This document shows, in pieces, positions 1 to 32,000 of a stretch of DNA of 32,000 nucleotides. Where the stretch lies: the NCBI GenBank assembly GCA_001029695.1, contig CP011211.1, positions 360,001-392,000 on the forward strand, in the 5' to 3' direction. The notes under the pieces were generated by a model. It had not been told where the DNA came from. It searched no databases and saw only the letters and a list, made by a program, of their open reading frames with translations. The stretch's first letter is position 1. Every line of letters begins with the position of its first letter. The stretch is from Candidatus Saccharimonadota bacterium. GTDB lineage: Bacteria; Patescibacteriota; Saccharimonadia; Saccharimonadales; Saccharimonadaceae. The position numbers were made by a program, and so were the translations under genes.

Positions 1-1263
1 CTTCCGCTTACTATAGTAACCGTATATCTTGTATGGAAAAGCGCCAAGGGCGCAGCACGCCGCGGACCACTTCGACACCAACGAAAACTGTTACAGTCAA
101 AACTCAACGGCACCGTTGCAGACATTATTGGCAATCAACAAATCGTTCGCTACTTCGCGACAACTGATAGCGAAATCTCTCGAGTCATCTCTGCACGCAG
201 TAAGATCGAGTCTATAGCAAACTCAGAAATAGATATCATGCAGCGAGAGTCGATACTCCGACAAGCTGTGTTGTTCGGATTTCAAATTGCAACTCTTGCC
301 GCCTGCGTCTGGCTCTATACCCACGACATGGTGTCAATTGCAGCATTAGTATTTGCCGTTACATACCTTGGTCGACTTACAGGATCATTGTTCGAAATAT
401 CTCCCCTCATACGAAACACTGAGCAGGCATTTCTGAACGCCTCAGGCATTACCGATATTCTTGATGAAACACCCGAAGTGAAGGATACTCACACTGCAAG
501 ACCACTCCGAGTAACGGATGGATCAGTAGGGTTCTCAACTGTTGATTTTCGCTATAAAGATAGCTCAGGAGGTAATGTTATCCAAGGATTGTCACTCTCA
601 ATTGCTGGAGGTGAAAGAATCGGCCTTGCAGGATTAAGCGGCGGCGGCAAAACAACACTAACAAAACTACTCCTACGCTTCGCTGATAGCAATAAAGGCA
701 CCATAACTATTGACGGTCAAGATATCACAAAAGTATCACAGCATAGCTTACGTGAGAATATCGCCTATGTCCCCCAAGAGCCATATCTATTTCACAGAAG
801 CTTACGTGAGAATATCGCCTATGGTCGACAGGACGCAACAGATCAAGAAATTTATACTGCGATAGATCAAGCAAACGCACGAGATTTCGTCGACACATTG
901 CCCGATGGTCTTAATACGGTTGTCGGTGAACGCGGCGTTAAGCTTTCCGGCGGGCAACGTCAGCGCATCGCAATTGCTCGTGCCATCCTAAAAGATGCAC
1001 CAATCCTCATACTAGACGAAGCCACCAGCGCTCTTGACAGCGAAAGCGAGAAGCTCATCCAGGATGCGCTTGAGACCCTGATGAGCAACAAGACCTCAAT
1101 CGTTGTCGCTCACCGTCTTTCGACCATTGCGAGACTTGATCGTATCATTGTACTTGAAAACGGAAAAATTATCGAAGATGGCTCACACGGCAAATTACTC
1201 AAGGAACAAGGGGTGTATGCAAAACTATGGAGCCATCAAAGTGGCGGATTCATTGAAGAATAG
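1..1263 (+). CDS. ABC exporter, fused permease/ATP-binding protein (MsbA/MdlB-like); 5' end lies outside the window
   Basis: Frame 1 is open from nt 1 (LPLTIVTVYLVWKS...DIIGNQQIVRYF...), so the ATG at 238 is internal. The C-terminal NBD has Walker A GLSGGGKTT, Q-loop VPQEP, signature LSGGQRQR, Walker B ILILDEATSALD and H-loop VAHRLST. Confidence 0.9.
   Translation, partial: LPLTIVTVYLVWKSAKGAARRGPLRHQRKLLQSKLNGTVADIIGNQQIVRYFATTDSEISRVISARSKIESIANSEIDIMQRESILRQAVLFGFQIATLAACVWLYTHDMVSIAALVFAVTYLGRLTGSLFEISPLIRNTEQAFLNASGITDILDETPEVKDTHTARPLRVTDGSVGFSTVDFRYKDSSGGNVIQGLSLSIAGGERIGLAGLSGGGKTTLTKLLLRFADSNKGTITIDGQDITKVSQHSLRENIAYVPQEPYLFHRSLRENIAYGRQDATDQEIYTAIDQANARDFVDTLPDGLNTVVGERGVKLSGGQRQRIAIARAILKDAPILILDEATSALDSESEKLIQDALETLMSNKTSIVVAHRLSTIARLDRIIVLENGKIIEDGSHGKLLKEQGVYAKLWSHQSGGFIEE
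745..823 (+). repeat. 25-nt exact in-frame direct repeat inside the ABC NBD (745-769 and 799-823)
   Basis: agcttacgtgagaatatcgcctatg occurs twice, 54 nt apart. Both copies encode SLRENIAY (HSLRENIAYVPQ... and RSLRENIAYGRQ). Confidence 0.9.
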
Positions 1264-1278
1264 ATCGTCGCATCTCGC

Positions 1279-1692
1279 CTAGGATGCTTCGTCAGCCTCA
1301 ATCGTCATACCTTCCTCGTAAGACCTACGCTGTGCATTTTGGTCAACCTTGAGGACGCGTGCAGATACCGTACCTCCTGGAGAGTTCCATGTGACATTCG
1401 ACCCCTCCAGCGACCCATGGAGTCTTTGCCCTAACGGACTAGTTGGCGTCACCAGCACAACCTCACTATCGAATGGATCGATCCCATCGACATGTGACGT
1501 GACAAGATCGTATTGTAATTCTTCACTGTCCTCGAGAAGGGTTACTCGCGAGCCAAATGTCGCGTGAGGGTTATCGTCGTGAGGATACTCAATCCTACGA
1601 ATACCGTTCAGCGCAGCCTCACCGAGTCGCTGTTTTATATGCTCCCACTCATGCGGCAATAGCTCATTCGTTGACGAAAACTTCTCAATCAT
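1279..1692 (-). CDS. GreA/GreB C-terminal-domain protein (Rnk-like, lacks the long coiled-coil)
   Basis: 137 aa. The segment FGSRVTLLEDSEELQYDLV...PTSPLGQRLHGSLEGSNVTWNSPGGTVSARVLKV matches the GreA/B C-terminal domain pattern. A strong SD (GGGAGGTG) lies just upstream of the ATG. Confidence 0.6.
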   Translation of the reverse strand: MIEKFSSTNELLPHEWEHIKQRLGEAALNGIRRIEYPHDDNPHATFGSRVTLLEDSEELQYDLVTSHVDGIDPFDSEVVLVTPTSPLGQRLHGSLEGSNVTWNSPGGTVSARVLKVDQNAQRRSYEEGMTIEADEAS

Positions 1693-1890
1693 GTCACCTC
1701 CCTCTTTTGCACTAGTTACTATACTCAGTATAATACTCTCTCACCGTATTCACCATAAGACTTAAGCTTGTATTTAATATTTTTTGTTTTATAGTCTAGA
1801 GTAAGCGTAAATCTTCGACACCCGTCGCAAGAGTCCACTTCTTCACTGAAACGGTCGCTCGCCCTTTACTAGTTGAGAAGGTGTGTTCTC

Positions 1891-2418
1891 ATGGCAATTC
1901 GCAATGCAGATGCATTCGAGCTAGCCTGCAATGTCAAAAAAGCAAAGGCTGAGCGTCGCTATCAACAAGTCAAGCGAGCAGTAATGAAATATCTCGCTCA
2001 ACACAATGCTCTGACTGCTAAGGACAAAGCACAGGCAGCATGGATACTCAGAACAGGAGGAGTCCTTGGCTGTAAAGATCGGAGGAAACAGCAAACTGAC
2101 GCATATAACAGTGAGCTTATCGCACACCTAGATAGAATGATCCAAGAAGGTGTCATTCAGTGCGACAACGAGCATAACGACACCCGTATCATACTTCTTG
2201 TTGACTACGCTGGAGATACAGCTCAATCACTCAAGAAGAGGGAGCCTGCCACAATACCCTATAGAATTGTCCGACGCTACGCACGAGAAGTCTATCCGCC
2301 AAATCTACTCGCTGTACCCGCCAGGCCCGAGAGCGACACATGTGACTACTACGACACAATATTCAGTCACGCTACAGCGCGCAGCGAAAGAGCGCGAAAG
2401 GAGCTACTACATTACTAG
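1891..2418 (+). CDS. hypothetical protein (175 aa from ATG 1891)
   Basis: The ORF in the track starts at TTG 1873. ATG 1891 is preceded by GAGAAGG at SD distance. A possible promoter TTGTAT-16-TATAGT lies about 95 nt upstream. I recognise no motif. Confidence 0.5.
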   Translation: MAIRNADAFELACNVKKAKAERRYQQVKRAVMKYLAQHNALTAKDKAQAAWILRTGGVLGCKDRRKQQTDAYNSELIAHLDRMIQEGVIQCDNEHNDTRIILLVDYAGDTAQSLKKREPATIPYRIVRRYAREVYPPNLLAVPARPESDTCDYYDTIFSHATARSERARKELLHY

Positions 2419-2433
2419 ACACCCTCTCAGACT

Positions 2434-2483
2434 AAGACCAGAGCAAGTACAGGAGTCACCTCCTGGAACGCTCTGGTCTTCTT
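2434..2483. terminator. hairpin terminator between convergent genes
   Basis: aagaccagagc (2434-2444) pairs with gctctggtctt (2470-2480), an 11-bp stem. It encloses an inner caggag/ctcctg hairpin and has T-rich sequence after it. Confidence 0.55.
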
Positions 2484-2491
2484 AAATTAGC

Positions 2492-5260
2492 TTACTTATG
2501 CTGAGTCCGACGATAAATCCTAGATGGCGCATATTCGACATCTACACCTCGAGGAGACAGGCGCGAACCATCCCAGCTTTCATCCTTAGCCTTACGTATT
2601 GAATTTGCAGTTTGAATATCTCGGATGTTATTTCTCCGGTGAGCCCTATTCGGCGATAGAGCCCTATCAAATGCATCCTCAATCGTATGGAGTCGCGAAC
2701 CGTTGTCAATCTTTACGCGTATTTCTCGATCACCTAGTTCCGGAAATGAATTTGGAAGGTAGTTAAGCTGCTGCTTAGTTACCCTGATATGCACTTGGTT
2801 TTTATTGTACTCTACTGGAACACTGACTGGCCGACTACTCTCATCTAAGAACGTAATGTAGTCAGGTGCAGTACTTTCAACTTCCTGCAAAATTACGTCA
2901 TTAAGTTCACCTTCAAGAATCATAGGATCAAGATATGGATCTAGGTCATCTAGCGTCAAAACCGTCTCTGGAACTAGCTCAGCTAGTTTATTGCGCGCAG
3001 CCTGAATCTTCTCGTGTACCGCAAGATTATAATGCGTCTTATGCTGCATGTAATGAAGATCTAGTATTTTCTGATGAAACCTCGAAAGTGTCGGTGAAAG
3101 ATTCTTCTTGTTTTTAAGAGCCTTAGAGAACACTACATCGACCATATAATCACGAAGTTGAGCGCCTGGCTCAACAGATACTCTATTTTTGTCATCAATA
3201 TACTGTCCGTCGAAATAGAGCGCATTCTTGGCTGTTATATTACCCCAAGTATCCATGCAATAGCCATTTATACTATAGGTGCAACGATGCGGTGCATATT
3301 TTTCTAGCTGTTCTCGCGTAACAGCAGTAGGAGAACTAACATAGCGACGCATAGTCAAGACTTCACCTTTGTACGTCTGAAGATTCCACGGAATACCCAC
3401 GAGTATGGGTGAGGTTCCAACCGTAGTAGCGCTCTGGAGATACCTACGGTCTCCACGGATATCACGGTAAGTGCCCTCGCCCGATCGAACGAAAACTTCA
3501 TCCACTCCTGATAAAATACAGGCAATGATCGCTTCATTCTCAGCATCAGTCTGCGGCATTCGCAAACTGTCAGGATCTATGCCTTGCTTTTTACAATTGC
3601 TCTCGTATAAATCTCTCGCACGTTTTAAGCTTGGCTCAATAATACCTTTTTGTTGAAGCTCCTGATTAGTTCTATCAGACTGCAGTGCCCACTTAAACAG
3701 CCTCATACCGAACATTAAATCGGAGCGGCTATCATTTGGAATCACCGTCCTCCACCCAGAGCCGTCCTGTTCTGTACTCATGATTCCTTGGGCCTGCTCA
3801 ACCGATGCAATTGCGATCATCTGCGCCTTGAGTGAGGGGAATTCCTCTTCGTACCGCGCAGACTCTACTATCATTCGAGCATAGTTAGGGTCAACAGAAT
3901 ATTGCTCAACCTCTCGCCCTATCTCAGTCAATTTATCATCCTCGTCATACACACCGATCCTTCTTAGGCGTATCATCGTGCGAGTCACTTCCTGAGATTC
4001 AGGATAATCGGAGAGGGGTAGCGTATCAAATGTTTCACCGATCACTGAAAGCTGTAGCTGACCAGAATCAAGCCTTGAACGAAGAATACCGGGAGTGTCA
4101 TACAGAGGAATTTGATCAAGTGGAGGTAACTTCGGATAGCCTTCCATCTTAGAGCCAAAAACAACCGTTCCATTACGCGTACGTGCCGTGCGCCCTTCAC
4201 GCTGACGATTTGTCGACTGAGGAGCTACTCGTTCAGTTAGGGTTTGAACTCCGTCTATAAGCATCATCGCGCGCTCATACCCAGGGTTAATCACAACATC
4301 TACGTCAAAAGTAACTCCCATCTCACCCACATTTGTACTGTGAATATGGCGAACTCCGGATGTCGTATCAAACACACGCTGCTGCGCAGCTCTCGACTGT
4401 TGACCATGTAGTAGCATCGCATTTACTTTCGTATCAATCTTTCGAACCGACTGACCCAATGAGCGAGTAATATTCTTACGACCCGGTAAAAAGATTACCG
4501 TATCTTCCTTTTTATGTTTCACGATATCAGCGATAAGCCCCTCTTTGTCCGGCTCTACATATGTAGTTTCAAATCTTGGTACATCGATCGATAAGATAGG
4601 TGCTGGCTCACCATGCACATTGCTGTACGTTTCTGCCATTTTTTCAGCATTCATTGTTGCGCTTGATATAACTAACTTCAGTCCTCTTTTCGCACACAAA
4701 CCAATTAGTATGTCGGCTTCAATCTCCCTCAGATGCACTTCATCTGGATTGAAGATAAAGCTATTAATCTCTTTACCTCCATGAATAACCATCTTTAAAG
4801 CAGCTCCGTACGTCGCCATCAGTATCTCATTCTCAGGATCCACTTCCGAATCAGTTGAGGTTGTATAGCCGACACGCTTATCGGCATACCCTTTCTGGTG
4901 CATCGCGTAGTCCATTTCTTGCCGGACACGATAGCATGCATTTCTAGCGAGTATTATACGAGGCTGCGGCTGAATAACCTTACTACCCAGCTCACTCTCC
5001 ATAAGAGCCTGTGCTCCAAGCGTCGTTTTACCAGATCCGGTATTACCGCTTAGGATTACGACCGGGTTGTCAGAAACCATATCGATAAATTCATCTCGCC
5101 TACTAGCCATAGAGACAGCTCGATTACCAAATCGGTAGTTTGTCGATGCGGGAACGATAATATCGACTCCATTATAGTTCACAATCTGATCAGGCCATGG
5201 TTTAGACCCATCAAAATTACTTAAATCATCTCCCGGTTGTACCCACGATTCTACTGACAC
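2492..5260 (-). CDS. DEAH/RHA-family helicase (HrpA/HrpB-like), 922 aa
   Basis: Motif I GNTGSGKTT, motif II DEVH, motif III SAT, motif V TNVGEMGVTFDV and motif VI QREGRTARTRNG are present. A long helical/OB-like C-terminal region is typical of DEAH/RHA proteins. The start is GTG with a weak SD. Confidence 0.85.
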   Translation of the reverse strand: MSVESWVQPGDDLSNFDGSKPWPDQIVNYNGVDIIVPASTNYRFGNRAVSMASRRDEFIDMVSDNPVVILSGNTGSGKTTLGAQALMESELGSKVIQPQPRIILARNACYRVRQEMDYAMHQKGYADKRVGYTTSTDSEVDPENEILMATYGAALKMVIHGGKEINSFIFNPDEVHLREIEADILIGLCAKRGLKLVISSATMNAEKMAETYSNVHGEPAPILSIDVPRFETTYVEPDKEGLIADIVKHKKEDTVIFLPGRKNITRSLGQSVRKIDTKVNAMLLHGQQSRAAQQRVFDTTSGVRHIHSTNVGEMGVTFDVDVVINPGYERAMMLIDGVQTLTERVAPQSTNRQREGRTARTRNGTVVFGSKMEGYPKLPPLDQIPLYDTPGILRSRLDSGQLQLSVIGETFDTLPLSDYPESQEVTRTMIRLRRIGVYDEDDKLTEIGREVEQYSVDPNYARMIVESARYEEEFPSLKAQMIAIASVEQAQGIMSTEQDGSGWRTVIPNDSRSDLMFGMRLFKWALQSDRTNQELQQKGIIEPSLKRARDLYESNCKKQGIDPDSLRMPQTDAENEAIIACILSGVDEVFVRSGEGTYRDIRGDRRYLQSATTVGTSPILVGIPWNLQTYKGEVLTMRRYVSSPTAVTREQLEKYAPHRCTYSINGYCMDTWGNITAKNALYFDGQYIDDKNRVSVEPGAQLRDYMVDVVFSKALKNKKNLSPTLSRFHQKILDLHYMQHKTHYNLAVHEKIQAARNKLAELVPETVLTLDDLDPYLDPMILEGELNDVILQEVESTAPDYITFLDESSRPVSVPVEYNKNQVHIRVTKQQLNYLPNSFPELGDREIRVKIDNGSRLHTIEDAFDRALSPNRAHRRNNIRDIQTANSIRKAKDESWDGSRLSPRGVDVEYAPSRIYRRTQHK

Positions 5261-5383
5261 TATCTGCTTATCCCGTCTCTTAGATTACCCGTACGTTCAC
5301 ATCTTAGCCACCATGCGTTACTGTCAATATACATCATATGTTCACTTTTTGCTACTCATGATTTTAAGCGATTTTTTACTAAC

Positions 5384-5411
5384 AAAAACACCGCAGAGAT
5401 GCGGTGTTTTT
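5384..5411 (-). terminator. intrinsic terminator after rplY (palindromic A-run/T-run, potentially bidirectional)
   Basis: aaaaacaccgca / gaga loop / tgcggtgttttt forms a perfect 12-bp stem. It lies 20 nt downstream of the bL25 stop. Confidence 0.8.
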
Positions 5412-5430
5412 GTTAGTAAAAGTAGTATAC

Positions 5431-6162
5431 TTATTTATTTGCGTCGACGTTCGACTGCTTTGGTTCATCCTGAGATTTACCACCTGGTTTTTTCTCTTCA
5501 GCCTGAGTATCTTGCGGTGTATCACTACCATTGTCGGCAGATACATCACTTGCATCCTCTGCATCACCACCAGCTGCGTCGTTTGCCGCCTGGAGAGCAC
5601 CCGGCTCATACACATTCGCGACTACAAGTGTCGTGTCTTGTTCGAGTTCCGCAAACTCAACTCCTTCAGGAAGGGTGATGTCTGCAAGTGTCAGCTTATC
5701 TTCATCGGTCTTAAGATCGATGATAGATAGCTCGAGTGCTTCAGGAAGATTACCCGGCTTCGCCTTGATCTCAATGTGCTCAATCGCTTGTAGTACAACA
5801 AGTCCGGCTTTCTCCGCTTCACTTTCACCAGCTCCTACAAGTGTAATAGGAACCTGTGTCGTTACTACTTCATTTTGCTTAATCGTATGAAATGCAATAT
5901 GACGGATATGATGCTTCACCGGGTCAATATCGATACTCTTTATGATCGCAAGCTTCTTTTTGCCATCAATCGTAATATCAATTGGTGAATGTTTACCAGC
6001 AGATCGTACAACCTTCGTCGTCTCAACAATCGGTGACTGGGTAGAAATAGGGTCAATGTGACCTCCATAAACAACACTCGGCACAAACCCTTCAGTGCGC
6101 AACTTTGCAACATGCTTGCCGCTGGCCGTTCGGTTTTCTAGACTCAATGTATTAGTACTCAT
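5431..6162 (-). CDS. rplY: 50S ribosomal protein bL25 / general stress protein Ctc form
   Basis: RTASGKHVAKLRTEGFVPSVVYGG marks the N-terminal bL25 domain, followed by a Ctc-type second domain and an acidic/K-rich tail. AAGGAG lies 5 nt before ATG 6162, whereas the track start GTG 6168 overlaps the SD. Confidence 0.9.
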   Translation of the reverse strand: MSTNTLSLENRTASGKHVAKLRTEGFVPSVVYGGHIDPISTQSPIVETTKVVRSAGKHSPIDITIDGKKKLAIIKSIDIDPVKHHIRHIAFHTIKQNEVVTTQVPITLVGAGESEAEKAGLVVLQAIEHIEIKAKPGNLPEALELSIIDLKTDEDKLTLADITLPEGVEFAELEQDTTLVVANVYEPGALQAANDAAGGDAEDASDVSADNGSDTPQDTQAEEKKPGGKSQDEPKQSNVDANK

Positions 6163-6266
6163 CGTCACTCCTTTTCGTATGTCGTTCGGTTTGTCTATAC
6201 CTTTCCATTATAACAGCTGTGGTTTTTTGGAGGTGTGAGATATCTAACATGCTAAACTAGTAGTAT

Positions 6267-6980
6267 ATGTTTGAATCACTTCTCCCTCTTGCAAATTTCG
6301 GTGCCATCCCAGGACTCGATTTAATCGACATCATCTCTACAGCAGGCTGGCTTGCAGTCATAGGTGTGGTCTTTGCAGAATCAGGACTGCTCATTGGATT
6401 TTTCCTACCAGGAGATAGCCTTCTCTTCACCGCCGGGTTCCTCGTGCATGCAGGCGTGTTCAATATAAACATTCACTTGTTTGTCTTCCTTCTTTTCCTT
6501 GCCGCCGTCATTGGTGACAACGTCGGATACACCTTTGGTCGACGAGTTGGTCGCAAGCTATTCACTAAGCCTAATTCACGACTGTTCAAACAAGAAAATG
6601 TGATTGCCGCCGAAAAGTTTTATGAAAAACATGGCGGAAAAACAGTCATCATCGCTCGCTTCGTCCCTTTTGTCCGCACGTTCGCGCCAGTAGTCGCAGG
6701 CGTTAGCAAGATGGACTACCGCAAGTTCCTTCTCTACAACATCGTTGGTGGTTTTCTCTGGGCTGCGGGCGTTACTTATCTTGGCTACTACCTCGGTGCA
6801 CTGTTCGAGAAGCTAGGACTCGATATCGACCATGTCCTTCTACCTATTGTTGCACTTATCTTGCTTGTTTCTATTCTTCCTCCGGTCATCCATGTCCTAA
6901 AGGACAAGAAGCAGCGAGACATGATACTTGCTGCCTCGAAGAAACAATTCGACACACTTTTCCGTCGTAACAAAAAATAA
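6267..6980 (+). CDS. DedA-family (SNARE-associated/VTT domain) membrane protein
   Basis: GLLIGFFLPGDSLLFTAGFL and IARFVPFVRTFAPVVAGVSKMDYRKFLLYNIVGGFLW are typical DedA motifs. The protein has multiple TM segments. Confidence 0.85.
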   Translation: MFESLLPLANFGAIPGLDLIDIISTAGWLAVIGVVFAESGLLIGFFLPGDSLLFTAGFLVHAGVFNINIHLFVFLLFLAAVIGDNVGYTFGRRVGRKLFTKPNSRLFKQENVIAAEKFYEKHGGKTVIIARFVPFVRTFAPVVAGVSKMDYRKFLLYNIVGGFLWAAGVTYLGYYLGALFEKLGLDIDHVLLPIVALILLVSILPPVIHVLKDKKQRDMILAASKKQFDTLFRRNKK

Positions 6981-7022
6981 CCTTGCGATTTCACTCACAA
7001 GATTATTTTCATTGAGTACGCA

Positions 7023-9839
7023 CTACTTTAGTAGCGGTGCTAAATACTTTCCTGTAAAAGATCCCTTCACGTTAGACACCTGCTCAGGAGTACCTGCAGC
7101 AACTACCATACCCCCGCCAAGTCCACCTTCTGGGCCCATATCAATCACATGATCTGCTGTCTTAATAACGTCTAGGTTATGTTCAATAATCACCATACTG
7201 TTGCCACCCTCAACAAGACGCTGCAGGATCTGAATCAAACGATTCACGTCAGCACTATGCAGTCCTGTCGTTGGCTCATCAAGAATATACATCGTTTTAC
7301 CCGTACTACGACGAGAAAGCTCACTTGCAAGTTTAATACGCTGCGCTTCACCACCACTAAATGTCGTTGCCGGCTGCCCGAGACGAATATACCCAAGGCC
7401 CACCTCGACAAGAGTGTCAAGCTTCCGAGCGATAGTTGGCACATTCTCAAAGAACTTCGCAGATTGCTCTACAGTCATCTCAAGTACGTCGCTGATTGTC
7501 TTCTCTTTGTACTTAATCTCAAGCGCCTCTCGGTTATATCGCTTACCGTTACAGACATCACAAGTAACATACACATCCGGAAGAAAGTGCATTTCGATCT
7601 TAATCACTCCATCGCCCTGACAATTCTCACAGCGACCACCCTTGACATTAAAACTAAATCGTCCCGCCTTATAGCCGCGAATATTTGATTCTGGTGTACC
7701 AGCAAATAGTTCGCGGATTGGCGTAAACACACCAGTATACGTAGCTGGATTGCTTCGTGGAGTTCGTCCGATTGCTGATTGATCAATCACGATCGCTTTA
7801 TCAAGCTGCTCAATTCCTTCGATATTATCATGAGTACCTGGAACCGCCTGCGATCGATGAAGTCTCGCCGATAACTCTTTTGCAAGGATATCGTTAACGA
7901 GCGTAGATTTACCAGACCCAGAGACACCACTCACGACAGTAATAACGCCAAGCGGCACCTCTACGTTAATATTCTTGAGATTATTTTCTCGTGCACCCTT
8001 AACGACGAGCTTGCGATCTTTTTCAATCGTACGACGCTTCTTAGGTACGGCAATCTTTTCAGTTCCTGCAAGGTAACGCCCTGTAACGCTGTCTTTGTTT
8101 TTGGCAACTTCCGCAGGAGTGCCCGCAGCGACTACATTGCCACCTGCAACACCCGCGCCAGGCCCAATATCAAGTAGATAGTCGGCTTCTCGAATGGTAT
8201 CTTCGTCATGTTCAACGACAAGCACAGTATTACCAAGATCACGCAGACGTTTCAACGTCCCTATGAGACGATCGTTGTCTCGCTGGTGTAGTCCAATTGA
8301 CGGCTCATCGAGCACGTACAGCACGCCCTGGAGTCCAGAACCGATCTGTGTCGCGAGACGAATACGCTGCGCTTCACCACCAGACAGTGTATTTGCAGCA
8401 CGGCCTAGCTCAAGATAATTCAGCCCCACGTTACTCATAAACCCAAGGCGAGCATTAATCTCTTTCATGATCTGTGCAGCAATTACCTGCTCCTGGTCAC
8501 TGAGCTTCAAGTTGTTATGGAAAAGATCAAGCGCATCATCAACACCTAAATTACAAATATCCATAATATTTAGCCCATGAACCGTGATTGCAAGCACTAC
8601 TGGCTTTAGTCGAGCGCCCTTACAGGTATAACACTTCCGATCGCGCATAAATCGCTCGATATCTTTTCGCATAAATTCACTATCTGTTTCTTTATGGCGT
8701 CGCTCAAGGTTTGGGATCACACCTTCATATGTCGAGTCGTAACTACGGCCGCTACCAAGATTGATACGATATGTTTGAGCACCAGTACCATACAGCACCT
8801 TTTCAAGATCCTCTTCACTTAACTCGCTCACTGGCACCTGCAAACTAAACTCATGCGCATCAGCAACCGCAGCAAGTCGTCTCATATACCATGCGTCACT
8901 ATTAACGCGATTGTACGGACGGATCGCTCCTTCGCTAATCGTAAGGCTCGCATTGAAGACAAGACTTGGATCAACTTCAAGTCGACTGCCGAGTCCAGTA
9001 CATACGGGGCATGCACCTTGTGGCGCGTTAAAGCTAAACAGACGAGGCTCCAGCTCCGGAATCTCTTCTTCGGGGTGATTCACGCAGGCATAACGCTGAG
9101 AAAAGATACGCGTCGAATCATCGTCAACATCCAGAATCTCGACGATCCCTCCACCAAGATCAAGCGCCTGCTCAACCGACTGGGCAACACGACTATTCAT
9201 ATCACTGCTCATAGCGATACGATCTACAACGATCTCTATATCGTGTTTAAAGTTTTTCTGAAGATCAGGAAACTCATCAAGCGCATACACAACGCCATCA
9301 ACTCGTGCACGAGCAAATCCTAGCCGACGATACTGCTCAGGAATATGCGCGTGTTCGCCTTTTTTACTCTTTACGATCGGCGCAAGAAGCATTAATCGCT
9401 TGCCGTCTTCGTATTTTAGGATTTCATCGATAATATCTTGTGGCGTTCGTCGCTGCACAGGCTCACCATCGATTGGACAGTGCGGCACACCGATTCGCGC
9501 AAAAAGAAGACGAAGGTAGTCATAAATTTCCGTGACCGTCGCTACGGTTGAACGTGGATTTCGACTCGTAGATTTTTGATCAATAGATATAGCAGGGCTG
9601 AGGCCATCGATCTGATCGACATCGGGCTTGTCCATAGTACCGAGGAACTGTCGCGCGTAACTCGACAGACTCTCTACGTATCGTCGCTGCCCCTCAGCAT
9701 AGATGGTATCGAACGCCAAGCTCGACTTACCAGAGCCACTAAGCCCAGTGATCACGACAAGCTTATCACGTGGTATTTCCACGTTAATATTTTTTAGATT
9801 GTGCTCTCTAGCACCAGTAACTCGTATAACCTCCGGCAT
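7023..9839 (-). CDS. uvrA: excinuclease ABC subunit A
   Basis: 938 aa with two ABC modules ([18 protein letters not shown]; signatures [12 protein letters not shown] and [12 protein letters not shown]). Zinc-finger CxxC motifs are present ([20 protein letters not shown]). Confidence 0.97.
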
Positions 9840-9847
9840 AACAACTT

Positions 9848-9856
9848 ATTATACCA
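9848..9856 (-). promoter_or_regulatory. extended -10 element (TGgTATAAT) 8 nt upstream of the uvrA ATG
   Basis: The minus strand reads atcgTGgTATAATaagttgttATG. There is no SD and no good -35. Confidence 0.4.
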
Positions 9857-9947
9857 CGATATCAAACAGTCGCGCCACAGCACGCATCTTTGATACTTCG
9901 TCTTACCAACTTAAAAATACATCATTTTTCATCATGCTTATCGTTGC

Positions 9948-10307
9948 ATGTCAACACCTTCGAGTGCTATATTCATGAGTACATTAACGTCTAACAAATC
10001 AAGGGAGCTCCTACTCGTGAAGCGATTTATCATCCTCGGCGCAGCATTTTTTCTCATCGCTATGATTTTGATCGAGTCTGGTATCGCGAGCGCTCTCATG
10101 ATCTTTCTACTTGTTGGCGCCGTACCCGGCACTTCAATCAATATTTCAGCCAACACCATGCTCGTAATTGTTGGACTCGTGACATGGCTCGTCCTCCTTC
10201 GAGGCGCTGCAATTGGCGCACTCGATCTACTGACGATGAAGCGACTCGTTCGTAAACATACTGCTCGCCTTGAACGTCGACCAAAACGTCGTTATAGTCG
10301 AATATAG
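9948..10307 (+). CDS. hypothetical small membrane protein with basic C-terminal tail
   Basis: Three hydrophobic segments ([41 protein letters not shown]) and an [10 protein letters not shown] tail. The start could instead be ATG 9975. Confidence 0.5.
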
Positions 10308-10311
10308 AAAC

Positions 10312-11751
10312 TTACGCGTCGACGTCTTGACTCGAAAGGTCAGTTGGCGCGATACTCTCTAGCCACAGCTGCAATTCTTGCAAAATAAACTGCTTATTTT
10401 CATCTTTTTCCGTTGCCGACAAGCGACCAAGTGACTTCATAAATTCCGGTAGCTGGTCATGAATATGAGCAATTCGCCAGCGTTCCCACTCATGTTGCTC
10501 GCTATCCGTCAGCGTCTTTGGAAAGTTACGCGCCTTATAGTGTACGAGTAGCTGTCCGAGCCGTTCGTCGCTAAATTCCGGCTGAAAATCAGCAAGTTCT
10601 CGCTCAGTAGCATTGCGCACTGTCTCTACTCGGAGTCGATCTCGATCATTCAAGAACCCATCGTATAGCTGCGCCTCAACATCTTTAGATTTTTTAAATT
10701 CAGGACGCTTTTCGATAAGACTACGGATATTTTCTGCGAAATGAGGTGCGCTCAAGAGTGCAGCCTTGTGCTTCTCGATAGTCTCCATGTCTAGGTGAAT
10801 CCGCTTCCATCCGTCAGCCTGCTCCAGTACGCCCACGGGTGCAACCGCTGGTGCACGATTATACTGCAATTCCTTTACTGGAAGTTTTACGAAGCCTTCA
10901 GATTGACGCTCGTCCCACGAGGCGGACATTTTCTTTGCCAGTTCATCCTGCGAAAGGTTAAGGAGCGGCGAAGGGTCGTAACGAAGATCATACACGACAA
11001 CATTGCCATTCTTCCCCGGGGTCAACGGGAATGCAATGGTGGTTTTGTCATGCTCGTTATCATACCGTCCACTCGTATAGACAAACGGCTTTTTGTCGTC
11101 TACATTCACCAGCTTCTTTACTTCGTTTTTGTCACGCATCTTCAGAAGATAGCTATAGAGCTGCGGCTGTTTTTGCTTAATCAGATTCGTCACCGCAATC
11201 AGCGCTTCAACATCACTCAGGGCATCGTGCGCTTTTAGGTGGTCGATACCATTTTGCGCAGTGAGAAGCTCTAGGCGATTCGTCGCCTTGCCGTCCTCAG
11301 TGACAGGCCAGACAATCCCCTCTGGTCGAAGTGCCCGCGTCATGCGCACAACATCAAGTAAATCCCATCTGGAGCGTCCATCTCGCCACGACCACTCATA
11401 TGGGTCCCTAAACGTTCGCCAAAAAAGGTGGCGTACAAATTCGTCGTCAAACCGAATACTATTAAACCCAACGGCAATAGTATTTTCAGTGAATATCTCA
11501 CTTGTCAGAAGCTCGGCAAACTGCGCCTCGGTATACCCGTCTGCTACTGTCTGCTGCGGCGTAATCCCTGTCACCATCAGCGCTTCCGGACTTGGGAGTG
11601 TATCATCATTTAAAGCAACGAGTACATCGTAGGGCTCGCCGATAGGATTGAGCTCCATATCAGTGCGGATTCCAGCGAATTGCATAATTCGTGCATCACG
11701 CGCACTGAGTCCGCTCGTTTCAAGGTCGTAAAAAAAGAATGTTTGAGCCAT
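10312..11751 (-). CDS. sbcB: exodeoxyribonuclease I
   Basis: 479 aa. It has the DEDDh Exo I motif FFFYDLETSG, the Exo III motif KAHDALSDVEALI and an ExoI-type SH3-like/C-terminal region. Confidence 0.9.
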   Translation of the reverse strand: MAQTFFFYDLETSGLSARDARIMQFAGIRTDMELNPIGEPYDVLVALNDDTLPSPEALMVTGITPQQTVADGYTEAQFAELLTSEIFTENTIAVGFNSIRFDDEFVRHLFWRTFRDPYEWSWRDGRSRWDLLDVVRMTRALRPEGIVWPVTEDGKATNRLELLTAQNGIDHLKAHDALSDVEALIAVTNLIKQKQPQLYSYLLKMRDKNEVKKLVNVDDKKPFVYTSGRYDNEHDKTTIAFPLTPGKNGNVVVYDLRYDPSPLLNLSQDELAKKMSASWDERQSEGFVKLPVKELQYNRAPAVAPVGVLEQADGWKRIHLDMETIEKHKAALLSAPHFAENIRSLIEKRPEFKKSKDVEAQLYDGFLNDRDRLRVETVRNATERELADFQPEFSDERLGQLLVHYKARNFPKTLTDSEQHEWERWRIAHIHDQLPEFMKSLGRLSATEKDENKQFILQELQLWLESIAPTDLSSQDVDA

Positions 11752-11757
11752 ATGCTT

Positions 11758-11786
11758 ATTCTACAGACTCTGACGCTATCCTGCAA
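11758..11786 (-). promoter_or_regulatory. candidate sbcB promoter TTGCAG-17-TAGAAT, with the -10 only 6 nt from the ATG (leaderless-type)
   Basis: The minus strand reads TTGCAGgatagcgtcagagtctgTAGAATaagcatATG. There is no SD. Confidence 0.45.
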
Positions 11787-11795
11787 AAGGTACAG

Positions 11796-11822
11796 AAAAA
11801 ACCCACCTCAATCGGAGGTGGG
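11796..11822 (-). terminator. intrinsic terminator (minus strand)
   Basis: cccacctc (11802-11809) / aatcg loop / gaggtggg (11815-11822). On the minus strand the hairpin is followed by TTTTTT (11801-11796). Confidence 0.8.
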
Positions 11823-12111
11823 TAGTATAGAGTAACGAACAATAGAATGTAAGCGCGGGGCGAGGAGCTGCAGAGTAATCACTCTAGCTAAACTCCTCGC
11901 CACCGCAAGTGCAAATCGCAGCACCGACAGGCGCTCAAATGCGAACTCACGAGACGAAACTCGTCATCGTCTGCGGTGATCGTGCAAATTTCTATTTTCA
12001 CCACAGCTTACTAGCGACACGTCGCCTGTCGACAGTAAGCTGTGGTGGACTTTATTCAATTGTCATTACTTTACTACTTCACATGATACATTTTTGTCAT
12101 CATTGAAGTAT
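11796..12111 (-). ncRNA. candidate structured non-coding RNA of about 315 nt, class unassigned
   Basis: The locus is bounded by a consensus promoter (12118-12146) and the terminator at 11796-11822. It has no credible minus-strand ORF. It contains a 14-bp perfect hairpin (11999-12012 / 12034-12047), a 9-bp GC-rich hairpin (11859-11867 / 11893-11901) with a nested agagt/actct stem, and a 9-bp bulged hairpin (11949-11957 / 11961-11970). Confidence 0.5.
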
Positions 12112-12117
12112 GAATGC

Positions 12118-12146
12118 ATTATAGCAGATATCTAGATATATGTCAA
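12118..12146 (-). promoter_or_regulatory. consensus sigma70-type promoter TTGACA-17-TATAAT
   Basis: The minus strand reads TTGACAtatatctagatatctgcTATAAT, with -35 at 12146..12141 and -10 at 12123..12118. The predicted TSS is near 12111. Confidence 0.7.
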
Positions 12147-12160
12147 TAGTATTTTATAAA

Positions 12161-13651
12161 CTAATAAAGCTGCCTGTAGCCTGCAAACTCATACGAAGTC
12201 GTCGTCAAATAGCTCCCAAACGGAGTGTCAACAGGGGGTAGTAACGTTCGTTGTGTATGGAAACTAATATTGACACCTTGTCCGCCCATAGCACCAAACT
12301 TCGTACCCCCGTAGCAGTCAACTGTCGCATAATAAGCAAAGAAGCTAAGTCCCGGGAAATTATTACCACCACCAGACCCCCCACATTCCAATGCGGTATA
12401 CTGCGTCGCTTTCATCCAGCTTGGATCAAAGTCCGGTAAGTACGCAGATGCTTTTGCATCCGCTGGAAGCAGGCATGCGGATGCAGTCTCATCGATTCTA
12501 TTTGAGCAACTTGAATTATTCGAGTAAAAACTAATCATATACGCAGATAGGCCTGCTGAATTTTTTAAAAAAGCGTCACCTCCGCGAAAAGTAGCAGCCT
12601 GCTGTGCGATAAACTTTCCATTTAATACAATCGTCGGCCCATTCCCAGTCGCTGTATCGGCAACTCCAAACAGCGATCGCTCGTTGAGCGTAATATTACC
12701 TTCGACATAAACATCTCCAGCAAAAAGAACCTTACATCCAGATATATCTGTTGCTGATATACTACCCGTTATCCACGTATTTGCGGGCACCGTCCTCGTT
12801 CCTCCATTACATGACTGAGTGATCGATGCGCCCGTTACCTTTGCTGCGCTGTTCATTCGACCAACAAACTCCTGTTTATTAAAGTATGGCTGCGCGTAAC
12901 TTGGCGCTGCACATCCAAGCTGAAGCCCGGCAATCTTTGAGGATGCTGGCTGATCTGTGGCGCAAACATTCCCATAAACACCAACACCCAATGCGGACAC
13001 ATTTATAGGTGGAGCACTGGCGTTGCAAGCCATAGGCCAATCAGCAGCAACTCCACAAGATATGTTGGCCGCTTGCAGCAATCGAACAGGCTCAGCGGCG
13101 GAGCCAATCGATGAACTCTGTGCTAATGTTATACCGCCTTTTACATAAATATTATCACCATACAACTTAGACTGAGAGCCAATAGAAAGCCCTCCAGAAC
13201 CAGCAAATAACGATATTCCCGACATTGGCCTCAATACAGGGCGTAAGGTTACTTCAATCTTTTTCTCATTAACAAGACTGTCGTCTCCACTATCTCTGTA
13301 CACTCTACCAGTACTAGTGATAACTTTTTGTCCATTAGGCTTTGTGGTGACATCTGTGACGTAGGTTGCCCGCCCCTCAGAAGATGAGACTCGATCATAA
13401 AAAACTTGAGGGCTTGCCAAAGGAAAGCCAGTAAATCCAGGATTTTCTGCAAGTTTGTATTTCGTTGCGCCCACCCCCGCTTCCGCAGCAGAAATCGCAT
13501 TCTCAACATAAGTTACACGTTTAGAGTTCATGTATTTTGACCCTGCGACTGTCGCGATCGTAAAAGCGATAGCAGTGAGAACGAAAACAACTATCGTGAC
13601 ATAGATCAGCAAGTAGCCTTTTTCGTTTTTATGAAATGATTTAGCCATCAA
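12161..13651 (-). CDS. large pilus-associated protein: PilX_N-like hydrophobic N-terminus plus a cysteine-rich C-terminal module of about 345 aa
   Basis: The N-terminus KGYLLIYVTIVVFVLTAIAFTIATVAG...NAISAAEAGV resembles the PilX N-terminal domain (no Glu+5). The gene overlaps the upstream minor pilin by 4 nt (ATGA). It has 10 Cys, all in the C-terminal module. Confidence 0.7.
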   Translation of the reverse strand: MMAKSFHKNEKGYLLIYVTIVVFVLTAIAFTIATVAGSKYMNSKRVTYVENAISAAEAGVGATKYKLAENPGFTGFPLASPQVFYDRVSSSEGRATYVTDVTTKPNGQKVITSTGRVYRDSGDDSLVNEKKIEVTLRPVLRPMSGISLFAGSGGLSIGSQSKLYGDNIYVKGGITLAQSSSIGSAAEPVRLLQAANISCGVAADWPMACNASAPPINVSALGVGVYGNVCATDQPASSKIAGLQLGCAAPSYAQPYFNKQEFVGRMNSAAKVTGASITQSCNGGTRTVPANTWITGSISATDISGCKVLFAGDVYVEGNITLNERSLFGVADTATGNGPTIVLNGKFIAQQAATFRGGDAFLKNSAGLSAYMISFYSNNSSCSNRIDETASACLLPADAKASAYLPDFDPSWMKATQYTALECGGSGGGNNFPGLSFFAYYATVDCYGGTKFGAMGGQGVNISFHTQRTLLPPVDTPFGSYLTTTSYEFAGYRQLY

Positions 13652-14058
13652 AAGACGTCCTTTGGCTCTACATAAGCCATCACGACAACCTGCTTTCTAT
13701 TCGAACCAAGAGGATAATCTATTACTACTTGTAACTGCCTCGCAGACGGCACCGCTGTCGGAACCGTGACGGTGACTTTCCCGGTCGTACCTGCTGGCAT
13801 ATCGGTAATCGCGCTAGTGAAGTCTATCGGTGCAGCAGCACTCGTCAACACCGTAAAATCCCCATTTCTTAATAGTTCAATCTGCTGTCGAGCTGCTCGA
13901 TTTGCCGTATCAACATAAAAAGAGTCTCTTTGCGCATACTGGATGTACTGCACGGCCGAAACAATAGAGACAATCGTGAGGCTAAAAACGACAACCGATA
14001 CAATAATCTCTATTGTCGTAAAGCCTGATTGTCGTCGTTGGCTAAAAGTAGCTGCCAT
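13648..14058 (-). CDS. type IV minor pilin / pseudopilin (PilV/GspI-like)
   Basis: Prepilin N-terminal cleavage/methylation motif QSG|FTTIEIIVSVVVFSL with Glu at +5. 136 aa. Confidence 0.8.
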   Translation of the reverse strand: MAATFSQRRQSGFTTIEIIVSVVVFSLTIVSIVSAVQYIQYAQRDSFYVDTANRAARQQIELLRNGDFTVLTSAAAPIDFTSAITDMPAGTTGKVTVTVPTAVPSARQLQVVIDYPLGSNRKQVVVMAYVEPKDVF

Positions 14059-14075
14059 AAGATTTGTTTATCCCG

Positions 14076-14501
14076 TTACGGCCTTATGACTTCATTTTCG
14101 GTACTTGCGCCACCCCAGTATGGACCAGGAATAGTGATCGTATAGGAAGTACATCGTGGGCTCGTAGGACTGCCACACCCAGATGGAGTGGGCGCGTACT
14201 GAATGCTCTGACTATTTTTTGTGAGGTTAAAAGCATCACCTAGCTGACTACCTACGCCACCGATATACGCCACGACAGCGGCCTTATTCTCAGGATAATT
14301 ATTCTTATCTGTAAAATACTCACCTAGCTTCAGCTTTACTTGCTGCGCAGTAGACACTACATCCGATTTAGCTGCACGTTTTTGGTATCCCGAGTATGAT
14401 ACAGTGCCGATTGCAGCCAAAATACCGATAATCGTAATTACAGTTATAAGTTCAATGATCGTAAATCCATAAGTGGTTCGTTTTACTTGAGTCGTCATCA
14501 C
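14076..14501 (-). CDS. type IV pilin (likely the major subunit of this cluster)
   Basis: Prepilin motif TYG|FTIIELITVITIIGILAAIG with Glu at +5. 141 aa with two C-terminal Cys (CGSPTSPRC), typical of a disulfide-bonded D-region. GAGGG SD lies upstream. Confidence 0.85.
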   Translation of the reverse strand: MMTTQVKRTTYGFTIIELITVITIIGILAAIGTVSYSGYQKRAAKSDVVSTAQQVKLKLGEYFTDKNNYPENKAAVVAYIGGVGSQLGDAFNLTKNSQSIQYAPTPSGCGSPTSPRCTSYTITIPGPYWGGASTENEVIRP

Positions 14502-14628
14502 TGTTTTAACCCTCTAATCATAAGCGCTTTATTTATAGATCATCATACCATTAACTGTAGTACGAGTAAACCACACAGGCCCCCTCCCCTGTACTAGTGA
14601 AGCTGTTTATGCTTAAATAGACTGCACT

Positions 14629-16359
14629 ATGACGCAATCGCGCAATCATTCGCTACCACGCAAAACGAGCGATGGATTTACCATCGTAGAGATGATTGTT
14701 GCAGTGACCGTTTCGACGTTCATGCTTGTTGCGATCGTTGGCTTTATCGTTACCCTGATCCAGCAATACGGAGTAAGCTCGCAGCGAAACACGTTGACAA
14801 CGAATCTTCAAGCTGCAACCTCACGTATAAATGACGACATACGAAAATCCGTCGCCGTCCTACCGACAAACCAAACAGATGACCCTAACGGCCCATCTCC
14901 TACCACACGATGGTCCTCGAAAGTAGACCAGCTTGTTCTCGGACAAAAACCAACATTAGCAGACGGCACTCTCATCGACACAGAAGCGCTCGATAGCGTT
15001 GTTTATTATCTCAAGGAAAGATCCCTCTACCGCCGCGTCGTGGCTGCAAGCACGACTCCACCAAATAGTATTTCCACTATTACGTGTGGCACAACGGCTA
15101 ACGGCTGCCCCGACGATGTCAGGGTTGTAGAAAATGTCGACAGCATAGCCTTCACCTACAGAAATAATGCAAATGCCGTTATCTCCTATAGTCCAAACGC
15201 CGTAACGAATGTTTCCTTTGCTATAAAACTCACCACCGAACAGAGCGGGCAAACCATAGAATCAAGTGGAAAATCTAGCATGACACTTCGACAGCAAACG
15301 CTCACCTACAATCGTACGCCGCTAAGCGTAGGGTCTGGAGGACTGCTCGTCAATAAAATGAACATGAATGTTCAGCCCAACGCCGACCTTACTGTCAAAG
15401 GGAGGATAAACTGGGGATCTGCTGGAGCAGCAGCGTATATTTATACACTGGGTACAGCGTCACAGCCAATCCGAAACCTTGCCGTTGCAGGTATCGCCTG
15501 TGGAACCGGCAGTTCATTCCCAACTCAATGCGCATCCCCCACAATCATTTCTGGTGCAGCATCAAAGATCACTACTCAAAACCTTTGCGCACCCGCACAC
15601 ACCGGTTCGCTTATCAATCCAACAATAGCGACCTCCACCAACACAGCACCGACAAGAACGTGTGACTCAGCTGCCTACGACCTTCCAGCATTCAATAGAG
15701 AGGCATTCTACAATAAGATGAACCAGCCGGCCGTCAATGGTACGCGTGTGTGCGGCGCAGCTCAGACATGCTCGCTTGAAGCAAATACGATTTATAACGG
15801 TGATATCGGTGGTGGGAGTGGCTTTCCTTCTGTCCCAAATCGTGCAAAATGGGAGATCAAAGGTGATATTTACGTAAGAGGTAACTTCGGAAATGCCGGA
15901 CTTGGTGCAAGCTCAGTCGCATCGTTCGAAGAATATAAAGTCGCCGACGGAATCACCAAGCGACCAGTTGTTGTGATCGAAAAGCAATTCTGGATTATCC
16001 TTGGCTCTGTCGTCCCAAATGACAAGGGCATCACTCCTATATTTATCAGTTACTATACACAGTCAAATCCCAGCTGTTCAAGCGATCCTAGCTGCAGCAC
16101 GCTAACACCAGCACAAGCCGCGCAAGAAGCCAACAACACAGACCCAAACAACCACGCGGTACGCTATGGGACCACATCGGGTGATACATACGGCAACTTC
16201 AGCGGATCACTCTACTCGTATTTTGGAAGAGTGAGTATCAATATCTGGTTTGGCGGCACATTCACCGGAACTGTCGCCGGTCAATCAGTGCTCCTCCAAG
16301 GCAGTAACAATACGACGTCCGCAACCTTCAATATGACAAACGAACCGTGGCCAAATTAG
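14629..16359 (+). CDS. large minor-pilin-like protein: PilW/GspJ-like N-terminal region plus a cysteine-rich C-terminal module of about 340 aa
   Basis: Prepilin motif SDG|FTIVEMIVAVTV with Glu at +5. VVYYLKERSLYRRV...SIAFTY resembles PilW/GspJ. The C-terminal part is collinear with the C-terminal module of ORF 12161..13651. 10 Cys. Confidence 0.75.
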   Translation: MTQSRNHSLPRKTSDGFTIVEMIVAVTVSTFMLVAIVGFIVTLIQQYGVSSQRNTLTTNLQAATSRINDDIRKSVAVLPTNQTDDPNGPSPTTRWSSKVDQLVLGQKPTLADGTLIDTEALDSVVYYLKERSLYRRVVAASTTPPNSISTITCGTTANGCPDDVRVVENVDSIAFTYRNNANAVISYSPNAVTNVSFAIKLTTEQSGQTIESSGKSSMTLRQQTLTYNRTPLSVGSGGLLVNKMNMNVQPNADLTVKGRINWGSAGAAAYIYTLGTASQPIRNLAVAGIACGTGSSFPTQCASPTIISGAASKITTQNLCAPAHTGSLINPTIATSTNTAPTRTCDSAAYDLPAFNREAFYNKMNQPAVNGTRVCGAAQTCSLEANTIYNGDIGGGSGFPSVPNRAKWEIKGDIYVRGNFGNAGLGASSVASFEEYKVADGITKRPVVVIEKQFWIILGSVVPNDKGITPIFISYYTQSNPSCSSDPSCSTLTPAQAAQEANNTDPNNHAVRYGTTSGDTYGNFSGSLYSYFGRVSINIWFGGTFTGTVAGQSVLLQGSNNTTSATFNMTNEPWPN

Positions 16360-16365
16360 GCGGTA

Positions 16366-17703
<1,338 letters not shown>

Positions 17704-17725
17704 GACATTTTATCAATTAGTTATT

Positions 17726-18907
17726 CTAGTGAATATAATTGTATGATTTTGCTTGGCCAGCTGAGATAGTACGGCCGGATATAATATTGAATCCGCCACC
17801 GCCACCGCCATAGTTCATTTCACTGATACGTATGTCACCGTTTGAAAGCACTTCTTCGACAATCGCAACGTGTCCATAGCCACCACCGTTTTGCATAACT
17901 GCACCAACCGCTGGCGTATTGTTGACAGCGAAGCCTGCAGCACGTGCGTACATTGCCCAAGTTGCCGCGTTACCCCAGAAACTGCCCACAGGACGTCCAA
18001 GTTGCGCACGACGCTCGTATGCGTACCATGTACAGTTACCGAACGCATAGGCATTTCCTGAAGAAACGTTTGCCATACCTCGGCTAATTGTATACCCACC
18101 AGAGTTATTCGCACCGTAGCTCGTACCTGTGCTTGCACGAGCAGTACTTGGAGCCTGATAGCCTGGGCGCTGGTCTTCCGGAAGCACGCCTGCTGGAATA
18201 ACGATACGACGATCCTTGGTGAGTCCATCGATTTCAAGATCATTAAATGAGACAATGCGATCTTTATCTGCCTTGAACGTACTTGCGATCTTTTCTGGCG
18301 TATCACCATCCTTGATCGTATACACTACACCATCAACAGGTGGAACGGTAAGTACTTTGTTCGCTTCTATCGCATCTGATGAGAGATTGTTGGCCCACTT
18401 TAGTGTCTCAGGAGAAATACTATGAGCAGCAGCGATTGACTGGGCAGTGTCACCTGCTTTTGCCGTATAGCTAGTAATATCTCGACTAGCTGCAGTTGCT
18501 TGGATGATTTGAGGCTTACTAATAGCAGACTCGCTCGTCTGAGAAAGTTCTGTTTTAGCTGCAAGAGAAACAGACAAGTTAGCAACGTTAGCTGCAACTG
18601 GCATATTCGTTTGTTCTGCGAAGTTCGCTGCAATGTCAGTTGCAACAACTTCGTCTACAGAAGGCCTATCAACATTGACACCTGTATTAGATGACTGGGC
18701 AACACTTGCTACTTGAGCAGGCTGAGGTTGGCGATAGCCAATAGCTACAATAGATATAATAAGGACAAAAATACCTGAATATGCAGCAAATGTTGCTAGT
18801 TTAGGTTTCGAAAAAGCCTTCTTATGACGCTTGTTCTTGCCTAAAACTTGTTGTTTTAGCTGTGCGTTTGATGCAAATGCATCGGGCGCAATTGGTTGGT
18901 TACGAAT
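17726..18907 (-). CDS. membrane-anchored peptidoglycan hydrolase: N-terminal TM, two LysM domains and a CHAP amidase/peptidase domain. Proposed non-AUG start.
   Basis: LysM motifs are YTAKAGDTAQSIAAAHSISPETLKWANNL and YTIKDGDTPEKIASTFKADKDRIVSFNDL. The CHAP motif is FGNCTWYAYERR...GHVAIVEEV. The frame is open to 18943 and encodes KKAFSKPKLATFAAYSGIFVLIISIVAIGY upstream of the first ATG (18604). AGGAG lies 7 nt before an in-frame ATT at 18907. Confidence 0.75.
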   Translation of the reverse strand: MRNQPIAPDAFASNAQLKQQVLGKNKRHKKAFSKPKLATFAAYSGIFVLIISIVAIGYRQPQPAQVASVAQSSNTGVNVDRPSVDEVVATDIAANFAEQTNMPVAANVANLSVSLAAKTELSQTSESAISKPQIIQATAASRDITSYTAKAGDTAQSIAAAHSISPETLKWANNLSSDAIEANKVLTVPPVDGVVYTIKDGDTPEKIASTFKADKDRIVSFNDLEIDGLTKDRRIVIPAGVLPEDQRPGYQAPSTARASTGTSYGANNSGGYTISRGMANVSSGNAYAFGNCTWYAYERRAQLGRPVGSFWGNAATWAMYARAAGFAVNNTPAVGAVMQNGGGYGHVAIVEEVLSNGDIRISEMNYGGGGGGFNIISGRTISAGQAKSYNYIH

Positions 18908-19143
18908 TATCGTTCTCCTGCTGCCTATATTACTATAGGAGCACTACCTTACTCTGTCTTTCTTCTCGCAAATAGAACGGGGTACGTGTCGACCGAATTC
19001 ATTAATTAATATTTTTTGAAAATGTTCATTTCGGTACCCGTGCGACATTTGTCGGTAGGCTCATTTATGTTTCACACTTCCCGCTCGCATATGCTTCCAG
19101 ACTGGCTGCATTAGTAGATGAAATCACAAATGTGCTGTAACTT

Positions 19144-19172
19144 ATTCTATATGACCTTGCATAAAATGTCAA
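19144..19172 (-). promoter_or_regulatory. candidate promoter TTGACA-17-TAGAAT for the LysM-CHAP transcript
   Basis: The minus strand reads TTGACAttttatgcaaggtcataTAGAAT. A second TTGACA sits at 19201..19196. The predicted TSS near 19137 gives a leader of about 230 nt. Confidence 0.5.
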
Positions 19173-19204
19173 TATATTTTTTAAGATAGTATTTTTGTCA
19201 ACTA

Positions 19205-20545
19205 CTACGGCAGCATACACTTGGTATGGCAATACTGACTCACATTTTTGTCGTGCTCAGCGTTCGTGCGAGCAAAGTACGTCTTCTCATCATCACCACT
19301 CACGAAAAACAGGTAATCACCTAGTGCAGGATTTGCAGTCGCCCGTAGGGCACTCAATCCTGGTGCTGAGATAGGGCCTGGCGGCAAGCCTTTGTATTTA
19401 CGAGTATTGTAGGGTGATTCGAGGTTGAAATCGCGCGCAACACCTTGCTTATCTGCGGCATAATGGTATGTAACATCAGAGCCAAGGTTCATACCCTGCT
19501 TGAGGCGCGAATAGAACACCTGAGCGACCTGTGGCTGGTCTGGCACTAAAACCTCTCTCTGTACGATAGAAGCCAGTGTAATACCCTTGTAAAGCGTGAG
19601 GCCTTGCTTCTTAAAGCCTTCTTTTAAGTTATTCTTCTCCACCTGCCTCTGCAGCTCATCAAGCGCCCTTGTGATAATATCCTCAACCGTCGCAGACGAT
19701 GAGAATCGATAGGTTTCACCGTAGATATACCCTTCAAGGTCAGCTGACGCAGGCTTATCGGCTAAAACCGGATGAGTGTACGTCTTTTTTAAGGCAGCAG
19801 CAATCTCAGCCTCAGGGTAGCCAGCTCGCTTCAATACCGTCGTCACATCAACTTTTTTTGCCTCAGGCGTCGCCGTAGTATCAGTCAGTGTCGCACCTGG
19901 ATAAAATGTCAGGCTAAACTCATCAACAACACCCTTCACGAGATGATCAACAATCCGCGATACTGATTCGGTTGCGGCAAGATTATATGAGCCCGCTTTT
20001 AGAGAGCTGTTAGTTCCTGATAGCTGCGTGTAGAGAATAAACGCATTTTTATCACGGATAAGACCCTTCTCCTTTAGGAACGTCGCTATCGTCGTTGGTG
20101 TATCTCCCGATTCGATAATCACCCGTGTCCGCTGCGCCGCCTGATCACTCGATACGGGCTTTAACTGCTCTTGATACCATAGATACCCAGCCCCTAAAGC
20201 GATCGCAGCTACAGCAATAAGCCCAATTGCCCATAGCAATAACCGACCCCAAATAGAACGCTTTTTCTTATGAGCGTGCGCGGGGTCGTCCTTGAGATCA
20301 ATATCTTTCAAATCAACTGAAGGCGTTACTGCTACTGTCTGAGAAAGTGCATGGTCAGCTATGAGTGCCTGCGGCTTTGGTGTTGGAAGCTCGTGATCGT
20401 AGCGATATTCTGGCTGTGAAGCCACAGGGACTGACTGGACAGGAGGGGGAGTAGCCCGCCTAAATCCATCCACCTGCACTGGAGGTAGCGACGTACCATT
20501 GACGGGCTGAGTCGATGGCTTCTGAGCATCTTCATCAGGCCGCAT
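19205..20545 (-). CDS. mltG: endolytic murein transglycosylase MltG (YceG-like)
   Basis: A Pro-rich N-terminus and a single TM (LLLWAIGLIAVAAIALGAGYLWY) precede the YceG domain, which has ASIVQREV and YNTRKYKGLPPGPISAPG. ATG 20545 follows a GGAGA SD, so the 20602 start in the track is unlikely. Confidence 0.85.
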   Translation of the reverse strand: MRPDEDAQKPSTQPVNGTSLPPVQVDGFRRATPPPVQSVPVASQPEYRYDHELPTPKPQALIADHALSQTVAVTPSVDLKDIDLKDDPAHAHKKKRSIWGRLLLWAIGLIAVAAIALGAGYLWYQEQLKPVSSDQAAQRTRVIIESGDTPTTIATFLKEKGLIRDKNAFILYTQLSGTNSSLKAGSYNLAATESVSRIVDHLVKGVVDEFSLTFYPGATLTDTTATPEAKKVDVTTVLKRAGYPEAEIAAALKKTYTHPVLADKPASADLEGYIYGETYRFSSSATVEDIITRALDELQRQVEKNNLKEGFKKQGLTLYKGITLASIVQREVLVPDQPQVAQVFYSRLKQGMNLGSDVTYHYAADKQGVARDFNLESPYNTRKYKGLPPGPISAPGLSALRATANPALGDYLFFVSGDDEKTYFARTNAEHDKNVSQYCHTKCMLP

Positions 20546-20966
20546 GATGTATCTCCAAATAGTCCTGCAGAATGAGCGTTGCCGCCCGTGCATCAATATC
20601 ACCTTTTGTGTACGGTCGTTTATCTGCCTTTAGCTGCTGTTCCGCGATGACACTCGTTAGCGATTCATCCTGGAATACGACAGGTGCCATATCTTTTAGT
20701 TGCTGAGCAAACTGAAGCACATATGTCGTCTGAGCTGTTGGCTCTCCTGACTGATTACGAGGATAGCCGACAACAATTGTGTCGATACTATCGAGTGTCA
20801 CGATCTTCGCAATCGCTGTAAGCTCACTGCCGTCAACCTCAATCGTTTCAAGCGCTACAGGAATTCGGATTGCGGTATCTGCCACCGCAACACCAATTCT
20901 TCGCTCGCCAACGTCAAGCGATAATAACTGCTTACTTACCCGACTCATTCTTGATCTTGAACTCAA
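20535..20966 (-). CDS. ruvX: YqgF/RuvX putative pre-16S rRNA nuclease (Holliday junction resolvase-like)
   Basis: LLSLDVGERRIGVAVAD is the RNase H-fold N-terminal motif, and the segment ...DESLTSVIAE... is also present. 143 aa. Confidence 0.85.
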   Translation of the reverse strand: MSSRSRMSRVSKQLLSLDVGERRIGVAVADTAIRIPVALETIEVDGSELTAIAKIVTLDSIDTIVVGYPRNQSGEPTAQTTYVLQFAQQLKDMAPVVFQDESLTSVIAEQQLKADKRPYTKGDIDARAATLILQDYLEIHHAA

Positions 20967-22593
20967 TAGTTATCTTCTTTACATCGTTCGGTACGGTCTG
21001 TACCCAGAATGGCCAAAACTTTGTATTTGCGTCGTTAATGCCATCAATCTCTTTTAGCTGACTCTGCACTTCACCGAATCGCTTACCCTTTACCAGCTCT
21101 TTTATCTTTGCGTCATCAATCTTTGGGCCGACCTGTCCTGTCGTCTCAAGTACCACAGACGAAGCTGGTGATGCTTTGTAACCGGTAAACTTCACCTTAT
21201 CTAATCCATTATCATAAATCTGCTGCTCGTCAGTCTTGAGCTGCTCTTTGAGTGTTTGATCAAGAAACTTCGATAGTTGGTCTTTTGGCACGCCTTGCAT
21301 TGTATATGTCACTTCGCTTGTCAGCTTAGCCTTCGCTTCTTTTAGCTCACCGCCGACCGCTGGTGTTGACTGTGGTGATACATCACCTGCAGTGAAGCTC
21401 TCATCAATAACAATCGTACTCACACCAAACTTTGCAACCAACTTCTTCTTGATCTCATCGTTGCTCTGCGCCTTTAGCTGTGCAGTTGCTTTTTGTACAT
21501 CTGCAGCTGTTACGATCTTGATAGTTCGCTTACTACCACCAGCCATTGCACTGCCAGTCGCGGAAATACCTTCGACCGTAGAATCATATCCACGTGCAGA
21601 AAGGTTGCATTCTTCTCCCACCGCAGTAGCTTGGACTTTTACATCAACCGTGCCAGGTGACACTCCAAAACCAGAACCATTCCAGACTGGACTTGCGCCA
21701 GGTACTGAGACTTGCGCCTGAGTGGTGAACGTACAGTTACCATTGCTAAAGCCTGTACCGTATGGAACACTCACTGCACCTGGTGCTGATCGAGTAAGTG
21801 TCATCGTACCAGTCGCTTTTTCACCCACATCTTCTGTACCAGTTGCGTCAAACTCGACACTTGATGCCACTTTCTCTTGCTGAGAGGCGGCGCGTACGGT
21901 TGCTCGCTCCGCATTTGTCTCGAGCGTTGGTCCGATAGCAATCGGCTGTTTAATTGCAACCGAGCTTGTTCGAGCATCTATTACTACCGTTGCTTTTGGT
22001 GCGAACCAAATCGCCCATATAAGAAACCCGACAAGTAGAACGCCAAGACCGCCAAAAATAATTGCCTTTTTGCGGAAACTGCCAAAGTTTGGCACCTTGA
22101 TGCCACTTTTAACTCGTGGCTTCGCTGGCGACGCACCCTTTAGGGGCGGGGTGGCTTTTACCGGAGCATCATCTTCGATATTGATACCCGAGATTGCACT
22201 AGCGGCCAATGCTTCTTTTGCATCTACTCGCGTATCTGCAGTCCTCGCTAGCTCACCAACGGGTAGTTGTTCACCATCAATGACATCATCACCATCATCG
22301 ATTTCAAGCGCTGGAATCTCAGCCAATTCTGGCTTACTCTGCAAGTTCTTTGCTACAGGGATTTTCGCAGCACTCGCAAGGCTAGAGAGTGCTTGGTTAT
22401 TTGTAATAATAACAAGTCGCTTGTCGTTTAGTTCACCCGTACGGGCGAGAAGGCGTAAGTTCACTGCACTCTGAAGAACGCCAATTCGCTTTGGCGGGAC
22501 GAGAGCAACGACTTTTTCTTTCGTAGCCTTTACTTTACCGATAATTGCGGTAATGTCGTCTTCAACATCAATATAGATAACGTCTTTTTGCAT
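20932..22593 (-). CDS. hypothetical bitopic membrane protein, 553 aa, in an operon with ftsA
   Basis: It has a cytoplasmic domain of about 90 aa, an acidic/Pro-rich linker, a TM near aa 177-197 (AIIFGGLGVLLVGFLIWAIWF) and a beta-rich extracytoplasmic region of about 355 aa. The start is 8 nt after the ftsA stop and the 3' end overlaps ruvX. Confidence 0.6.
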   Translation of the reverse strand: MQKDVIYIDVEDDITAIIGKVKATKEKVVALVPPKRIGVLQSAVNLRLLARTGELNDKRLVIITNNQALSSLASAAKIPVAKNLQSKPELAEIPALEIDDGDDVIDGEQLPVGELARTADTRVDAKEALAASAISGINIEDDAPVKATPPLKGASPAKPRVKSGIKVPNFGSFRKKAIIFGGLGVLLVGFLIWAIWFAPKATVVIDARTSSVAIKQPIAIGPTLETNAERATVRAASQQEKVASSVEFDATGTEDVGEKATGTMTLTRSAPGAVSVPYGTGFSNGNCTFTTQAQVSVPGASPVWNGSGFGVSPGTVDVKVQATAVGEECNLSARGYDSTVEGISATGSAMAGGSKRTIKIVTAADVQKATAQLKAQSNDEIKKKLVAKFGVSTIVIDESFTAGDVSPQSTPAVGGELKEAKAKLTSEVTYTMQGVPKDQLSKFLDQTLKEQLKTDEQQIYDNGLDKVKFTGYKASPASSVVLETTGQVGPKIDDAKIKELVKGKRFGEVQSQLKEIDGINDANTKFWPFWVQTVPNDVKKITIEFKIKNESGK

Positions 22594-22601
22594 ATCTCTT
22601 T

Positions 22602-23867
22602 TTATATTCGGAGCAACCGATTAAATTTATCTTTGATCGTATCGCTTTCGCTTGCTCCTACTATTGTATCATAGCCGACACGGAGCAATCCCATCGCAGT
22701 AATAAACGTATGATCATTTACTGTCCCTGTACCGTCTGTAATGCCGACCACTTCTTCAGGCTGGATGTGATGAATTGTTGGTTTTTTCGTAAAAGGTAAG
22801 TCCTTGTGCCATTCTTGCGTATTAAGTGCTTCGACAAGCTGCCCGAGGCTTGCTCCACCACCACAAAGAAGAATACGATTTGGGAGATGGTCGACAGAAT
22901 CAAACTCACTCAACGCAAGCTCGACACCCGATAACCAAACCTCAAGTGTCTTGTCGATCGCCGATTCAGCCTGTTTTTTCACTGATGGCTTAATCTTCTC
23001 GCTGTCGAGATTCACCTTTAGCTTTTCCGCATCACTATACGTGAGATCCATCTCACTCGCTATCGTCCGGGTAAAACTTCGTCCACCGATACCGAACATC
23101 TTCGTTCCCTCTACGCCACCGTCATTAACGACAGCGATATCAGTCGTTCCACCACCAACATCAGCTAAAATAGCGGTAAAATTGCTGCTTGAGTCAGTTC
23201 CAAGTACACTACGACTCACCGCGAACGGCTCGGCCGCCACCGCTACAAGATCAAGCGCAAGATCATCCGCGACACGCTCAAGCGCCCCAATATGCACCAT
23301 CGGTGCAAATGCCGTGTAGATCTGTACAGCCACATCCTTGCCTTGAAATCCAATAGGATTGCTGACTTTGTAGCCATCAATATGAATACTAACCAGTGCA
23401 CTATTCACAAGCTTCACTTCAACTTCCTCGTTACCCGTCTCAAGTGCAATCTGCTTTTGCGCTTTACCCTGCGCCCGCTCTTGTACCTTTTCAATGATAA
23501 ATTCCATTTCGGCAGTATCAAGTGGTCGATCGGGCTGAGGGCGACGGTAACGAATAGTGTTCGTCACACCCTTTACGAGCTCCCCTGCAATCCCAATCAC
23601 CACGCGCTTCGCCTGCAGCCCAGCCTGGTCTTCAGCTTCTGATAGTGCCTCTTCGCAGTTACGAACAACTCCGGAAATATCCGCGATCGCACCACTATGC
23701 ATATCACTCACTTCCTGACGCGCACGGCCAACTCCGACAATCTCCAAAGAGTCGTCATTCACCTTGGCGATAAGTGCTTTGACGAATTCTGTTCCGATAT
23801 CAAGACCGACGATGTAGTCGTTTTCGGCGTGTTGTTTGCGAGCTGCTCGTATTTTTTCAAAAACCAT
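22602..23867 (-). CDS. ftsA: cell division protein FtsA (actin-like ATPase)
   Basis: Phosphate-binding motifs DIGTEFVKA and ADVGGGTTDIAV, adenosine motif LCGGGASL, and a C-terminal amphipathic tail KDKFNRLLRI. ATG 23867 (MVFEKIRAAR) is preferred over 23912. Confidence 0.85.
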   Translation of the reverse strand: MVFEKIRAARKQHAENDYIVGLDIGTEFVKALIAKVNDDSLEIVGVGRARQEVSDMHSGAIADISGVVRNCEEALSEAEDQAGLQAKRVVIGIAGELVKGVTNTIRYRRPQPDRPLDTAEMEFIIEKVQERAQGKAQKQIALETGNEEVEVKLVNSALVSIHIDGYKVSNPIGFQGKDVAVQIYTAFAPMVHIGALERVADDLALDLVAVAAEPFAVSRSVLGTDSSSNFTAILADVGGGTTDIAVVNDGGVEGTKMFGIGGRSFTRTIASEMDLTYSDAEKLKVNLDSEKIKPSVKKQAESAIDKTLEVWLSGVELALSEFDSVDHLPNRILLCGGGASLGQLVEALNTQEWHKDLPFTKKPTIHHIQPEEVVGITDGTGTVNDHTFITAMGLLRVGYDTIVGASESDTIKDKFNRLLRI

Positions 23868-23911
23868 AGATTGTATTATTATATACCAAAGGTGCTTATG
23901 GTAGCAAAACA

Positions 23912-23940
23912 TTGCGTTTTTATATGTTTTATGCTATAAT
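23912..23940 (+). promoter_or_regulatory. candidate promoter TTGCGT-17-TATAAT, with the -10 7 nt from ATG 23948 (leaderless-type)
   Basis: TTGCGTttttatatgttttatgcTATAATaaataatATG. The TTG that the ORF track uses as a start is the -35 hexamer. Confidence 0.45.
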
Positions 23941-23947
23941 AAATAAT

Positions 23948-24925
23948 ATGACCATGTACGAACAATCCGGGTATAAAAATCGTCGAAACATTGAACCTAT
24001 CTCACGCGAAGTGGAGATTAGCCCTGATGAGAAAGAACAGCTCTCGCAAGCCACAAAAGAAGCTATTAGCCTTGCATTTCTATCGCACGACTTCACTGAA
24101 GTTACGACAAGTGTTGGTGATATAGACCTCATCGGTCTTACTGCAGCACCAAATGCGACATACAAAGCCTTGATCCCCTGCGTATATGACAAATTAAGAG
24201 TTCAAGTATTTACAGAGCAGACGGATGAAACATCCTACCTTACTCAAGCAAATCTTCTCGTATATCTAGATAAAACTCCTCATCGATCAGAAATAACCAT
24301 TACCGAAGATGAAACCCTCCTCGACCAAGAAGGCCAGAGTGCTGGCTCACTCTATAATCATATTGGGGTTAAAACTGAGGAGGAAATTCCTCTCGATTTT
24401 AACGCACGCGAAGCAATTCTAGACGCACTCCTTGAAATGGCATCCCCTGAGCAAGCCTTACAGTGTGGCCAAATGAGTACGAAAGAGAAGCTCCTTGCCC
24501 TCGCTGCATCAGCCCCTGCCACGACGTACCAACGCTCAGCAACCTATGCGGTCGAACCTCAGGCTAATTCGGCATATAATGGCGCCCTCTGTATTGAGAT
24601 TAGCGATAGAACCACTTTTCAGTCAGACGGCACTTCTACGCAAACCTACCACCGAGCGACAGCTACCGCCATCCAACCATTTTTTGATACCAACTCAAGC
24701 ACGACAACAGAACTTACACTTCAAGCCTCTGACGATGAAGTAGCGACCACTTTTAGCTTTTCCTACGACATGGAGGACTCTTCGGCCCTCTCGATAGAAG
24801 ATATACCGTCATACACCGACCCTGATCATCAGCATCCAACAAAGTTCAACGAACACCTCAGCAATGCGCTTGACAGCCTGCTCTACCCTCGTGATGAGAT
24901 GATCGTCAAAAGACTCTTAGACTAG
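23948..24925 (+). CDS. hypothetical acidic, T/S/E/D-rich protein (325 aa from ATG 23948)
   Basis: Long ORF with no TM segment and no motif I recognise. It is convergent with alaS and overlaps it by 9 nt. Confidence 0.5.
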   Translation: MTMYEQSGYKNRRNIEPISREVEISPDEKEQLSQATKEAISLAFLSHDFTEVTTSVGDIDLIGLTAAPNATYKALIPCVYDKLRVQVFTEQTDETSYLTQANLLVYLDKTPHRSEITITEDETLLDQEGQSAGSLYNHIGVKTEEEIPLDFNAREAILDALLEMASPEQALQCGQMSTKEKLLALAASAPATTYQRSATYAVEPQANSAYNGALCIEISDRTTFQSDGTSTQTYHRATATAIQPFFDTNSSTTTELTLQASDDEVATTFSFSYDMEDSSALSIEDIPSYTDPDHQHPTKFNEHLSNALDSLLYPRDEMIVKRLLD

Positions 24926-26821
24926 AACTGCCTTTACTCGCCGTATTCCTGCTGAACTAGATTCTTCTTTAGTAATCTTGAAGACCTTACCATCCTCGGC
25001 AAGCTGAGCCGTATGTTCAACATGAGGTCCTCCGCAAATCTCAAAGCTCACTCGTTTTGGCTCATCGCCCATTTTGTAGACTTTGACCGTATCACCGTAC
25101 TTATCGCCAAACGCACCAATAGCACCCATTTCAAATGCAGTATCCGTTGGATACTCTTGAAATGACACAGGAAGATCCCACGAGATCCACTCGTTGACCA
25201 ATTTTTCAACTTCATCGAGCTGCTCGCGTGTCACTTTTTCGTCATTATTGAAGTCGAATCGAAGTCGCTCTTCAGTGATATTACTACCGTGCTGCGTTAC
25301 ATGATCGCCGACTACTTTTTTCAGTGCCGCATACATAAGATGTGTTGCAGTGTGATATTTTTTGTGCTGAAGACTATCGCCGCCAAGTCCACCTTTGAAT
25401 GTGCCCTTAGCCGCAGTCTGTGAACGTGCACGCTGTTCAGCCATCCTATCGTCAAACTCCTGACGCCAGTTATCTGAAAGCGAAATATCTTGCTTGAATG
25501 CCTCTTCCGTCGACAGTTCAACAGGGAATCCAAAGGTATCATAAAGCGTAAAAAGCTCAGTCCCCGTCAGTCCATCCGCCGAGAACTTTTCGAGTTGCTT
25601 GAGTCCTTTTCGAAGTGTTTGACGGAAGACTTTCTCTTCCTTCACAAGCACTGCAATTACCTCATCGCGCTTGGCCTTCACCTCTGGATAGTCATCGACA
25701 TAAAGGTCAGCGACGACAGGAACAATTTCCTCAAAGAAGTTCTGCTCTACACCAAGATCAAATGCAAATCGAATCGCCCTTCGAAGGAGGCGTCGCATGA
25801 CATAGCCTTGCTCTTTGTTGGCAGGCACACAGCCGTCAACCGCCATGAAGGTAGCAGCTCGAAGATGGTCCGCAATCACTCGCATGCTTTCTGTGTGCGA
25901 TTCATATTTTTTACCACTCAGTGACTGCAACTTCTCAATAATTGGCCATAGAAGACTAATCTTAAACACATCAGGACTATCCATCTGTGCGGCTGCAATT
26001 CGCTCTAAGCCACCGCCAAAGTCAACGTTTTTACGCTCAAGTGGCTCAAAACTGCCATCTTCAAGCCGTCGATACTGCATAAAAACCTGGTTGCCAATTT
26101 CCATAAACTGACCACTGTCACTCGCAGGGTGTGCGAGACCATAGCCTTCTGCGTGATTTTGTGGCCCGAAATCATAAAACACTTCGCTGTCAGGACCACA
26201 CGGATCACCGATTGGCGTCTTATCAAGCCCGCCGCCTCGACTCCACCAGTTTTCACCATCGTCATAGAAAAAGATTCGCCCGCCCTGCATCCCGAGCGTA
26301 TCGCCGTTTTCCGCACTACCAAGTTCGACAATCTTGTTATCGATACCTTTTTCGGCAAATAGCGTTTGCCAGATCGCCGCAGCCTCGTCATCACGAGGAA
26401 TCCCATGAGCCTCATCACCGATAAAACAGGTGACGTAAATCTTACTCGCATCTAACCCAACAACATCTGTCAGGAATTCAAAAAACCAACGAATCTGTTG
26501 CTCTTTAAAGTAGTCGCCCATGCTCCAGTTACCAAGCATTTCAAAAAATGTCGTATGACGGTTATCTCCAACGTCTTCGATATCTTGAGCACGAAGACAC
26601 GTTTGACTGTCTGTGAGGCGTACACCGGCTGGATGCTCTTGGCCCAAAAGATATGGCAGAAGCGGCTGCATACCACTTCCGGTAAACAGCGTCGTTGGGT
26701 CGTCTTTAAGCATCAACGGAGCACGAGCGATAATCTCATGATTGCGTTCATTAAAAAATTTCAGGTATTCATTGCGGATTTGTTGAGCATTCATCTCTGT
26801 TATTGTACCATCTTGTCGCAT
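24917..26821 (-). CDS. alaS: alanine--tRNA ligase, short form lacking the C-Ala domain
   Basis: The class II AlaRS core has TLFTGSGMQP and FFEMLGNWSMGDYFK. The editing domain has HTATHLM and CGGPHV. The protein ends about 35 aa after the editing-site Cys (634 aa). Confidence 0.9.
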   Translation of the reverse strand: MRQDGTITEMNAQQIRNEYLKFFNERNHEIIARAPLMLKDDPTTLFTGSGMQPLLPYLLGQEHPAGVRLTDSQTCLRAQDIEDVGDNRHTTFFEMLGNWSMGDYFKEQQIRWFFEFLTDVVGLDASKIYVTCFIGDEAHGIPRDDEAAAIWQTLFAEKGIDNKIVELGSAENGDTLGMQGGRIFFYDDGENWWSRGGGLDKTPIGDPCGPDSEVFYDFGPQNHAEGYGLAHPASDSGQFMEIGNQVFMQYRRLEDGSFEPLERKNVDFGGGLERIAAAQMDSPDVFKISLLWPIIEKLQSLSGKKYESHTESMRVIADHLRAATFMAVDGCVPANKEQGYVMRRLLRRAIRFAFDLGVEQNFFEEIVPVVADLYVDDYPEVKAKRDEVIAVLVKEEKVFRQTLRKGLKQLEKFSADGLTGTELFTLYDTFGFPVELSTEEAFKQDISLSDNWRQEFDDRMAEQRARSQTAAKGTFKGGLGGDSLQHKKYHTATHLMYAALKKVVGDHVTQHGSNITEERLRFDFNNDEKVTREQLDEVEKLVNEWISWDLPVSFQEYPTDTAFEMGAIGAFGDKYGDTVKVYKMGDEPKRVSFEICGGPHVEHTAQLAEDGKVFKITKEESSSAGIRRVKAVLV

Positions 26822-26832
26822 ACGCGACTATA

Positions 26833-26861
26833 TTGACGATTTAAAAAACTAGTGTTATAAT
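26833..26861 (+). promoter_or_regulatory. promoter TTGACG-17-TATAAT for the 24-aa peptide gene
   Basis: TTGACGatttaaaaaactagtgtTATAAT. It abuts a minus-strand TATAGT (26832..26827) that lies 5 nt before the alaS ATG. Confidence 0.6.
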
Positions 26862-26899
26862 ATAGCAGTTAATCCATCCAGCCTAGGGAGGTGAATCTG

Positions 26900-26974
26900 A
26901 TGCAGATCCTCGGCGCTTTGCTGTTTTTGATCGGTTACTACCTCGGTGGTGACATCGGAACATGGTGGCTATAA
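26900..26974 (+). CDS. small ORF encoding a 24-aa hydrophobic peptide, MQILGALLFLIGYYLGGDIGTWWL
   Basis: GGGAGGTG SD lies 6 nt before the ATG. The gene has its own promoter and its own 17-bp terminator. It is too short to appear in the ORF track. Confidence 0.5.
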   Translation: MQILGALLFLIGYYLGGDIGTWWL

Positions 26975-26982
26975 CACTCTAT

Positions 26983-27029
26983 GCCGCATACTCATTCTCT
27001 TTCCGAGAATGAGTATGCGGCTTTTACTT
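26983..27029 (+). terminator. intrinsic terminator
   Basis: gccgcatactcattctc (26983-26999) / tttcc loop / gagaatgagtatgcggc (27005-27021) forms a 17-bp perfect stem, followed by TTTTACTT. Confidence 0.8.
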
Positions 27030-27104
27030 ATGGTTGCAGCATCTTAAAATAAATGTTAAAGTATGCTAAGTTCATTGACATACTCGCATCGAAGGTGATT
27101 CATC

Positions 27105-27422
27105 ATGAATAATGCTCGTAAGAAACTCATCAAAGCCTCAGGAGCCACACTGACAGCCATCTGTCTTGTTCTTGGAGCATTAACTCTCGGTACATTCAGT
27201 ACAGGAGGAGTCTCGCCAGAAGACCCGCGGGCTACTGAGAATCTCATAGCGCAGAACCGTGCTGAAAATGTAGCAGATAAAAGCACGCTCGAAACCCTTA
27301 TCGATATAGCCCGCGAATACCAATGGGTGATTATCGCGGCGCTTATCCTAGCTATCCTCATCACGACAGCTGAGTATTTGAGCGTCCGACGAAACAAAAA
27401 ACTATCATGCCATTCTCAATGA
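27105..27422 (+). CDS. hypothetical small membrane protein (N-terminal signal/TM plus C-terminal TM)
   Basis: GAAGGTGA SD lies 6 nt before the ATG. Hydrophobic segments are ATLTAICLVLGALTLGTF and WVIIAALILAILITTA. The overlapping minus ORF 27056..27397 looks like antisense noise. Confidence 0.55.
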   Translation: MNNARKKLIKASGATLTAICLVLGALTLGTFSTGGVSPEDPRATENLIAQNRAENVADKSTLETLIDIAREYQWVIIAALILAILITTAEYLSVRRNKKLSCHSQ

Positions 27423-27425
27423 ACA

Positions 27426-27477
27426 ATACCGCAACTTATGCAACCGATACATCGGTGCACTAGTTGCGGTATTTTTA
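27426..27477. terminator. hairpin terminator between convergent genes
   Basis: ataccgcaact (27426-27436) pairs with agttgcggtat (27462-27472), an 11-bp stem with a nested accgat/atcggt hairpin. TTTTT follows on the plus strand. Confidence 0.55.
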
Positions 27478-27518
27478 CTGAGTCCCTACTTCAAGCGCAG
27501 GTCGCAAAAAACGAGTTA

Positions 27519-27674
27519 CTATTTGTCTTTTTCAGCATCCTCTTTCGCCTGATCGATGCGACCTTCGAGCTTGCCTTTTTCTTCGTGGGCTTTATTTTCA
27601 AGATCGTTTGCCTTGTTCTTCAAATCATCAGTCACTTCTTCGACTTTTTTCTTTGCGTCATCTATGATGCTCAT
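27519..27674 (-). CDS. small ORF encoding a 51-aa K/E/D-rich helical protein (stress-protein-like composition)
   Basis: MSIIDDAKKKVEEVTDDLKNKANDLENKAHEEKGKLEGRIDQAKEDAEKDK. It is on the same strand as mnmA and 78 nt downstream of it. The SD is weak (GAAAGGG). It is not in the ORF track (under 60 aa). Confidence 0.45.
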   Translation of the reverse strand: MSIIDDAKKKVEEVTDDLKNKANDLENKAHEEKGKLEGRIDQAKEDAEKDK

Positions 27675-27752
27675 ATCTGTCTGCCCTTTCGTTATGTTTG
27701 TAGGATAAGTATGACAAGAAATACAGCACCAGTCTGTAAGAAACTTTACTGA

Positions 27753-28790
27753 CTAAATAATAATACCGCCACCAAGACAAATATCATCATCATAAATCAC
27801 GACAGACTGCCCCGAAGCTACGGCACGCTCGGCATTATCGAGCGCTAAGGTGACGTTTTCATCCTCGTAACGTAATGTTGCGTCGACAAGCTTCGCTCGA
27901 TGTCTGACGCGTATAGAATAACGATTCTCAGCTGGCATGCCGTTAATCCAGTGAACTGCCCCGAGGAAAACTGTTTCCTTCCATAATGTCTCGTCATTGA
28001 GGTCGGTCGTCACATACACTTCATTTTTTGTCATATCCTTACCAACAACATAAAATGGTAAACCTCCGCCAAGCTCAAGACCATGACGCTGCCCAAGTGT
28101 ATAAAAAATCGCTCCATCGTGATGCCCAAGCACTTTGCCAGAACTCTTATCGATAATCTCGCCTGGCTTTTGCTGTACATACTGACTAAGAAATTCACGA
28201 ATCCCCACCTTACCAACAAAGCAGATCCCCTGGCTGTCTTTTTTCGCCGCCGTAAAAAGGCGTCGCTCTTTCGCCATTTCACGAACATGCGGCTTTGTAA
28301 ATTCGCCAAGAGGAAACAGAGTTTTTTGCAATGCCTCTCCGGTAACTCTATAAAGAAAGTATGTTTGATCTTTGTTCTGATCTACCGCCATCTTAAGGAT
28401 TCCATCGTCCACCCGCGCATAATGTCCCGTTGCAATCATATCTGCTCCATCAGCAAGTGCTGCCTCAAGAAACAGTTTAAATTTCACCTCTTGATTGCAC
28501 ATGATATCAGGATTTGGGGTACGACCAAGCTTATACTCATCAATCATATATTCGACAACCTTATGTCTGTACTCATTCTCAAAATCAAAAACCTTAAAGT
28601 CAATTCCGAGTTGAACGGCGACACGTTTTGCATCGGCAAGATCATCCGCCCAGGGACATTTCATGCCAGGCAAATCTTGGGTCCAGTTTTTCATATACAC
28701 ACCCACGACATCATAACCCTGCTCGACAAGAAGCGCCGCAGTAAGGCTTGAGTCAACACCGCCGCTCATCCCAACATAGACTTTTGTCAT
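27753..28790 (-). CDS. mnmA: tRNA-specific 2-thiouridylase MnmA
   Basis: PP-loop GMSGGVDSS, catalytic Cys regions NPDIMCNQEVKF and SQGICFVG, and the C-terminal beta-barrel region. Confidence 0.93.
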   Translation of the reverse strand: MTKVYVGMSGGVDSSLTAALLVEQGYDVVGVYMKNWTQDLPGMKCPWADDLADAKRVAVQLGIDFKVFDFENEYRHKVVEYMIDEYKLGRTPNPDIMCNQEVKFKLFLEAALADGADMIATGHYARVDDGILKMAVDQNKDQTYFLYRVTGEALQKTLFPLGEFTKPHVREMAKERRLFTAAKKDSQGICFVGKVGIREFLSQYVQQKPGEIIDKSSGKVLGHHDGAIFYTLGQRHGLELGGGLPFYVVGKDMTKNEVYVTTDLNDETLWKETVFLGAVHWINGMPAENRYSIRVRHRAKLVDATLRYEDENVTLALDNAERAVASGQSVVIYDDDICLGGGIII

Positions 28791-29392
28791 TACCGTGTGC
28801 CTCCCATATAAAAGACGATGATCTTGAAGAACTCACTCGAAGCTAGCCACCAACCTCCAGGTGTAAGCCACCACAAATCAGACCACTGGTTGTCACTCTT
28901 CACGGGGTGGTTAACGATCTTAATTTCATTACTTGCGCGCTTAGCAAATTCGAGACCGGCCCGTCGCTGATGATAGGCAGAGGTGACCAGGATAACTGAC
29001 TGAATACCATTCTTATCAAATACATCTTTCGCATTTTCGGCATTTTGCTTTGTCGTCTCGGCTGTCTCTTCAATGATAATAACGTGATCTGGAATGTCTG
29101 CCGCAATCGCTTGGCGACGCATTGCCTCTGCGTTACTTGGGCCTGTTTTATCAAGTGCTGCTCCAGAAAAAACAAGCTTATCGGCCCAGCCGTTTTTATA
29201 GAGTTGAATCGCCATTCTCGTTCGCGCCTGCGTATCACCTCCGCTCACCGCAACAATTGCATCCACCTTCTTGCAATCACCTTGCTCAGTAGGCTGACTA
29301 TCGCAATCACTCAGTCCATCGGGCGCCAAGTAACTTGAAAGTCCAAAAATAATAACCGCCAGAGCAATAAATATAGCAATCAAACCCTTCAT
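28790..29392 (-). CDS. DUF218/YdcF-family (SanA/ElyC-like) protein with N-terminal TM
   Basis: VSGGDTQARTRMAIQLYKNGWADKLVFSG...ETAETTKQNAENA...VILVTSAYHQRRA matches the DUF218 pattern. The start and stop overlap both neighbouring genes. Confidence 0.75.
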   Translation of the reverse strand: MKGLIAIFIALAVIIFGLSSYLAPDGLSDCDSQPTEQGDCKKVDAIVAVSGGDTQARTRMAIQLYKNGWADKLVFSGAALDKTGPSNAEAMRRQAIAADIPDHVIIIEETAETTKQNAENAKDVFDKNGIQSVILVTSAYHQRRAGLEFAKRASNEIKIVNHPVKSDNQWSDLWWLTPGGWWLASSEFFKIIVFYMGGTR

Positions 29393-30549
29393 GATATCTT
29401 TCCCATACGAGCATATTCTTGTGTTATTTCTTCGATGATAATTGCAGCTGCAGCATGTGTATTTTCTTCCGTAGAAAGCTTACCTAGCGTCAACCGCAAG
29501 CTACCGTCAGCTACCGAATCGGCCAGACCGATCGCCGTCAGAACATGCGAGCGAGTGCCTTTGTTGGCCGCGCAGGCACTTCCGGTTGCTACCAAAACGC
29601 CTCGTGATTCAAGCCGAAATACTAACCTTTCAGCGTCAATACCGTCAAATGAGATATGAAGATGCCCTGGAAGACGGCGTTTTTGATTGCCGGAGACTAT
29701 AGCCTCAGGAAACGCCTTAAGCAGCTGACGTTGAAGTGAGTTACGAAGCGCATCTAGTCGGTCAGCTTCGCCCTTACGATGCTTAACAGCGAGTTCGACT
29801 GCTTTTGCAAATCCTATAACGCCTGCGACATTTTCCGTCCCGCTACGGAGCCCTCGTTCTTGTCCACCACCAACAATCGCTGCCGAGATCGGGACTGATC
29901 GAGCCGCCCATAGTAGTGCAACTTGCTTCGGACCGTACACCTTTCCTGCATTTACAGTAAGCATATCAACGCCAAGTCGAGCCACCTGCACATCGAGCTG
30001 GCCAACACCCTGCGATGCGTCACTATGAAGGTATATAGGTGTCACCTCGCCCACAGATAGTCGACGTTCACGCTCCTGCCTTATAACATCCGCAATGGTA
30101 CGTAGCTGCTGTATCGTCCCAAGTTCATTGTTAGCAAGGGCGATACTTACCAGCTCCGTTTTCGGCGTGATTGCATCCGCAATTGACGCCACAGACACAC
30201 TTCCCCGTTCATCAACCTCTACAATGGTATGTTCGCGCCGCTTCGCAGCCTGCAGAACCGCGTGATGCTCAATTGAGCAGGTAACGATATGTCCCGACAC
30301 GCCACCAAACGCAAGGTTAATCGACTCGGTAGCACCTGCGGTCATGATCAGTTCATCTGCCTTTGCGCCAATAGACTGCGCAATCACCGCTTTGGCATGT
30401 TCGTAATCATTCCGTACAGCAATAGCGGGCGCGTAGGGACTCGATGGATTATAGAATTGTTCAGAATAGTACGGAAGCATTGCCTCAAGTACACGCTTAT
30501 CAACGGGCGTGGCTGCAGCATGATCAAGATAGATAACTTCGTTTGGCAT
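29389..30549 (-). CDS. cysteine desulfurase (NifS/IscS/YrvO family, PLP-dependent)
   Basis: IYLDHAAATP N-terminus, HSDASQ, PLP-lysine context NAGKVYGPK and catalytic Cys loop ATGSACAA. Confidence 0.9.
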   Translation of the reverse strand: MPNEVIYLDHAAATPVDKRVLEAMLPYYSEQFYNPSSPYAPAIAVRNDYEHAKAVIAQSIGAKADELIMTAGATESINLAFGGVSGHIVTCSIEHHAVLQAAKRREHTIVEVDERGSVSVASIADAITPKTELVSIALANNELGTIQQLRTIADVIRQERERRLSVGEVTPIYLHSDASQGVGQLDVQVARLGVDMLTVNAGKVYGPKQVALLWAARSVPISAAIVGGGQERGLRSGTENVAGVIGFAKAVELAVKHRKGEADRLDALRNSLQRQLLKAFPEAIVSGNQKRRLPGHLHISFDGIDAERLVFRLESRGVLVATGSACAANKGTRSHVLTAIGLADSVADGSLRLTLGKLSTEENTHAAAAIIIEEITQEYARMGKIS

Positions 30550-30576
30550 TACTTGTCTTATTATAGCAATAAATTA

Positions 30577-31020
30577 CTAAACGAGGCTCTGTCCCGTCGC
30601 AGGATCTCGTTTATAAATCTCTCGAGCGACTCGCTCATAATAAAGACGTGTTGCAACTAAAAAGTTTTTTAGTTCATCTCCTTCGATAAAATTGTATCGA
30701 GCGCCCTCTTGTACTTTCAAAATACCATTTGGGTGGATCTCATAGCGAGTTGTCGTACTACGCTTTTTATTTAAATGATCAGACCACTCCTCGTACCAAA
30801 TCCAGGTACTGCGATCGAGATTAAAAAACTGTCTGTGATGCCCTTTTGGAATTTCACCAAAAAGCGTTGCACCAATTTCGCTTTCAAGCTGAATAAGCTC
30901 ACGTGTAGTGAGTTTTCGAAATGGTCGTGATTTTTTAGGAAGCGAGATCGTAGGTACTGAAATAGCGTCGGGTTCGCTGCCGACAAGAAGTTCGTAGGCT
31001 TTTTTCAGTAGGTCAGGCAC
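30577..31020 (-). CDS. hypothetical protein, 147 aa, mildly basic
   Basis: The GTG start immediately follows the TAG stop of the upstream ORF (cagTAGGTGcct). I recognise no motif. Confidence 0.5.
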   Translation of the reverse strand: MPDLLKKAYELLVGSEPDAISVPTISLPKKSRPFRKLTTRELIQLESEIGATLFGEIPKGHHRQFFNLDRSTWIWYEEWSDHLNKKRSTTTRYEIHPNGILKVQEGARYNFIEGDELKNFLVATRLYYERVAREIYKRDPATGQSLV

Positions 31021-31449
31021 CTACTGCGCCCCACTGACAAGATCGTGCTGTTCGCGAAAAAGTGCGACTCTATCTCCAATATTAAGAAGCGCCTCAAGCT
31101 GCTGCATGTCTGCGGCACGTTGCTCCGGAGATGTACTGAGTTGCTCATGAACATCTTCTCGTGCTTGCTTCTGCGCGTCAGAGTAACTCGTATCTTCCAG
31201 ACGACCCAAAAGAGGTTCATTGCCAATAATTTCATAAAAATCATCGTCACCCACTGATTGTGGAGTGGTGATATGGTCGACATTTTGCTGCGGCGCCAGT
31301 GTATCAATATGACGATCTAGCATCGTCTGTTGACGTAGCTGTTCCAGGTTTGCGTCGACATTCTCAAGCGTCGTTGGATACACGAAGACATTCGGCTGGG
31401 TGTGGCCGTTTTGATCATAGGATGGTGGTGTGGCGTAAGCTACAGACAT
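31021..31449 (-). CDS. hypothetical protein, 142 aa, strongly acidic and Q-rich
   Basis: About 24 D/E versus 8 K/R by count. The gene is translationally abutted to the downstream ORF. Confidence 0.5.
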   Translation of the reverse strand: MSVAYATPPSYDQNGHTQPNVFVYPTTLENVDANLEQLRQQTMLDRHIDTLAPQQNVDHITTPQSVGDDDFYEIIGNEPLLGRLEDTSYSDAQKQAREDVHEQLSTSPEQRAADMQQLEALLNIGDRVALFREQHDLVSGAQ

Positions 31450-31500
31450 GACATAAATCTCTCATTAATTAAATGATCTTTTTGAAATGTATGTTTGTGT

Positions 31501-32000
31501 TTAGAGTGCGAATAACGCAGTGGCATTTGCAGATGTAGCGGTTGCGATTTCATCGAACTGCATACCCCGTATATCGGCATGGTGCTGTGCAACATACCTC
31601 ACAAATGCTGGCTCATTTACTTTACCACGCTTTGGCGTAGGCGTCAAGAATGGTGCATCGGTTTCAAGCAGAAGCCGCTCAACCGGAATTTGAGCAAACA
31701 TCGCTTTCTGCGACTCATCTTTCGTAAACGTACTGATACCATTTACACCGATATATAGCCCTCGAGCAAGTGCCTGTTCGAGATTTACTTGCGTATCCGT
31801 AAAACTATGCAGTTCACCGCGTATTCCATGAAAGTTATCAAAAACCGGCCAGAAATCATCAAACGCTTCACGAACATGAAAAATGATCGGTAATTTTGAC
31901 TCAAGTGCTGTATGAATTTGCGACTCAAGCGCTCGTAGCTGCACATCACGCGGACTATGAGTATAGAAATAATCGAGACCAATCTCTCCGATAGCGACAA
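31501..32000 (-). CDS. TatD-family metal-dependent hydrolase/DNase; 5' end lies outside the window
   Basis: The frame stays open to nt 32000 and reads VAIGEIGLDYFYTHSPRD upstream of the track's GTG. The motifs GELHSF and LLLETDAPFLTP are also present. Confidence 0.85.
   Translation of the reverse strand, partial: VAIGEIGLDYFYTHSPRDVQLRALESQIHTALESKLPIIFHVREAFDDFWPVFDNFHGIRGELHSFTDTQVNLEQALARGLYIGVNGISTFTKDESQKAMFAQIPVERLLLETDAPFLTPTPKRGKVNEPAFVRYVAQHHADIRGMQFDEIATATSANATALFAL

Follow-up and report, generated by a model that had tools for sequence, protein, structure and literature searches.

What does the strongest promoter of this Saccharimonadales sequence transcribe, if its product is not a protein? 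We analyzed this question in a window of 32,000 nucleotides (the whole stretch of DNA studied), in which a unit of ~315 nt lies on the minus strand, from about 12111 to 11797, between sbcB and a pilin-like gene that is itself hypervariable. The original prediction described the unit as a stand-alone structured RNA headed by an exact consensus promoter. We found that the sequence at 12118..12146 (minus strand) matches the sigma-70 consensus at 12/12 positions, with the -35 TTGACA at 12146..12141, a 17-nt spacer and the -10 TATAAT at 12123..12118, and that it additionally carries an extended -10 TG (12126..12125); the putative transcription start lies at about 12111. This is the only 12/12 site that a window-wide promoter scan found in the 32 kb, in line with its description as the strongest promoter of the window, and by simple arithmetic about 0.01 such sites would be expected by chance per 64 kb (both strands). 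At the other end, the GC-rich hairpin and T-run that were predicted to close the unit form an intrinsic terminator (11796..11823, minus strand; ACCCACCTC-CGATT-GAGGTGGGT followed by T6) with a 9-bp stem (6 G-C pairs), a 5-nt loop, a z-score of -4.9 and a pair probability of 0.98. No other terminator-like site occurs in 11700-12250, a region in which shuffled sequences yield 0.3 on average. The ends and the abundance of the transcript are predictions from these signals, and the abundance, presumably high, is attributed to the promoter.

Downstream of the unit, and outside the RNA, sbcB has the promoter TTTGCA-18-TAGAAT (11787..11758, minus strand). A gap of 6 nt separates its -10 (11763..11758) from the sbcB ATG (11751..11749, minus strand, 44 nt after the T-run), and sbcB therefore has its own promoter, as had been proposed, and its mRNA is probably leaderless. 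The same spacing of 6-7 nt between -10 and ATG is seen in relatives, including one (L083) that lacks the RNA. The separate sbcB promoter and a promoter of the unit that is conserved family-wide (see below) support the claim that the unit is a stand-alone gene rather than a leader. The original prediction also raised the possibility that the region is merely the 3' UTR of the pilin operon. This is not the case, because the promoter is kept across the family whether the upstream gene encodes pilin or Obg. The locus most likely encodes a real, unclassified, stand-alone structured RNA.

The RNA does not correspond to a known family. We compared the window (at the gathering threshold) and the region (at E up to 10) with the 4227 families of Rfam 15, and found no credible match to the region at E up to 10, the best being miRNA and snoRNA noise of 10-19 bits; 14 relatives gave nothing relevant. 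The original reader could not match the RNA to tmRNA, SRP RNA or, convincingly, RNase P RNA, and the negative cmscan confirms this for all three. Specifically, RNase P RNA (RF00010/RF00011) gave no match at E up to 10, and the partner needed for its P4 pseudoknot strands (GGAAAGUCC ... ACAGAA..GGCUUA) is absent. The AAAGUCC string without an ACAGAA..GGCUUA partner, which had been pointed out before, is present as the inner end of P2, a long-range helix described below. For tmRNA (RF00023 and relatives), cmscan gave no match and ARAGORN found 0 genes in the window. SRP RNA (RF00169/RF01854) and 6S RNA (RF00013) gave no match at E up to 10, and the RNA is predicted to fold into a multi-branch junction rather than a rod. 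The covariance models of OLE, GOLLD, ROOL, HEARO and raiA matched neither the window nor ten relatives. We found no prior description of the RNA in a full-text literature search.

When folded, the whole RNA has a minimum free energy (MFE) of -141.4 kcal/mol, compared with -85.9 +/- 5.4 in dinucleotide shuffles (z = -10.3), and 0 out of 100 shuffles reached the native stability. Each of the hairpins originally described was found where it had been placed on the minus strand, including a 9-bp bulged stem. The 5'-terminal hairpin, P1 (12075..12110, minus strand; UACUUCAAUGAUGACA / UGUAUCAUGUGAAGUA), has a mean pair probability of 0.90 and a z-score of -4.5. Relatives have a hairpin at the equivalent place, different in sequence and often with a Shine-Dalgarno-like UGAGGUGA in its loop, a motif that the P1 loop of the window lacks. 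P1 is followed by the 5' arm of P2, which we call the box (12049..12074, minus strand; GUAAAGUAAUGACAAUUGAAUAAAGU; family consensus about CAUUGACAAGYUGGAUA). The 3' arm of P2 (11827..11854, minus strand; GCUUACAUUCUAUUGUUCGUUACUCUAU) has its partner box 195 nt upstream, and in the window the two arms form 23 bp with bulges at a pair probability of 0.85. This long-range helix, which closes the RNA from 5' to 3' and is its most important structural element, had been missed by the original prediction. Directly 3' of the box lies P3 (11999..12047, minus strand; -33 kcal/mol, z = -7.2), a 21-bp hairpin formed by an inverted repeat with a GTCGAC apex; the 14-bp perfect stem noticed earlier is the base of this longer stem. 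P4 (11855..11906, minus strand; GCGGUGGCGAGGAG...CUCCUCGCCCCGC) is a GC-rich 22-bp hairpin that adjoins the 3' arm of P2 (-36.5 kcal/mol, z = -6.5, pair probability 0.97), and it comprises the previously described 9-bp stem GGCGAGGAG/CUCCUCGCC with the nested AGAGU/ACUCU. The MFE fold of the window sequence alone predicts P2, P3 and P4. Like the terminator, these three helices are intact, and the pair probabilities of the four elements lie at 0.85-0.98. The species-specific middle (11907..11987) consists of a weak 4-bp stem (11987..11971), H5 (11970..11949; ACGAUGACGA/UCGUCUCGU; z = -3.3) and H6 (11948..11907; z = -1.8), all on the minus strand. It has no homologue beyond L081, a contig of the same species, and the support for H5 and H6 (pair probabilities of 0.58-0.72 in this region) is thermodynamic only, not comparative.

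By sequence similarity the RNA appears isolated: blastn and nhmmer searches against 164 sbcB loci and against phage genomes matched only L081. Through synteny and architecture, we found a family of 26 units from about 23 loci in environmental (soil, groundwater) Saccharimonadales, always just upstream of sbcB. The units share a near-consensus promoter, P1, the box with P2, P3, a GC-rich P4 and a terminator. The promoter scores 10.6/12 on average, carries the TG in 24 of the 26 units and always lies 30-45 nt upstream of the box module (45 nt in the window). Every unit ends in a strong terminator (9-12 bp stems, T5-T7), 14-45 nt before the sbcB ATG. P2 spans 230-750 nt, and the window unit is the shortest (box and 3' arm delimit about 225 nt, versus 440-750 nt in most relatives); a second compact unit, L007, is also well formed. 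Tandem units occur in L004, L014 and L096, in which the upstream copies are not adjacent to sbcB, and the unit is absent from L083/L084. A covariance model of the box and P3 module (R1), built from 13 seed sequences, detects one copy in the window (11995-12073, minus strand; 58.1 bits, E = 3e-8), which was itself a seed sequence, and also scores L081 and 13 units that were not seeds. The new members found with the model lie upstream of sbcB only, and this 5' module was not found outside that site in the sequence searched; the model matched neither viral DNA (682 kb) nor DNA from the host-associated clade (700 kb). Lineages without a match to R1 still have some promoter, structured unit and terminator in the same place. 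The window copy has all the features by which we propose to define the family: the promoter, the box with P3, P2, a P4 that abuts the 3' arm, and a terminator no more than 45 nt before sbcB.

The original prediction called for conservation and covariation to be checked in relatives, and we found that the architecture is conserved and that P2 and P3 covary strongly. For P2, we folded duplexes of arms from the same and from different species and aligned the two arms separately, in place of a search for ungapped complementarity across 900 nt, whose background was too high to be informative. Duplexes of arms from the same species averaged -22.9 kcal/mol versus -12.0 kcal/mol across species, and the own partner ranked first in 10 out of 13 cases. 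The 13 members found later with the model all have P2 duplexes of -18 to -35 kcal/mol that adjoin the terminator. After each arm was aligned by sequence on its own, 72% of cells in the 26 units pair in register; sliding the arms gives 31-40% and permuting the partners 60.5 +/- 1.4%. Double changes occur at 19 of the 23 pairs. P3 is paired in 93% of cells versus 73.6% in shuffles, a value equalled by 0 out of 500, with double (compensatory) changes at 20 out of 22 pairs and one conserved G.U. An equivalent of P4 adjoins the 3' arm in about 21 of the 26 units (median -38 kcal/mol, z = -5), with a different sequence each time and a G-rich 5' arm in 21/26; P4 is conserved as a shape while its sequences are unrelated. 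Across the helices we counted 140 G.U pairs and 20 A.C mismatches, and this excess of G.U over A.C means that the helices are selected in the RNA of the minus (sense) strand. Judged from one sequence pair, the RNA has changed less within the species than the adjacent synonymous sites have: the window and L081 differ at 4 of 317 positions of the RNA (1.3%) and at 34 of about 480 third codon positions of sbcB (7.1%), and sbcB contains no tract of low divergence between the two. All four differences are structure-neutral, either in a loop or preserving pairing; in L081, a U-to-C change at 12065 turns a U.G pair of P2 into C-G, and a C-to-U change at 11845 turns a G-C pair of P2 into G.U.

The claim that the product is not a protein holds for the window and not for the family as a whole. 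As had been stated, the minus strand of the window contains no ORF with a strong Shine-Dalgarno sequence (0 strong Shine-Dalgarno-led starts in the RNA). The only candidate of this type is a 24-codon GTG frame with GGAG 10 nt upstream; both the GGAG and the start codon are buried in the P4 stem, and the frame runs into the terminator and is not conserved. A 6-codon AUG frame without a Shine-Dalgarno sequence (MTSFVS*) extends across H5 and could be an atypical mini-ORF or what is left of one. In most relatives, the variable middle holds Shine-Dalgarno-led mini-ORFs, several per RNA and some of only 2-10 codons, at the position occupied in the window by 11907..11987. Strong Shine-Dalgarno starts in the relatives number 58 in sense and 17 in antisense, versus 12.9 in shuffles. 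One class of mini-ORF (class A, ..GFT*) varies like codons and uses all three stop codons, and a second class (class D) has the motif AAR-CGA-AGA; neither motif is found in the window. The mini-ORFs of relatives look translated. No Pfam family was found among the cargo ORFs of relatives, two of which encode signal-peptide proteins that are barely alike. Since the middle of the window RNA consists of two hairpins without a Shine-Dalgarno-led start, the RNA is most likely non-coding here. It is important to point out that this is likely but not proven, because the interior of the window unit is just 132 nt long and about 0.6 Shine-Dalgarno-led starts would be expected at the density of the relatives, such that finding zero is not statistically surprising. 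Since mini-ORFs that look translated occur within this scaffold in most relatives, we prefer to describe the family as structured transcripts that are small-ORF-bearing or dual-function; the window holds a compact form of them without an ORF. We treat the mini-ORFs as a variable rather than a defining trait, because the window has neither a strong Shine-Dalgarno start nor either motif.

We propose that a gene of its own encodes here a highly structured RNA of ~315 nt, the compact member of a previously unclassified family that is specific to one locus in environmental Saccharimonadales (Saccharibacteria), and we put the probability of this explanation as a whole at roughly 60%. The conserved, near-consensus extended -10 promoter would drive a transcript that begins with P1 and is closed by P2, between the box at its 5' side and the segment before the terminator. 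P3, beside the 5' arm, and P4, beside the 3' arm, would lie inside the closed domain, and the terminator would end the RNA before the separately promoted sbcB. By analogy with the hok and AapA1 mRNAs, P1, the end-pairing helix and the terminator hairpin may shield the ends from 5'- and 3'-dependent ribonucleases, and this shielding could yield a compact, long-lived molecule. In most relatives, the scaffold would hold ribosome-engaged mini-ORFs in its fast-evolving middle. The active part may be the conserved P2/P3/P4 junction, plausibly a site of binding or processing for a protein that recognizes double-stranded RNA, such as RNase III. The mechanism is drawn by analogy, because we identified no partner protein, target or site of processing; a comparison of six segments, single-stranded or apical, with 27 translation-initiation regions of the window gave background only (best z of -3.4 in about 160 tests). 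A second promoter within the box was considered, given the TTGACA there, and rejected, as no member has a -10 at usable spacing. More tentatively, and with considerably more doubt than belief, we suggest that the core is what functions in a new class of abundant Patescibacteria RNA. This core is a Y-shaped junction of P2, P4 and P3 (the last with a conserved G.U), helices that are long and almost perfect; both of its ends are clamped, and its promoter would rank among the strongest in the genome. If so, the RNA could be a decoy or scaffold for RNase III or other double-stranded-RNA-binding proteins, or could regulate by engaging ribosomes; mini-ORFs would be accessory in the relatives, and the ORF-less form in the window would show that the core can act without them.

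Because the unit invariably adjoins sbcB, it may instead have a role in cis, either by read-through or attenuation, with the mini-ORFs of relatives as the leader peptides that they resemble, or by transcriptional interference or insulation, a variant that arises because the terminator sits on or beside the sbcB promoter. In 26/26 units, 14-45 nt lie between the T-run and the sbcB ATG and the sbcB -10 comes directly after the T-run, the linkage to sbcB is kept while the upstream neighbor switches between obg and pilin, and even lineages without a match to R1 keep a promoter, structured unit and terminator at this site. We nevertheless consider such a cis element unlikely: the sbcB -10 is placed for a leaderless mRNA whether the unit is present or not (L083), the terminators are strong, no antiterminator alternative to the terminator was seen in the window, and a read-through transcript would have no usable Shine-Dalgarno sequence before the sbcB ATG. 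Moreover, the upstream copies of tandem units do not lie beside sbcB, and genome compaction would also give tight spacing in these small genomes. For a riboswitch or 5' leader of sbcB, whose expression platform would alternate with the terminator, the observations are divided between a terminator placed directly before sbcB and, on the other side, the -10 for a leaderless mRNA and the lack of a visible antiterminator. Somewhat harder still to accept is that the window copy is a functionless, decaying relic, still transcribed, of a small-ORF mRNA that has lost its coding middle. It is the shortest unit (about 225 versus 440-750 nt), the sole unit without a strong Shine-Dalgarno-led start and one whose P1 loop lacks a Shine-Dalgarno-like motif, and L083/L084 show that complete loss is possible. 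Decay, however, would sit poorly with a promoter that is still perfect (12/12 plus TG), with intact helices and terminator, with a divergence from L081 of 1.3% against 7.1% at adjacent third codon positions and four structure-neutral changes, and with the well-formed state of the other compact unit, L007.

Pairing of the 5' and 3' ends, a 5' hairpin and a strong promoter are a hallmark of the hok and AapA1 mRNAs, and the end-pairing of such type I toxin-antitoxin loci is found here in P2 (23 bp in the window, covarying in 26 units). An end-paired, silent mRNA for a small toxic peptide under the control of an antisense RNA would also fit the hydrophobic peptides encoded in the first L004 copy (39 aa, glycine-rich) and in L101 (21 aa). 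These are only 1-2 of the 26 units, though; the window has no hydrophobic small ORF, and most ORFs in relatives are not hydrophobic. Credible signals for an antisense RNA are also lacking, with no terminator on the plus strand and just two promoter-like sites of 9/12 there that face away from the RNA body, and the units are single-copy and syntenic rather than scattered, which makes this explanation very improbable. Least credible of all is a divergent known RNA (RNase P, tmRNA, SRP, 6S/Ms1, OLE/GOLLD/ROOL/raiA) missed by the models, or a feature of the DNA (palindromes, a TIR element or a DGR template), to which the size range of RNase P RNA and tmRNA, the AAAGUCC string, the resemblance of the P2 arms to terminal inverted repeats and the hypervariability of the adjacent pilin-like gene might point. 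This reading is largely refuted. Neither the window nor the relatives gave a cmscan match (E up to 10) to any of these families, ARAGORN found nothing in the window, and the RNA is not a universal catalytic one, because its interior is not conserved between species. The excess of G.U over A.C and the strand-specific promoter and terminator indicate RNA rather than DNA. A DNA inverted repeat, mobile element or inverton is further opposed by the fixed syntenic site and by the lack of true copies among 94 viral 17-mer matches and of copies on viral contigs. A DGR template for the pilin-like gene is opposed by the lack of a shared (TR/VR-type) repeat in 11700-14700 and of a reverse transcriptase among seven neighbor products (Pfam).

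Compared with known systems, the RNA resembles hok/sok of plasmid R1 and aapA1/IsoA1 of Helicobacter pylori in being a few hundred nucleotides long and presumably strongly transcribed, with a 5' hairpin and a 5' region whose pairing just before the terminator would give a closed, compact and stable molecule, and, in relatives only, in carrying small ORFs inside the closed domain. It differs in the absence of a hydrophobic toxin ORF from the window and most relatives, in lacking an antisense gene, in its single syntenic locus, and in the two long conserved hairpins of its closed domain (P3 and P4), which have no counterpart in those mRNAs. Like OLE, GOLLD, ROOL, HEARO and raiA, it is intergenic and has its own transcription, a multi-stem junction with a terminal helix and strong covariation; in contrast to them, only its scaffold is conserved, most members hold mini-ORFs, it is confined to one locus in one Saccharimonadales clade, and no model matches it. 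The structured scaffold with short translated frames recalls RNAIII/hld, SgrS/SgrT and SR1/SR1P, in which an ORF may be kept or not within a family, whereas here we found no base-pairing target, several mini-ORFs per RNA and no homology in sequence or structure. The RNase III stems of rRNA precursors likewise place a long-range helix of ~20 bp around a structured interior, and P2, P3 and P4 are long duplexes, almost perfect and of the size of RNase III substrates, but here the interior does not hold a conserved mature RNA.

The genomes of Saccharibacteria and other Patescibacteria are tiny, and their lifestyle is epibiotic. To our knowledge, almost no regulatory RNAs have been experimentally characterized in them, and group-specific motifs in Rfam amount to only a handful. 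A strongly promoted family, supported by covariation, that has stayed at a single genomic site in many species despite the turnover of its interior offers a testable entry to the RNA biology of this group. The occurrence of translated-looking and apparently non-coding forms on one scaffold provides a system for studying the interconversion of mRNA and non-coding RNA, and end-pairing outside toxin-antitoxin loci. In addition, the P1-P2-P3-P4 definition and model R1 allow annotation of regions in metagenome-assembled genomes that are now blank or mis-called as tiny ORFs. The sole Rfam family that we found in the window, lysM-TM7 RNA (RF03005; 18915-19060, minus strand), lies 7 kb away and also occurs in the same relatives. 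It too is a structured motif specific to Saccharibacteria, but it serves a LysM gene as a cis-regulatory leader of 138 nt and is unrelated in sequence, structure and context.

The RNA locus lies on the minus strand between sbcB, the exonuclease I gene (10312-11751, minus), whose close homologues all come from Saccharibacteria/Saccharimonadales, and a pilin-like gene cluster (12161-14501, minus) that bears N-methylation motifs and ends in a 496-aa ORF (12161-13651, minus). We found that the sigma70-consensus promoter of the original prediction is present at 12146..12118 (minus): TTGACA-17-TATAAT, scoring 12/12 with an extended -10 TG, and the sole 12/12 site when both strands of the 32 kb were scanned. 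The GC-rich hairpin and T-run said to end the unit were also confirmed, as an intrinsic terminator at 11823..11796 (minus; a 9-bp G+C-rich hairpin, then T6), with no other terminator-like site in the RNA region. The sbcB ATG lies 44 nt beyond this T-run, and the upstream region of sbcB (11749-11787, minus) holds a -10 TAGAAT ending 6 nt before the ATG. This gene should therefore be separately transcribed from its own promoter, as had been proposed, with a leaderless mRNA expected. It likewise seems leaderless in every relative examined (L001-L018): there and in the window a -10 (TAGAAT, TATTAT or TATGAT, in many cases beside a TG) ends 6-7 nt before the ATG, with the same spacing whether the RNA unit is present or absent, and in relatives this -10 comes straight after the T-run of the upstream terminator.

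To place the RNA, we searched its region against Rfam 15 (4227 models) at E up to 10 and obtained no relevant match, the matches listed being to models of eukaryotic miRNAs and snoRNAs, with scores of 10-19 bits; ARAGORN found neither tRNA nor tmRNA in the region. No credible family emerged, and the earlier failure to match the locus to tmRNA, SRP RNA or RNase P RNA still holds: the AAAGUCC string noticed there belongs to P2, a long-range helix, and forms its inner end. In the equivalent regions of 14 relatives, Rfam likewise returned nothing but lysM-TM7 elsewhere in those loci. The window itself carries a full-length copy of this known motif (RF03005, 107.8 bits; 18915-19060, minus), preceding a LysM-CHAP gene (17726-18604, minus); the motif marks the window as Saccharibacteria (TM7) DNA and also occurs in relatives L007, L008, L010, L012, L015 and L018. 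The element is described neither in Rfam nor in the literature searched by full text. It is outside every known family, and nearest in kind are end-paired small-ORF mRNAs and orphan ornate non-coding RNAs.

The dense structure reported for the region was borne out. The ~317 nt from promoter to terminator fold at -141.4 kcal/mol, compared with -85.9 +/- 5.4 kcal/mol for dinucleotide shuffles (z = -10.3), and the listed hairpins are present, with z-scores against shuffles of -4.5 for the 5' hairpin (P1), -7.2 for the 21-bp stem at 12047..11999, -6.5 for the GGCGAGGAG/CUCCUCGCC hairpin and -4.9 for the terminator hairpin. The RNA's own MFE fold contains P1, P2 (12074..12049 with 11854..11827, minus; 23 bp with bulges), the long hairpins P3 and P4 inside P2, and the terminator, all with pair probabilities of 0.85-0.98. 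No strong Shine-Dalgarno-led ORF was found in the window RNA, in line with the original prediction for this strand; the sole coding candidate is a 24-codon GTG frame running into the terminator, with its GGAG and start codon both buried in a perfect stem.

Among 164 sbcB loci drawn from species-representative genomes and metagenomes, we found no sequence homologue of the RNA except on the same-species contig L081. By reading the sbcB-upstream gaps of relatives, we nevertheless observed a common architecture: a near-consensus promoter, P1, a box forming the 5' arm of P2 (consensus about CAUUGACAAGYUGGAUA), P3, a variable interior, the box complement, a terminator and sbcB. A covariance model of box and P3 (R1; 13 seed sequences) matched the window once (11995-12073, minus; 58 bits, the window sequence being in the seed) and recovered 13 non-seed units, every one on the sbcB strand and 0.5-0.9 kb upstream of sbcB, with matches partly in tandem. 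R1 had no match in 682 kb of viral contigs, which share the 17-mer box by chance, nor in 700 kb of sequence belonging to the host-associated clade (sbcB at most 72% identical), and a sequence-only profile of P1 and box found no extra copies elsewhere in the flanks. The family totals 26 units at about 23 distinct loci; conservation in relatives takes the form of shared architecture and covariation. One carrier, L001 (SEAL01000020.1), is titled 'Chloroflexi bacterium'; its sbcB is 80% identical to that of the window, its RNA unit is of the Saccharibacteria type, and the contig is probably mis-binned. The family promoter, invariably placed 30-45 nt before the box module, averages 10.6/12; of the 26 units, 24 have the TG and 8 score 12/12. 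The locus is a stand-alone transcription unit whose promoter is both conserved and very strong and whose terminator is strong too, and we infer that the RNA is abundant.

The helices were then assessed across species. For P2, a unit's own box and pre-terminator segment form duplexes of -22.9 kcal/mol on average versus -12.0 kcal/mol with segments of other species, for 10 of 13 the best-ranked partner is the unit's own, and the 13 units found later by R1 all have duplexes of -18 to -35 kcal/mol adjoining the terminator. When MAFFT aligned each arm on its own and the pairs were read from one reference, in-register pairing reached 72% of cells; it dropped to 31-40% on sliding the register by 1-3 columns and to 60.5 +/- 1.4% (maximum 65.5%) on permuting the partners between species. 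Both sides have changed in 19 of 23 pairs. In a structure-blind alignment of P3, 93% of cells are paired versus 73.6 +/- 1.6% in shuffles (0/500), falling to 36-50% when the register is slid; double changes occur in 20 of 22 pairs, and one G.U pair is kept in 11 of 13 sequences, the window's among them. P4, the GGCGAGGAG hairpin in the window, is a GC-rich hairpin adjoining the P2 3' arm in about 21 of the 26 units; its sequence differs from unit to unit, and its median stability is -38 kcal/mol (z about -5). In P3 and P4, G.U pairs far outnumber A.C single mismatches (140 vs 20), indicating that the helices are selected in sbcB-sense RNA rather than being DNA palindromes. The helices are genuine and function at the RNA level, and the ends of the molecule are joined by a covarying helix enclosing two long conserved hairpins. 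The locus thus stands as predicted, a stand-alone unclassified structured RNA with its own promoter and terminator, and we regard a 300-900-nt, covariation-supported RNA family in Patescibacteria as a solid candidate.

Most units are 600-900 nt long with Shine-Dalgarno-led starts in the middle (58 strong starts in sense, versus 17 in antisense and 12.9 in dinucleotide shuffles). Eight unit interiors (L001, L007, L008, L010, L019, L087, L093 and L097) carry class A mini-ORFs, which end in (S/A/R)-G-F-(T/I)-stop behind good Shine-Dalgarno sequences. Their third positions vary (GGT/GGC, TTT/TTC) and all three stop codons are used, a signature of selection on peptide or decoding; class A may be a regulatory or arrest-type peptide. 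Class D (L003, L008 twice, L010, L018, L087 and L097) is AAR-CGA-AGA (Lys/Gln-Arg-Arg), 1-3 codons past the start with the same two Arg codons always, and is conserved at the nucleotide or codon level rather than the peptide level. Some units instead have orphan ORFs of 35-115 aa, two with signal peptides and none with a Pfam match. Given the mini-ORFs and the excess of starts, the family appears to consist mainly of structured, end-paired, ribosome-engaged transcripts.

The window unit is the most compact (about 225 nt from box to 3' arm, versus 440-750 nt in most relatives), keeping all conserved elements while its middle has shrunk to two hairpins, H5 and H6. It has no strong Shine-Dalgarno start, no class A or D motif and no Shine-Dalgarno-like P1 loop; the missing start is statistically unremarkable alone (interior 132 nt), but all signals examined agree. 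A 6-codon AUG frame without Shine-Dalgarno, MTSFVS*, matches the H5 span exactly (11949-11970, minus) and could be a degenerate remnant of class A, although the likeness is weak. That this copy is a relic is disfavoured by the conservation data: between the window and L081, only 4 of 317 RNA positions differ (1.3%), versus 34 of about 480 third codon positions of sbcB (7.1%; about 3% overall, evenly spread along the gene), and the copy does not appear to be decaying. Two of the four changes fall in the P1 loop and two in P2 (U.G to C-G and G-C to G.U). The RNA is under purifying selection in the window's species. The 496-aa pilin-like ORF is about 50% diverged and essentially unalignable between the two, while the adjoining RNA and sbcB are 97-99% identical, so the conserved block begins at the RNA's promoter, where the breakpoint lies. 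This ORF resembles a hypervariable surface gene or a cassette that has been swapped; a search for a DGR-type repeat gave none.

We propose that the RNA of the window's species acts untranslated, through the conserved junction where its long helices meet; their size and regularity would suit double-strand-RNA-binding proteins such as RNase III. In hok and AapA1 mRNAs, end-pairing protects the ends and keeps the molecule compact. P2 resembles this pairing, and by analogy P1, P2 and the terminator hairpin may shield both ends of the Saccharimonadales RNA from end-dependent ribonucleases and keep it compact. No trans target or partner was identified. The strongest competing reading has the unit act in cis on sbcB, to which it is invariably adjacent (14-45 nt); this reading is weakened, since sbcB has its own leaderless-type promoter, also in L083, which lacks the unit, the intervening terminators are strong, and some tandem copies do not adjoin sbcB. 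The readings as a type I toxin-antitoxin system, a DGR, a mobile element or a known RNA all fell short on one or more of their defining tests. With translated-looking and ORF-less forms coexisting on one scaffold, the family merits follow-up by bacterial RNA specialists.

Tandem units occur in L004 (3140-5000, three), L014 (3570-5000, two) and L096 (1140-2480, two), with unrelated cargo ORFs, among them one for a glycine-rich hydrophobic peptide of 39 aa and others for GGSGD/GGFGD peptides; in the middle L004 copy, a Shine-Dalgarno-led ORF is fused directly to P1 and box, and P3 is absent. L012, L015, L016/L017, L023 and L009, without R1 or Rfam matches, have a strong promoter, a compact unit and a terminator before sbcB. 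These units, 300-600 nt upstream of sbcB, comprise 250-330 nt of structured RNA closed by a long-range helix, and may represent a second RNA class related to the first. Sequence blocks are common to L015 and L023, among them a Shine-Dalgarno with an AUG-UAG start-stop behind it.

Follow-up and report, generated by a model that had tools for sequence, protein, structure and literature searches.

Minor pilins carrying a large beta-solenoid have been published for Thermus (PMC6561018) and for cyanobacteria (10.64898/2026.02.12.705559). In Thermus thermophilus, the GspK-like tip pilin ComZ (6QVI, Salleh et al. 2019) has a solenoid of ~380 aa and binds the neighbouring PilA2; this bacterium possesses an outer membrane and a PilQ secretin channel (PMC6561018). 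In the cyanobacterial PilX proteins (PilX1-3 and the HpsA-like PilX-EPS), a triangular beta-solenoid resembling ice-binding proteins is inserted ahead of the last strand; they occur with a dedicated PilV partner, and it has been suggested that they stand in for PilY1, either as tip plug or as adhesin (10.64898/2026.02.12.705559). Nanosynbacter lyticus TM7x, which belongs to the same phylum as the organism described here, encodes PilX1 and PilX2, two large PilX-type minor pilins without PilD signal and with an accessory domain, and PilX2 is required for efficient host binding and competition (PMC11623550). Their genes sit with pilA, pilV and pilW, and one of the pilin loci is devoid of machinery genes (PMC11623550).

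A pilin cassette between obg and sbcB

The window analysed here, 32,000 nucleotides of contig CP011211.1, is 100% identical to contig MGCT01000005.1 of assembly GCA_001790535.1. It contains, between obg and sbcB, a set of pilin genes belonging to an environmental Saccharibacterium. A first-pass annotation of this DNA had raised a Saccharibacterium as a possible source; Obg has its top matches in MAGs of Saccharibacteria, and a lysM-TM7 RNA was found. Saccharibacteria are not known to have an outer membrane.

Two large ORFs, here called A and B, and two small genes described as pilA-like and pilV-like were all confirmed with the coordinates given in Table 1, and the 127 bp attributed to the control region were recomputed from the ORF ends. 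The term 'giant' was overstated for proteins of this size. The 4-nt overlap reported at the start of A exists for the TTG codon only: A likely starts at the ATG, as gene callers have it, which leaves a 1-nt overlap (TGATG). The divergent transcription of B is correct here but is not the general layout, since relatives have B running in the same direction as the other pilin genes; its orientation is a local peculiarity. The intergenic region includes a promoter-like site (14570-14542, minus strand) with a 9/12 match and a TG extension.

Table 1. Features of the pilin cassette (positions within the window)
Feature	Coordinates	Strand	Description and basis
Protein A, 496 aa (TTG start) or 495 aa (ATG at 13648)	12161..13651	-	ComZ/PilX/GspK-like, without Glu5, beta-solenoid
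A pilin module, aa 1 to about 142	13226..13651	-	Gly-12 leader end, alpha1 helix 13-69, 4-stranded sheet; DSSP on AF2 model
A beta-solenoid module, aa about 143-470	12242..13225	-	Modelled runs of 3-4-residue strands; homology to B
A-type C-terminal tail, aa about 471-496, ending YEFAGYRQLY	12164..12241	-	Predicted single long strand 483-495 (AF2)
Small minor pilin, 136 aa, GFTTIE	13648..14058	-	GspI/PilV/ComGE-like
Small prepilin, 141 aa, GFTIIE motif	14076..14501	-	First gene of minus-strand operon; GspG/GspH/PilA-like
Divergent intergenic region, 127 bp, 141-aa pilin gene / gene B	14502..14628		ORF coordinates
Protein B, 576 aa	14629..16359	+	Class-III-signal minor pilin, GspJ/PilW-fold N-domain, C-terminal solenoid paralogue
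B GspJ/PilW-like pilin domain, aa 1 to about 224	14629..15300	+	Putative C153-C160 pair; Foldseek
B beta-solenoid module, aa about 225-576	15301..16356	+	BLASTP/profile homology to A, AF2 model, Cys columns

The 141-aa prepilin matches N_methyl above the cutoff (24.3 bits) and, over its N-terminal part only, the NCBIfam families PpdD, GspG, PilA and GspH. Orthologues with 40-93% identity are present in all related cassettes, and the protein is either a major-type pilin or a FimU/GspH-type adapter. The 136-aa pilin displays weak matches to N_methyl, ComGE, PilV and GspI, and its gene is kept in related cassettes directly upstream of a solenoid pilin. In agreement with the first-pass annotation, no PilB, PilC or PilD family was found in the scanned ORFs (all but a few of those of at least 120 aa); the window also contains no PilM, PilN or PilO gene, and no PilY1-like beta-propeller was detected in it.

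The shared module and its two pilin scaffolds

A and B share a homologous module of ~340 aa. BLASTP with composition adjustment aligns the two proteins at E=1e-15, with 25% identity over about 400 columns, and the alignment comprises all the matching blocks initially quoted; the real pair scores 65.9 bits, and the best of 500 shuffles of B's module reached 23.9. Profiles built from one type retrieve the other, the A-only profile finding B at E=2.9e-35 (filters off) and the B-only profile finding A at E=1.2e-60. The GSGGL motif, which does not vary among 19 relatives, indeed lies at aa 151 of A and aa 235 of B. The two proteins are collinear, as had been noticed, yet the similarity begins earlier than this motif (near A 101-134 and B 185-225) and therefore takes in the last strands of the pilin sheet.

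The module was rightly described as Cys-rich, and its tentative description as beta-helical agrees with the models. Each protein contains exactly 10 Cys; the module holds 10/10 of those of A and 8/10 of those of B. Column occupancy and co-occurrence, measured across 135 relatives, reveal that Cys columns pair locally (phi 0.94 for columns 230/247), which suggests putative disulfides C199-C209, C230-C247, C281-C306, C382-C392 and C423-C449 in A, and C291-C301, C320-C345, C375-C381 and C483-C489 in the module of B. Collinear Cys, Gly and Pro columns stay invariant throughout 137 proteins. The GAST content of ~40% is close to that of exposed TM7x pilins.

Pfam, NCBIfam and PDB sequence profiles did not recognise the module. 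It can nevertheless no longer be called unrecognised, because Foldseek matches its fold, and A in its entire architecture, to the solved structure of ComZ, 6QVI (E=5e-8); judging from the models, it would represent no new kind of domain. With the AF2 model of A (pLDDT 83, pTM 0.75), the only significant PDB matches are three chains of ComZ (E=5e-8 to 1e-6, prob 1.0); as the TM-scores are low (0.22), this likeness rests on the E-value of the 3Di alignment. At the sequence level, PDB profile searches with 19 and 137 sequences gave no link to ComZ and match pilin N-termini only. For B (pLDDT 77.8), the C-terminal module matches both ComZ (E=5e-3, prob 0.3) and ice-binding proteins weakly.

The proposal that the module is carried by two different minor-pilin scaffolds is supported by their N-terminal parts. 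B opens with a class-III signal (SDG/FTIVEM, Glu+5 present), scores 19.1 bits against N_methyl (cutoff 21.2) and matches GspJ and, weakly, the cyanobacterial pseudopilins HpsC and HpsB across its N-terminus only; in Foldseek this domain retrieves EpsJ, XcpW and GspJ (prob 1.0, TMt 0.5-0.59), that is, a GspJ/PilW fold. A is GspK/PilX/ComZ-like: it lacks Glu5, and its Gly precedes a hydrophobic helix; PilX_N is matched below threshold, in 12/115 relatives. The module is a C-terminal fusion in B, as had been stated; in A-type proteins, the solenoid is followed by a conserved tail of 25-30 aa (YQQLY). Such a Y-Q-Q-L-Y-like ending is found in most A-type proteins and is absent from B-type ones, and the HMM ends at about 340 for A-type versus about 310 for B-type. 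By analogy with ComZ, the tail is probably the last strand of the pilin sheet, and the solenoid of A is probably an insertion ahead of it.

ComZ resembles A in several other respects: its size (about 500 aa), an N-terminal hydrophobic helix, the lack of Glu5 and of any canonical PilD substrate motif in predictions, a large beta-solenoid (~340-380 aa) joined to a GspK-like pilin sheet, and the proximity of its gene to small GspI/J-like minor pilins. Disulfides are unmentioned in the text of the ComZ paper (PMC6561018), whereas five putative pairs can be drawn in each of A and B. The cyanobacterial PilX proteins, compared by their description, are capping minor pilins, as A is presumed to be, and like A have no Glu5 (10.64898/2026.02.12.705559).

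Relatives and exchange between close strains

A-type and B-type proteins constitute two stable architectures, with 103 and 34 cluster representatives, respectively. The GFTxxE motif is missing in 100/103 of the former and present in 26/34 of the latter. In a neighbour-joining tree, the B modules form a nearly monophyletic group, and the two solenoids are old paralogues stemming from an ancient duplication. Whole cassettes adjacent to obg (L003, L008, L009, L024 and L095) associate a B-type and an A-type gene with 2-3 small prepilins; L008 contains three solenoid genes, and L084 just an A-type module gene, beside a 226-aa ORF resembling the N-domain of B. Co-occurrence with T4P machinery is observed for the A-type relative P0011, located inside a complete operon in the order PilB, PilC, pilin (137), 110, 220, A-type (463), PilM, 181, PilO.

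The obg-sbcB cassette is hypervariable, apparently a new point. L006 is 99.5% identical to the window at the DNA level up to the obg stop codon, and no similarity exists beyond. In L001, B is 99.6% identical while A is only 40% identical, with breakpoints inside gene A, only the body of which has been swapped. L001 has also lost the control region, together with the 5′ end of B and that of the gene for the 141-aa pilin; the pilin set is thus dispensable in at least one strain. Since close strains swap these genes, their products are plausible candidates for host- or ligand-recognition parts.

A putative tip complex and its possible ligand

The four genes fit the H/G-I-J-K scheme of type IV filaments, the 141-aa protein corresponding to G/H, the 136-aa protein to I/PilV, B to J/PilW and A to K/PilX/ComZ, and this gene set and the predicted folds agree with the I-J-K tip trimer of GspI-GspJ-GspK and PilV-PilW-PilX (PMC8179133). 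The tip complex advanced in the first-pass annotation remains the best reading, the tip location itself being presumed. We consider it rather probable that the locus encodes the core minor-pilin (tip and priming) set of a T4P, with solenoids presenting a binding surface whose likeliest ligand is a host-cell component. A bundle of N-terminal helices, from the I-like, J-like and K-like subunits, would form at the membrane and prime the polymerisation; these subunits would then reach the distal tip, placing two solenoids on the filament there. The solenoids may cap the filament, PilY1 being not seen, and would present a variable binding surface, most likely to a component of the host-cell surface. 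Recombination exchanges the cassette between near-identical strains, the behaviour one would expect of an exposed specificity determinant. The function could be that of an adhesin, as first suggested for host recognition, of a DNA receptor or of a tip plug.

The solenoid pilins might serve natural transformation, the tip binding extracellular DNA instead of a host surface, a role put forward for ComZ. ComZ, the sole significant structural match, binds DNA, the T4P operon of P0011 adjoins recA-recX with comEC nearby, and the essential T4P-1 locus of TM7x adjoins recA, for which its authors suggest possible DNA uptake (PMC11623550). However, the window cassette lies apart from any recA or com genes, the module pI is near neutral or acidic (A-type median 5.7), and wholesale allele replacement in near-identical strains is hard to square with a chemically invariant ligand. 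Sequence similarity to ComZ is also lacking, so that no positions in A or B can be matched to its two DNA-binding lysines. We regard a DNA receptor as unlikely. A purely structural role, in which the solenoids take the place of PilY1 as a bulky plug at the tip or as a scaffold for priming, without specific ligand, seems improbable as well. Variability would then reflect escape from phages binding the pilus tip, or relaxed constraint. A tip plug has been proposed for cyanobacterial PilX solenoids (10.64898/2026.02.12.705559), the window yielded no PilY1-like propeller, and the conserved module positions look like fold core (Gly, Cys, Pro, GDVYITGN and PTIVVNG blocks); still, neither the need for a solenoid on two subunits nor the three solenoid genes of L008 would be explained, and a plug is compatible with an adhesin role.

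Right-handed beta-helices are typical of polysaccharide lyases and hydrolases, and the modules could be such enzymes, displayed on the pilus or secreted via the pilus system and degrading polymers of the host envelope. Foldseek matches to PL6 alginate lyase, xylogalacturonan hydrolase and pectate lyase are nonetheless weak (probabilities 0.01-0.04), no Pfam or NCBIfam enzyme family appears in the window proteins or 115 relatives, and the invariant and near-invariant columns (Gly, Cys, Pro, Ala, Asn) include none of the acidic or basic residues expected at a catalytic site, making an enzyme very improbable. As for the resemblance of A and B being a compositional artefact of G/N/S/T-rich sequence, the default HMMER bias filter did reject B in the A-only profile search, but the composition-adjusted BLASTP, the shuffles, the one-type profiles and the collinear Cys, Gly and Pro columns refute it, and we give it practically no credence.

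The preferred reading, a tip complex with two solenoids, follows the logic of a pilin carrier plus grafted effector module known from modular pilins such as S. sanguinis PilB/PilC, CofB and TcpB (PMC8179133). In T2SS, the extra domain is borne by GspK alone and is alpha-helical (PMC8179133). In TM7x, the accessory domain is a beta-jelly roll in PilX1 and a 7-bladed beta-propeller in PilX2, not a solenoid as in A, and the description of PilW1 and PilW2 gives them variable loops and no extra domain, unlike B (PMC11623550). In Thermus the solenoid is reported for ComZ only, the solved GspJ-like TTHA1219 (~200 residues) being too short to hold one, and in cyanobacteria it is described for PilX and not for PilW/GspJ-like subunits (10.64898/2026.02.12.705559); here the J-like B has a paralogous copy too. 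Among the modular pilins compared, PilB, PilC, CofB/TcpB, ComZ and GspK each have their own kind of module (PMC8179133), whereas here two different core minor pilins of one set share a paralogous one. Unlike in known systems, the J-like and K-like subunits both bear a ~340-aa, presumably disulfide-rich beta-solenoid, and a GspJ-like subunit carrying an anciently duplicated solenoid copy is apparently new.

The two pilins and their common module

The four ORFs proposed in the first-pass annotation were confirmed in place and length (see the table), with one amendment: for protein A, a GspK/PilX/ComZ-like pilin, an ATG one codon downstream is the likelier start, being the choice of the gene callers, and gives 495 aa and a TGATG overlap. 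The guess that the DNA comes from a Saccharibacterium was also right, because the Obg of the window is 65-81% identical to those of 80 genomes, nearly all of which carry a Saccharibacteria label, and because Rfam detects a lysM-TM7 RNA (107.8 bits for a gathering score of 61.5). This RNA is located upstream of a LysM-CHAP peptidoglycan hydrolase gene and constitutes an independent TM7/Saccharibacteria marker. The window DNA is 100% identical to MGCT01000005.1 (assembly GCA_001790535.1, on whose accession the literature search returned no papers). Housekeeping flanks comprise uvrA, sbcB, obg, the LysM-CHAP hydrolase gene, mltG/yceG, ruvX, an ftsA/pilM-like gene and alaS, and, as the annotation had it, no pilB, pilC or pilD was found among the window ORFs scanned. 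The 436-aa FtsA/PilM_2-like gene is followed directly downstream by a 553-aa ORF for which Pfam gives no match, and the two may act in either cell division or pilus assembly. A 922-aa protein, with weak P-loop, DEAD and STAND-type matches at its N-terminus, is kept in three related contigs (L088-L090).

Features of the window discussed in the text
Feature	Position	Strand	Remark
922-aa protein gene	2492-5260	-	weak N-terminal matches
Gap between A and sbcB	11752-12160		sbcB start 11751
Terminator-like stem	11823-11801		before sbcB
Hairpin	11999-12047		21-nt arms
Sigma-70 consensus promoter	12146-12118	-	TTGACA-17-TATAAT + TG extension
A	12161-13651	-	496 aa
pilV-like gene	13648-14058	-	136 aa
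pilA-like gene	14076-14501	-	141 aa
Inverted repeat	14452-14470 / 14672-14690		19 nt, 84% complementary
B	14629-16359	+	576 aa
LysM-CHAP hydrolase gene	17726-18604
lysM-TM7 RNA	18915-19060	-	Rfam
553-aa ORF	20932-22593	-	no Pfam match
FtsA/PilM_2-like gene	22602-23912	-	436 aa

A and protein B, a GspJ/PilW-like pilin, share a ~340-aa Cys-rich module, predicted to be a beta-solenoid. Their pairwise comparison by BLASTP is significant (E=1e-15, 25% identity over ~400 columns, A 101-460 and B 185-554), and the matching blocks quoted in the first-pass annotation all fall within this alignment. The similarity is real; only its onset had to be moved, from the GSGGL motif (A aa 151, B aa 235) to 20-50 residues ahead of it. 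The cysteine counts were exact, with ten in each protein, of which all ten in A and eight in B are inside the module. A compositional artefact is ruled out by shuffles, since 500 shuffled B modules scored at most 23.9 bits versus 65.9 observed, and by profiles built from one type only: that of relatives of A (A-type) alone retrieved the window B at E=2.9e-35, and that of 18 strict relatives of B (B-type) retrieved the window A, over residues 134-467, at E=1.2e-60. A recent conversion of one gene by the other was likewise rejected: the two are 25% identical, and B modules (34/36) group separately, essentially as a single clade, in a neighbour-joining tree, which makes the duplication an old one.

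An exhaustive profile search over 1.84 billion cluster representatives (50% identity) brought the family to 387 representatives at E<=1e-3, 146 of them at E<=1e-30, versus only 3 proteins in a word-indexed search with the module profile; with protein A alone as query, no relative was found in GTDB species representatives. Two stable architectures are seen among 137 complete relatives. In the A-type (103 representatives) the module starts at about residue 140, GFTxxE is absent in 100/103, and a conserved tail ends in ...YQQLY; in the B-type (34 representatives) the module starts at about 230-290 and is terminal, the tail being missing, and GFTxxE is present in 26/34.

Pilin classes and predicted folds

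B begins with ...SDG/FTIVEM and has a helix at 19-73 in its model. With its leader Gly, hydrophobic alpha1N and Glu+5, it qualifies as a type IV pilin with a class III signal, judging from sequence and model. N_methyl gives B 19.1 bits, just under the 21.2 cutoff, and the 141-aa pilin 24.3 bits, above it. AlphaFold2 models of A and B were built from 19-20-sequence alignments. In that of B (pLDDT 77.8, pTM 0.62), the N-terminal ~220 residues match EpsJ (2RET, 3CFI), XcpW (3NJE, 5BW0) and GspJ (3CI0) by Foldseek, with E from 7e-4 to 9e-3, prob 1.0, TMt 0.5-0.59 and whole targets covered. The predicted structure thus contains a GspJ/PilW fold, an alpha1 helix and two beta-sheets in ~150-200 aa. 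On sequence, the gspJ family model TIGR01711 reaches B at E=0.016 only, with 15 bits for a cutoff of 64.85 and over residues 16-76. The remainder of B gives weak Foldseek matches to ComZ, the tip pilin of Thermus thermophilus (E=5e-3), and to ice-binding-type solenoids (FfIBP, LeIBP and Shewanella IBP, E=0.02-0.1, prob 0.15-0.33). The solenoid is terminal in B because the A-type tail is missing.

A has Gly12, a helix at 13-69 and, at position +5, a Tyr, the exception of the GspK/PilX type; Glu5 is missing in A as in 100/103 of its A-type relatives. PilX_N is undetected in A and sub-threshold in 12/115 relatives (best E=1.1e-5), and an AAEAG motif occurs in A and, as scanned, in 35/103 A-type relatives. 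In the model of A (pLDDT 83, pTM 0.75), the secondary structure shows serial strands of 3-4 residues; the conserved tail behind the solenoid, found in the A-type only, is predicted as a single 13-residue strand, an indirect hint that the solenoid of A may be inserted ahead of the last strand of the pilin sheet, as it is in ComZ. Among PDB structures, only three chains of 6QVI (ComZ) match this model at E<=1e-3 (E=5e-8 to 1e-6, prob 1.0, ~600 aligned columns, with TM-scores of only 0.22). A would therefore follow the ComZ pattern, a pilin fold with a large triangular beta-solenoid, the TM-scores being low. The likeness to ComZ lies in the predicted fold and a sequence-profile link was not found: with hmmsearch profiles of 19 and 137 sequences against all PDB chain sequences (E<=10), ComZ was absent among the matches, which were limited to pilin N-termini.

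Pfam and NCBIfam name no domain over the module in A, B or 115 relatives, and their matches in A and B concern the prepilin N-termini only. DUF7305 (PF23981, gathering threshold 27 bits), on which the literature search returned no papers, has no match in A or B; it appears sub-threshold in 7/115 relatives (best E=4.9e-5), one of which (P0004) matches it with residues 293-358, at 22.4 bits, over the module part GDVY...PTIVxNG. One relative matches pAdhesive_15, an 'ice-binding-like adhesive domain', at E=5e-4. The non-pilin tip adhesin PilY1/PilC, with its C-terminal beta-propeller (IPR008707), has no Pfam/NCBIfam match and the models contain no propeller; unlike PilY1/PilC, A and B both have pilin N-termini. 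A link with tail-spikes was dropped, viral predicted structures giving nothing significant by Foldseek. The first-pass annotation had taken the module for an unrecognised kind of domain. This was not borne out: the predicted fold of A matches that of ComZ, and solenoid-bearing capping pilins are already published, so that the module does not represent a novel type of domain.

Concerning its cysteines, the pair 199/209 is universal among relatives, 230/247 co-occur (phi 0.94), and 281/306 and 382/392 are frequent. Pairing between near neighbours is possible for all ten Cys of A and all ten of B, and we infer disulfides in the module.

Variation of the obg-sbcB cassette

Module genes are found beside obg in only 4/80 Saccharibacteria obg loci (L008, L009, L024 and L084), which include the three most similar Obg among loci extending past this gene. 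Most other loci have obg adjoining sbcB and not more than one pilin gene nearby. The complete cassettes recovered combine B-type and A-type genes with 2-3 small prepilins, one B and two A genes being present in L008. One of the four (L009, SEAL01000020.1), a MAG contig labelled 'Chloroflexi bacterium', has an Obg 77% identical to that of the window and the same kind of pilin cassette (B-small-small-A); it probably comes from Saccharibacteria and was mis-binned. In the complete cassettes, B runs in the direction of the small pilin genes, or else at least in that of obg. The divergent orientation described in the window does exist, there and in L001, L004 and L094, but it is a local inversion and not the general arrangement. 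An invertible element was rejected, no inverted repeats having been found to flank B. The only inverted repeat nearby is coding sequence, for GFTIIE and GFTIVE in the two divergent pilin genes; it may serve as a substrate for the inversion or the deletion observed in relatives.

The cassette varies strongly, even between otherwise very close strains. L006 is 99.5% identical to the window from 20655 to 16367 (the obg stop) and has no blastn similarity beyond; its B is 29% identical to the window B. L005, L006 and L007 have identical Obg and DNA 96-99.5% identical over 16367-20655, nucleotide similarity ending exactly at the obg stop codon, and carry a different, co-directional cassette (137, 130, 588-590 and 502-512 aa). 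In L001, the flanks are 97% and B 99.6% identical, identity is 81% over the small pilins and none over the body of gene A (13467-12173; 40% for the protein), and it returns to 96% at the last codons of A. This locus also has an additional 200-aa prepilin gene ahead of sbcB, inserted at ~11790. Moreover, its segment 4661-4760 replaces ~510 bp of the window (14390-14900) by ~100 bp, a loss of ~0.4 kb that is possibly an assembly artefact. The lost stretch comprises the entire 127-bp control region and the 5' end of each of the two genes beside it, B and that of the 141-aa pilin; both genes are therefore probably devoid of starts and promoters.

The gap between A and sbcB contains no ORF of at least 60 aa on the minus strand. 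It carries a perfect sigma-70 consensus promoter followed by a hairpin and then a terminator-like stem, and may represent a leader, a small RNA or what is left of the promoter of a pilin gene since lost. In L025, L031, L042, L053 and L076, a single prepilin gene without solenoid module (173, 352, 353, 394 and 491 aa, GFTI(I/V/L)E motifs) stands beside sbcB in the obg-sbcB-uvrA region; L025 and L042 have it immediately past sbcB, the other three within the obg-sbcB interval. Pilin genes that differ in their extra domains seem to have landed in this region repeatedly.

Possible roles of the solenoid pilins and known systems

An A-type relative of 463 aa (P0011) is encoded in an operon ordered PilB, PilC, 137-aa pilin, 110 aa, 220 aa, A-type, PilM, 181 aa, PilO, with recA-recX to one side and comEC nearby. 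In this complete type IV pilus operon, the A-type protein thus stands where PilX would. Since the 220-aa J-position protein there has no solenoid, the solenoid on PilX is the common state, and its additional presence on PilW, seen in the window, the derived one. A, B and the two small pilins would form an H/G-I-J-K core minor-pilin set, the kind that primes and caps type IV filaments. Of the earlier proposal of a tip complex or adhesin, the former is the best reading: a tip/priming complex whose J-like and K-like subunits would each display one solenoid. The solenoids may bind a variable ligand, most plausibly a component of the host surface; this fits because alleles are replaced between near-identical strains, because of the precedent of PilX2 in TM7x, and because of the 'modular pilin' concept (PMC8179133).

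Other roles deserve consideration. A DNA receptor is suggested by the only significant PDB match of A being ComZ, which binds DNA besides the neighbouring pilin PilA2 (PMC6561018); charge and pI of the modules do not discriminate between DNA binding and other roles, and we find such a function rather improbable here. We would give an equally small chance to a pure tip plug, as proposed for cyanobacterial PilX (10.64898/2026.02.12.705559). Neither is fully incompatible with an adhesin. An enzymatic beta-helix of the pectate-lyase kind is unlikely, Foldseek giving prob 0.01-0.04 and no enzyme family appearing among 115 relatives. To extend the tip-complex reading, we tentatively suggest a two-headed receptor, whose paralogous J-like and K-like solenoids would lie packed against each other and form a composite binding surface, swapped between strains by recombination of the obg-sbcB cassette. 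This is a possibility we would not call probable; if true, that surface would be a major factor in deciding the bacterial hosts open to attachment by the episymbiont.

How Saccharibacteria and other Patescibacteria recognize their bacterial hosts is largely unknown, and for TM7x the best candidate so far is a minor pilin of the PilX type that bears an accessory domain; efficient host binding there requires PilX2, which carries a beta-propeller (PMC11623550). In the literature searched, we found no GspJ/PilW-type minor pilin with a solenoid, no core minor-pilin set with two paralogous solenoids, and no account of this module family in Saccharibacteria or of obg-sbcB cassette exchange. The present candidates for host-range determinants are concrete, and offer a natural test of tip solenoids as specificity modules versus plugs only. 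ComZ itself is a GspK-like tip pilin whose triangular beta-solenoid of ~380 residues separates the last strand of the pilin sheet from the penultimate one, FfIBP being the closest relative of this solenoid (PMC6561018). Our results would leave the general view of type IV pilus tips as it is. To the solenoid design of ComZ/PilX they add a sizeable unannotated family in environmental Saccharibacteria, the duplication of that design onto a GspJ/PilW-like subunit, and gene replacement between strains otherwise 97-99.5% identical.
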